Assembly: GCF_028641065.1 (NCBI RefSeq)
Contig: NC_073391.1
Location: 14,384,001 to 14,448,000, forward strand
Length of the DNA: 64,000 nt
Origin: Leucoraja erinacea
Taxonomy: Eukaryota
Direction: 5' to 3'
The number at the start of each line of letters is the position of its first letter. The stretch's first letter is position 1. The notes under the pieces were generated by a model, which was not told where the DNA came from, searched no databases, and saw only the letters and a program-made list of their open reading frames with translations. Below, piece by piece: positions 1 to 64,000 of the stretch. Both the position numbers and the translations under genes were made by a program.

Positions 1-278
1 GGGGCAATGCCTCGTTCGTCTTCCCTTTCAGTTCCATGCCTCTGGTTCTGTGGGATGGTCCTGTGGCGGCCCCTGGTGGTTAGCTACTCGTGGTGCGAAC
101 CCTCGGAACGGGGGGTTGGGTCATGTGACTTGGTTTGGCGGGAAGGGTGAGTCACGGGTCTCCCCTGGGGTATCTATACGGCTGGTAACGCCTCTGCCCC
201 TTGTTGTGGTTCTGAGAGCTGTTTTATGTTCACTTAATAAAGAACACTTTGATTGACAACACATGTCTCGCTATAACA
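1..278 (+). mobile_element. Probable 3' part of an LTR (solo or 3' LTR), truncated by window edge
   Basis: GC-rich U3-like stretch, TATA-like tatctatac (~171), AATAAA at 236-241, and a terminal ...TATAACA at 278 followed by a switch to AT-rich DNA. No partner LTR in the window. Confidence 0.4.
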
Positions 279-1199
279 TATTGTTTCAGAAAGCCTATAC
301 TCGACAAAGTAGTACAGTATATTTGATTCCATTAGTCTGCATGAAATGTAAGAGTGACAGTGAGAATCTGGGAAGAAAATTGGGCAGTGGACCAAAGTGT
401 TCATAATTGTGATGAAATAGCACACATTACAAAAAAATCCTTGAAGGCATTAAATCCCAAAAGAAAAAATGATTCCATCTATTAAAAAATCAAAAATATT
501 GCATTTTGGAGTTTTAAAATAAAAACAGAAAATGTTGAAACTATTCACCAGTACGGCAATATCTGTGGAATCAATAAAGTTTCAATTCCAGGATTCTTTA
601 TCGCATCTTTTCTTGCAGTTTTTTGCGTCTCTATACAAAATATATTTTAGATGAAATATAGAAAAGAGAAGCTGAGACAAAATGAAGACAGAAAGAAAGA
701 AAGAATGAGTATCTAAAGTTGCGGAATTCCACATTCAGTCTGCAGCATTCCCAGGAGAGGTGTTTGTGTTTCTCACACGTGTATTGATTCATCTATGGCT
801 GACAAGAGAAATTAAATACAATATTAAACCAACATTAGAAGCCTATAAATTTACCAGAAACAGCAGTAGAGCTTAGGAATGGGAGCATTTTAGAATGCAG
901 CAAGGGAGGACCAAGAAACACATTGAGAAAAGCAAGTTGGAATATGAGTGGGGACTTATGAGAAACATTAAAACACACTAAGAGGTTTTACAGGTACATA
1001 AAAAGGAAATTACCAGTGAGAGCTAATCTGGATAGCCCATCCCGCAGGGCAGGAGATGGCTGAGAAATGAAACTATTATTTTTGCATCGGCCTTAATGGA
1101 CAAAGATACACAAAATCTGCCAGACATATTAGAGAATCTAGGATCTAGGATGTGCATGGACCAATAACAGCCACATTTATTCAGATATCTTTTGCTTTT

Positions 1200-1315
1200 C
1201 CGTACTCGATTTTGAGGTTCCCACCTGCTTTAAGAAGATCACTATCATTCCGGTGTAAAAGACAAGCAAGGTAGCGGGACTTAATGACTACCATGCAGTG
1301 GTTATAACATCCACC
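1200..1315 (+). mobile_element. Rex1/Babar-like LINE RT fragment (degraded)
   Basis: Translates PTCFKKITIIPV*KTSKVAGLNDYHAV, homologous to [14 protein letters not shown]...LNDYRPV of the Rex1 copy at ~11600-11690. Confidence 0.55.
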
Positions 1316-1364
1316 AAAAATGTCTCCAAGATTCTATTTATAAATCCATAAATTTCCTACAACA

Positions 1365-1522
1365 TGTGTAGGAAGGAATGCTGATGCTAATTTACACCGA
1401 AGATGGACACAAAACTTGACTCTCAGTCTGATGAAGGGTCTCGACCTGAAACATCACCTATTCTTTTTCTCCAGGGATACTGGAGTACTGACCCGCTGAG
1501 TTACTCCAGCATTTTGTGTCTA
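1365..1522 (+). mobile_element. Penelope pseudo-LTR-derived short element with hammerhead-like motif
   Basis: CTGATGA-AGGGTC-TC-GACCT-GAAA-CATC at 1428-1455, then gctgagttactccagcattttgtgtc, matching the elements at 9330 and 42826. Confidence 0.6.
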
Positions 1523-1802
1523 ATTTCCAACAACAGATGTTTTATTGTCATTTTTGTAACTTCTGTTTTCCTCTTTTTCTTTTGTCTTATTTAAATACTG
1601 AAGATCCTCTAAAGTAAAATTTATGTTGTAAAACTGTGAAAAACATAAAATGTCCTTTGTTTAGCTGTGAAATAAATGATTATGAAATGTTAAAACATGC
1701 AAAGTGAACCATTTGAACTAAAAAACATTATTTTCTTTATTTTTACTGAATTACACCAATTACTGAATTCCCTTTCTATATTGCTTTTCATTTAAATAGT
1801 GT

Positions 1803-1900
1803 ATAGAACATAGAACAGTTCAGCACAGGAACTGGCCCTTCAGCCCACAAGACCTGTACCGTACATGATGCCAAGACCAACGTCTATCCACCTACTGTTT
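1803..1900 (-). mobile_element. CR1 LINE 3' tail fragment
   Basis: Begins atagaacatagaacag...cagcacaggaactggcccttcagccc, the reverse complement of a CR1 3' end with short tandem tail. Confidence 0.5.
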
Positions 1901-2229
1901 CAAGAAACTCTCTTAGATAGACCTACCAAATTCTGTTCATATAACCCTTTAGCACTGAGCAAGTCTTAGTCAATTTTGTAGAAGTTAAGGTCACCTGCTG
2001 AGACAACTCAGTTGCTTTGGCATCTTTTGGTAATCCGCCTCTGTATCTTTTCCTCTATCTCAAGTTTAAGTCCAATGCTCAAGTGAGCTTATTGTCATGT
2101 GTCCCTGTATAGGACAATGAAATTCTTGCTTTGCTTCAGCACACAGAACATAGTAGGCATTTACTACAAAACAGATAAGTGTGTCCATATACCATAATAT
2201 AAATATATACACACATGAATAAATAAACT

Positions 2230-2570
2230 CCTGCTGTCTATTGGTGGAAGGAGGGGGAGGGGCATTAGTACAATCTATACAGTATTTGCACCTTTCTTAA
2301 TTTTTGAGCTGCCTCAGCAGACGAACTGTCCAGTATGTCTTCTCTGAGTGCCACCGTGACATTCTCCCTGATTAGTTGAGCAACTTTTCCACTTCTCCTT
2401 CCCCCCCTCCCCCCATTATGCATGAAACATCGAAACCCCGGAATGTTGACCTGCCAGTCGGGTCCCTCTTGCAATTATGTTTGCACAATATCATATTCGC
2501 AAAAAGCAATCCGGGCTCTACGTTCAAATGCTTTCCTCACAATGCTCCTTGCATTGAAATACCGTATACA
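2230..2570 (-). mobile_element. CR1 ORF2 endonuclease fragment
   Basis: ORF 2265-2474: QEGPDWQVNIPGFRCF...GGKVAQLIRENVTVALREDIL, typical of the CR1 APE domain. Confidence 0.6.
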
Positions 2571-2968
2571 CAGTCCATCAGCTTCACCATATTCCTTATC
2601 CTGCCTGTCCTTCTTTTGAGACTTAATGTTCCTAACCTCCACTTTTCCACTCCAATTCTATTTGCTCAATGTCTCTTGGCATGTTTTATATGGGGGGTGG
2701 TGCTGGGGAGGAATAGGGGAGACCGTTTCCAATTACATACCTCGACGGAGATGCAACTTTTCTCCGTGCCGCATTTTAGCCCCCCTTGCGGCCTAACAGC
2801 TGGATTGGTGCGGCCTTTCTGACCGGAGATCGGCCCAGAGCCCAGATCTTCAGCAGCATGCGCAGTGTGGACTTTGACATCGCGGAGCTGCGATCCTTTG
2901 TGGATCGCTAGTGTTGGAGTTCCGACAGCGGGGGCCTCCTGACTTTAACACCATGGAGCTTGGTCTGT

Positions 2969-5014
2969 TCTACCTGGAAGTCTACCTGAGTCTCCCGGTG
3001 CGGAGACCGTGGCGAACTGGCAGGAGCTGGAGCTGAAAGTCGTCACCCGGCTGGGGCGCTGGGCGGGTCCCCTCAGAGTGCTTTCCTACCGGGGCAGGGT
3101 GTTGGTCATTAACCAACTTGTTGCCTCCTTGCTCTGGTACAGATTGACCATACTGGTCCCATCAGCCACCTTTGCTGGGATCATCCAGAAGAAGTTGGTG
3201 GACTTCTTCTGGGGCAATGGAAAGCACTGGGTCTCTGCAGCAGTCCTGAGTCTCCCGATCGAGGAAGGCGGTCAGTCGCTAGTGTGTATTCGCACCAAGT
3301 TGGCGGCTCTCCGCCTCTGGGCCTTGCAAAGATACCTATACTCAGGGCATTATCCCAGGTGGCACGTGCTGGCGACGCACTTTTTCCAACGGGGCCGCTG
3401 CTTTCAAGGAGGTACGCGGATCCCGATGGTGGGCATCAGCCGTGCAGTCCTGATGGGGATGCTCAGCTTCCACAGGGACATGTTGAGAATCTGGAACCTG
3501 GTTGCTGTCGACCGGGTCCCCCTCCGCCAGCGGCGGTGGAAAGCATCTTGTCCGGAAATATTACCATCTGGTTTGGGAATTGCTCTGCCAAGGACAAGAA
3601 GGCTCTGCAGAGAGTAGTGCATTCGGCCGAATGCACTATGGGAACTTCACTCGCCCCCCTGCAGGAACTATACAACAGGAGGTGCAACTCCAGAGCAAAT
3701 AAAATCATGGGGACCCCTTCCACCCCTGCAACGGACTGTTCCAGCTGCCGCGGTCAGGCAAACGCCTCCGTTGCCATGCGGTGAGAATGGAGAGGTTGAG
3801 AAGGAGTTTCTTCCCAGAGGCAATTCGGACTGTAAACGCCTATCTCACCAGGGACTAACTCTACAGAACATTTTTCCTTCCATTATTTATTATGTAAAAG
3901 AATATGTGTGTTATGATTGTGTTTATAATTTATTTTGGTTGTTTTGTTGTTTATCTTTTGCACAAAAGTCCGCGAGCATTGCCACTTTCATTTCACTGCA
4001 CATCTCGTATGTGTATGTGACAAATAAACTTGACTTGACTTGACTTGACTTGATGAGAGCAGCCGGTCCTTGTCACGCCCCACCGGGTGTCGGGGGGGGC
4101 TCAAACGAGTGGAGTACCTGTGGTTGAGCAAACCCCCGCTAGGCCGGAAGTATTCATCGGACCCAGGCGCCGTAATCCTTCCCGGGAGCCGGTCCCACAC
4201 AATTTGAGCCGCCTTCCCTCGACACCCTTCATCTCCCTCCGAGACGCATGGAGGTGTGTCCTGTACGGGCTCCTCCTCCACACCCTGCACTTCCTCGCCC
4301 TGGTCCACCGTCCGGACACCAAGTGGCGGTCGGTGTTGCCTTTCGGTCGCGAGGTGGGCCCCCGGTGGGAGTCCCTCTACGCAGGGATTCTCCTCCTCTA
4401 CATTGGGGACCTGGGGTGGAGGGTATTGCACCGAGGTGTTCCCTGCAACCTGTTTCTCTCGTGGTTCACAGACTCGCCGGCCGCCTGCCACTTTTGCGGG
4501 CTGGAAGATTCTGTGTACCACGTGTACATGGAGTGCGTGAGGCTGCAGCCACTGTTTGAATACCTAAAGGGGCTGTTCCTTGCCTTCTGGCTACATTTTT
4601 CACCCACCATTCTCATCTTTGGACACCCTGTGCATAGGGGAGAGTGTAGGGCTGAAGATGTCCTGGTTGGGTTGCTCCTGGGCCTGGCAAAGCTGGCCAT
4701 CCGCGAGTCAAGGCGCCAGGCGGTGGAGGGTTCTATCCGAACCGGCTGCCTGCCCCTTTTCCGGGGTTATGTCCATGCCCGGGTGCTGTTAGAAAGGGAA
4801 TAAGCCCTGTCCACGGGCACCCCGAGGGAGTTCCGGGACCGCTGGGCTCCGCAAGGTGTGGAATGTATCCTCAATAAGGATTGTAACATAGTTGTATTGT
4901 GGTTTATTATTGATATATGTTTGTATTGTATTATGGTGGTGGGTTCTGGCTTATTTTATTGTAGCGTAAATATTAATTTTTAATAATTGAATATATTTTT
5001 TGATTAAAAAAAAA
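2969..5014 (+). mobile_element. 5'-truncated Tx1-like (L1 clade) LINE
   Basis: ORF 3009-3617 (LSYRGRVLVINQLVASLLWYRL) and ORF 4087-4803 (Cys-rich CHFCGLEDSVYHVYMEC). Poly-A at 5006-5014. 16-bp TSD ATGGAGCTTGGTCTGT at 2953-2968 and 5015-5030. Confidence 0.9.
3528..4053 (+). mobile_element. Rex1/Babar LINE 3' fragment nested in Tx1
   Basis: Near-identical to 12393-12922 (AAVESILSGNITIWFGNCS...) and ends in an (ACTTG)n tail. Confidence 0.9.
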
Positions 5015-6976
5015 ATGGAGCTTGGTCTGTGGAGCTTCTAGCCGCGGGCGCGGCACGAACTTGAACATCACAGAGCTGCCGGAAGAAGTGCTCCGACCGC
5101 AGGGCCTGTGGACATGGCATCATGAAGCCGCGGTCTCCGGTCGGAAGTGGCTGATTCGGAAATTCCAAGTATTCCGATCCGTCCCGAGTCGGAGTCTCAA
5201 TCATCCCGACGAGACGACCTGTACATCGGGCCATCCGTAGCGGCGACTGCGGAGGGTTCAGGGCCCCGACCACGGGTGAACAGGAGGAAGATTGGACTTT
5301 TGTACCTTCCATCAAAGTGGGAAGTGCTGGTTCCACTGTGGTGCATGTTTATGTTGAAATGTTTATGTTGCGTTCTTTCTTTCTTGCTAGGAGAGGACTG
5401 CTCATCCACCTAGCTTACTTATGAGTAAAACTGCATCATGATGAATGGCTAGGGTTTCAGCCCCTGATTATACTACATCAATGGAAGAGAATGGCAGATG
5501 GCACCACTCAACCCCGAGTTGGAGTGAACGCCATAGATAGATAGATTTGCTTCCCACCCCCCTGACTCTAGTTTAAACACTCATGGAATGAACACATTGA
5601 ATCAAAGTTTGCTATGATAGATCGTGGATAAGTGATCAAGGACTCAAAAATTCTATTCATTGTTGTAACATGAACCAGACAATTATTGATAAGGTAATGA
5701 CCTCAATAAGTCATGAATTCATGATTACTGTTAGGTTATTTATCAATGACAAATGACAAAATTTAGGAAATTTAGGCACATATAAGGATAAAAAATGAAT
5801 GCTTCGACTTTAGAAAATTACATTAAAAAAAAAAATTACTTTCAAAGAATTCCAACAGAAAGCTTAAAATATTTTTTCCACTGCAAATAAGCCTTTCAAT
5901 GTTAATCATTAAGTGACCCTTAAATGTTATGAATGCATGACTGATTGAACTTAGTCCTCATAACACATTGTGTTCACTGCAAACCTTTTTAAAAGCTTTT
6001 CATATGCTTGAATTCTGTCAAGGAAAATGTCTTGCTACAAACAGTTTTTAATGTTTATCAAAATTGAAGACATAAGTTGTTTTTAATTATTGGGAATAAA
6101 TGAGAAATGCTGGTGTCTTCTTGCAAACATCAGGATAATTATATTTTCATGCCGTCTTAAACGTGGAAAGTTACGGAACAAGACTTTACATGGGTAAGCT
6201 ACTTTCTAGTGTTAAGGAAGGCATCTAGTGAGTCATGAGTCTACATGTTGGTGTAGTTGATGCCTTGAAATAGTAAGCTTTTTAAAAGCTGTGTTTTTAT
6301 TTTTAGTGGAATATACTTTCCTTTCTACAATGTATTTCATTTAAATAGTTCATGAAGTACACAGATTGAATCAAAATAGGTTTTATGATAGACTATGGAT
6401 TAACCAAGCAGTCAAGGACTTTTAAAATAATAATTCAATTTATTGTTATAATTGTATTAGACAATTATTGATAAAGTAATGACATTATTAAGTGCACAAT
6501 ACGTCATTTCTTGAAAATTTAAAGTCCATCCAAAAAGCTACCAGCTCTTATTTATGACTGTTTATAGCTACTGAGCCTAATTACATGCATGTTGAGCAGG
6601 TGAATAAAATGGAATGCATCATTGGTTTTATTCCAAAGTTAATTATTTTATAAATGAAATCAAGTTTCATCAGAATATTTCTTGCCTTGGTGTTTTAATA
6701 TTATTGTGATTGGAAGAGCATGATGGATCTGTTCGGTTCGATGCAGGGTTGAATCTACCAAGTGCCTGATTTCAAATTTGTTGTTATGGTTAACCATCCT
6801 TCAGTTCAGATTTTTTGCTGGGGTGGAGGTGAATGAGAGTAACAATTGTATTAGGACACTGCCTGTTTCCAGAGCCAGCTACAACACAACTAGGCAAATT
6901 CCTAATTTCATGACTGCCATTTTTACTGTGAGCATGAGTAGAAATACTAAGACTTACTGTTCGTAACACAGCTGAT

Positions 6977-7281
6977 GTTTAGTTTAGTTTACATTAAAGA
7001 TACAGTGGGGCAATATGTCTTTTCATCCTATGGAGTCCATGCCAACCTTCAATCACCTGTACACTAGTTCTATGCTATCCCATTTGTGCATCCTACAAAG
7101 TAGGGGCAATTTACAGGTCAATTAACCTACAAACCTGCACGCCTTTGGAATGTGGGAGGAAACTGAACTACCCAGAGAAATCCTACGTAGTCGCAGGGAG
7201 AACATACAAACTTCACAAAGATAGTATTTGTAGTCAAGATCGAAACTTAATCCCTGAGGCAGTAGCTCCACTGCTGTGCCA
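6977..7281 (-). mobile_element. HE1-like tRNA-derived SINE (degraded)
   Basis: (TTTAG)n tail and core caattaacctacaaacctgcacgcctttggaatgtgggaggaaac shared with copies at 29572 and 54122. Confidence 0.75.
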
Positions 7282-7384
7282 CATGTATTTTTTATTTATA
7301 TTACAAATCTACCGCTTAAACCCCATCGTTGAATATGGGTCTATAGCTGAATGGTAGAAAATTAAGATTATTTTGTGGTAGAAA

Positions 7385-7750
7385 TTAGGAACTGCAAATG
7401 CTGATTTACGAAAAAGGTACAAACTGCTGGAGTAATTCAGTGGGTGAAGCAGCACCTCTGGAGAACATGGATCGGCAAAATTTTGGGTTGGGACCCTTCT
7501 TCAGACATTGCGGATGGGGGGGAAAGAAAGCTGAAGCGAGAAGAGGCAAGATAAAGCAGGTAATATTTGGATACAGGCAAAGGGGAGCTTTTGATGGCTG
7601 GAACAAAGGCCAGAGATTAGAGCAGAAGGTGTGAGACGTACAGATTGAACTATTGCAAATTGTGAAACCAGAGGAAAGAATGTAGGGGGAGGGAGAGCTG
7701 AGAAGTCGATGCCTGGGGAGGCACAGGGAAGGGGGAATATAGTGTTCATA
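7385..7750 (-). mobile_element. Penelope pseudo-LTR fragment
   Basis: Reverse complement reads gtctgaagaagggtcccaacccaaaa...ctgaattactccagcagtttgt, with a pyrimidine-rich upstream tract like 56822-57090. Confidence 0.65.
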
Positions 7751-8899
7751 AGGTGGGGATATGTCTTGATTCAAACCAAAGAAGCATGGAAGAAGTTCTA
7801 TAGCTTAATTTTGTTGCATAGCTTTGTAAATAATTAATTATCTATGGTGTAAAAATAATTTGTGTGGTATTGAAACTCCATGCCAGCTTATTGCATTGCA
7901 CTTTGTATGAAATGTTAAGCTGAAGCCTGACGGCCTCTGCAGATCACATGAATGAATTCAAAACATTGGCATTCTCCGGTCCCATGTTTATCTTTTAACA
8001 ATGAACAATTAACGGATCAGATGTAATATTCCATTCCTGTTAACCCAGATTGATTGCCTCAATTTGCCTACACTGGTGACTACAGATCAAAACTATCTCT
8101 TCCGTTGTTTTCTAAGTTAATGTTTAAATTAATTTGTTAATAGGTTATTGGCATTTGAGACAATTTCCACTGCTGTCTGTCGAAAACAAGATTCTCGATT
8201 CATGTGAAATAATTTGCCTAATTTACAGCAAACAGTAATTTTCTGTATATTCCTGAGTTAAACCACTGCCCACATCTAGCATTTACAGTATCTATTCATC
8301 CATATTTATCTTCTCCCGAACACACAAATTCCTGATGATCCTGGTGTTGAACAGCTTTTATGGGATGCTGAAATGGGATGCTTTTTCAAATTTACAACAA
8401 TGGGATTTTAACTAATAACTCTAATCCTCAGGAAGCACCATTTTGGATCATTACTAATAGAAATTAGGTCACATTGTTCCAAACTCAGCCTATCATTTGG
8501 CAATCATTAAACCCTTAGATTTCCACAGAATTGCTTGATTTGTAGCAGCACATTAAAAGCAAAGCTACTTCCACTGAGAGAATCTGTTACTGGCAACTAT
8601 GGAGTGAGTGCTCAATCTGTTGCACTTGACTGCACAAATCCCTGAGCTTGGCTGCCATTACAGTGCAGTGAAACCTCTTACTTTAGGTGGATCTGTGCTG
8701 ATCCTGCAAGCTGTGCTCTTGATAGTGAAGGTTTTGTGCTAATAGCTCCCTTGCCCCTACTTCTTTCACCTGGCCATAACCCCATCCCAGTGCACACTCA
8801 TTTCTCCCACGGCCTCCAAGTCACCCTGATTCTTTCCCCTGCTCCGTAAACATATCTCCCATATCTGAGACCCGTAAACATATCTCCCATATCCGAGAC

Positions 8900-9250
8900 C
8901 CGCAGTTCCCTTTTATCCTCCTCTTTCCCATCCCCCTGTTCCCTTCCACCCTTATACCTCCTGCGGCTTTACATTTCACTCCTCCCTTATCTGACATATT
9001 TTTGTCTCTTTTTCACCTCTGGCCTTTGTCACTTACTCCTTTAATTTGCCATTCACACTACCCCCTCATCTTTATCCACCTGTCACTTACCTGGCTTTGT
9101 CCCACACTCACCTCTCTTTTACAGCTTTCTTCCCCTTACTACAACCAGTCTGAAGAATGGATCATACCCAAAACATTGTCTGTACATAAACCTTCACATA
9201 TGCTGCCTGATCTGTTGAGTTCCAGCATCTGCACTATCTTGTGTCTCTAT
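8900..9250 (+). mobile_element. Penelope pseudo-LTR fragment
   Basis: CT-rich tract, then cagtctgaagaatgg...aaaacattgtc...gctgcctgatctgttgagttccagca...tgtgtct. Confidence 0.6.
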
Positions 9251-9329
9251 ATAATTTAGTTTAGAGATACAGCGTGGAAACAGGCCCTTTTCTCCACTGA
9301 GACTGCGCCGACCAGTGATCACCCATAGA

Positions 9330-9441
9330 AGGAACTGCAGATTCTGGTTTAAACCGAAGACAGACACAAAAAGCTGGAGTTACTCAGCGGGTTACTGTCC
9401 TGTCCCCCTGTCCCGTTGGGTTACTCCAGCTTTTTGTGTCT
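9330..9441. mobile_element. Short fold-back Penelope-derived insertion
   Basis: Inverted arms agacacaaaaagctggagt / actccagctttttgtgtct. 12-bp TSD ATCACCCATAGA at 9318-9329 and 9442-9453. Confidence 0.8.
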
Positions 9442-9466
9442 ATCACCCATAGACTAGTTCAATGTT

Positions 9467-10897
9467 ATAACCATATAACAATTACAGCACGGAAACAGGC
9501 CATCTCGACCCTTCTAGTCCGTGCCGAACACATAATCTCCCCTAGTCCCATATACCTGCGCTCAGACCATAACCCTCCATTCCCTTCCCATCCATATAAC
9601 TATCCAATTTATTTTTAAATGATAAAAACGAACCTGCCTCCACCACCTTCACTGGAAGCTCATTCCACACAGATACCACTCTCTGAGTAAAGAAGTTCCC
9701 CCTCATGTTACCCCTAAACTTCAGTCCCTTAATTCTCAAGTCATGTCCCCTTGTTTGAATCTTCCCTACTCTCAGTGGGAAAAGCTTTTCCACGTCAACT
9801 CTGTCTATCCCTCTCATCATTTTAAAAACCTCTATCAAGTCCCCCCTTAACCTTCTGCGCTCCAAAGAATAAAGCCCTAACTTGTTCAACCTTTCTCTGT
9901 AACTTAGTTGCTGAAACCCAGGCAACATTCTAGTAAATCTCCTCTGTACTCTCTCTATTTTGTTGACATCCTTCCTATAATTAGGCAACCAAAATTGTAC
10001 ACCATACTCCAGAATTGGCCTCACCAATGCCTTGTACAATTTTAACATTACATCCCAACGTCTATACTCAATGCTCTGATTTATAAAGGCCAGCACACCA
10101 AAAGCTTTCTTTACCACCCTATCTACATGAGATTCCACTTTCAGGGAACTGTGCACAGTTATTCCCAGATCCCTCTGTTCACCTACATTCTTCAATTCCC
10201 TACCATTTACCATGTACGTCCTATTTTGATTTGTCCTGCCAAGATGTAGCACCTCACACTTATCAGCATTAAACTCCATCTGCCATCTTTCAGCCCACTC
10301 TTCCAACTGGCATAAATCTCTCTGTAGGCTTTGAAACTCTACTTCATTACCCGCAACCCCACCTATCTTAGTATCATCTGCATACTTACTAATCCAATTT
10401 ACCACACCATCATCCAGATCATTGATGTACATGACAAACAACAGTGGACCCAACACAGATCCCTGTGACACCCCACTAGTCACTGGCCTCCAACCTGACA
10501 AACAACCATCCACCATTACTCTCTGGCATCTCCCATTCAGCCACTGTTGAATCCATCTTGCTACTCCACCATTAATACCCAACCATTGAACCTTCTTAAC
10601 CAACCTTCCATGAGGAACCTTGTCAAAGGCCTTACTGAAGTCCATATACACAACATCCACTGCTTTACCCTCATCAATTTCCCGAGTAACATCTTCAAAA
10701 AATTCAAGAAGATTAGTTAAACATGACCTTCCAGGCACAAATCCATGATGGCTGTTCCTAATCAGACCCTGTTTATCCAGATGCTTATATATATTATCTC
10801 TAAGTATTCTTTCCATTAATTTGCCCACCACTTACATCAAACTAACAGGTCTATAATTGCTAGGTTTACTCTTAGACCCCTTTTTAAACAATGGAAC
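9467..10897 (-). mobile_element. 5'-truncated young CR1 (HER1-like) LINE
   Basis: Uninterrupted 429-aa RT ORF plus 3' UTR ending in a (TTATATGG)-type tail. Confidence 0.95.
9542..10831 (-). CDS. CR1 ORF2 reverse transcriptase, partial (no endonuclease)
   Basis: Motifs HGFVPGRSCLTNL, YMDFSKAFDKVPH, QGSVLGPLLF, KYADDTK; open through to the native stop. Confidence 0.85.
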   Translation of the reverse strand: MVGKLMERILRDNIYKHLDKQGLIRNSHHGFVPGRSCLTNLLEFFEDVTREIDEGKAVDVVYMDFSKAFDKVPHGRLVKKVQWLGINGGVARWIQQWLNGRCQRVMVDGCLSGWRPVTSGVSQGSVLGPLLFVMYINDLDDGVVNWISKYADDTKIGGVAGNEVEFQSLQRDLCQLEEWAERWQMEFNADKCEVLHLGRTNQNRTYMVNGRELKNVGEQRDLGITVHSSLKVESHVDRVVKKAFGVLAFINQSIEYRRWDVMLKLYKALVRPILEYGVQFWLPNYRKDVNKIERVQRRFTRMLPGFQQLSYRERLNKLGLYSLERRRLRGDLIEVFKMMRGIDRVDVEKLFPLRVGKIQTRGHDLRIKGLKFRGNMRGNFFTQRVVSVWNELPVKVVEAGSFLSFKNKLDSYMDGKGMEGYGLSAGIWD

Positions 10898-10962
10898 AGT
10901 TTTGCATCCTACACATTAGGGGCAATTCAAAGAAGCCAATTAACCTACAAACCACCATCCCC

Positions 10963-11003
<41 letters not shown>

Positions 11004-11210
11004 AGCATGTTGGAGGAAATGGGAGGATGCAGAGAAAATCCACAGGGTCCATAGGGAGAACTTAGAGACTCCATGAGTGAGTATCCAGACAGCATGAGTA
11101 GTCAGGATCGACCCAGGTCTCTGGTGCTGTAAGGCAACAGCTATACTTCTGTGCCACTATGCTGCCATATATTAACCTTGTTGCTTGAGAAATTTAAGTA
11201 CAAGAATGGT

Positions 11211-13316
11211 GGGCCTGTAGCACTTCGACGATTTTTCAGGCGACTGAAAAACTGGCGACTTGAACGGCGACTGTCAGAGTGGAACACATCGCTTCCTTCA
11301 TCCGCCCATTATGCAGGCAGGGGACAGGGCAATGGAGAAGGAGGGATGGGGGGCAGGAGGGGGTAAGAGGGGGGTGGGGGGGGGAGAGAGGAGTTCAGTC
11401 TACATTCACTGAATCCATCCCTGTGAAAAGTTAGAGACGGTGCACACATTCTCGCTGTCCGAGCAAGACGTGAGGAGGGCTCTGACACGGGTGAACCCGA
11501 GGAAAGCTGCAGGCCCCGATGGCATCTCGGGGCAAGTACTCAAGTCCTGTGCCACGCAGCTAGCTCACTACAATATTCAACCTCTCCCTGGACAAGTCCA
11601 TGGTCCCTGCCTGCTTCAAAAGATCCATCATTGTACCGGTACCAAAAAATGCCTCCCCAGCTTGTCTGAATGACTACCGTCCGGTGGCCCTTACCTCGGT
11701 AGTCATTACACCGCTCTCTCTCATCTTGACAGCCAGAAGGGGGGCTACGTGAGGATGCTGTTCATAGACTTCAGTTCAGCCTTCAACACGATAGTCCCCA
11801 CCAGACTGTCCGAGAAGCTACTGGAATTAGGGCTCAACACCCCCCTGTGTGCCTGGGCCCTGGACTTTCTCACCGCCAGGCCCCAGGTAGTCACGATGGG
11901 AGGGAATACATCAAAGTCCCTCACCCTGAGCACAGGATCACCCCAAGGTTGCGTCCTCAGCCCCCTAGTGTACTCCCTGTACACACATGACGGTGTGGCT
12001 AGGTTCAGCTCCAACTCAATAATCAAGTTTGCTGATTACACTGTGGTGGTGGGCCTGATCTCAGACAACGATGAGAAGGCCTACCGGGTGGGGGTGGCTG
12101 ACCTGGCACTTTGGTGTCAGGCCAACAGCCTCCTCTTGAACATCAAAAAAATAAGGAGCTGATTGTGGACTTTAGGAGGGCACATCATCCGAGGATGTAC
12201 ACACCATTGAGGATAAATGGGGATACTGTGGATAGGGTGAGCTGTTTTAAATACCTGGGAGTCCACATCTCGGAGGATATAACATGGACATCACACGCCG
12301 CAGCACTCGTAGTAAGGCAAGGCAGCGCCTTTACCACCTCAGGCAATTGAGGAAATTCAGAGTGTCTCCGAGGATCCTCCAGTGCTTCTACGCAGCGGCG
12401 GTGGAAAGCATCTTGTCCGGGAACATTACCATCTGGTTTGGGAATTGTTCTGCCCAGGACAAGAAGGCTCTGCAGAGAGTAGTGCGTTCGGCCGAATGCA
12501 CTATGAGAACTTCACTCGCCCCTCTGCAGGAACTATACATCAGAAGGTGCAACTCCAGAGCCAATAAAATCATGGGAGTCCCCTTCCACCCCTGCAACGG
12601 ACTGTTCCAGCTGCTACGGTCAGGCAAACGCCTCCGTTGCCATGCTGTGAGAACGGAGAGATTGAGAAGGAGTTTCTTCCCAGAGGCCATTCGGACTGTA
12701 AACTCCTATCTCACCAGGGACTAACTTTACTGAACGTTTTTCCTTCCGCCCACAATATTTAATATATAAAAGAATATGTGATTCTGTTTGTAGTTTGTTT
12801 GGTTGTTTGTTTGTTTGTTTTTTTGCACAAAGTCCGCGATCATTGCCACTTTTCATTTCACTGCACATCTCGTATGTGTATGTGAAGAATAAACTTGACT
12901 TGACTTGACTTGACTTGACTTGGTGATTGGATCTGGAAGCGGACCGATACATCTGTAAATAAAACTGAACGACTCAGACATCTTTTCATAATCACAATTG
13001 ATTTTATTGTATTAATTTTAATATATTAATGTTTGAAATCCATGCATTGAAGGAAGAATATTTTACAGCACATCTGTGGTCCCTAACCCCAACCCTAACC
13101 AGGCGTCACCCGTAGGACAGCATATGTCAGCGTATATGATGAAACTCCCAGATGTCGCCCCTGGATTTTGAATATTCCAAAATGCCGGGATGACAGGGAG
13201 ACACCGTGCGTCACTACATGCGTCACCCGCGTCACGCGGCGTGACGACCCGACCACGACGCGACAACCTCTTTTTCAGGCCAACTCCGAAAATGTCGCCC
13301 AAGTGGGACAGGCCCT
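11211..13316. mobile_element. Possible PIF/Harbinger non-autonomous element interrupted by Rex1
   Basis: Right end cccaagtgggacaggccct (13316) matches the TIR of the MITE at 51424-52044. Left end gggcctgtagcactt (11211) is a degenerate partner. TSD not resolved. Confidence 0.4.
11405..12922 (+). mobile_element. Rex1/Babar LINE, 5'-truncated, frameshifted RT
   Basis: [38 protein letters not shown] and FKYLGVHI motifs across ORFs 11440, 11749, 12111 and 12284; (ACTTG)n tail 12893-12922. Confidence 0.92.
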
Positions 13317-13324
13317 TTGGTCTC

Positions 13325-13830
13325 TGCAAATTTGTCTTTCCGTAGTTTTACCACAGTTGCACAGTATAGAGTGGTGTGCAATATGCTCTAAACAGAGGCA
13401 TCTTCACCACATCTGTGCATGCACCAAACTTACGTAGGAGAATATTAGCCTGTACATCCAGCATACATCGTTGCCTATAAATATCCTCATCATCTGTCAT
13501 TTGTTCTGTAATAAAATGCCCAAGATATTTTACTTTATTACACTAAGATTATTGTCAGACAATTTAAAATTAGGAAATTGTAGACATTTATCCTCTTTGT
13601 TTCTACAGTTCATAACAGCACTCTTATAAGCATTACATTTAATATCATGTTCCACACCATACACACAACATATAATAAGGAACTGCTGGAGACCAGCGCT
13701 AGATGGACTGAAGACCACAACATCATCTGCATACATGTGCACTAAAATGTTACCAATCATGCACCCAGTATTACAGGCTTTCAATTGCTTGGACAGATCA
13801 TCAATATAAAAATTAAAGAGGACTAAAGCT
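13325..13830 (-). pseudogene. Non-LTR retrotransposon RT fragment (RTE-X/L2-Crack-like)
   Basis: LFNFYIDDLS...GCMIGN...MYADDVVVFSPSSAGLQ in ORF 13530-13880. Clade assignment is tentative. Confidence 0.7.
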
Positions 13831-14305
13831 TCCTTAATACACATATAAGTCAAATCTTGGGGGCTAACAGCTATCATCACATCCTCCGCCGGCTCCTAAC
13901 TCCTGGCTCTTCCCATACAATTCTGCTATTACTTTTTACATTGAAAACTACCATGTTAATTTATTTTAAATGAAATTTTGAAATCTGTACACCTCTTGAA
14001 CCCCATTACAATATGCACCAAAGAGGTCTTCATATTTTTTTTCAATATTAGCAATATCCTGCATAACAAACCAACTGGAGATCTCAGCCCTTGGTTGAAG
14101 GACTATCTCAGGACGAGTACTGGGAATAGCTGCATAATCTCAGGAAGGAGGGGAGAATAAGTCGCATCAGGCATAACGAGAGACACTGCATAATGTTTAT
14201 GATAGGCACCATAGGAGGAAGCCCTTTCTGGACATGCGGTCATGGTCACTTAACTGAATATATAATTATTGGCAGTGAACAGAACTGCAACCTTTCAGTC
14301 TCAAT

Positions 14306-15135
14306 GGATAATCATAATCATACTTTATTAGCCAAGTATGTTTTGCAACATACGAAGAATTTAATTTGCCATACAGTCATACTAATAAAAAGCAACTGAA
14401 CACACAAAATACATTTTAACATAAATATCCACCACAGTGACTCCTCCACATTCCTCACTGTGAAGGAAGGCGAAAAAAAGTTAATTCTCTTGACTTCTTT
14501 GTCCTCCAGCGGTCGGGGGCCTCTAGCCTTCCGTTGACGGGACGATCTTACTCCCGTAGCCGGCGGCGGGCCTCCTTGTCGGGGCGATCAAGCTCCTGCA
14601 TTGGGGGGGGGGGGGGGGGTGGAATATCAGCTCCCCCGCGCCCTGGCAATCTACCCCGGGTCAGGGCTAGTCAAACGTCGTGCGGTTTTGGAGCTTCCCG
14701 ACTCGGTCTCTCCCGAGACTACGAGCTCCGTGATGTTAAAGTCCACAGGCTGCGGTTGGAGCATCGATCACAGACAAATAATCTGCTCCAATGGTAAGTC
14801 CACAACCTGTGGTGGGGCTCAGTCCCGAGCAAGGCCTCCAGCTCCACCATGTCAGGCCGCAGAGCAACCAGAGATACTACCCGGAAAACAATCGCATCTC
14901 CTGCAAGGTAATAATAATAATAATACATTTTATTTGTATAGCGCTTTTCAAGGACTCAAAGTCGCTTAAGATAAGAGATTGAAACATGTTTCCCCTGACC
15001 CCCCAGCCCACCTCCCACATAAAACAAACCGGAGAACATTAACACAAACTTTTTAAACACACTAAAATAAAAAACCAAAGACAAAAAGGCCAGACAGACT
15101 GTAGGCGGTGCTGCCATCGAAGCGCCACCTGGTGG
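14306..15135 (-). mobile_element. GC-rich SINE-like element with Rex1-type tail
   Basis: Reverse complement aligns with 18504-19060 from the ccac(c/a)ggtgg 5' end to the gttgcaaaacatacttggctaataaa(tatgat)n tail. Small insertion at ~14908-14968. Confidence 0.8.
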
Positions 15136-16039
15136 ATAAGGCAGTGTGACAAACTATTCGTGGACATTGGTTAATACTCCTCTCAACTACGGTTGACATA
15201 ACATACTGAGAAAATAGATGTTTCAGATTACAGAAAGTCGAACATGACCAGCAGGGATTTTAAAAGAAATATCACAAGGCCATTTTATAATTGATCCATA
15301 GAATCACCCAGCAAGAACGGAATATTGCCTTGTAGAATTAAATTGTCACCATCAAGAATCTTTTAGCATTACGATCAATTGTTTTAAGTAATTAGCTCTG
15401 AGAATCTACTTTGCTGGATGTCTCTGCTGTTATAATTTACCTTTGCAAGTTGCTGCTAATAAGGTGCCACTTGGGATCTCTTCAAAGTAGTTATTTGAGT
15501 TAGCACTAGCTATAAACATAATGAGCAACTGTTGATCCAGTTAAATATCTAATCTCTGCTCTGAATACCAATTAGGTGAACTCCGAGTTATTTTTATAAA
15601 AGCTTTGAGAACAGGTTCCCCTCTGTTCTAGGTCATGCCTTTGCAGAGCATCATTCAGAAACACTGGCCATCAAATGCCACAACAGTTGAACCGCCTTAA
15701 ATTTGCAACCCCTTATTTTTCCACAGCAAGTTCTAGATTTTCCCATGAAGGGAAATGTCCTCTGTCCATCTACCCTGTCAAGACTGTACAGGGTCTTAAA
15801 TATTTTTTAAGTCAGTCTCACTCTTCCAAACTCCAACAGATACAAGCCAAGCAAAGTCCTTCCTTTACAAATGCATAGTTATTAGTTCCTCTCAATCATC
15901 TGCACACTCCCATCATAAACAAGTAAAACTGGATTCCTACCATAACATCAACAAAACAAAAGTAATTGCATTTTTTAATAATATATAGATTTTATTTAAA
16001 AGAAATCATTGCTATTTTATATTGTAACAAACAGTCGAT

Positions 16040-16470
16040 CACACCGATTAGCCTCCCCATCACCAACTCCATCTAGACCACGCTGCCTTATGAAAGCAGC
16101 CAACATAATCAAGGACTATTTTTATCCCAGTCATTCCCTCTTCTCCCCTCTCCTGTTAGGCGGAAGGTACAAAAGTTTGAAAGCACCTACTGCCAGATTC
16201 AGGAACACTTCTTCCCAGGCTGTTATCAGATTACTGAATGGTCCCATAAGCTAGGGTGTAGTCTTCCTGTTTACTTCATCGTGGACCTTAGCATTTTTCT
16301 CTGTTTGCTATAAAGTTGTAACACCATGTTCAGTACTCTGGTATATTTGGCTTTGCACTGCCTGTTGGACTTGTGCATGGCTTGATAGTAGTCATGTATT
16401 GTATAATTAGATTTGACTGGATAGCACACAACAAAAGCTTTTCACTGCATCTCTGTACACGTGACAATAA
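16040..16470 (+). mobile_element. Older Rex1/Babar LINE 3' end
   Basis: RCLMKAANIIKD...GGRYKSLKAPTARFRNT..AVIRLLN; tail ttttcactgcatctctgtacacgtgacaataa. Confidence 0.75.
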
Positions 16471-16489
16471 TATGTTTATGAGGAATGAT

Positions 16490-16790
16490 TGAATACTTTG
16501 GGCTGAAATAGTTGGATGTTTGGAAGAATGAGTGGTGATCCTACTGAAACGCAAAGGCTTCTGGGAGTGTCTGACAGGGTAGATATGAATTGGATATTTC
16601 CATTTATGAGGAGAAGAGTGGGAATTTCTGCTCTCAAACGGTTGTGAAATACACCAGGGATCCGAGGAAGCTTATTCCTTGAATGTATTCAAGGCTGAGA
16701 TAGCCGCCGGGATTACAGGGAAATCAAGGGTTATGAAGAATAGGCTTGAAATGGAATTTAGGACAAGATCAAATAAAATTATTTACTTAT
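16490..16790 (+). mobile_element. Degraded CR1 3' fragment
   Basis: gaagaatgagtggtgatc...gacagggtagat...gtattcaaggctgagatag resembles the CR1 ORF2 C-terminus. Confidence 0.45.
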
Positions 16791-17671
16791 TGAAAAATCT
16801 GGTGGTCAAAGGGTTAAAATAACCGTCACAGAATAGAATAATAGACAGTCTACTCAACCTCAATGTACATTTGTCAATGTTGAAGTCACCACCATGGCAG
16901 TTAATGGTCTGCAAAGATATCTGAGAATGTGAGAAGATATATGCAAGGAAATTAATTATAAATTAATCAAAGTCACTAGAGACTGCAGATGCTGGAATAT
17001 GGAGCTAAACCCATCTGCTGGAAGAACTTAAGAGAGTTGAGCAGCATCCGTGGGGGAAAGGGAATGGTCGATGCTTTGAGTTAAAATCAGGATATGACGC
17101 TTTGTTTCAGCTTGAGACATCAGCTATTCCATTCCACCTGCATGAATTAATTGAAAGTGTGGATATCCAGGATTGATCACAGGATTTTCTATCAGGAATT
17201 TTTCTGAGAAATAAATGTAACTACAGGTTGGATCCAGACTTGTATGTGATTAAGGACAATGTGCTAAGCTTCCATGTCCATTGTACATGAACAGCTAAGC
17301 ACCAATAACTTGGATGATACACAATTGCGTTAAGTGAAAAATAAAGGAGTTAAAAAAGGACACAATGGCAGCATCTCTGGAGAACATTGATAGGTGAAGT
17401 TTCAGGCCGCAACCCTTCTTTAGGATTTCACCTGATTTACAATTTGAAATGTCACCTATCCATGTTCTCCAGGGATTCCGCCTGACACCCATAATCAGCT
17501 CAAACTTTCAAAGGGCAAGTATCTGCCTGCTACAAATTGCCACATTTGGCTGCAACTTGGAAATGCAGGCTGTGGTGCAAAGGCAAGTTTATTCCCTAAG
17601 AAAAACTTACATCCTGAGAAACCTGACTTTTCTTAATAGGAATAGCAAAGATTCTGCAAATCCCTGCATTG

Positions 17672-17830
17672 TTAGAAATATAGAAAATAGGTGCAGGAGT
17701 AGGCCATTCGGTCCTTCGAGTCCGAACCGCCATTCAATGTGATCATGGCTGATCATCCCAAATCAGTACCCCGTTCCTGCTTTTTCAGCATATCCCTTAA
17801 TTTTGCTAATCATAAGAGCCAAATCTAACT
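17672..17830 (-). mobile_element. CR1 3' tail fragment
   Basis: agaaaataggtgcaggagtaggccattcgg..., the same tail as 28793 and 47220. Confidence 0.8.
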
Positions 17831-18503
17831 TCAGTGGGGTCTGACAAGTGGTTGGCAAAATAATAACTCTTTGAATCATTTACACCTGCTTGACAACTAT
17901 AATAGTTTCATAGGATCCTGAAGTCAAATGGTTTTATTTTGTCCATGTTTTCAATTGAAACTGACCACCTGGGGGCAGCACCTTTGAATGATGTTGGTGA
18001 GGTAAACTTCCCAGACTGACCATCTTCACCAGATGCTGTGGTCCACATGCCATGTGAATGCTCCATATCTCATGAAATTACATCCCCAAATGTTGTAAAA
18101 TATATGGGAGTTGGGAGCAGAGATCCTACAATGCAGCCCTTGTGAACTTTTGGGACATTGGTTCATGGATAAAATTGGCCGCACAGGCCAACTTTTTCCA
18201 AACTTGCTTACTTTTAAAATGTCAAAAACCATAGCTATACAAATTGACTGTCAGAATTTGAAGTGCGTTTTTAATCTGTTGAGTATACTCAACTCATATA
18301 TCACAAAGATTAAGCATAGATGGTGACAAAATGTACTGGTGTTTCAATTGGTAGCCTCATTCAGTTGCAAGATTAATTCTGAGATCGTTGTGACATAATA
18401 TACATTAGACAGTAGCATTAGCAGTTTCGAATAAAAGTCAGATGGAAATTATAAGCTGGCTACTTTCAAATATAATTCCAGCAAACCGATAACAACTGTG
18501 ATT

Positions 18504-19060
18504 CCACCTGGTGGTGCTTCGATGGCAACCTTACCTACATTCTGTCCTTTTCATCTTTTTTTTTGTTATTTTTAGTGTGTTTAAAAAGTATGTGTTAATG
18601 TTCTCAGGTTTGTTTTATGTGGGGGGTGGTCGGGGGAAACTTTTTCTCAATCTCTTACCTTGCCGGAGATGCGATTATTTTCCGGGTCGTATCTGCGGTC
18701 GTCCTCCCGTCTAACATCGTGGAGCTGGAGGCCTTGCTCAGGACTGACTTTGAGTCACACCGCGGGGCTTGGACTTACCACCGGAGCCGATTCCTTGCCT
18801 GGGATCGATGTTCCAACCGCAGCCTGTGGATTTCACCATCGGGAGCTGGAGGACAAAAGAACGGAGAGATTTAACTTTTTTTTCACCTTCCATCACAGTG
18901 ATGAATGCGGAGGAATCACTGTGGTGGATGTTTATGTTAAAATGTATTTTGTGTGTTTTGTTGCACTTTAGTGGTATGACTATGGCAAATGAAATTCCTC
19001 ATATGTTGCAAAACATACTTGGCTAATAAAATATGATTATGATGATGATTATGATTATGA
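18504..19060 (+). mobile_element. GC-rich SINE-like element with Rex1-type tail
   Basis: Homologous to 14306-15135; ends with a hairpin, AATAAA and (ATGATT)n. Confidence 0.8.
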
Positions 19061-19939
19061 TTTAGGGGCAGGTTATCACTATTCTTTGACAACTTCTAAA
19101 TTAAATTCTTGACATAATTAATGCGTTGAATTTGGCTGCAATAATAACATAAGACTGCCACTCACATTACTTGGCATTTATATTTCTCCAGTAAACAAGG
19201 AAATCTGGGGGGATTGTTGCCTGAGCTCCATGAGGGATGCACTTTTACATTGCCATCAATAGATGAGGCACTAAGGTAACTGTAATATATGAATTTATGA
19301 CATGAATCATATTCCGGGCTAAACTTTGCTGAAAAAGTAGGTGCATTCAGATGCAGATATGTTTTAGCGCCATGATAGTCACTGCAGATTGACAATATTG
19401 GGGTCTGAAAAATTTACTTTAAGGTGACAGTTCGAGGAAGGGATGTTGATTGAGATGCAATATGGGTTGGGATATGGGGATTCCTGGACTATCAGCTAAT
19501 AATTTGGTTGATTATTTTAAAAAATCAAAGAAAATTAGTTTTAAAGTTGGTTACTTGTCTTTTTCTTTCATTTAGATTCTGTAAGCACTGATGGTAGTAC
19601 TGTCATGGTCAGACTAATAATCCAAATGAAAAGATGCAAGTTCAAATCTCACCATGGCATCTAAGGAAATTAAATTCATTTCATTAATATTGAAAAACAA
19701 ATTGCAGTAACAATGACCAGAAAATCTATTGGATTAAATCATTAAAATCTTATTTGGTTTATTAATGTTTTCAGGGGAGGAAATCTGCATCCCTTATCCT
19801 AACTGTTCTTTATATAATTCCAGACTCTTAATTGTCCATCTGAAAATGGCGAAGCAAGCTGCTCAATTTACCATTGCAATTATAATCAATCTATAAAAGA
19901 ACAAAAATACATTGACCGGGGCCGCAAATTCAGACATGG

Positions 19940-20893
19940 CACAGTTAATTACAATATATAACGATTTAGACGAGAGATTTAAATATGACACCTCCAAGTT
20001 TGCGGATGACACAAAGCTGGGTGGCAATGTGAGCTGCGATGAGGATGCGATGAGGCTGTGAGGTGACTTGGATAGGATGGGTGAGTGGGCAGATGCATGG
20101 CAGATGCATTATTATACTGTGGATAAATGTGAGGTTATCCACTTTGGTGGCAAGAACAGGAAGGCAGATTATTATCTGAATGGTGTCAGATTAGGAAAAG
20201 GGGAGGTGCAACAAGACCTGGTGTGCGTGTACATCAGTCACTGAAAGTAAGCATGCAGGTACAGCAGGCAATGAAGAAAGCTAATGGCATGTTGGCCTAC
20301 ATTGCGAGAGGATTTGAGTTTAGGAGCAAGGAGGTAACATTGCAGTTGTACAGGGTCCTGGTGAGATCACACCTGGAACATTGTGTGCAATTTTGGTCTC
20401 CTAATTTTGGGAAGGACATTATTGCTATTGAGAGAGTGCAGCGTAGGTTCACCAGGTTAATTCCCAGGATGGCGGGATGACATATGATGAAAGAATGGGT
20501 CGACTGGGCTTGTATTCACTGGAATTTAGAGGGATGAGAGGGGATCTTATAGAAACATATACGATTCTTAAAGGATTGGACAGGCAAAATGCAGGAAAAA
20601 TGTTCCCGATGTTGAGGAAGTCTAGAAACGGGGCACATTTTAAGAATAAGGGGTAGGCCATTTAGGACTGAGATGAAGAAACACCTTTTCACCCAGAGAG
20701 TTGTGAATCTGTGGAATTCTCCGGCAGTGGAGGCCAATTCATTGGATGTTTTCAAGAGAGAGTTAGATTTAGCTCTTAGCAGGAAAAGGGTGCTAATTTT
20801 ATATGATCAGCCATGATCATATTGAATGGCGGTGCTAGATCGAAGGGCCGAATGGCCTACTCCTGCACCTATTTTTCTATGTTTCTATGTTTC
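19940..20893 (+). mobile_element. CR1 LINE 3' half
   Basis: KFADDTKLGG and KKANGMLAYIARG motifs; tail tttctatgtttctatgtttc. Confidence 0.9.
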
Positions 20894-20894
20894 A

Positions 20895-21925
20895 AAACCC
20901 TCTAGTCCTGGCAACATCCTTGTAAATATTCTCTGAGTCCTTTCAAGCTTGACAATATCTTTCCTATAACATGGTGCCCAGAACTGAACAAAATACTCTA
21001 AATGCGGTCTCACCAACATCTTATACAACTGAAACATGACCTCCCAACTTCTATACTCAATAATCTGACTGGTGAAGGTCAATGTGCCAAAATCCTTTTT
21101 GACCATCATATCTACCTGCGACTCAACCTACAAGGAACCATACACCTGTACTCCTAGATCCCTCTGCTCCTCAACACTCCCCAGAGGCCTACCATTCAAT
21201 GTGTAGGTCCTGCCCTTGTTATACGTCCCAAAATGCAACACCTCACATTTCTCTGTATTAAATTCCATCAACCATTCCTCCCCCCACCTGGCCAATCGAT
21301 CAAGATCCTGCTGCAATTTTTCACAACCATCTTCACTATCTGCAAAACCACTCACTTTTGTATCATCAGCAAACTTGCTAATCTTGCCCTGTATGTTCTC
21401 ATCTAAATCATAGATGTAGATGACAAACAGTAACGGGCCCCAGTACCGAACCCTAAGGCACACCACTAGTCACAGGTCTAGTCACAAACCTTCTACCATC
21501 ACCCTTTGATTCCTTCCATGAAGCCAATTTTCTAACCATTCAGCTATCTTTCCTGGGATCCCATGTGAGCTAACCTTCCAGAGCAGCCAACCATGCAGAA
21601 CCTTGTTGAACGCCTTACTGAAATCCATGTATAAAACATCTACAGCTCTGCCCTCATCGACCTTTTTGGTCTTGTCTTCAAAAAACTCAATCAGATTTGT
21701 GAGACATGACCTCCCATGTACAAAACCATGCTGACTATTCCTAATCAGCCTTTGCCCATCCATATGCCTGCATAACCTATCCCTCAGAATACTCTCTAGT
21801 AACTTTCCAACTAAAGATGTTAAGCTCACAGGCCTATAGTTCCCAGCATTTTCCCTGCAGCCCTGCTTGAATAGAGGCACAATTGCCACCTTCCAGTCCT
21901 CCAGCAACTCTCCAGTTTTTAAGGA
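20895..21925 (-). mobile_element. CR1 LINE RT fragment, opposite orientation and abutting the previous copy
   Basis: ORFs 21482-21928 (NYRPVSLTS, QHGFVHGRSCLTNL), 21128-21466 (KFADDTK) and 20885-21109. Confidence 0.9.
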
Positions 21926-24399
21926 CAACTCATAAATTTAAACCAGGGTTCCCGCAATTTCCTCTCAAGTTTCCCACAATGTCCTTGGATATCACTATCA
22001 CAGTCCCTGGATATACTTATCCTTTTAGAGGACAGACTTGCCAGAGGTGGCAGCATAGTAATATTCACGCAGGCGAGATCAAAACATTTACTCCGATCTC
22101 CATGAAGTCTCGTGCCATTAGTATGATAAAGAATAAGGAAATTATTTTCTCATTACCGCCAGCCATTCTCAGTCAGTTGATGACTCAGTGCTCCTCCCTG
22201 TTAAACAACACTTGGAAGATTTATTGACAGCTGGTTGGGAGACTGTTAATGTCTATGCGATAGTGGTTTGGTAGGAAAACACTGGTTAAGTGCTGAAGGG
22301 CACATTGCATGTTTGGGTCTGCTGTTGGTAATGAGTTGGATTAGCTTACTTGACCATTTCCTCATTGATCTACAGATGGCGTCTGCATCTGTCCATGATT
22401 AAATTGGTGGAGGGATCAACACTCAGTCCAATCTCGCCAATAAGAACCCTTCCATCATGTTTTGTAGCACTACAATATGCTAAATGAGATAGACTCAGGA
22501 CAGACTTGGCAACTCAAAACTGCATGTATACCAGCACAATCATGGCCCAGAACATCCATTATTCTTCAATGGTCTCAGGCCAGGTGATCAATGAGGCGCA
22601 GTACAGTTTACCTGGAGCAGCACTCGGCAGAAATAACAATGATGAGGTGCCAACGTGTAAGGCTGCTGCAGTGCATCAATACCATCAATAAAAAAAACCA
22701 TACAATGGCAGAGCAAAGTAATTCTGGTTTGGATTGTAGCTCTGTAGTTCAATCACATCTAACCATGAACTGTTATGGACAGTTAAACAATTAATGGGAA
22801 ATGATGACTAAGAATATACCCATCATAATCTGCAACAATTATGTGAATGTTGAAGATGTTTAAAGTACATTGACCTTGAATTGCTAAACAGATGATTCAC
22901 CTCAGCTTCTTCTTGAAATTCTTCCTACATAATAAAAGCCTGGCTTCAACCAATTCAATTTGCTCAGTGGCTGAGAGCAAGGGATTCAGTAAAGGCTATA
23001 AGAACAAACAACATTCCAGTGATAATATCAACTACCAGTGCTTCAGGACGAATTGTGCCTTCAGCCAAATTGTTCCAGTACTGTTAGAACATTGGTATCT
23101 AGCCAACAATGTAAAATAACCCAAGTGAATTTTGCTTAGAAAATACAGGGCAAACACAAAAGTAAGAGAAAAAGTAAACAAAGCATCTAAATGGCAAGAA
23201 AATAAACTGAAAGAGTCATATGAAAAATGGCTGCAAAAGCAGATCTAGGTCTGTTATCCTGCAGTGAGTGACTCCATTCCTGGTACACATAGGCTTTCCA
23301 TCATTTACAAGACACAAGTCAGGAGTGTGTTGGAGGACTCTCTACTTGCCTGGATGGTGGCAATTCTCAACAATCTCTAGACCATCTAAGTCAAACTAGT
23401 CCACTAGATTGTCATTGGTCAACCACCCTAAACATCTTTCCCTTATCTAGGCCCATCCAACAGCATATCCCAAGCCCTTGACACCCATCCTGAAAAGAAC
23501 AAGGACATCAGAGGATCATAATCTACAGGTCTTATGTCATCCTGACCTGGAAATATATTGCTAACTCCTGCCTTCTCCCCATACTCTTGGTCCATCCCAG
23601 TGAAGATTCACCAATCTGGTTGGTTTCATTGTTGCTTGGTTTGCTCATAGGTCCCTCTAAAAGGTCTTGCACTGAAATAGACACCAGGCTAGTAGATATT
23701 TCCACTGACAATCCTTCAAAAAGTCTTTGAACAACTGTCAATGAGATGAATATCAAAAGCCTTCCATCAAAATGTCATTGACTTAAAACATGAACTCTCT
23801 TTCTTTCTCCAGAGATGCTACCTGTCCTGCTGGATATTTTGTGTTGTTGTATTTTCTTTCCTGCTATGAACAAAATCTAGACCATTGTGAATAGGACATT
23901 GTTCTTATTATCTGATTGAATGCAGTGTTCTGAAGAAAGAAGTCTTGTTAAATCAGAAGCAAAACCCTGAAGCAAATTAAATAACTGCACATGGCTGCAT
24001 TGTTCATTCTTGTTTGTTAAGGGGATGGATAATGAATTTAAAAACAAATCTATTTATAAAATAAAGAAACTGTTTATGTCAAAATCCATATGATTTTGCA
24101 AAATAACCATAAAATATACATCATGCTTGAAACAAAAATAACTTAACACAAGACCAAATAAAAAACTAATTCAATCGGAAAAGATAACAGTTCAATTCTG
24201 AATGGAACTAGTGTGATCTCTGTCTTGAATTCTAACAGAGCTATCTTTTGTTCACTTTGAGTGGAGACTTTCTCAGTTATTTCACGCATGATTTGAAAAT
24301 ATTCCAATGCTTATAAACGTATGATGAACAAACAAGTTTTAAGTGTGGTCAGAGCTGGAAGATAATTTATATATTGTATTGAAACAACTTGCACAATAC

Positions 24400-24562
24400 T
24401 TATGCCGGCTGAACCAGGCTGTAAAGCCTGCAAAGCGTAATCAATCCTGAAGCAAGCAAACAGATTGGGTTACAAAGCTTCATCGTGTTATAAAACATTT
24501 ATTTGCATCAACTGTTTTCTCAAACAAGAGTAAAAAAAACCCAGCCTGCATTGGAAATTAAG
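24400..24562 (+). other. Putative 5' UTR exon of host gene (start not defined)
   Basis: Donor AAG|GTATGT at 24562/24563 and acceptor ttctccatacttAG|G at 24704/24705 define a 142-bp intron in non-repetitive DNA. Confidence 0.4.
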
Positions 24563-24869
24563 GTATGTGTGTTTATTAGATAGTTGGAACATGGTGATTT
24601 AACAGGAAATGATCCGAAGGAATGATCTGTTTTTGTTGAATTTGATAGTATTGTCAAGGCTGGCAATTGTCGATAATAGTATACTGTGTGTTCTCCATAC
24701 TTAGGTGCTTCAAATGTTGCTGTTCTGTAACTGGATTTGACATGTGAGCTGAGTATCTCCCTGAAAGATTTTACTTCCTGATCAGATCATCAAAAAGCAG
24801 AATATGAAAAACTGTAATAGACCTGTGATATTCTAAATCGACTGATATTTATTTAATGAATGTAAAACA

Positions 24870-25487
24870 ATGGAGCTGCCTAATGAACAACTGCCCGCAG
24901 TTTACACAAGGGAAGAAAATAAGCTCGACTACTGGGATTATATGATGTCTCAGGTGAAGATTTTGCCATCAAGGCTTTTTGCAGCAAACAGTAGTTTGGA
25001 AAACATTTCATTGCAGGCTCAAAAGATACAAAGAAGGGTCACAGGGGACTCTAAAAAAAGAGCTGCTCCACCAGCTTCACGGACTGCATCAATGCCAGAG
25101 CTGTCTAGTGAATACATTACACACACAGCAAGCCCGAACAACCAGAATGTAAATGACAGACTTGACTACGGAGAAAGACATAATCAGTATGTTTCAGGTT
25201 CTACAAAGTGTATGTCTAACTTGAACCATTTAGATAATCCTTTTACAACATGTGCCCGGAGAACACAAGATTCCCCAGCTTACAGTACAACCAATGTTGA
25301 AATTGATTTTGGTGCAAGAACTGAGAAAGTGCAAATAAAAGACTCCTGCATGCATAGGAAGGAGTATGTTATGCTGGTCACATCTGATACTGTAAAATAC
25401 CACCAATTACCCAAGCGAGGTATTGTTGCAATTTATATCATCAATGAACAACATGATAATGATGCATCAACACTACATTGCATAGAG
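24870..25487 (+). CDS. Putative first coding exon of an unidentified host gene (206 codons)
   Basis: ATG in strong Kozak context (acaATGg), long non-TE ORF in AT-rich DNA, and a phase-0 donor GAG|GTAAGA at 25487 that matches the phase-0 acceptor at 28073. Confidence 0.65.
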
Positions 25488-25717
25488 GTAAGACTGGAAA
25501 TAAAATACAAGTAGTGATTCAGTGATATTAAAAATAACAATAATACCTTCCTGTAGTCAGTGAATTATTTACAATTTCAGATGATAGTTTGTTCTTTTAT
25601 GCCATCACACTTATAATTGTGGACATGATTAAAAGTAATTGTTTACTGTAGTGAAGTATTGTCTCCATTTAAATTAAATAGCTGATCTTAAAATAGAATG
25701 TAGTTAATCTGTGTTTA

Positions 25718-26850
25718 GATCCCGGGGAAATGATCAAGATCCTAAATGAATGCTTTTTATCGTATTCACCAGGGAGAGGGATGCAAAAGCTGTCGTGTTA
25801 AGGGAAGGCTACACTGACATTTTGGAACATGACAGTGTCTGGAAGGAGGAAGTATTAGAAATATTGGCATGCATTAAATCCTCTATCCCTGGATGCTGAG
25901 GAAAGTGAGGGAGGATATTTCTGGAGATCTGATGGATTAGCCATTGGTAAGGTGCCGGAAGACTGGAGGATAACTGATGTTGTTCCAGGTCCTTCAAAAA
26001 GTGCCTGGAATCTACAGGCCAGTGAGCCTTGCATCAGATGTTGGAGAAGATTCTGAGGGACAGAATCAATTGTGCTCACTTGGAAAGACAGAGACTGATT
26101 AGTAGGAGTCTGCATGGTTTTGTGCATAAATAGTCATGTTTCACAATTCTGATTGAGTTTTTTCAGGAGGTGGTGAAGAAAATGTATGCTGTAGATGTGA
26201 TTTGCATAAAATTCAGTAAGACATTCACCAGTTTCCCTGAGGTAGGCTAGTCCAGAAGGTTAACACAAAAAGGATATGAGGCATGTTGGCAAATTATGTC
26301 CAAAACTGACGGTGATAGGAAGCAAAGGATGGGAGTGGATGCGTATTCTTCTGACTCAGCTGATGATTTTGCCATCCAGGCTTTTTGTGACAACAGTAGT
26401 TTGTAAAACATTTAATAGTAGGCTCAAAAGAAGGGTCACAGGGGACTTCAGAAAAAGAGTTGCTGCACTAGCTTCATGCACTGCATCAATGCTATAGCTA
26501 TCTAATGAATACATTACACAAACAGCATGCATGAACAACCAAAATATTTCAGGTTCTGCAGAGTGTATGCCTAACTTGAACCATTCAAATAAGCCCATTA
26601 CAACATATGCCCAGAGAACACAAGGCTGGCTTACAGTCCAACCAATGTTGAAATTGATTTTGGTGCAAGACCTAAGAACGTGCAAAAAAAAACCTACTGC
26701 ATGCATTGGAAGGAGTATATTACACTAGTCACATATGATACTGTAAAATACTATCAATCCAAACATTTGGGGGGGTATGGGACGTCAAATTCTAGTTGGA
26801 CATAGAGTAAATGGCAGGGACCTTAGGAGCATCAATGTCCAAGGAGTCCA
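25718..26850 (+). mobile_element. Old CR1 LINE remnant whose middle is replaced by an exon copy
   Basis: ggtaaggtgccggaagactggagg, catggttttgtg and gatgtgatttgcataaaattcagtaag are CR1 RT-like; CR1-like sequence resumes at ~26770. Confidence 0.6.
26355..26758 (+). pseudogene. Decayed partial duplicate of exon sequence 24949-25408
   Basis: Colinear similarity (e.g. agaagggtcacaggggact, gaatacattacac, aaccaatgttgaaattgattttggtgcaaga) with indels and stops. Confidence 0.85.
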
Positions 26851-28072
26851 GTGATCCCTACCAATGTTCTTCAAAGGTCAGAATCTCATAAAAAGCCTAT
26901 TTGGATTTCTATCATCTTTTGGCTCCAGAGGCCCTTTCGTGAAATGGCATCAGCTGACTTCCAAATGTTCAAAAATAGAATTTTCCAAGGAAGTTAATTG
27001 AATGCCTTGAACACCCCTTTTCTCTTGGCTATATGCTGACCTTGAAGAAATATGCCTGGGATTGCAATATGGTCATTATGCCCTGCCCCCTTCACTGTGT
27101 CCATTGTCAGCTCATTTTTGCAACCTTCCTTTGGGCGTTCGATTTTATTGAGTAGACATTGCACATGCCTTTGTACACTGCAGAGCGCAAAGGAAAAGTC
27201 CCATATTAAACTGAGGTCACATTTGGGAGTTTGGGTGGGAGTGATGTGGGGGGAGAATGGGCTGGTGGGCTTTTCATTTGGGACATGGACCAATTAAGGG
27301 ATCAGAGTGTTGGATTTTGAGATCTTAGGATATCAGGGCTTGAACTGTTTGGTTGTTAGGCAATTAGGGGACAGGATTTGACCAAATGGGGGTTGAGATG
27401 AGTGAATAGAGATTGATATCCCAAAAGATAATTGGTAGGTATGGGTCTTAGCGAGTCTGTTCTCAGTATCTGGCTGTACAATGTAAGCATGATCATTCCA
27501 AGTGATTAATGATCATTTCTCTCAGAACACAGAATATTAATTTGGTGTCATTGTGTTGCTGATATTGTGCCTGGTGTGCAAATACAACTCACCCTGGAAA
27601 TGCCTGGCCACAGTTCCAATTATGCAAATTCATATGGAAATGTGCACGATCACATTTCATTTAGAAAGAGAATATTTTCAATGGCATAGATATGCAATAA
27701 ATAACACAATACTATCTTGTCAAAATATGGTTCAAATGTATAAATGTATCAGAATAGATGAAACATATTGGCTAGTGTGGGCATGTTGGTCTGAAGGGCC
27801 TGTTTCCACGCTGTAAGACTCTATGACTCTATAACTAATAATTGACAAGAGGTGGTTCTATCCAAAAGGAAGAATAACATGAATAAAGTAAGAACATAGT
27901 AGAGAGCTGCAAGGTTTTACTTTAGTCATAAGAATTTAAAGTACGTGTAATATGTGCATGTTTTGTTTTATTTTAATGTAATAATAGGAGTAAAGCCATA
28001 ATTAAAATAGAATCAAATTACTTTGTGAATGAACAAAGACGCTGCATTAAGATTCTATTTTTTTTTTAACAG

Positions 28073-28163
28073 AATGAGAAAATCAATGATCTCTTTGCAT
28101 CGGTCCCAATTCAAAAAGTGAAAAGTAGATTGATGACCAGGAATGCAGATCAAGTTCTTGAAG
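28073..28163 (+). CDS. Internal coding exon (91 bp): NEKINDLFASVPIQKVKSRLMTRNADQVLE
   Basis: Poly-T acceptor tttttttttaacAG, donor AAG|GTAATT, open frame starting in phase 0. Confidence 0.7.
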
Positions 28164-28651
28164 GTAATTTGCCCAAACCATGTGTTTAAAAGAAAGGTCT
28201 TTGGTGTCAAAAGATTTTGTCGGTTAGTGCAAAAGCCTTGTCAAATAATAATATATTTTGTGACATTTAGGTTATATGCATTTTTTTATTTTAGTCACCT
28301 TAAAGAATGATGGGCTGTTTGTAAATGGAGTACGTTTTGACTGCCCTGAAGATTAATTACATGTTTTTATTATCAGACTGGTTAGGAGTATTTGTAATAA
28401 TATAATGGGCTCATAACTGAGGTATTCCTGCGCCAGCTTTCTAGTTAGTGGAGTGTAGACTAATGGACACTTCCACTACAAGAGTGAACTCCTCATGCTA
28501 TGAACGTGTGCGTATGCACAGTCTGAGTGCGTGCATGGTTTTTGAATTTCCTGAAATTATTTTAGGATATAACTTTCAGCATTAAAAAAAATCCAGATTC
28601 TGAGTAATTCTGAATGTTTGTGAATATATTTAAATTTCAGTGATAGTGACT

Positions 28652-29303
28652 GGGCGGCACAGTGGTGCAGTGGTAGAGTTGCTGCCTTACTGTGCCAGAG
28701 ACCTGGGTACGATCCTGCCTACGGGTACTGGGTGTCTGTACAGAATTTTTACATTCTCCCCGTGACATTCGTTTTCTCCAGATGCTCCGGTTTAGAAACA
28801 TAGAAACATAGAAAATAGGTGCAGGAGTAGGCCATTCGGCCCTTCGAGCCTGCACCGCCATTCAATATGATCATGGCTGATCATCCAACTCAGTATCCTG
28901 TACCTGCCTTCTCTCCATACCCCCTGATCCCTTTAGCCACAAGGGCCACATCTAACTCCCTCTTAAATATAGCCAATGAACTGGTCTCAACTACCTTCTG
29001 TGGCAGAGAATTCCAGAGATTCACCACTCTCTGTGTGAAAAATGTTTTTCTCATCTCGGTCCTAAAAGATTTCCTCCTTATTCTTAAACTGTGACCCCTT
29101 ATTCTGGACTTCCCCAACATCGAGAACAATCTTCCTGCATCTAGCCTGTCCTAATGTTTCCTCCCACATTCCGAAGAATACAGGTTTGTAAGTTAATTGG
29201 CTTCTGTAACTTGTTCCTAGTGTGTGGGATAGTGTACGGGATGATCGCTGGTCAGCGCAGACTTGGTGGGCCAAAGGGCCTGTTTCCACTCTGAATCTAA
29301 AAA
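28652..29303 (+). mobile_element. HE1-like tRNA-derived SINE split by CR1
   Basis: Pol III A box TGGTGCAGTGG and B-box-like GGTACGATCC; 3' tail gggcctgtttccactctgaatctaaa. Confidence 0.85.
28793..29151 (-). mobile_element. CR1 3' fragment (young)
   Basis: RGHSLRIRRKSFRTEMRKTFFTQRVVNLWNSLP; (GAAACATA)n tail; nearly identical to 46890-47220. Confidence 0.9.
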
Positions 29304-29571
29304 AGCTTTGGTATACAGTGTGACGGGATGAGGCCTCAATGACCAGCAATGCAAGTCTGTCAGCATAGGTGGCCACGTGCTGTTCTGCACCATCCTGAGC
29401 CACACTGATAGTGTGGGAATGCATTGAACCAGGAGATCTGTGATCTTCAGGAATAGACAATCTGCCCCAAATGTTATATATAATCTCGAAAATAAAACTT
29501 AACCAGAAGTTTAAGAATTTGAAAGAAAGTAAATAATAAACTTGCATTTCTATGCCACCTTTTAGTTTTTT

Positions 29572-29882
29572 TAGTTTAGTTTAGAGATACAGTGCTGAAA
29601 CAGGCCCTTCGGCCCACTGAGTCCCTGCTCATTAACACAAGCCTACACTCACTGGAGACAATTTTACACTTATACCAAGTATACAAACCCAAGCCAATTA
29701 ACCTACAAATATGTACGTCTTTGGAGTGTGGGAGGAAACTGAAGATCTCGGAGAAAACCCGCGCGGTCACGAGGAGAACGTACAAACTTCGTACTGACAG
29801 CATCTGTAGTTTAGATCGAACCCGGGTCTCTGGCACTGTAAGCGCTGTAATGCAGCAACTCTACCGCTGCGCCACCGTGCCG
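29572..29882 (-). mobile_element. HE1-like SINE, near full length
   Basis: Reverse complement starts cggcacggtggcgcagcggtagagttgctgc...gggttcgatc (A/B boxes) and ends in (CTAAA)n. Confidence 0.9.
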
Positions 29883-30769
29883 ATCTTTTTGCAATGGTCA
29901 AACGTTCCAACGTTTTTGCAGTATATCACACTTTTGAAAATATTTGCACAGACTTGAGACTTGTTTGATGCAAAATAGCATGGTGACTCTTTGTGTATTG
30001 TCCCAGAAGAGGATCTACTATTATCCACTCCAACTGTTCCACTCCATACTGTGTATGATTGTACTCATGCACAGTATGATTTGACTAGATAGCATTCAAA
30101 ACAAAGCTTTTCACTGTAATTCAGTGCACAAGACAATAATAATAAACTATAAACACACAGCATGATCCTACAAATAGGACTATTTCAGCTATTGAATTCA
30201 GGTATTAATTTAAGAATATGTGTTATCCAGTGCGCATGGAAAATTAATTTTACTTTCCAAGTACCTCTCAAGAAAGCAAATGAGATTTAATATCTCATTT
30301 GAAAGATAACATCTTAGTGCAATGCTCTCCCAGCACTATCAGCCTGCAGCAGATGCTGAATTGGCATTAAGACCAACATGTTATGACTTTGGCAAAAGAG
30401 TTATCACAGTCAAGGCTGATACTGAAGACAACAATGTTTCTCGTACAGGCGTCAGCACTGAAATCAACAAATTTGTATAATGAAAATGTTTTAAAAACTC
30501 CACATGCTGTAAATCTGATATGAAAATAGAAAATGCTGGAAAGACTCAGCAGGTCAGGCAGCATCTGTGAAAAGAGAAACAGTTAACATTTCAGGACACA
30601 TCATCAGGACTCAGCTTCTAGCATTTTACTTTCATTTTAATTTTAATTTCAGAAAACTGGTTTCACCAATTTGTTAGGCACGACCAGTTCTGAATCAAAT
30701 TTCCACCTCCGCAGATGCTACATGATCTGTTGGGTATACCTTTGCTTTTATTTTATATTTCCAGCAACA

Positions 30770-31465
30770 TCGATGCAGGATTCCCAAAAAGTTAATCTGC
30801 AAGTCAAATCAGTAGTAAAGAAAGCAAACTCAATGCTAGTATTTATTTCAAGAGGGCTTGTATACAAAAACAGGGATGTAATGCTGAGGCTCTGTAAGAC
30901 ACTGGTAAGACCGCATTTCGAATATTGTGAGCACTTTTGGGCACCATATCTGAGGAAGGATGTGCTGGCTCTGGAGAGGGTCCAGAGGAGGTTTAGAAGA
31001 ATGATCCCAGGAATGAGCAGGATAACCTATGGTGAGCATTTGTTGGCACTGGGCCTGTACTCCCTGGAGTTTAAAAGAATGAGGGGGGACCTCATTGAAG
31101 TGTACAGAATAGTGAATGACTCGGATAGAGTGGATGCAGAGAGGATGTTTCCACTAGTGGGAGAGTCTAGAACTAAAGGTCATAGCCTCAGACTTAATGG
31201 ACGTTCTTATAGGAAGGAGATGAGGAAAATATATTTAGTCAGTAAGGGGGTGAATCTGTGGAATTCTTTGTCACAGAAGGCTGTGGAGGCCCAGTAAGTG
31301 GATATTTTTAAGGCAGAGATAGATAGATTTTTGATCAGTACAGGCGTCAGAGATTATGGGGAGAAGGCAGGAGAATGGGGTTAGCTGAGAGAGATAGATT
31401 ATCCATGATTGAATGGATGAGTAGACTTGATGGGGCGAATTCTACTCCTATCCCTTATGACCTTA
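30770..31465 (+). mobile_element. CR1 LINE 3' portion
   Basis: ORF 30671-31297: VVKKANSML...LERVQRRF...GHSLRL. Confidence 0.88.
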
Positions 31466-31711
31466 TTACAAATCCACAAACTTACACAGCTCTGTTAATT
31501 CTACCTCCATCCTTCTTACCTCCGGTAATAAATCCATTCCAATCTCCTAGTTTTCACATCTGTTCTACTGACATCCCTTGCTAACAATTGTCTCCAAGAC
31601 ATCTTTCTTTTTCCTTAACTATGGCTTCAGCTTCCACAGAGTTGAATGGGTTCGCAATGCTCTTGGAGACAGTTTTGGAGACAGAAACTGTCAGTTTTGC
31701 TCTTTCATCTT

Positions 31712-31810
31712 ATAACCATATAACCATATAACCTCTTACAGCACGGAAACAGGCCATCTCGGCCCTACAAGTCCACGCCGAACAAATTTTTTTCCCCTTA
31801 GTCCCACCTT
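31712..31810 (-). mobile_element. Very short CR1 3' end (same subfamily as 9467)
   Basis: (ATAACCAT)n followed by ttacagcacggaaacaggccatctcg. Confidence 0.75.
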
Positions 31811-32074
31811 AGTCATCTTCACCAACAAATCTCTCTGCACATTTCCTTACAATTATAGGATGTGTAGCACCTACCCATTCAACATCTTCCCTTCCCAATA
31901 TTCAGGAATCCACAGACTCCTTTGCCCTCCTTCAAGTTTAGTACATTGCATTTAGCACCCACCATATTGTTTCCTATTCATTGGAAAATCCTAACTCAGA
32001 TTGGATGATCGTTCAGTCTACAAATGAGCCTTGAGCCTCTAGTTACCTTTCAGTTCGATTTTCCTTTTACTTCC

Positions 32075-32283
32075 TGTAGACTAGTGCATGTTCCTTTAAC
32101 ATAGTGACCTCACCACTACTAACCACTCCCCACATCACCAGTATAATTGTAACCTCCCCACCTCTAGATCGCTCTCTAGCTCCGGTGACAGACCACGGAC
32201 AGCTAGGGCAGTAATGTATCTGAGTATTGTTAATAGTAATAAAACAGTAGTGAAGACATAGTGCGTTTTGACTCGTCTTTACA
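32075..32283 (+). repeat. Gypsy 5' LTR
   Basis: Direct repeat of 42595-42803 with 2 mismatches; contains AATAAA. Confidence 0.97.
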
Positions 32284-32383
32284 TGGTGTCATAGTAATAC
32301 CTTGCGCCTCCTGTTTAACGGGTTTTATTTCTTTTTATCGCCCAGTTCCCTACCCTCGAGCGTTTCTCTCCCGTGCCCCTACC

Positions 32384-35300
32384 ATGGCCAACTCTTGTTG
32401 CAAGCCTGATATGCTGGTCTTCGACTCCGACATTGCCCATCGGTGGGCTGTCTTCCGACGCGATTTTGAGCACTACATTGCTATTGCCCATCCTAATGCC
32501 ACCCTTGCAACGCAGTCGCACCAGCTCCTAAACGTGGCTGGCCCGGAGGCCCTGGAACGATCGGAGTCGTTTGAATACGGTGATGGTGAGGATGCTCGGG
32601 ACCCGGTATGTCTTTTGGCTAAGTTCACCGGTCTGTGAGACATTCCCACCAACTGCATTCTAGAACGATTTTTCACCAGGTGCCAGAACCCCAGTGAACA
32701 CATGGACACCTACATTGCCGCGCTACGGCATCTGGCACGGCGTTGCCGCCTGGACGCGCTGACCCCCGATCAAATGACCCGGGACGTCCTGGTGTTCGGT
32801 CTCCAGGACGAGAAACTGCGGGCTGAACTTCTAAGGAAGCCCGATCTGACTTCGACAGAGGCTCTGCACGCCTCTCACATGGCAGCGGCTGTCGCCTCCG
32901 TGGTTTCATCTGCTGCTCAGGACCTTAACGTTGCCGTTGTTGCTGGCCGCCGGCGGATCGATGGCCCGCCACGCCTGCGTGGTTCCCCTGCCCCCTCGAG
33001 GGGCAGCCCGCGTCGTTGCCCCAACTGCAACTTTGCATCCCATCAGTTTAATGTTTGCCCAGCGCTGGGGAAGACTTGCAATTTCTGCAAAAAGTTGAAC
33101 CATTTTTCAGCCGCATGTTGGTCCCGTGGGAATCCGGCTCCTGCCCCCAGGAGAATGTTAAACAACCTTGCGGAGGCTGATAGCACGCTCGTTTCACAGC
33201 ACTATTCGGATGAATTCTCTGATTCTGATACCAGTTCCTCCCATGATGAATCAAGCGTTTTTTCATTATTGCTTGCACCTGGGCTGATTACAGATCCCTC
33301 GGTGCATGTTACTGTGAATGGGTCGACCTTCCCAGCGAAACTTGACACGGGGGCGGTTACAAATGTTATGTCGGTGAGCCTCTTCAATAAGATAAGGTCT
33401 GGTGAGAAGGTCACTCCCGACTACTCCCATCTACATGCCTATGGGGGCGGTGTGCTCGTACCAGTCGGGAAGGCAACCCTTATCTGCAAGGTTTTGAAGG
33501 CCTCTCGGCCCCTCACTTTTTAGCTGCTGGACACTGAGAACACCATGCTGTTGGGCGCCCGTGCGTGCCAGGACCTCGGATTGGTCTCCTTTCACCGCGA
33601 TATCCACCTGGTGCGGACCCTCCTGTACCCCCTGCATGAGTACCCTGATCGTTTCGACGACGAGCTGGGCAGGCTACCCTGCAATTACAAGATCGTTGTC
33701 GACCCAGGTGTCAAGCCTGTGGTCCGCCCGCCACACCGCGTCTCCTTTGCTATGAAGGACAAGGTAGAGTCGACTCTGCGCCACATGGTGGCCGGGGGCA
33801 TCCTCAAGGAGGTGAGTGATCCCACCAGGTGGGTCTCCACCATGGTTGTTGCTGCAGAGAAGCATAAGAGTGAGCTTCGCATTTGTATAAACCCTAAGGA
33901 CCTGAACCTTGCCATCAAGCGCCCACAGTACCCCATGCGGACGGCGGAGGACGTCGCTGCACAGGTTGGCCCGGCCACTGTCTTCTTGGTCCTCGATGCC
34001 AAGAGCTCTTTCTGGCAGATACCGCTGGATGAACGTTCCTCCTTCCTGACCACCTTCAGCCCACCCTTCGGCAGGTTCCGTTTCCTTCGTATGCCATTCG
34101 GGATCAATTCTGCCAGTGAGGTCTTCCAGCGCACCATGGAGCAGCTGTTTGCCGGTCTGCCGTGTGCTATCATAGTCGACGACATCCTGGTATATGGGAA
34201 GGACGTCACTGAGCACGACCTCCACCTCCGCCAAGTCCTGGACAGGGCTCGTGAGATCAACCTTAAGCTTAACCCTAAGAAGTGCCGTTTCCGCGTCCCA
34301 GAGGTCACGTACGTGGGCCACGTCTTCACGGCTGAGTGGCTGATGCCTGACCCGCAGAAGACGGCTGCGGTCTCTGGGATGTCTGCACCCGCCGACGTGC
34401 CCAGCCTGCAGCGCTTTCTGGGCATGGTGAACTACCTGGGGAAGTTCATTCCCGACCTCAGTGATCTGAGTGCGCCCCTGAGGGAGCTGATCAAACAGGA
34501 CAATGCCTGGGCTTGGTCCCCGAAGCACCAGAAGGCGTTTGACATCCTGCAATCCAGGCTGGTTAGTACCCCCACTCTCAAGTACTTTGACTTGCGGTGT
34601 CCTATTGTCCTCACCTGTGACGCCTCGAAGTTCGGTCTTGGTGCCGCCTGCCTGCAGCTCTACGACGGCCTGCAGCTGCCTGTCTCCTACGCTTCTCGCA
34701 CCATGACCCCCGCTGAGCAGCGTTATGCCCAGATCGAGAAGGAGCTCCTCGCCGTGGTGTTTGCCTGCTCGAAGTTTAAGGATTACATCCTGGGCAACAC
34801 CGTCACTATCGAGACCGACCACCAGCCGCTGGTCACGATCCTGTGGTGCCTGCCGCGCTGCGGGACCACTATTTTCAAACCGCCCACAGCGGCCACCCCG
34901 GGGCCGAGGCCACTCTGTCCCAGGCACAGAGCCAGATCTATTGGCCCAGCATGGCCCCGGATATCCGGGAGAGGGTCTCCGCCTGCTCCACCTGCAATAG
35001 TCTCTCTCCCCTCCAGCAACGGCAGCCGCTTCTACAACAGCCGGCCCCGGGTCTGCCATGGATGGCAGTCGCCACTGACATCTTCGAATGGCGTGGCAAG
35101 CACTTCCTGGTCCTTGTGAATTCCTACTCCAGCTGGTTCGAGGTGGACCAGCTGACCTCCCTCACATCTGCTGCTGTCATTGGGAAGCTACGCCGCCACT
35201 TCCCATCCTTTGGCTCCCCTGCGAGTTTGCAGTCGGACAATGGTAGCCAGTTTTCAAGTGCGGAGTTCCGCGAATTCGCTGCCACCTGGAAATTTCGTCA

Positions 35301-35857
35301 CTTCACCAGCAGCCCCGAGTACCCGCAGAGCAACGGCCTTGCGGAGCGCGCTGTCCGCAGTGCCAAGGAATTGCTGGAGCACTGCAGACTTTCCCGGTCG
35401 GATTTTCACCTGGCCCTCCTCAACCTCCACAACATTTCCCGAGACCCTGCCCTGGGCTCGCCTGCTCAGCGACTCGTGTCTCGCACTAAGCGCCCACCTA
35501 TCCCTGTGTCCCAGCGGTCCTGGTGCCTTCGGTCCTCCGCCCTGCTGCCGTCCAGGAGCGCATTGCCCAAAAGCAAGATATACAGAAACACTCCCACGAC
35601 AAGTCCTGCCGTCCTCTTCCGCGGCTGTTCCCTGGTCAGGTCGTCCGGATGCAGTCCCCCTCCGGACACTGCCGACTGGCGGTAGTCGTTGGCTATGCCG
35701 GTTCGCCGCGCTCTTACCTCATTGACCATGAGGGTACCATCTATCGCCGCTCCTGCCAGCACCTGCGGCTTGTCAATGAGCCGACTCCACCCCCTTGTGC
35801 TCCTTTTGCCCCCCCCAATTTCTTCCTCTCTGCCTACCGCTCCTCGCATGCCCAGAA
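32384..35857 (+). pseudogene. Gypsy gag-pol polyprotein, disrupted
   Basis: Single frame from ATG 32384 with stops at 32636 and 33521. Cys/His knuckle region (CNFCKKLNHFSAAC), protease LDTGA, RT IVDD, RNase H CDAS/TDHQPL, deletion and frameshift at ~34840, integrase HHCC and D,D35E (TDIF, SDNG, AERAV). Confidence 0.93.
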
Positions 35858-36204
35858 TTCTTTTTTTAATTAAAAAAAAATATATATTTTTATTAGAAGT
35901 AGACATATTATAAAGCATAGTTACATATTATAGTAAAAATACTTTTCATATACATCAGTCATACATTATTAAAATTTTCAATTATCAATTACTTTTGCTT
36001 TAGTGTTTTTATTTTTTTATAGAAAAAAAGAGAAAGAGAGGGTAGAAAGATACAAATAAAAAATAATTAAAAAAACAGAAAAACAAAGGAGGTGGAATGG
36101 ATTACCTGTAATACGTCAATGGAGATAGGTTCGTAGATTATAAAGTATAGCTTTTCATCTGATCCTGAGTTCAAGTTTCAGTTGGGTCCTCGTGCTGTGC
36201 CAAT

Positions 36205-39200
36205 CTATCCCTTCAGATAGTTAATGAATGGAGCCCAGATTTTATCGAAAAGATCTTGTTTGTCCATTAAGACAAGTCTAATTCTTTCTAAGTCTAGGGT
36301 CTCCGACATTTCCGTAATCCACATTTTAATTGTGGGGGTTGTAGGGCCTTTCCAAAATGTTAATATTAATTTTTTCCCGATTATTATACTGTAGTCGAGG
36401 AAATTTATTTGGTTTGTTGTGAGTGTTAAACTTTGTTCTGATATTCCAAGTATTATTAATTTTATGTCTGGGTCCAGTTTTGTATTAATAACTTCTGAAG
36501 TTATTTCAAAAAGTCCAGAAATGTTTAAGTTTTATACAGTTTGCAAACGTGTGTGTTAAATTAGCCTCTAGATGTAGACATTTATCACAAATAGGAGAGA
36601 TTTGTGGGAAGATTCTATTTAGTTTTATTTTAGAGTAGTGTAGTCTATGTAAGACCTTGAATTGTATTAAAGTATGTCTGGCATTTAATGAACATTTATG
36701 TATTTGTGTAAACTTTCGTGCCACATATCTTTCGTTATAGGGTGACCTATTTCATTTTCTCATTTGTATCTATATGGTTCGGTCGGTGGTACCACGTTGT
36801 TTAGTAGGGTGTTATAAATATAAGCTATTAGTTTTTCAGTATTAGGATGCTTGTTCAAACATTCATCAAGAATTTCTGATTCCCTACTCCTGTAGACTTG
36901 TGTATTAGATTTAACATAATCTCTAATTTGTAGATATCTGAAGAAATTATTTGAGTGCAGTCCATAATTCTGTTGTAACTCTTGAAATGAAAGAAAAGTG
37001 CCTTTCCCATAAAGATGTCCTATATTTTTGATTCCATAATTTTTCCATTGTGTGAAACCTTTGTCCATAAAGGATGATTTGAATAAAGGATTATTTACAA
37101 TGGGAAGGCATAGTGGTATATTATTCAATTTTAAATCTTTTTTTATTTGTTTCCAAATTCGTATTCCACTATGTATTATGGGGTTTTCTTTATAGGTTTT
37201 TTTGTGCAGTTTTGTGGGGGCAAATATGATCGGTCCAATTTCAAAAGGTAGACAGTCTTCCTTTTCCATCATTAACCAATCTGGTTGTTGATCCATTTCT
37301 TCCAGCCAGAAATTCATGTTTTTAATATGGACTGCCCAAAAATAAAATAAGAAATTTGGCAAAGCCAAACCTCCATTTATCTTTGACTTACATAAATGTT
37401 TTTTACTTATTCTATGATTCTTATAATCCCAGACAAAACTTGTAACAATGGAGTCGACTTTTTTGAAAAAAGTTTTTGGGATATATATCGGAATTAATTG
37501 AAGTAGGTACAGCAGTTGCGGTAAAAAAATCATTTTTATAGCATTAATTCTCCCAAGCATAGAAATGGGGAGTGTTTTCCAGTATTGAATATTCTTATGT
37601 AGTTTATTCAGTAAGGGTGGGAAATTTAGTTTAAATAAAGAGATATATGTCTTAGTTACATAGATTCCTAAGTATTTAAATTTATCTTTAACTATTTTAA
37701 AAGGGGATTGTTGTATTGTATGTAAATTGAATTTTGTTATTGGCATGATTTCGCTTTTATTCCAATTAATTCTATATCCCGAAAACTGACCAAATTGAGT
37801 TATTAGATTTAATAGGTTTGGAATACTAATTTCTAACTATGTAATATATATTAGTACATCATCTGCATATAAGGAGATTTTATTCCTTGTGTCTCTAGTA
37901 TTGTATCCAAATATTCCTGGATGGTTTCTAACGCTTTCTGCTAGGGGTTCGATTGCAAGAGCAAATAATAGTGGGGATAGTGAACATCCTTGTCTACAGC
38001 CTCTAGAGAGATTAAATTTAGTTGATAACATTTTGTTTGTTAATATTCTAGCTGTTGGATTAGAATATAACAATTTAACCCATGTACAGTACTTCTCTCC
38101 TAGTTGAAAATTTTCCATCACCGAAAATAAATATGGCCATTCTACCTGGTCAAATGCTTTTTCAGCATCTAACGAGATAATTGCTAGATCTGCATTAGGG
38201 ATTCTATTGGAGTATATAATATTAAATAATCTTCTCAGATTATAAAATGAATACCGTTTGGGGATAAACCCTGTTTGGTCGGGATGTATTAATTTGCTGA
38301 TCACTAAGCTCAATCTATTAGATAAAATTTTAGTTAATATTTTCTGATCAGTATTTAAGAGGGCTATAGCTCTGTATGAACCTGGGTCTTCAAGATCCTT
38401 GTCCGTTTTTGGTATGAGTATGATTATAGATTCATTTAGAGTTTCTGGGCGTTTCTGTTGAGTATAAGCGCATTTGTACATTGTCTGTAGGCGTGGGGAA
38501 AGCAAATCATAATTTTTTTAATAAAATTCAGTCCATCGGGGCCTGCAGACTTTCCGTTTTTTAAAGATTTGATGGACTTCGATGTCTTTTATCGTAATTT
38601 CAGCCCCTAGCAATTCTCTCTCTTTCTGATCTAGACCCGCAAGCTTACAATTCTGTAAAAATGTTTCCATTCCCGTTGATTGTTCTGTTATTTTAGATGA
38701 ATACAATTTTTGGTAGTATTGTAGAAATCTATCATTAATATCTTTAGGCAGTGTTAATGTTTCTCCCTTGTCTGTTCTAATTTTGTATATTGTTTTTTCC
38801 CCATCCAATTTGCGAAGTTGACGCGCTAATAGTTTTTGTGGTTTATCACCAAATTCAAAATTTAATTGTTTTGTATGTTGATAAAGTTTTATAACTTGGT
38901 CTGAATATATCTTGTTTAATTTATATTTCAGTACTGCAATTTTATTATGTTTTATCGTGGATGGTGCTGCTGCATTTTCTGTGTCTAATTGCTTTATTTC
39001 CATTTCCAGTTTCTGTTGTTTGGCCCTATTCTCTTTATTAAAAAATGATTGGGGAGAAATTAATGCTCCTCGTACAAATGCTTTAAATGTTTCCCAAAGA
39101 AGGGAAGCAGAGATTTCAGGGCTATCGTTAGCCTCAAAAAACATTTAAATCTGTTTTACTAGGTATTCATTACATAACTTATCTTTTAAGATTTGGGGAT

Positions 39201-39972
39201 TAAATCTCCATTGTGACTGTGTCTCTACCATTCCGTTTAGTTTGATCATAAATGTTAATGGAGCGTGGTCTGAGATTATGATGTTATGATATTGCGAGTT
39301 ATAGGTAAATGGGATAAGTTTTGAATCTACTAAAAAATAGTCTATCCTTGAGTAGGTTTTGTGTACTGGTGAGTAAAATGAATATTCTCGGCCCGATGGA
39401 TTTTCAATTCTCCAAACGTCCTTAATATTAGTAGTATTAATGTATGAATTAAAAAATTCACTTGATCGAGATTTTAGTTTTCTTTGAGTTGATGATCTAT
39501 CCAAACAAGCATCCAATGTACAATTTAAATCTCCACCGATTATTAAGTTTTGTTGTGTACATTCTGGGATATTGTTAAGAATTCTCTTAAAAAACAGAGG
39601 GCTATCAAAATTTGGTCCATACACATTGAGGAGAGTCACCTTTTTTGAGTATAACTCCCCTATTATTACAATATATCTGCCTTCAATGTCTTCTATCATT
39701 GATATATGTTTAAAGGGTATACCTTTACGAATTAATATTGCAACACCTCTAGATTTATGTGAGAATGAAGAGTGGTACACTTTAGCAATCCATTTTGCTT
39801 TCAATCTGTGTTGTGCTTCCTTTTTAAGATGTGTCTCCTGGAGTAATATTATATCTGTTTTCAATGATTTTAAATGAGCTAACACTTTGCCTCTCTTGAT
39901 AGGTTAATTAATTCCCTTAACATTCCAACTACAGAATTTAATTCCCCCAATTTTTATATTCATGTCTTGCAT
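36205..39972 (-). pseudogene. L1 ORF2 (APE endonuclease, RT, Cys-rich), several stops and frameshifts
   Basis: SWNVKGIN, LQETH, SDHAP; SLDAEKAFD, GCRQGCSLSPLLF, YADD; CDKCLHLEANLTHTFANC; ends WAPFINYLKG*. Confidence 0.93.
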
Positions 39973-40778
39973 CTTGTGATTAAGTGGTAGAGCAGATGAT
40001 TCAACACACTCAACCCTACCTTATACTCGAACATCAGGTAGATGAATTTTAGGTCACGTCTGTTTTCCATCTGAACATATCTCCTTAAATAAAATATGCA
40101 ATTCCATTCCAAATACAAAATACAATATGATATAAGATAAAAAAAAAGTAATAGCAAATTGGGTTAGTAAAGTGTGGAAAGTAAAAAATAAAAGCAACTA
40201 CAACTACAACTACAATTAGTGCAGTTAATGATAGCCACCCTAATGTGGCTAAGCATCTATGGACTTCCGTAGCTTTTGGTTAATAAAAATACTAGCTCCG
40301 TACTTTCCTTGAAAGGAAAGTTTCCAATTTGATGCAAACAATTTGTGGGGGGGAAAGAAATAATGATTATATTCCATTAATAATATAATTAGTAGTCTCA
40401 AATTGAAATGTATAGTTTTGTATAATATAAACATTTATCAAAGAATAATCAAAAACAAAAACATCAGAGAGAGAGAGCCACCATACACATTTCATTATAA
40501 AATACCTGAATCACACTTTACTTATATTTCATACTTTTAGTTAATTCTTAAATCATCTGAATAATCTTATTATCAATAGTTAGTGTTAGTTAGTATTCTT
40601 GATTATTAATAGTTGTTAGAAGTTAGTATGTAAGTATTGTATATCCGTTGCAGTATATTTACCCAATTCTTATTGCGAATTTTAGGCAACTCTTAAATAT
40701 AATAGTTTAAAGTTTAGAGTTCCATATCTTCTCTGCGATATAGCAGTATCCAGGTAGGTGTTGAGTGTTGAATATTTT

Positions 40779-41760
40779 TCAATCTTCGATCTTGTCCTCA
40801 ATGTTCTTGGCAAATTCCAATGCTTCCGTGTGCTTGATGAAGAAGTCTTCCTTCTTCTCGTAACTAACTCTTAGCGTTGCGGGGTATAACAGTCCATATC
40901 TCAGATCTTTATGTTCTTCAGTATTCTTCTTGTTTCTGTGAACAATGCTCTTTTCTTAGCAACTTCCACAGGATAATCTCTGAATACGCTAATCTTGTCT
41001 CCTTCATATACAAGATTTCTGCTTTTGCCAATTTTCCTCATCATGTCATCTAATACATGGTCATATTGGACCTTTACTATCATTATTTTTGGAGGGTCGC
41101 CCACCTTTGGGGGACGTCTCGGCACTCTGTGCGCTCGGGCAAGTAATGGCGCCTGGTCCAGGTTCAAAATTGTTTTCGGTACATCTGCAGCAAATTCACG
41201 GGGGTCACGAGTCCCCTCTCTGCCTTCTTGGATGCCCACGATTCTTAAGTTCTGACGCCTCTGTCGTCCCTCCAAGTCTGTACATTTTTCGGTTATTTGA
41301 CGCAATAACTTTGATAGGCGTTGGTTCTCGGTGATGAGTTGTTTTGTAGTTGCGGTACTTGTCTCAGCAAATTCCTCAAGTTCTTTTACAATACATGGTG
41401 TTGGTTTAATGTCTGGAAGATAGGTTCAAGTTTAGAATCAAATCTGGATTCCATCATATTCAGTTTTTCATTTACTTCTTCAACATTTTGAGTCAAATTT
41501 CTTTCCATATCTAATTTCCAGTCTTCCAGGACTTTGTGTACCATCTCTGTAACATCGTCTTTAATTTGTTCTTTAATTTCTTTTTTAAAAGATGTCAGCT
41601 CTTCTTTAAAATTCAGTCTAAGATTTTTAAGTTCCTCCATTAAATTAGAGATTTCCTGTGTAAGAAACGTTTTTAATTCTTCCATCTCAGTCTTTTTCTT
41701 TTTCTTTGAGATGTCTTCTCGGGATGCTGTTAAACCTGAGGCCGAGGCTTCAGTTGGGCC
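40779..41760 (-). pseudogene. L1 ORF1 (coiled coil, RRM, CTD), frameshifted
   Basis: Coiled-coil heptads, DLEGRQRRQNLRIVGIQEG, ARAHR, FRDYP, and YGLLYPATLRV after a frameshift. Confidence 0.88.
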
Positions 41761-41765
41761 TACCT

Positions 41766-42500
41766 CTTTCCCGGTCGGATTTTCACCTGGCCCTCCTCAA
41801 CCTCCGCAACATTTCCCGAGACCCTGCCCTGGGCTCGCCTGCTCAGCGACTCATGTCCCGCACCACGCGCCCACCTATCCCTGTGTCCCAGCAGTCCTTG
41901 GTGCCTTCGGTCCTCCGTGCTGCTGCCGTCCAGGAGCGCATTGCCCAAAAGCAAGATATACAGAAACGCTCCCACGACAAGTCCTGCCGTCCCCTTCCGC
42001 GGCTGTTCCCTGGTCAGGTCGTCCGGATGCAGTCCCCCTCCGGACACTACCGACAGGCGGTAGTCGTCGGCTCTGCCGGTTCGCCGTGCTCGTACCTCGT
42101 TGACCATGAGGATACCATCTATCGCCGCTCCCGCCAGCACCTGCGGCTTGTCAATGAGCCGACTCCACCCCCTTGTGCTCCTTTTGCCTCCCCGATTTCT
42201 TCCTCTCTGCCTACCGCTCCTCGCATGCCCAGAACTCTGCCCTCTCAGCTCTTTGTGCCCCACTCCCCTGCTGCCAGTCCGCCATCGCCTATTCGTTTGC
42301 CTGCCTCTGTGCCAATTTCCCCTCCCCGGACTCCACTCCTTTCCTCTCCACCCCGGTCTCCGGCCCGTTCTCCCACTCCCGCTCCCGCTTCTGCTCCGGC
42401 TCCTGTTCCTGTTGTTCCTGCGGAGGAGGGGGAGGGCGAGTTGCGCACTCGCTCCGGGCGGTTGGTCAAGCCGCCCGTACGTTACGGGGAATTTGTTTAA
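41766..42500 (+). pseudogene. Gypsy integrase C-terminal segment (second copy of duplicated region plus native end)
   Basis: Repeats 35389-35857, then a Pro-rich tail ending LRTRSGRLVKPPVRYGEFV*. Confidence 0.9.
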
Positions 42501-42594
42501 CTGGTGTCTGCCTGTGTGTGCGGTTCACTGCTTGTAGCGTATGAGTCGTGGTTGCCCTGTCACTGCTGTCCTGCTTTGTTTCCAAGGGAAAGGA

Positions 42595-42803
42595 TGTAGA
42601 CTAGTGCATGTTCCTTTAACATAGTGACCTCACCACTACTAACCACTCCCCACATCACCAGTATAATTGTAACCTCCCCACCTCTAGATCGCTCTCTAGC
42701 TCCAGTGACAGACCACGGACAGCTAGGGCAGTAATGAATCTGAGTATTGTTAATAGTAATAAAACAGTAGTGAAGACATAGTGCGTTTTGACTCGTCTTT
42801 ACA
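42595..42803 (+). repeat. Gypsy 3' LTR
   Basis: Preceded by the PPT and followed by TSD CTTCC. Confidence 0.97.
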
Positions 42804-42825
42804 CTTCCCACATTAACTTTTCTGT

Positions 42826-43017
42826 TTAAGAAGGGACTGCAGATGCTGGAAAATCGAAGGTAGACAAAAGTGCTGGAGAAACTCAGCAGGTGCGGCAGCA
42901 TCTATGGAGCAAAGGAAATAGGCAATGTTTCGGGTCTGAAGAAGGGTTTCGGCCCAAAACGTTGCCTATTTCCTTCGCTCCATAGATGCTGAGTTTCTCC
43001 AGCACTTTTGTCTACCT
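42826..43017. mobile_element. Fold-back Penelope-derived element with hammerhead-like motif in the loop
   Basis: Long inverted arms (aaggtagacaaaagtgctggagaaactcagca / tgctgagtttctccagcacttttgtctacctt). 13-bp TSD TTAACTTTTCTGT at 42813-42825 and 43018-43030. Confidence 0.85.
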
Positions 43018-46000
43018 TTAACTTTTCTGTGTTTTGTCTCATTCATCTGTTCTCCTGAAACCTGTTGCAGGTCACAGAGCTTCTACTGATGCATTTTGCA
43101 GCCCTCAGTATTCAACACCGAATACAACAATTTCAGGTACAGCCTTCTAGTTTGTGTTTGAACTGGTTTGTTCTGATGAAAGATCATTGGCTTGCAATAA
43201 TAACGTGTTTTACTCTCTGCATATGCTACAGGATCTGCTGGACATTGCTGGCATTTTCTGCTTTTAATCTCACCTTTCCAGCAATGACAGTTGATCAAGG
43301 GTCTCATGAGGAAGTTTGGTGGCAGATATACACAGGATGGTAATATTTCCTAGTGCTGCCAAACTGCTATCAGGAGGATAATCTATTGCAATGTCTTGAG
43401 ACGGGAGAAAATAAAAGTATAATATCTTGTGAAATAATTGTCTGCTATTTGGCTGCTTGTGTGCATTTCACATGGACCTTCAAGGTTGATGCACATATTT
43501 AGTCAGATCTATATAGTACACCTTTTAAAAGTTTAACATTTATAGCATCCTAATGATAAACCCCCAAGATATGTCCATGTTTTCTCTCATTTCAGTAATT
43601 TATCAGCTCTTTATGTACTACATAATTCATTTTTATATAATATTATGGCCATTTCCTTGTACAGGGAGTACAATTATTAGGCAATGTATTCCAATATGTG
43701 GCATTCAAAAAGAATTGCTTATAGATTTCAAAGCCTTATGGAAATAAATTGCTGAGCCTTGTGATATTCCTAGATCCAAAGAAGGATATATATAACAGAC
43801 TTAAAATATTTAGCATACAACATTCAAGAATTTTAATTTTATTTAGATCAACTGCATTCTCTCAAAGAGCAAAAAGTACCATACATACATTGAAATAAAA
43901 ACATAAATGTAGGAAATATGCATGACTTGTGCAGTGTAAATTATGAACTTTGAAAATATTGTGAATAAATATTAAGACGTGTTGAGATATAATTGGTTTC
44001 TCAATTGTAAAGTACTGCTGTCAAAGTCTATACGACCATCAAAGTTTTGCAAATTATAAATATTTGGAACAGAGCTAGAGTATTTTTATTCTCTCATCTT
44101 TCATTATTTATTGTTTCAGAGATAAATCATACCAAAATCTTTTGCCATCAGTGAAGGTTGAAATATAATATTAAAAGCTATTTGTGAAATAAAATTTTAT
44201 ACTAAGAGTAACTTTTAAAAATTGCTAAGATTTATTCGGGTGTATAAAACCGAGGAATATTTTTGGTCAAATAAATCTTAACATCTCAATTTTTTCAATT
44301 TTCTGTTTCCAACTGTGTTCAGAACAGTAGTTCCAGAGATTTTGTTACAAAGGGGCCTTGTAAGGAGGTTACTTGCATGTGGTAGCAAAGCTGTTGAATC
44401 TCTACCCATTGTATTCATTTTACATATGATGCCAAGGATTGAATGATACAAATTGGGGACACAAATATCTTTCTACGCCAGATGTTCTTAGCTCTCTTTC
44501 TAAATTGAGGCCTAATACTGCACTGGAGACAAATAATAAATAAGATTAATTGTTATTCTATTGGCTTCCATTCACTTGGAGCAAAAATAACGAAGCAACA
44601 ATTTTCCAACAGTAATAAAATCATTTCAATCCAATTGGTAATCAATGAATACACAATAGATGTTATTTACATTTGATGCCCTGTTCTCCAAGTGTAGCTA
44701 TAGAAGTCTGTGCTTTTGCAAACATAGCTGTTCATTACAGGAAAATAACACAAATGGGAGCATTTATATGTGGAATTAGTACTGTGTCTGTAATGTAACA
44801 GATCTCAGTATAAATGTTGTCTAAATTTAATCACATAACCAATTCAAAGACTATTGATGATCCATGGCACTAGCCAGTGACATTCTACTCTTGGTTACAA
44901 AGATGTAATGGGTGGGTTAATTGACTATTGCCAATTATCCCTTAGTGTTGGTGCTGTAAGTGGCAAAGAATCAAAGAGGAGTTGATGGGCATGAGAGTGA
45001 ATTGCAGGGTTACATAGACATAGGAGGGGTGAATGGAACTAACAGCATTGCTCTATTGGGAGCTGTCATGTGTCCACTGGGCTTAATGGTTTCCTTCTGT
45101 GTTGTTGATTTAAGTGGGATAACATAGAACTGGTGTACGGATGATCGATGGTCGACATGGACTCGTTTGGTCAAGTCCTTTTTCTATGCTATATATCTAA
45201 ATTAAATTAAACTAAAAGTAAGTAAAAGAAAAAAGGCCTGAATGTTAACTAGAAAGGATTAAACAAATCTTGATGTGTAGTCATTGTAGAAAAATGCAAA
45301 CTGTATCTAAAATATAATTTTGGCTCCCCTGTTCCATCCTGGTTATAGGAAGTGCAGTATTTGCAAAGAGCAAAAATACTGTGGGACAGGGGATGGGGGT
45401 TTAGCTAGGAGCCAAAAGAGATGCTCACTGACATCCTTGCCCACCCAACAGAGAAATGTATCTTCAGAATAATGGTGCATAAGGAGGTTACTCTTCTTTC
45501 GGCATGTTTTGTATTACTGTTCCATTTGCCACCAGACTGACAAAATACATACTAGAGTTGCCAAAGTGTATTGCAGCCAAAGTGAATACTGCACTTAATT
45601 TCTCAGCTTCTGGAAATTAGGAAAAATGTAGAGTATAATTTTGTATGTACTCTGTAGCCAGGCACGTGCCATCAGGGTAAGGTAACCCTGACTAAAATTA
45701 TAAAATGATAATTATTAAATATAAATAATAAAGGCACGGGAGAAATATGCCTACATAATAGATCGATCTCTTAGGTAGGCATAATTCTCCCGTGTCTTTC
45801 ATCCACAGTACATGTAATACGCAAAAGTATGTGCAGTTCACATGCTGTCGATGCTGCTTTAAGGCTTCACGACAAGGGGAGCTGAAGGCAGCTGAAATTC
45901 TGCCTTTGCACTGTGGACTGCATACTGCGCATGTGCAGCAGTCTACTGCACATGCACAGCACAAGTTTCTTGACGGGTTTTTCAAACATGGATTGTCATT

Positions 46001-46096
46001 ATCTTAAGAGTATCTTAAGAAACAAAGAGAGAAGAATGGAGTTTGTGTACAAATACTGTAGTAGGTAGATTTCTTTAAGCTATATGTTTTTAAATA

Positions 46097-47684
46097 CTGT
46101 ATTTCCCAGCAATGAAGACGCTATTTTTTACCCAAAAATAAGGCACGAAAAATGTACATGCGTCTTGGAGGCCGCAGGTTAGGTTGTTAGCCAAGGAAGA
46201 TAGACTTTGCTATCCCTCAGTACCGCAACATCAAGAACGATGTTGCTGTACTGAGGGATAGCCAAGTCTATCCCTCATTGCTGGCAGCTGATGGGAAGCG
46301 GCTGTAAAGTGGGAAGTGGCTGTAAAGGGACAGCTGGGTGGGGGAGAGTTCCTTTCACAGCATGTGGGGAGTCTGGCCAGGGAAAAAGTTGCAGGGAGGG
46401 CAGGAGCGTTGAGAAGGAGGGGGTCGGGGATCATGCCAGCAACCAGCTCAAGAGCGGGTCAGTGGGCGATGGTTAACAGGACAGTGGGCGGTGTAGCTTA
46501 CTCCTGTGTCAGCGTGAGTAACCTCAATTGCTCCCTTGTTCGCGCTGACACGGGAGTAAGCTCCAACGCCTGTTGTCCTGTTATCCATCGCCCGTTGACC
46601 CGCACCGCTCTATGATCTTTGCTCTTGAGCTGGTCCCCTCACTGCCCAGTCTACATTGAAAGACACGGACCGGGCAGTGAATGCCATGCAGTGTCACCCA
46701 GCGCAGCAAGTAAGGCCATGTCCTGCTCCCGGCGGCAATTGGAATTTAAGGATTTGCGGGAAGTGGCTGACATGAGCGAGGCCGGCGAGCGGCAGGAGAG
46801 AGGTGTTCAGACAGAGAGCGCTGCCAGAGGTGAGCGGGCCGGTAGAAAGCGCTGAGGTCCCAGCGGCCACTGCCAGCCATCCAAGCTACTTCCCGATGTT
46901 GGGGAAGTCCAGAACAAGGGGTCATAGTTTAAGGATAAGGGGGAAATCTTTTAGGACCGAGACGAGGAAAACTTTTTTCACACAGAGAGTGGTGAATCTC
47001 TGGAATTCTCTGCCACAGAAGGTAGTTGAGGCCAGTTCATTGGCTATATTTAAGAGGGAGTTAGATGTGGCCCTTGTGGCTAAAGGGATCAGGGGGTATG
47101 GAGAGTAGGCAGGAACAGGATACTGAGTTGGATGATCAGCCATGATCATATTGAATGGCGGTGCAGGCTTGAAGGGCCGAATGGCCTACTCCTGCAACTA
47201 TTTTCTATGTTTCTATGTTTCCCCCCCTGGCCACAATGTGGTGGCCCCGCGCCCAGAGCACCGCGGCAGCGGTGAATGAGTGGGTTACTGGCATGATCCC
47301 CGACCCCCTCCTTCTCAACGCTCCTGCCCTCCCCGCAACTTTACCCCTGGCCAGACTCCCCACACGCCGTGAAAGGATCTCTCCCCACAATTGGTCCCTT
47401 GAACTAGTATTGTCATTCAAGATCACAACTGATTCAACTTGTCCCGGTGTGCTCCCGTTTTTCCCACCATCTCTCCACCTGCCATCACCCTCCACCCCCT
47501 GGCCATTCAGTAATTCAGAATGAAGGAGACTTGGGAGCCTTGGGTAAATTGAAATGTTACTTTCTTTATTTTTATTTTTTGAGGTGAGAAATTCTATGTC
47601 CCAACAGCCTTCTTTCAAAATTTAGCAACTCAAAATGGGGGTGCATCTTTGATGTAGGTGCATCTTCATTGCCGGGAAATACGG
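46097..47684. mobile_element. Tc1/mariner-superfamily (Tc2/pogo-like) MITE nested in the hAT
   Basis: TIR C(C/T)GTATTTCCC(G/A)GCAATGAAGA(C/T)GC at both ends, each flanked by TA. Confidence 0.85.
46890..47220 (+). mobile_element. CR1 3' fragment nested in MITE
   Basis: FPMLGKSRTRGHSLRIRG...; tail tttctatgtttctatgttt. Confidence 0.9.
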
Positions 47685-48944
47685 TACTTTATTAAGAGAT
47701 ATGGTTTTTGAAGACTTTATAAAAATCAACTAACAGCTTACGGAGAGGAGAACAATCTGCGCATGCACGGTTTAAGATTTTTTTTAAAAGCCGACTGACT
47801 GCCTACCCTGAGTAAATACTCACGGCACGTGCCTGTCTGTAGCTGATGCCGTGCAAAAGTCAACCAGTACATCCTTTTCTTTATAAACTGCAAGAATCTC
47901 AATGTGCAGTTGTTGCATGGTTACTATCAATCTTTCTTAGATCCTTTTGGTTTGTTACTTTTTAATAAATTATTTGTCTGTTTCCCCCAAAGACTTGAGG
48001 GGTCAGTATTTGACTACACAAAAAGTAAAAACTGACTGCATGAAGAAGACAAGAGCTACTGTTGTTGCTATCTCTTCAAAATAATATTTTTTTCATTTGC
48101 CAAACCTCAGCTCAGCCAGAAATACAATTTGCCTTGGGCATCATTGTGCAGAATGATTGAGAGCATAAACAATGATCTCTCTGGCTGGATAGGTCAGTTG
48201 GCTTCCTCCAACAGGTTATCATTTTTTGTTGTAATTTTCTGTGTCATGCACAGTGTGCTGTGAAATGGAAACAACATATGGAAGAGGATTTTCAACCTAA
48301 GTGAAGATAATGCAGTTAAGATAAAGGATCACAAAATATATAGTAAGTGAGAGGGTGAGATCATCAGTCTGTAGCACAACTATACAATAACTGGGATGGC
48401 CACTCCCCTTTAATACTACATTGTCTGTGTGTGAGCTTGATAGTTGTGAAATACTTAGAGCTAAACATTATCAATGCATGGTTCCAGTTTTGCCTCTCCA
48501 AAGGTTACATGTCGACCTTCTTACAATAACATTGATGGAGTGTCTTTTTTTGCAGTATGAGTTTGAACCTGCTGATCTTATAGTTACTCCAGCACCATGT
48601 ATCTTTTTGATTAAACAAGTATATGCAGCTGCTTGTTTCTTCATTTTACTGTTGTTCCTGTAGTCTCCTTCTTGTTCTTTACCAGCTACCACAGTGAAAA
48701 GAATAAGTTAATAAGGAGCTTGTAAACAAAACTGTTACCATGTACGAGTAGACTTAGCAGTGTGTGCATGTTGATGGAAAGAAACAGCTAATGTGTGTAA
48801 TACCGGGAAATCCATAGATAAAAGGAAGTGCACGTATTGTAAATAATCAAATGGGTTAAAGAAAGCATTGTTGTCCATGTGTTTCTGCAATGCCATTTAA
48901 AAAAAAAACCAATCCATTTATCTGTGACACAAATTCTAAACGGG

Positions 48945-49350
48945 AATTTAGAGGTGCGAACGGACTTCGGAATACTGTTGAAGGATTCCCAAAAAGTTAA
49001 TATTCTAGTCCCCTTGAAATAAATGCTAGCGTTGTGATTGCCTTCCTTACTACCGATTGGACTTGCAAATTAACTTTATACAAAAACAGGGATGTAATGC
49101 TGTGGCTTTATAATGTGCCAGTCAGACCGCATTTGAACTGTTGTGAGCAATTATGGGCCCCATAAATGAGGAAGGATGTGCTAGCACTGGAGACGGTCCA
49201 GAGGAGGTTTACGAGAATGATCCCAGGAATTAGTAGATAAATATATGATGAGCATTTGATGGCACTGGGCCTCTACTCGCTGGAGTTTAGAAGGATGAAG
49301 GGAGACCTCATTGAAACTTACCGAATAGTGAAAGGCTTGGATAGAGTGAT
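48945..49350 (+). mobile_element. Rearranged CR1 fragments
   Basis: ggatgtgctagcactggagacggtccagaggaggtttacgagaatgatccc, homologous to 30950-31130. Confidence 0.7.
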
Positions 49351-49566
49351 GGTATTATGGAAGAAGTGCTTCTCTGATTGATTTAGTACTTCCCAATCAA
49401 GCTATACTATATGCAGGGCCTCTGGACAGTTCCTCCTGTGGCTGAGGCCTGTTTAAAATTGGAAATTTGACGTGGCATAATGGTATTTGAGCAGCCTCTT
49501 GAGTTATATGTGCAAGTGTGCCCATGTATTATGATCTCTGTAAATTAATTTGTTTTTTAGATATCA

Positions 49567-50437
49567 CTAGACCAAGTGCAGAACCGTTGGGTCTGTTTCC
49601 CCAACGGCGTTTGCGGGGGGGGGGCTGCAGCATCACACTCACATTAACCACCCCCCAAACACACAGGTGGGGTTAGGGGGGGGTGAGAAGAGGGGAGAGG
49701 AGGAGGAGGAAATGGGACAGAATTGGGAGGGAAAGGAGAGCCGGGTAGGGGGGGGTGAGAGAGGGGGATGGGGAGAGAGATGGGGGGGGGGGGGAGGGGG
49801 AGGTAAAATAGGGGGGATGGAGGGAGGGAGGGGGAGAGGGGTAGGGGGAGAGAGGGGAAAGAGTGGGGAGGGAGAGTGGAGGGGGAAGGGGGGAGAGAAG
49901 TGGAAGAGTGGGGAGGGAGGGGTAGGGGGAGTGGTGGAAGAGGGACAGAGAGGGGTAGGGGGAAAGGGGGGGGGGGGAAAGGGAAGGGGGTGGGGTAGAG
50001 AGTGAAGGGGGGTGTGGGAGAGAGGGATGGGTGGGAGAGGGAGAGGGGTGAGGAGACGGAAACATAGAAACATAAGATTCTATAAGATCCCCCCTCAATC
50101 TTCTAAATTCTAGCGAGTACAAACCGAGTCTATCCAGTCTTTCTTCATATGAAAGTCCTGACATCCCAGGAATCAGTCTGGTTAACCTTCTCTGTACTCC
50201 CTCTATGGCAAGAATGTATTTGGGCATTGGGCATTGTGACATCACACGATGGAACGCTCACCAGGGGCTGGGGCTGGGGCTGGTGCAAAGGCATATGTAA
50301 ATGGTTCCATTCCGATTGGACATCTGCGAGCATTGGGCATTGTGACATCACACGATGGAACGAATCAAAAGGCAGAAAGGCAGCCGGACGGACGCCGGAC
50401 GGCAGGCGGCAGCCACACAGTTTTAAATATAGATAGA
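49567..50437 (-). mobile_element. Non-autonomous Helitron
   Basis: Minus strand starts TC and ends CTAG, inserted between A and T. Subterminal hairpin CCGTTGGG...CCCAACGG at 49584-49607, 13 nt from the CTAG. No TSD. Confidence 0.8.
49670..50060. repeat. Polypurine G-rich low-complexity tract
   Basis: Almost pure G/A sequence with many G-runs. Confidence 0.9.
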
Positions 50438-51423
50438 TTACAGTACTCTAAAAAATCCACAAAACTAAAAAGAATCAATCTATTGGAGCGATATACCTTG
50501 TTTATGGAGATTTTTTAATACAGATATTTAAAATGTACAATGAAAGTACATTTGCAATTGATTGAGAATTTCAACATTTGCTTGCTGTCCATATTTCATC
50601 ATTAACCTCTTTCCCAAGTTGTTTGGATGCCTATGCAGAAAATTGACCAATTTCTATATCCATTGCACAGTATGCTAAATCATTTCAACTAACAGAATGA
50701 AACATTATACCTCTGTTAGATTTCCTTTATATGCGCATAGGATGATGTGTAAAATTCAAACCATTCCTTTTAATAAACATGAAACATACTATTCCTCATT
50801 CTGAAGTAGGTTATGGAATCAATCTGAAGTTTTTTTTTAAAGTTAGCACTGCCAGAAATACAATATTTAAAAGAGCTTTTGTGAAAAATAATCTTTCAGC
50901 ACAGAAACAGCACTGGATACATTCCAGAATGGAATGCCTTATGCGAACAAGATTTGTGATTGAAAATCTGAAATTATTAAAAACATCTATCAAAATGAAT
51001 GAAAACTACTTTTAAGCCATTATGCTAGACAGAAGCCCTGAAAATAACTTTTTGATGTGGTAGATTTTATTTAGGTGCAACAAGGAAATGGAAGCCACTG
51101 CTTAAAATATGATTAGCACATAATGTGAGTATGATTAAATTCCATTCAACTCACACGATCCACATTTAATTCCAGATGTGATGGGAAGTAGGATTTGTAT
51201 GGAAAGAAGTTTTTAATTGAGTTATGGAAATTATGATAGTGCCATTTTGTCATAAGTTTTCAAACTTTGCCAAGTGATTTGTTCTCTTCAATGTGTTCTG
51301 CTGGGAGTAAAGTAGGTAATTGAGATCCTTCTCCCATCTAATATATTGATAACTTAAATTTATTGCAAGAAAAATTTAGGTTTCAAAGTTATTTACAAAA
51401 TTTTAACTATTGCTGTAGCCTTA

Positions 51424-52044
51424 AGGGCCTGTCCCACTTGGGCCTCATTTGCGCGTCATTTACTCATCATCCTAAAAATTGGTTGGCCCATCATGACGCG
51501 CACAAGGCGCGTGGTGAGGCGTGGTGGCGTATGCAGTGACGCACAGTAACGAGCGGCGCCCCAGGATTTTGGAATGCTCAAAATCTTTGCACGCCACCGG
51601 CGTCACATGTCCCTTGCGCACGCTGACGTACTGATGGCGCATGCTGATGTACTGACGGTGTACGTGTAGTGCTTGGTGATGCATGGTTATGCACGGTGAC
51701 GCACGGACATTGCCGAAGCTAATTTATTATTCGTCACCGTACGTCAACCTCCGTAACCATGCGCCACCCATACGTTGTCGGTGTGCCATTTGCGCTCAAT
51801 TTGAGCGCCGCACCACGTGACCACCCGGGTATAAAGCGCGCGTAGTTTTGAAAATTTCTCACTGGGAGATCGGACTAAGTATGAACGACATCACAAATGG
51901 CTCCCAAAAGAAGCAGGGCCCTCAAGAGCACTTGGCATGTGACTGGCGTACTGTTAAACGATTTTCGCGCGACAGTCGCTCGTCAGTCATGACCGGCCTG
52001 TTGCGTAAATGACGCGCAAATGATGCCCAAGTGGAACAGGCCCT
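51424..52044. mobile_element. PIF/Harbinger MITE
   Basis: ~40-bp TIR AGGGCCTGTCCCACTTGGGCCTCATTTGCGCGTCATTTA. 3-bp TSD TTA at 51421-51423 and 52045-52047. Confidence 0.9.
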
Positions 52045-52047
52045 TTA

Positions 52048-53500
52048 CAAAGCTTTAATGCTTGTTTTGCCTGACTTTTCCTCGCTTCTTTCCAATATTC
52101 TGTCCTACTGGTCCTGGACTCTCTAATATTTTGCAATCTTGACCCACATGGGCCATTTACGATCCCAGAGCACCTGGTCCCAATCTGGGCACTCGGCCAT
52201 TATGTAATGTTTCTGGACCCTATCCAAGGAGCTTGTGAAGCGACCGGGGTAAGGGTCTGGCGGTTCTGATGTGCAGTCAGGAGGGAGTATGGACAACCTT
52301 TGATTCCTTGGTGACTGTCTCACCCGCTAAATTCCCACCCAGTCGCTGTGAGTCACTTCACAGGAGGTTTGCTGAACACCCCTCAAGGCAGACTTGCAGA
52401 GTTTACCCTCACACCTGGACAATTTACTACCTCTTTAACAACTTGTACTGTTTCTCAATCCTATCTAAAGAGCTAGGGAGGAGACCGGGGTAATAGTCCA
52501 GAGGTTGTGATGTACAGTCAGGAGGGAGTATGGATGACCTTTGAATCCTTAGTGATCGTCTTCCCCACAAAATTCCCGCCCACTCCCTCTGCGACCACTG
52601 TTTTGTTCGGCGCGTCTGTGATTCGGGCAGGGTGGGACCACAAAAATTAACCACTCAACCGTGCCCACCCAGGGACGCCAAATTGTTGACCTTATTACCT
52701 CTATAAGGTATCAACTGACGTGTCGAACACAAGACTCTGAAACCAAGGTTTAATACAACTTAATCTTTATTAATATTCGAGTAACTTAAACATGTATGCA
52801 AACAATTGACTTCTAATAACTTCATTTACTTTACTATCTCAATATCACTTCTTAAACTAAATCACAAAACTCATGACTTGGAGTCAGATATTACCCGTAT
52901 GAATGAATTGGCCAGATTCATTCTGTTGGTAGGGGGTCGCCTTCTCTAAGCTTCGCTCAGGTTCTTCTTTCCTGCGATGGTTGTTCCCGGGTTTTCGCTC
53001 CCGATGTCTCGGACCGCCCTTCTTTTATACTAATTTTCCTACAATCTCCTAAAGGAAGCCTTTGTTCTAACCTAAGGCTCTCACAATTCTAAAGTCGATC
53101 ATTTTGAGTTGTCACTCATCCAAGTGCCGAATAAACAAAACGCATCTTCATTCTTTATCAGGCTAGGGAGTTCTTAATTATGTTCCCTGTTCATAAATTC
53201 ATTCTCATCATACAGTTCCTCTGCAAAATGACTGTTCTCAGACACCGTATCTTCTCAAGACCATACTGCCTAGCCATGAAGTTACTTGCAGCTCTGTTCT
53301 CACCAGATGCCCATCAAGTGACCATTTTCACAGTGCTTCTTTGATCTCCTGTTTCCAACGTTTCTTTCTAGCCAGCAGCTTACTCCCAAAGCTTGTCGGG
53401 ATACTTGACATCAAGTCTCCGGCTACAGTCTTAAATTAGCAAAATGCCACGATGGTAGAATTTACGCAATGTATACTGGAGTTAGTTACACATATAAATT
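52048..53500 (-). mobile_element. LTR-retrovirus/ERV-like 5' remnant: LTR, PBS, leader and possible gag start
   Basis: Minus strand: TATA GTATAAAAG (~53030), AATAAA (52766-52771), LTR end ...TCAACA at 52684, PBS 52663-52680, duplicated leader, short stop-interrupted ORF from ~52200. U3 boundary uncertain. Confidence 0.7.
52663..52680 (-). promoter_or_regulatory. Primer-binding site complementary to tRNA-Asn
   Basis: TGGCGTCCCTGGGTGGGC is the reverse complement of the vertebrate tRNA-Asn(GUU) 3' end GCCCACCCAGGGACG-CCA. Confidence 0.88.
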
Positions 53501-54121
53501 TGACTCATGTTGCTCTGAACTTTTGAGTACAGAATAGGAATGTAGTCGGCACTGCTAAATAAATTATAGAAAAGAAAAAAACACTAGAAAAATACATCCA
53601 ATTGACTGGGTACCCAGGAGACCAAAATAAATATATTTATTTAGAACTGACGATATTTTGGGTTTCCTTTTGTGTAAGTAGTCTTCAGACCATGAATATG
53701 TAATATGGTTGATTTAGGGCAAAAATGTTCATATCATTTCTTCCTTGTTTTTACCATTCTCTGTTGAAATTCAACTACCTTTGTAATTAGCTTTTTAAGC
53801 TACTTTGCTAGACATTAATCTTTATTTCTCATGGCATTCAAAAATAAAATCCCAGCCAGATCAGATGGCCTAATTCCCATCTGGTACACAGAACAATATA
53901 ATATAAAGAAGAATTAAGCCAGATTTGATTTGCCCTACCTGAAATTCAGATTTATAAAAGGCCAGGCGTCCTATAATGAAGAAGTGTAGTGGTTTGTGGT
54001 ATTGTTGAGTGAGGTGGCTAATAACTGAAGTTACATTTTCCAGAATTTTTTTTGGTTTATAATGTTGATAAGAAATGTGATATTATATGTGAACTTTGTG
54101 TCTTTTAGTTTTGAATGATAA

Positions 54122-54427
54122 CTTTAGTTTGGAGATACAGCGCTGAAACAGATCCTTCGGGCCACCGAGTCTGCGCTGACCAGGGATTCCCACACACTTA
54201 CACTATCTTACACACACTAAGGAAAATTTACAATTATACCAAGCCAATGAACCTACAAACCTGTACATCTTTGGAGTGTGGAAGGAAACTGGAGATCCCA
54301 GAGAAAACCCCCGCAGAACACGGGGAGAACGTACAAACGCCGTACAGTCAGCACCCGTAATCAGGGTCAAACGTGGGTCTCTGGCGCTGTCAGGCAGCAA
54401 CTCTACAGTGTGCCACAGTGCTGCCCC
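54122..54427 (-). mobile_element. HE1-like SINE
   Basis: Colinear with 29572-29882. Confidence 0.88.
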
Positions 54428-56821
54428 AGTATAACTGTATTCATTTTCACTACATATATTTACATATTTTCTCTTCTTTCCCTTCATGGAGATCTGAACT
54501 AAGCTGTAAAATCATTGCCTTGATAGAACTTTGTGGGATTGCAAAACTGATTTTAACGCATTTTTGAATTTCAAGAAAGTCAGCAAGTCAGGTAGCATCT
54601 ATTGAAGGACATCAACTTGAAATTTTAATTTTATTTTTCTCTTTTCGCAGATGTGGCCTCACTGCTGAATAGTTCTTGCATATTCTGGTGGTTTTTTTTA
54701 GATTCCCAGTTTTTGCAGTAACTTTCTTGATATTTTGAAATTATTTTAGTTTATCTTCAAGAAACAATGTTGACAGTTCTATTTTCTTCACAGTGGACCA
54801 GTAATAATCACTGTAGTATGGATATTTGAACTATATTTTTTATTTATAATTAAATAATTTGTAATTATCTTTACTTAATATCCTGATTGTGTTCAGAATC
54901 TGACCGTATTGTCCCCAGAAAAAAAACATTATCGAGAATCTTGCAGTATTTGTTGGCTATTTTTCAATCAGTGCCTGAAAATTTTATCAAGGTACCATCT
55001 GTAATGAAATTGTATTTGAATCAGTTTTTTTCCAATAGGAATGCCAGCAGAATGAGATCATTTAATTATGTGAAAGTACTTCAGAAATTCATTTTAAAGC
55101 ATAGTGGTAGTAAGACTAGATTTATAAACTTGTTGCAAAGGATATTGTATTTGCTACTGCATAAACATATTAAATGACAAAACATATTTGTACCTGTCGT
55201 AGGGCAATGCACAGAACAAAAATCCTGCAAAAATATAACCAAACATTTTTAAGAATCAATTTTGTAATTGTTAATTAATAAATTAATCTGTCAGTTTGAA
55301 TAAAACTGCTTAGTCTAGAAATTCTCTCCTATTGTACTTGCTCTTTTAAGTTCTGCACGATTGAATCAGATTGAAGCATTTGTTTCACATGAACTTGGTG
55401 AAATAGAACACGTCACTTTTAATGAGAACTTCTTGCTTGGACTTCAGTGCACTAAATGCCCCAGAACACAAAGCTTGATGGATGTAAATAGTAATGCCAC
55501 ACCTTTTTGAACCTCCCTTCTGGAATTCTATTTCATTAAAGAACAATATGGGCCACCAAAAAAAAATAATGTTTTAACTGTTTCATCAAGCCCTTAACAT
55601 ATGCAGGGTGCAAGGGTAGCAGTTTTTAGTGAAAAATAAAAATAAGTACAGTAGATGATCGATGTTATATTTTCATTAAATCTATTTTCAAAATGAGCAT
55701 GGCTTCATAGGAAATTTTAAATTAGTTCCTCAGTTATTGTTTGTGGATGATTAAATTCATCATTTGACCAGATCATTGATTTTTAGACAAAGACCATTCC
55801 GCTCACTTTAGTGTATTCTTTGGGATTACCTCCATCTCCAAAGTGGTAAACGGAATAACAGTATCATTTCTATTCTGTTACATCCTATTAACATTTTAAT
55901 TGAATTCAAATTCAGTTTACAAACTATTCCAATTCATTTTTGAAGAGCTACTATTATAAAACTTGTAATCATTAACAGCATAGCACATTTCTCTCCCCCA
56001 AAATAAATATGAATGTAGAAATATTTCTTTTTTTTTTAAAGAAGCAGGTCTGGAAATTTTCATTAAGTTCACTGTGAACTGACTCGGGCTAGGGAATTAT
56101 ATTTGATGTCTGGGTTTTGACGGCTCTTGCAAATGTTAAGGTTTTCTGGGAGTTGTCACCATTCCCTGAACACCGAAGAGAAACTAAAATGTTTGGTGTC
56201 CTTCCAACTACCAGTGTCATAACTCAAAATCCTCAAATTGATGAAAGAATAAAATTTGATTTATATTAGAGACAGGAATACAATTTTCTGCAGAACCATC
56301 ACATGGGCTGATTTTAATTGTGGAACCTCTGTCTTTTTCACAAAAGAAATGTGAGGAGGATCATTTAAAACAGGTCAGGCTGTGTTACTCCGACTGAACA
56401 AATGAATGGCCACGCTATTCCACCTCAGTTAAATCAATGCCATTATGCCAAGTCCAGTATATACATTGGAGGCACAACCTGGCTTAATCTCATTAAATTC
56501 CTGCAGGCACTGGTACCTCACTGTGATAGTCAGTGATAAAGCAGACACTATAATTTTCAACCGATTCAATTGAGAGACACTAACCTGGTACTTATCACCA
56601 GATGGTAACCTTTGTTAGTTTCGTGACATGAGAAATTGATCAAACTTGACTGGTGAGATAGATTAAACATCTCTGATTAGTTTCAGGAGAAATGTACAAG
56701 AAAAATAGATGTGTTCTCTTGATTGTGTCAGAATGGGCTTCATTATAGTTTGATACAGTGGCACAGTGTGGAGGTGGAGGTTGTCTATAATTCGCACCAG
56801 TAGAAAAACTTTTGTGCTTAC

Positions 56822-57945
56822 AAGGAACTGCGGGTCCGGAAGCATCTCTGGAGAACATGGATAGGTGATGTTTCGGGTCGGGACTCTTCTTCAGACTGAT
56901 CGTGGTGAGGTGGGGCGGAGGGGGGAGGGGGTGAGTTGGAAAAGAGGTTGGTGCAGAGTAAACCGTGAAAGTGATAGGTGGATTAAGGTGGAAGGGGACA
57001 GGGGAAGGGGAAAGATGGAAATGGGTGTGCATCCAGATGAGGAAGAGAGGGGGAAAAATGGGGGGGGGGGGGGGCAGTTATTTACCTAAGGCATGAGAAT
57101 TTAATGTTCATATCTGCTGGCTTGTAAGCTATCCAAGCAGAATATGTGTTGAGTGGCCTCACTCTGGCAATGGAGGTCCCAGGACAGAAAGGTCAGTATG
57201 GGAATGGGAAGAGGAGTTAAAATGGTTAGCAACTGAAAGATTCAGCAGGCCTTGACAAAATGGCTGCCTCATCCATACTTAGTCTCACAAAGTCTACATC
57301 AAGAGCACTGATTGTGTGGATGAGATTGGAGGAGGTGCACGTGAATCCCTGTATCACCGAGAAGAAATGCTGGTGTCCCTGGATGGATGTATGGGAGGAG
57401 GTACAGGGAAGGTGTTACATCTCCAGCAGTTCCAGGAAAAAGTACCTGGGCTGGACATTGTTTGTGTGGGAAGGGATGAATTGAATAAGGAGTTGCAGAG
57501 GGAGTGGTCCCTGCGAAAAGTGGAAATGGGTGGGGAAGGGAAGATGTGACTGGTAGTGGGATTATGTTGAAGGTTGTGGAAACGTCAGAAAATGATGTGT
57601 TGGATGGAGAGGCTGGTGGGGTGAAAGGTTAGTACAAGGGGAACTCTATCCTTGGTCTATGTGTGGGAAGGGATTTTGAAAGCAGAACTACAGGACACAG
57701 AGAACGCAGGAGAGGGATCCATCTATGTCAGCTGGCGGGAAACAATGTTTTCTAAAGACTGAGGACATTTATGACTGAGATGTCCTAGGATGGAAAGCTT
57801 TACCTTGGGAGCAGATACGGCGGAGATGGAAACATTTTGAATAGCGGATGGCATCTTTGGCCTAGAGGCATGTCGTAGTCCAGATATCTGTGGTAGTCAG
57901 TGGGTGTACAGTAGACATCAGTCAATAGTCTGTCAGAGATAGTCA
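56822..57945 (-). mobile_element. Penelope-like element 3' part (RT end, GIY-YIG region, pseudo-LTR)
   Basis: DRLLTDVYCTPTDYHRYLDY is homologous to 63630-63700; ORF end ...MNIKFSCLR* at ~57085; hammerhead-like motif at 56864-56897. Confidence 0.8.
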
Positions 57946-58429
57946 GAAATAGTGGTACTTTTGTAGTACTTTTGTAATAATTTGGAAGTTTTGATTTGAT
58001 GGTTTTATTTATGTTATTTTGTTCATACATTAAACTTTCAAAACTTATTGTCATGCTTGGGTTTGGTTGGTCTGACTTCTAATGCACGTCTTTAAAAATA
58101 AATTTAAAAATGATATGCTAAGTCTATCCTTGCAGAATGAATTCTATGTGATATGAATTGGCTGAACACAAATTGAAATGTATTATTCATTACATAATAG
58201 CCATTTTCCACTGGGTTTCAAAGTATCCTATTTGATAATGTCTTCTCATGCTATTGAAATGTTTCCAGATCAGCATATTTGAAGTCTGGAGATTCCTAAT
58301 GCTGATACATAGATGTAAAAGTGAGAGGCAATAAATTACCTTAACACATATTGTCATTGTTTCATTCAAAATCCATAGATTATGAAGAAAGGAGGGAGAG
58401 AGAAAACAGGGATTTATAGACTGATTAGC

Positions 58430-59455
58430 CATGCATCGGTAGTGATGAAGATGCGTGAGTCGATTGTTAAAGATGTTAAAACAGTGCATTTGGAAAGCAG
58501 TGACAGGATCGATCAGTCAGCATGGATTTACGAAGGGGAAGTCATGCTTGACTAATCTTCTGGAATTTTTTGAGGATGTAACAAGTAGAATTGATAAGGG
58601 AGAACCAGTGGATGTGCCGTATCTGGACTTTCAAAAAGCCGTTGACAAGGTCCCACAAAAGAGATTAGTGTGCAAAATTAGAGCACGGTATTGGGGGTAG
58701 GGTATAGATATGGATATAGATGTTTGGCAGACAGTGAGCAAAGAGTGGGAATTAACAGGTCCTTCTCAGAATGGCAGGCAGTGTCTAGTGGGGTGCACAA
58801 AGCTCGGTGCTGGGACCCCAGTTATTTACAATATATATTAACGATTTAGACGAGGGAATTAAATGTGACATCTCCAAGTTTGCGGATGCCACAAATCTGG
58901 GTGGCAGCGTGAGCTGCCATGAGGATGCTATGAGGCTGCAGGGTGACTTGGATAGGTTGGGTGAGTGGGCAGATGCATGGCAAATGCAGTATAATATGGA
59001 TAAATGTGAGGTTATCCACTTTGGTGGCAAGAACAGGAAGGAAAATTATTATATGAATGGTGTCAGATTAGGAAAAGGGGAGGTGCAACAAGACCTGGGT
59101 GTGCTTATACATCAGTCACTGAAAGAAAGCATGCAGGTACAGCAGGCAGTGAAGAAAGCTAATGGCATGTTGGCCTTCATTGCGAGAGGATTTGAGTTTA
59201 GGAGCAAGGAGGTCCTACTGCTGTTGTACAGAGCACTGGTGAGACCATTGTGTGCAATTTTGGTCTAATTTGAGGAAGGACATTATTGCTGTTGAGGGAG
59301 TGCAGCATAGGTTCACCAGGTTAATTTCCGGGATGGCGGGACTGACATATGATGAAAGAATGGGTCAACTGGGCTTGTATTCACTGGCATTTAGATGGAT
59401 GTGAGGGGATCTTATAGAAACATATAAAATTCTTAAAGGATTGGACAGGCTAGTT
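58430..59455 (+). mobile_element. CR1 LINE RT fragment
   Basis: QHGFTKGKSCLTNLLEFFE and LGPQLFTIYINDLDEG motifs; same subfamily as 19940. Confidence 0.9.
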
Positions 59456-59714
59456 GCTGGGGCGGGCGGGGGGGGGAGGCTGTACATAGTGCCGTCTGTA
59501 GCGGTCGTTTTCAGACCCCGATAACGGGAGATAAACGGAGGGATATCGATCGCTATTTACCGCGAGTACTTAGGTCCCGCGGTCGGAGCACTTTTTCCCG
59601 GTAAGTTTTCGCAGGCAGATCCGAGATTAGTTGTTAAAGACTTAATACTCTACAACAGGCTGGAATTAGTGACAATGTTTAATTGACTGTGTTATAGTTT
59701 AGGCCCTCAATTTC

Positions 59715-59755
59715 ATGAATGAATGTATGAATGAATGTATGTATGAATGTATGAA
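59715..59755. repeat. (ATGA/ATGT)n microsatellite running into assembly gap
   Basis: Direct reading of the sequence. Confidence 0.9.
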
Positions 59756-59910
59756 NNNNNNNNNNNNNNNNNNNNNNNNNNNNNNNNNNNNNNNNNNNNN
59801 NNNNNNNNNNNNNNNNNNNNNNNNNNNNNNNNNNNNNNNNNNNNNNNNNNNNNNNNNNNNNNNNNNNNNNNNNNNNNNNNNNNNNNNNNNNNNNNNNNNN
59901 NNNNNNNNNN
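59756..59910. other. Assembly gap (N run)
   Basis: 155 N characters. Confidence 1.
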
Positions 59911-60599
59911 GAGCTCCTCGGCCCACAGCCTAAAAATGCTGCTTCACTTTCTGAGTTCCTCCATCATTTGATTTTGTTGCCCTGGATTCCAGCATCTGCA
60001 GTCTCTTGTGTCTGACATATTCCATCCTGAGTTCATTATTTCCACACACTGGACCCTGTAAGTAATCTTCAAAGGCCTAACTTCATTTGGGCTCCACTGA
60101 ATTAATTTACTTTGCTTTTTGGAAATTGTATTTTGAAAAAAAGACTACAAGGAATAAATCAATTGCTGTTTGGTAATAGATCCCCTTTTGCTCCGTTTTG
60201 TTAGCCCCTGCTCACCCATATTAGTTTTATAACCTTTTATTGCCAAATCTGACAACTTTTAAGCATCTTAATTAACTGTTCTCTTAAAACTGCTATGATA
60301 TAAGATGCCATCAGCAGCATCAGATACAAACAACTATCTCCCCTCTGTTGTGAAACGCTGCAGCACTATCAACAGCATTTTCCCAAATAATTGAACAATA
60401 ATTAAATCACCAGGTCATACTGCTTTATCCTTGGATAGTAGAAATCTTATTTACTAATCTGAATGCAAAGCAAAATCAATAAAAGATTATTTGCTGAAAA
60501 TATTGGTGAATTGAATTTTCTCATTAGCAATGCTGATGTTGTTTTTAAACATTATCTAAGAAGATATTGATATGATAAATAAAGAATTCTGAACCAGTT

Positions 60600-63500
60600 C
60601 TCCTTCCGTGCCCTGTGGTCTACTCTGGCTATGATGTTCTGGCACCAGCAGGACCTCGCTTTGACTTTCCCGCAACTTCGGGCCTCACTCACCCAGACCT
60701 GCAACAAACCCCAACTATACTTCATCCAACGACAGATTCACGTCTTCAACAAACGATTCCTTGCCCACTTGGACTCGCCCGGCTCCAGCCCGCTCCTACC
60801 ACTGACACTCCGCGTCTCGACCGCTTGCAGGCCCCGGGCCCCAAAGCTAGCCTGCCTGAAAACCACCAGGCCCAGTCCCGCAACGCCATCTTTGCCACAA
60901 GGGGCAGTACCAACACTCACCACCTCCCTGACCGATCTCCACCAGGCCCAGACCACCGAAGACACCACCGTCGCCGACCTCCATGTGGCTTCTGTCTCCA
61001 ACCTTCACTTACTCACTGATGACGCCGAACCACGCTGCCTCCCCGGGACTGCCGACTATCGCCGTCTCATCGGGACCGCCGACCCTCGCCAACTCACCGG
61101 CCATCCGCTGACCGGGACTTCTGCACACTGACCTGGACTCCACTCTCTGCGGGCCTCCAACAGTGACTCTACCGACCCTCGCCACTCCACTGCCCACCAG
61201 CAGGCCGGAGCCATCGCCTTACCTGAGTCCTAGGCTTAGCACTGGGCCTGAAGTCTCCACACTGCAGACTTTCACACCACGGAGTCTGACTGTGCTGGGT
61301 CCTAGTGCTCCCCCCCAACACAGGGAACCTCAGTGGTCCACTGGGTCTTCCCCTTCCCCCTCCAAACATGTGACCCCAGCTCTTCCCCACCCACACTATA
61401 GTCCTCATACATCCTTCCTCCCTGACCACCCCCCACCCCCCCACCAGACATCACCTCGGCCTCAGTCCACTCACCTGCCTTCCTCCAGCCTCAACCTCTA
61501 TCTTGGCAGTGTGTTCACCATCACCCCTGACCTCCTTGGGGACGCCGTCGAGAATGGCTGCCCAGCCTGCAGCTGTCTGTCCTTTTGCCCTTTTTTTTAT
61601 TTTTTAGTATGTTAAAAAGTTTTGTTTTGGAGGTCTAATCTTTTTTCTGTGGGGGATGGGGTGGGGGGAGGGAGAAACTGCATTTCTCAGTCCCTTCCAG
61701 GTCGGAGATGCTACTTTTCTCCGAGCCGTATCTTCGCCCCTTCCTCACGGCCTACCAATGGGACAGGAGCGGCGTTTCCTGCCAGGACTGGCCAGAACTA
61801 CAGCTTCGGCGGCGGTGCAGTGCTGAAGCACCATCACGGAGCGGGCGATGCCTTACCCAGGGCGCCATGTGATAAGCTCCGGAGTGCTGAGACCGGCAAC
61901 TCCAACATCGCAGAGCTGTGGTCGAGGAGCATCCAGCTGCGGCAGCGCTGACTTTCAAACACCGTGGAGCCTGGGATCTCTCGCTGAGATTGCCCATGTC
62001 AGAGTTCCGACCAGCGCGGCCTGTGGATTTCAGGACCGCAGTCTCTGGCAGCAAATAGCCGGTCCAGACACTCCAATCCGCCGAAGTGTTCTCCCGACGC
62101 CGGAGCTCCATCATCTGTCAAGAGGGCCTGAAACATCGGGCGGCCGTTGCGGCGACTGCAGAGGCCTCAAATAGGCCCCGACTATGGGGTGAACAAGAGG
62201 AAGATGACTGGACTTTGTTGCCTTCCCTCACAGTGGGAACCATTGTGGGAGATGTTTTTATGTTTTATTGTTAAATTCTTCTTTAATGTGGTGTCTTACT
62301 TTTATGGTGTGCTACAAATGGCAACTCAAATTTCACTCCACCGGAAATGGTGTATGTGACAATAAATGTCCTTTGTTCTTTGTCCCCCTCTCTGATACCG
62401 AACAGTCTGTCCTCAGCAGAGGCCTCACCTTTGTTCCCCTCCGTCCCCACCTCAATGAGTTCCGTGTCCGCCACGATGTGGAGCTCTTCATCCGTCGCCT
62501 CCGCCTCAAAGCGCTCTTCCATGGGAAGGAGTCCTCACCCCCCAGTGATGACCCCTTCTCCCATCTCCAATGGACCCTCTCCTCTTGGACTCCCCCTCAT
62601 GGCCATCTACCTGCTCTAGACCTTTTTATTTTAAACTGCCGGCGGGACATCAACTGCCTCAACTTCTCCACTCCCCTGTCTAACCTCTCCCCCCCTAAAT
62701 GTGCAGCCCACCACTCACTCTGCAACAACCCCAACTGGGTGATCAAACCTGCCGACAAGGGAGGTGCCTTGGTAGTCTGGTGAGCTGATTGCTACCGGTC
62801 TGAGGCCAGGCGCCAACTCTCGGGCACCTTCTCCTTCTTATCTTTGGACCATGACCCCACAGGCAAGCATTACCCCACAGGCCATTATCTCAAACATCAT
62901 CACTGGCTTCATCGCTTCCGGCTCCCTGCCCTCCCTAGCCTCCAACCTCATAGTTTCCCAGCCTCGCATGGCCCGATTTTACCCTTTACCCCAAAATCCA
63001 CAAACCTGACTGTCCTGGCAGACCCATTGTTTCTGCTTGTTCTTGTCCAACCGAACTTATTTCGACATATCTCGACTCCACCCTATCCTATCCCTCCCTA
63101 CCTATGTCCAAGACACTTCACACGCTCTTCGTCTCCTCCATGACCGGTTTACCAGGCCCCCTCTCCCTCATCTTCACCATTGATGTCCAATCACTCTGCA
63201 CCTCCATCCCCCATCAGGAGGGTCTTAAAGCCGTCCGTTTCTTCCTCGACCGCAGAACAAACCAATCCCCGTCTACAAATACTCTCCTCCACCTAGCGGA
63301 GCTGGTCCTTACCCTCAACAACTTTTCCTTTGACTACTCCCATTTCCTTAAATCCAAGGCGTAGCTATGGGCGCGCACATGGGCCCCAGCTATGCCTGCC
63401 TCTTTGTCGGGTACGTTGAACAATCCTTGTTCGAGGCGTACCATGGCCCTATCCCCGAACTCTACCTCCACTACATTGACAACTGCATTGGTGCTATGTC

Positions 63501-64000
63501 CTGCACCCATGCAGAACTCACTGACTTCATCCATTTCACCACTAACTTCCATCTGGCACTCATATTTACCTGGAGCATTACCGATATCTCCCTATCTGTT
63601 CTAGACTCTAACCTCACCATCTCCATCGCAGGTAACAGACTACTGACTGACATCTACTACAAACCCACTGACTCCCATGGCTATCTGGACTATACTTCTT
63701 TCCCACCCTGCTTCCTGTAAGGACTCCCTAGCCTCCAACCTCATAGTTTCCCAGCCTCGCATGGCCCGATTTTACCCTTTACCCCAAAATCCACAAACCT
63801 GACTGTCCTGGCAGACCCATTGTTTCTGCTTGTTCTTGTCCAACCGAACTTATTTCGACATATCTCGACTCCACCCTATCCTATCCCTCCCTACCTATGT
63901 CCAAGACATCCCCTACTCCCAATTCCTCCGTTTACACGGCATCTGCACCCAGGGTGAGGTGTTCCACACCAGGGCATCAGAGATGTCCTCATTCTTCAGG
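60600..64000 (+). mobile_element. Penelope-like retroelement, decayed ORF, continues past window end
   Basis: SVLSRGLTFVP, IKPADKGGALVVW, FTIDVQSLCTSIPH, AMGAHMGPSYACLF, YIDNC and TDIYYKPTDSHGYLDY are PLE RT motifs. Confidence 0.9.
61537..62383 (+). mobile_element. GC-rich SINE-like element inserted in the Penelope ORF
   Basis: Homologous to the 18504 family; tail atttcactccac...gtgtatgtgacaataaa. The PLE reads through if it is removed (...cctgacctcc | ccctctctgatacc...). Confidence 0.8.

Follow-up and report, generated by a model that had tools for sequence, protein, structure and literature searches.

Sampling is thin at the base of the retrovirus tree, and it is disputed where the foamy-like and loki-like elements found in fishes and amphibians should be placed. 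Aiewsakun and Katzourakis (2017) reported the shark and frog foamy-like endogenous retroviruses (ERVs) CmiFLERV and XtrFLERV, as well as CoeEFV.2, and the newt elements NviFLERV-1 and NviFLERV-2 were described as users of tRNA-Asn (PMC5512871). The same primer was described for the galago foamy virus (PSFVgal), whose 18-nt primer-binding site (PBS) is placed just past the 5′ LTR (PMC4261875). The lokiretroviruses of Wang and Han (2020) were described as the sister lineage of all other retroviruses; their reverse transcriptase (RT) is basal and their RNase H dual, and their Env, with heptad repeats, a transmembrane (TM) anchor and an R-x-K/R-R site near its start, resembles paramyxovirus F proteins. 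They were reported absent from six chondrichthyan genomes (PMC7947760).

The locus considered here is found in a 64,000-nt stretch of Leucoraja erinacea DNA (the window; contig NC_073391.1, positions 14,384,001 to 14,448,000), in which a first-pass annotation had noticed a retrovirus-like LTR followed by a tRNA-Asn PBS. The minus-strand segment 53427-52046 is quite probably what is left of the 5′ part of an endogenous retrovirus that died long ago and was cut short; it comprises, in this order, an LTR, a 3-nt spacer, an 18-nt PBS, a leader and some 50 codons from the beginning of gag. The element is real and, in kind, an ordinary ERV, left by a deep lineage that is poorly charted.

The window copy and its primer-binding site

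Every feature listed in the first-pass annotation was present on the minus strand, namely the TATA, GGGTAAT, AATAAA, the CAACA end of the LTR, the 3-nt spacer, the PBS, the leader and the peptide that follows it (Table 1), and its reading was borne out: the LTR is of retrovirus type and was left by an ERV, and the window contains no pol. The CAACA end stood as noted; the LTR starts at 53427, so that the box of that annotation began 73 nt too far out.

Table 1. Features of the endogenous retrovirus remnant (positions within the window)
Feature	Position	Strand	Remarks
5′ LTR, 744 bp	52684..53427	-	TGTAGCC...GGTCAACA; TG...CA ends; limits from ~30 genomic copies
TATAAAA, promoter-like box in U3 (putative function)	53023..53029	-	
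GGGTAAT, splice-donor-like motif (putative function)	52890..52896	-	Between TATA and AATAAA
AATAAA, polyadenylation signal	52766..52771	-	258 nt past TATA, 82 nt short of the LTR end
Spacer ATT, 3 nt	52681..52683	-	U5 to PBS
PBS	52663..52680	-	TGGCGTCCCTGGGTGGGC; 18/18 complementary to the host tRNA-Asn(GTT) 3′ end plus CCA
Leader, 462 nt	52201..52662	-	Common to proviruses C9, C5, C1a and C1b
gag start, MAECPDW...	52046..52200	-	Cut off at 52045; from alignment with four other copies
gag ATG	52198..52200	-	462 nt past the PBS

The comparison of 29 LTR copies revealed that AATAAA was retained in 26 of them and TATAAAA was exact in 15, most others being one base off, while GGGTAAT was exact in 13 copies and its GT was retained in 22. 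The spacer reads TTT in the C9 provirus. The leader contains a tandemly duplicated unit of ~241 nt (52203-52350 and 52444-52591, 79% alike), and one of the two units was skipped in contigs of two other organisms. The gag start, which reads MGECPDW in other copies, presented deletions of 9 nt and 4 nt relative to four of them. The two TAG stops of this stretch had been proposed as possible mutated TGG codons, which was wrong: they follow the 4-nt deletion, and the same triplets occur out of frame in the four other copies.

Homology to the family stops at 52042-52045, where the truncation adjoins an inverted-repeat element, and no further ERV sequence was found in the window past 52045. Since the window copy has neither pol nor env, its lineage was assigned through sister copies whose LTR and leader are 78-85% identical to it, and its own target-site duplication is unreadable because the 3′ end is missing. 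The LTR/flank junction of this insertion was bridged in a contig of another organism; the truncation junction was not counted as bridged elsewhere, the contigs of other organisms having fewer than 31 letters on its far side. The window copy is an inert, truncated and old insertion.

The PBS had been called a perfect match to tRNA-Asn, and the comparison with the host's own tRNA-Asn genes confirmed it at all 18 positions. A pattern made of 15 complementary bases plus six further bases matched 22 host loci, and the six that were fetched were all ARAGORN tRNA-Asn(gtt) genes with the 3′ end ...GCCCACCCAGGGACG; the last three bases of the PBS pair with the CCA that is added to the tRNA post-transcriptionally. 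As judged from this complementarity, host tRNA-Asn(GUU) was the likely primer for reverse transcription of the window element. The 18-mer occurs once in the window, and its two exact copies in the 2.19-Gb genome are those of the window copy and of C9. Among the seven proviral loci examined, the PBS was seen in three, being exact in C9 and carrying one mismatch in C5 and in C1b, and it was present at two of 30 LTR loci.

It is exceedingly improbable that the 18-mer is a chance match or a tRNA-derived fragment devoid of retroviral meaning, or else that the element is an ordinary Ty3/Gypsy retrotransposon. A chance origin and a tRNA-fragment origin, the latter also envisaged in the first-pass annotation, were dropped: the full PBS is placed exactly 3 nt past the LTR end, recurs in three other proviruses and appeared in none of 100 shuffles. 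For the env-less lineage related to this family in the same genome, the corresponding PBS has 26 exact genomic copies, and a tRNA gene was found at none of the three loci fetched.

Spumaviruses have sites for tRNA-Lys1,2 and, in the case of PSFVgal, for tRNA-Asn, a range into which the family PBS fits. The same 18 letters were described for the galago virus (PMC4261875) and were found at nt 1270-1287 of the IMG/VR locus of PSFVgal (L116). The statement in the first-pass annotation that tRNA-Asn priming had been reported for some foamy or foamy-like viruses was correct, as attested by the galago virus (PMC4261875) and both newt elements (PMC5512871). The tRNA-Asn 18-mer of one primate foamy virus also served a very distant and very old fish retrovirus, which makes primer choice a poor marker of lineage.

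Copies of the family in the host genome

The search for fuller copies, which the first-pass annotation had suggested together with the definition of LTR length and target duplications, revealed a family of dozens to hundreds of solo LTRs and about ten decayed proviruses. The LTR probe gave at least 46 matches (from 40 scored out of 384 first-look candidates) and 28 candidates of an internal probe yielded 38. The limits of the 744-bp LTR, compared with 1,267 nt in PSFVgal, were common to ~30 genomic copies of 78-85% identity. Exact 4-bp target duplications surrounded at least nine distinct solo LTRs, several more matching at three of the four positions, and the polypurine tract AAAGGGGGGAT was found before the 3′ LTR in four of four proviruses.

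The sister copies carried decayed gag, protease (DTG), RT (YVDD), RNase-H-like, integrase and env-like regions, gag with a coiled coil and one CCHC knuckle. A Pfam analysis of 26 ORF pieces recovered zf-CCHC (29.8 bits in the gag of C21, against a cut-off of 20.8), RT_RNaseH_2 (41.4 bits), RVT_1 (29.4 and 26.7) and rve (22), with no gag capsid or env family among the matches; for RNase H, the tether-type match alone was recovered in these pieces. The knuckle motif was also visible in C1a, C1b and C2. Nucleocapsid (NC) and protease share one frame in C1b, and in the env-less lineage gag-TGA-pol is in frame in all four copies.

Class I (gamma/epsilon) viruses generate 4-bp duplications, possess a CCHC nucleocapsid, keep NC and protease in one frame and have gag-TGA-pol in frame. 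The family resembles them in the first three traits, and the env-less lineage in the last; however, the family differs from them in its RT, which falls outside the class I clade, and the members of its own clade have neither MLVIN_C nor RVP.

In the proposed life cycle, transcription would start past the TATA and end past AATAAA, tRNA-Asn would anneal 3 nt beyond U5 and prime minus-strand DNA, the polypurine tract would prime the plus strand and the integrase would produce the 4-bp duplications. Later, LTR-LTR recombination would have reduced most proviruses to solo LTRs. The K2P distances of LTR pairs were 0.065, 0.072 and 0.120, and the mean LTR identity was 0.847.

Placement by reverse transcriptase and domain signatures

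The closest named proteins were frog proteins called 'NYNRIN-like' and proteins of Latimeria and Xenopus tropicalis, with 37-42% identity. A careful RT tree was built with 36 rows, 32 of them retroviral (target included) and four from a Gypsy outgroup; published FLERV and lokiretrovirus sequences were absent from the RT trees. The target was represented by one 332-aa ORF (~165 RT residues) and by one copy read through six breaks with X. The two target rows joined at 100/100 and were placed, with moderate support (84/88), inside an 11-row clade with frog, coelacanth and Xenopus proteins. Moreover, the foamy and class I-like rows formed a clade without the target (95/95), as did the 14 class I-like rows (99/96). 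These sequence comparisons make it likely that the family is part of a retroviral clade that branches deeply, outside foamy and class I viruses, and that also includes the env-less lineage of the same genome. The family adds a cartilaginous-fish member to this clade, which apart from that was met here in frogs and the coelacanth.

The alternative of an ordinary Ty3/Gypsy retrotransposon could draw on the Pfam families RT_RNaseH_2 and Integrase_H2C2, common to Gypsy elements, and on an integrase fragment of 80 aa from the target, which among solved structures scored best against Ty3, with weak 32 bits, many integrases reaching 25-30. Nevertheless, a branch with 100/100 support parted retroviruses from the Gypsy outgroup in the careful tree, and this split was found again with support 100 in a quick tree of 59 rows. 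The grouping with ordinary Gypsy retrotransposons that the first-pass annotation had considered was not what the RT revealed. The relatives also have an additional RNase_H domain, and the env-like gene of the family encodes a TM anchor.

It is unlikely that this is a foamy-like ERV proper, either sister to Spumaretrovirinae or basal within them, which is how the shark and frog FLERVs were originally classified. Such a membership would agree with the PBS shared with the galago virus (PMC4261875), and the RT evidence pointed both ways. Among solved structures, the RT fingers/palm stretch of the target matched foamy PR-RT best (78 bits, E 5e-21, against 43 bits for Ty3 and 31 for MLV), and the best PDB match of the integrase of a related intact Pol was that of PFV (122 bits); taken whole, however, this Pol scored higher against Ty3 (233 bits) and XMRV/MLV RT (230) than against PFV (196). 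The AU test was likewise dependent on the set of sequences. In the 36-row set, the grouping of foamy viruses with the target was disfavoured (lnL -9.1, p 0.0285), in line with its position outside foamy and class I rows; in the 59-row set, a tree constrained to unite the target clade with foamy viruses gained slightly on the unconstrained one (lnL +2.9, p-AU 0.562) and was not rejected, so the basal position is not secure.

Domain signatures argued against true foamy membership. Spuma_A9PTase and SH3_11 were recovered by Pfam in eight of eight foamy loci, PSFVgal Pol having both the former and the SH3_11 integrase tail, and MLVIN_C and RVP were recovered in five of five gamma/epsilon-like loci. 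None of these four families was matched in the clade members P0005 and P0012, where foamy families were absent at 1e-5 and the tether (RT_RNaseH/RT_RNaseH_2) was accompanied by RNase_H. In the pieces of the target itself, no match to Spuma_A9PTase, Gag_spuma or Foamy_virus_ENV was found at E values from 0.01 to 10. Foamy virus Gag has no Cys-His zinc knuckle, unlike the Gag of this family, and the single frame of NC and protease in C1b and the in-frame gag-TGA-pol of the env-less lineage also speak against a spumavirus. A foamy virus in the strict sense is thus not supported, given the missing spumavirus signature in Pfam and the position of the RT in the careful tree.

The relationship with the shark and frog elements is of another kind. 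The family shares with CmiFLERV, XtrFLERV and CoeEFV.2 a cartilaginous-fish host, relatives in Xenopus, other frogs and the coelacanth, and a weakly resolved foamy-like base, and true foamy membership would also agree with the occurrence of relatives in Xenopus and Latimeria, from both of which FLERVs have been published (PMC5512871). Identity or sisterhood with CmiFLERV or XtrFLERV is suggested by this setting, the comparison being one of descriptions and not of sequences; the supplements contain no alignable sequence of either (PMC5512871). Because it likely lies outside foamy and class I viruses, the family is 'foamy-like' only in the loose sense applied to the shark and frog FLERVs.

The env-like gene and the lokiretroviruses

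The search for env, also suggested in the first-pass annotation, revealed an env-like gene in the sister copies. Its profile gave 14 matches among 1.84 billion representatives, and all seven that were looked up were shark proteins, which lends indirect support to the chondrichthyan origin proposed in the first-pass annotation; conservation of the gene extends to at least five species of shark. An R-x-R-R site, heptad repeats, a Cys-rich core and the TM anchor align across the shark relatives, a layout suggesting, as a lead and not a result, that the gene may encode a class I fusion protein of paramyxovirus-F type.

Sequence searches gave little beyond these relatives. In 12 env-like fragments, Pfam at E up to 10 yielded noise only, and PF00523 matched neither the fragments nor the shark relatives. 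The profile of the env alignment (A3) had no match among PDB sequences at E 10, and a word-index search with it returned two proteins, both already found. The AlphaFold model of one shark relative (P0123), made with A3, was poor (pLDDT 58.5, pTM 0.33); when this model was submitted to Foldseek, paramyxo- and pneumovirus F chains occupied 15 of the 16 top ranks, with a best E of 0.053 and no match at E 0.001.

This F-like layout, together with the basal RT and the dual RNase H of the relatives, is what would be expected if the family were a lokiretrovirus, a reading that is nonetheless highly unlikely; the E values of the F chains were all non-significant. The names of the frog relatives in NCBI add to it, NYNRIN being a gene that we take to be the same as CGIN1, near which the loki integrase was reported (PMC7947760). 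On the other hand, none of the six chondrichthyan genomes in the supplement table of the lokiretrovirus paper was positive, and CmiFLERV and XtrFLERV are listed apart from the Loki rows in its tree (PMC7947760). Six 8-residue words of P0012 (Xenopus) and P0003 (bullfrog) were absent from the part of the supplement searched, which prints the Loki-Xtr sequence, and the short RT motifs of the Loki proteins printed there differ, by eye, from those of the target clade. The lack of a PF00523 match in the env-like fragments and shark relatives also counts against a lokiretrovirus.

It is possible, and here put forward tentatively, that sharks and rays carry a deep retrovirus lineage, neither a spumavirus nor a described lokiretrovirus, which pairs a tRNA-Asn PBS of foamy-virus type with a fusion Env of paramyxovirus-F type. 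If so, the range of retroviruses with an F-type Env would include cartilaginous fishes, for which a dedicated screen had been negative, and a second basal branch would be gained for rooting the retrovirus tree. An F-type fold, if confirmed, would bear on how early retroviruses acquired their envelopes. A further lead came from Baculo_F, which matched one of the 14 env-like relatives (E 0.0011, below the Pfam cut-off) and to which the leads given by ESM Atlas were confined.

Anatomy and history of the window copy

The first-pass annotation had described a retroviral 5′ end on the minus strand, with an LTR carrying TATAAAA, GGGTAAT and AATAAA motifs followed by a spacer, a primer-binding site (PBS) and a leader. 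This observation was confirmed, all elements being present as described, and its reading is supported in the main points. The window holds a single copy of the PBS 18-mer, which none of 100 shuffles reproduced, and exactly two copies were found in the 2.19-Gb genome. The proposed match to tRNA-Asn held for the host's own genes, whose 3′ end supplies 15 bases complementary to the PBS: a 21-nt pattern retrieved 22 genomic loci, and all six that were fetched were identified as tRNA-Asn(gtt) by ARAGORN. The last three PBS bases pair with the CCA tail of the tRNA.

Features of the window copy (window positions)
Feature	Position	Strand	Basis or remark
LTR	53427 (start TGTAGCC) to 52684 (end ...GGTCAACA)	minus	sequence read
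TATAAAA	53029-53023	minus	sequence read
GGGTAAT	52896-52890	minus	sequence read
AATAAA	52771-52766	minus	sequence read
Spacer ATT	directly after LTR end, before PBS	minus	sequence read
PBS TGGCGTCCCTGGGTGGGC	52680-52663	minus	sequence read
Leader, 462 nt	between PBS and ATG	minus	sequence read
ATG	52200-52198	minus	sequence read
Tandem duplication in leader, 241-nt	52203-52350 and 52444-52591	minus	units 79% alike

Family homology ended at 52042-52045, with no further family sequence in the window past this point, and the break adjoins an element of 623 bp (51423-52045) whose ends are inverted over 47 nt. The terminal repeats of this element were 91% complementary, and it is a high-copy MITE-like repeat, since the summed contig depth over its arms was very high in each of the four public runs. 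The gag stub of the window copy presented 9-nt and 4-nt deletions relative to four other copies. The suggestion that its two TAG stops were mutated TGG codons was discarded, because both are out of frame here and the same triplets occur, also out of frame, in other copies.

The locus was covered, with 95-100% identity, by contigs from public runs whose labels name four coded organisms (A to D). One contig from organism D spanned the LTR/flank junction, reaching 148 nt into the LTR and 373 nt into the flank; if the labels stand for distinct species, the insertion is thus shared with organism D at least. The tandem duplication in the leader seems to postdate the insertion, since contigs from organisms C and D skipped ~240-260 nt of the leader (52203-52591), fitting a single unit, while those from A and B covered both. 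The window object is a truncated, fixed and very old ERV 5′ end, ordinary in kind.

Dispersed copies, proviruses and the env-like gene

The genome search proposed in the first-pass annotation recovered a repeated LTR family and decayed proviruses. With 52100-53500 as the query, 46 matches were obtained from 40 scored candidates (384 seen in a first look), nearly all of them covering only query ~73-820, which corresponds to the LTR. The PBS was present in only 2 of 30 fetched loci, the others being solo LTRs or 3′ LTRs, and at least nine distinct solo copies were flanked by exact 4-bp target duplications. The 29 aligned LTRs had a mean pairwise identity of 0.847 and preserved AATAAA in 26 cases and an exact TATAAAA in 15. 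Seven copies on seven contigs (L004, L005, L008-L012) had identical flanks and the same duplication, ATCC, so one solo LTR was evidently multiplied later, carried along within a larger repeat or a segmental duplication.

An internal probe gave 38 matches from 28 candidates, from which seven proviral loci were fetched; three more were later chosen from env matches, and all fetched proviral loci were decayed. The PBS was found in three of the seven, exact in provirus C9 and with one mismatch in C5 and C1b. The family gag starts with MGECPDW and encodes a coiled-coil region as well as a single CCHC knuckle, the protease carries DTG and the RT YVDD, and the Pfam matches were RVT_1, RT_RNaseH_2 and rve; in C1b, NC and protease share one frame. 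Between the integrase and the 3′ LTR lie ~1.9 kb, and the polypurine tract AAAGGGGGGAT directly preceded the 3′ LTR in 4 of 4 proviruses. The LTR-pair K2P distances (0.065, 0.072 and 0.120) would correspond to roughly 65-270 million years under published rates, the rate being the main uncertainty: 0.5e-9 per site per year was assumed for the catshark (PMC10699275) and 2.2e-10 for the elephant shark (PMC4422223).

A profile of the family's env-like fragments matched 14 proteins among 1.84 billion representatives. The seven looked up were all from sharks (Heterodontus francisci, Heptranchias perlo, Pristiophorus japonicus and Chiloscyllium punctatum), with a Chiloscyllium plagiosum protein as a cluster member. 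Along their alignment, G(I/T)IN follows an R-x-R-R site; next come a long heptad region and a Cys-rich core (~200 residues), then another heptad, a W-rich membrane-proximal motif that is conserved, and lastly a TM anchor. The ~380 residues from cleavage site to anchor presumably fit paramyxovirus F1 and not a retroviral TM subunit, given the usual sizes of the two. Baculo_F matched 1 of the 14 proteins (E 0.0011, below the Pfam cut-off), and Baculo_F clusters appeared as leads in the ESM Atlas (scores 0.88-0.90, TM 0.42). The predicted structure was poor (pLDDT 58.5); Foldseek placed paramyxo- or pneumovirus F chains, redundant entries and not independent matches, in 15 of the first 16 ranks, none of them with an E better than 0.053. 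Apart from the env layout, these signals are weak but agree in direction, toward an F-type envelope, a lead for this family that could equally well hold or fail. The last ~190 residues of the database protein P0132 (H. francisci, annotated 'fbxo15 isoform X3') were ERV env-like (heptad, W-rich motif and TM anchor), and this entry reflects either a chimeric model or the exonisation of an env fragment.

Placement among retroviruses

The RT placement that had been called for was approached with two trees, one quick (59 RT rows) and one careful (36 rows). References were natural IMG/VR virus genomes fetched by protein patterns and PBS motifs, with groups checked by Pfam, supplemented with named database proteins. 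To avoid long branches, the 36-row tree omits L078, L093, P0007, P0008, the lenti- and beta-like loci and a number of redundant rows. In both trees a branch with support 100 separated all retroviral rows, including the target, from the Gypsy outgroup, which argues against an ordinary Gypsy retrotransposon, and the two target rows joined at 100. These rows grouped with a related lineage of the same genome and with proteins of Latimeria, of Xenopus tropicalis and of frogs (the last named 'NYNRIN-like'), with support of 89 in the quick tree and 84/88 in the careful one. On RT sequence, the family would be a cartilaginous-fish member of a basal retroviral clade.

An alliance with foamy viruses is suggested by the primer site, since the association of tRNA-Asn with foamy viruses raised in the first-pass annotation proved well founded: exactly the same 18-mer is printed as the galago foamy virus PBS (PMC4261875), so that the family uses the primer site of one primate foamy virus. 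The 18-mer was also located at nt 1270-1287 of the 12,118-bp IMG/VR contig L116. Moreover, the sole long open frame of the family, a 332-aa PR-RT ORF, had foamy PR-RT as its best solved-structure match (78 bits, E 5e-21; Ty3 43, MLV 31). However, no spumavirus-specific Pfam family was matched by the target or its clade, whereas 8 of 8 foamy reference loci matched Spuma_A9PTase and SH3_11, and the Gag bears a zinc knuckle. The related lineage, which is apparently env-less and 40-44% identical to the family in PR-RT, also argues against this alliance, with gag-TGA-pol in frame in 4/4 copies and a Pol that matched XMRV/MLV RT (230 bits) and Ty3 (233) about as well as PFV PR-RT (196).

This env-less lineage was found at C9:60512001-60532000 (L041/L042), C4:64641001-64651000 (L045), C1:80300001-80310000 (L044) and C6:34049001-34059000 (L043), and includes one copy with an open 1167-aa Pol and one element with LTRs 92% alike. 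PFV integrase was the best solved-structure match of its integrase (122 bits). Its PBS-like 18-mer had 26 exact genomic copies, with no matching tRNA gene in the three loci fetched.

In the careful tree, foamy and class I-like rows formed a clade without the target clade (95/95). The AU tests of the two row sets conflict: uniting foamy viruses with the target clade lowered the likelihood of the 36-row tree by 9.1 lnL (p 0.0285), and gave a slightly better tree in the 59-row set (lnL +2.9, p 0.562). In our reading the target clade is probably basal, a sister relationship with foamy viruses being a possible arrangement.

Among published lineages, shark CmiFLERVs (foamy-like ERVs) cluster with frog XtrFLERV at the base of the foamy-like group, where resolution is weak (Aiewsakun and Katzourakis, PMC5512871), and a supplement tree of that study lists CoeEFV.2 beside CmiFLERV. 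Because this host mix, by published description, is the same as in the target's clade, we infer that the family may be of the CmiFLERV/XtrFLERV kind. The signs are against its being a lokiretrovirus, the other basal retroviral lineage (PMC7947760): none of six chondrichthyan genomes was positive in that study, which keeps CmiFLERV and XtrFLERV separate from its Loki rows; the supplement portions searched contain no words of the frog relatives; and the printed Loki RT motifs differ by eye from those of the target clade. The text consulted of Song et al. 2023 gives only one chondrichthyan spuma-like ERV, that of the catshark (PMC10699275). The portions of published text searched mention no PBS for lokiretroviruses, CmiFLERV or XtrFLERV. 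The 12-mer 'tRNA-Asn' PBS of the newt NviFLERV-1 (PMC5512871 supplement) has the core of the tRNA-Lys PBS of PMC4261875 and not that of the tRNA-Asn 18-mer; going by these printed motifs, the published assignment may need rechecking.

Elsewhere in the window, at 37837-39903 on the minus strand, sequence resembling endonuclease and reverse transcriptase was observed in long stop-to-stop frames, a putative non-LTR retrotransposon remnant. A G-rich low-complexity tract of ~320 nt, with loosely repeated GGGGA/GAGAG units, occupies 49743-50060.
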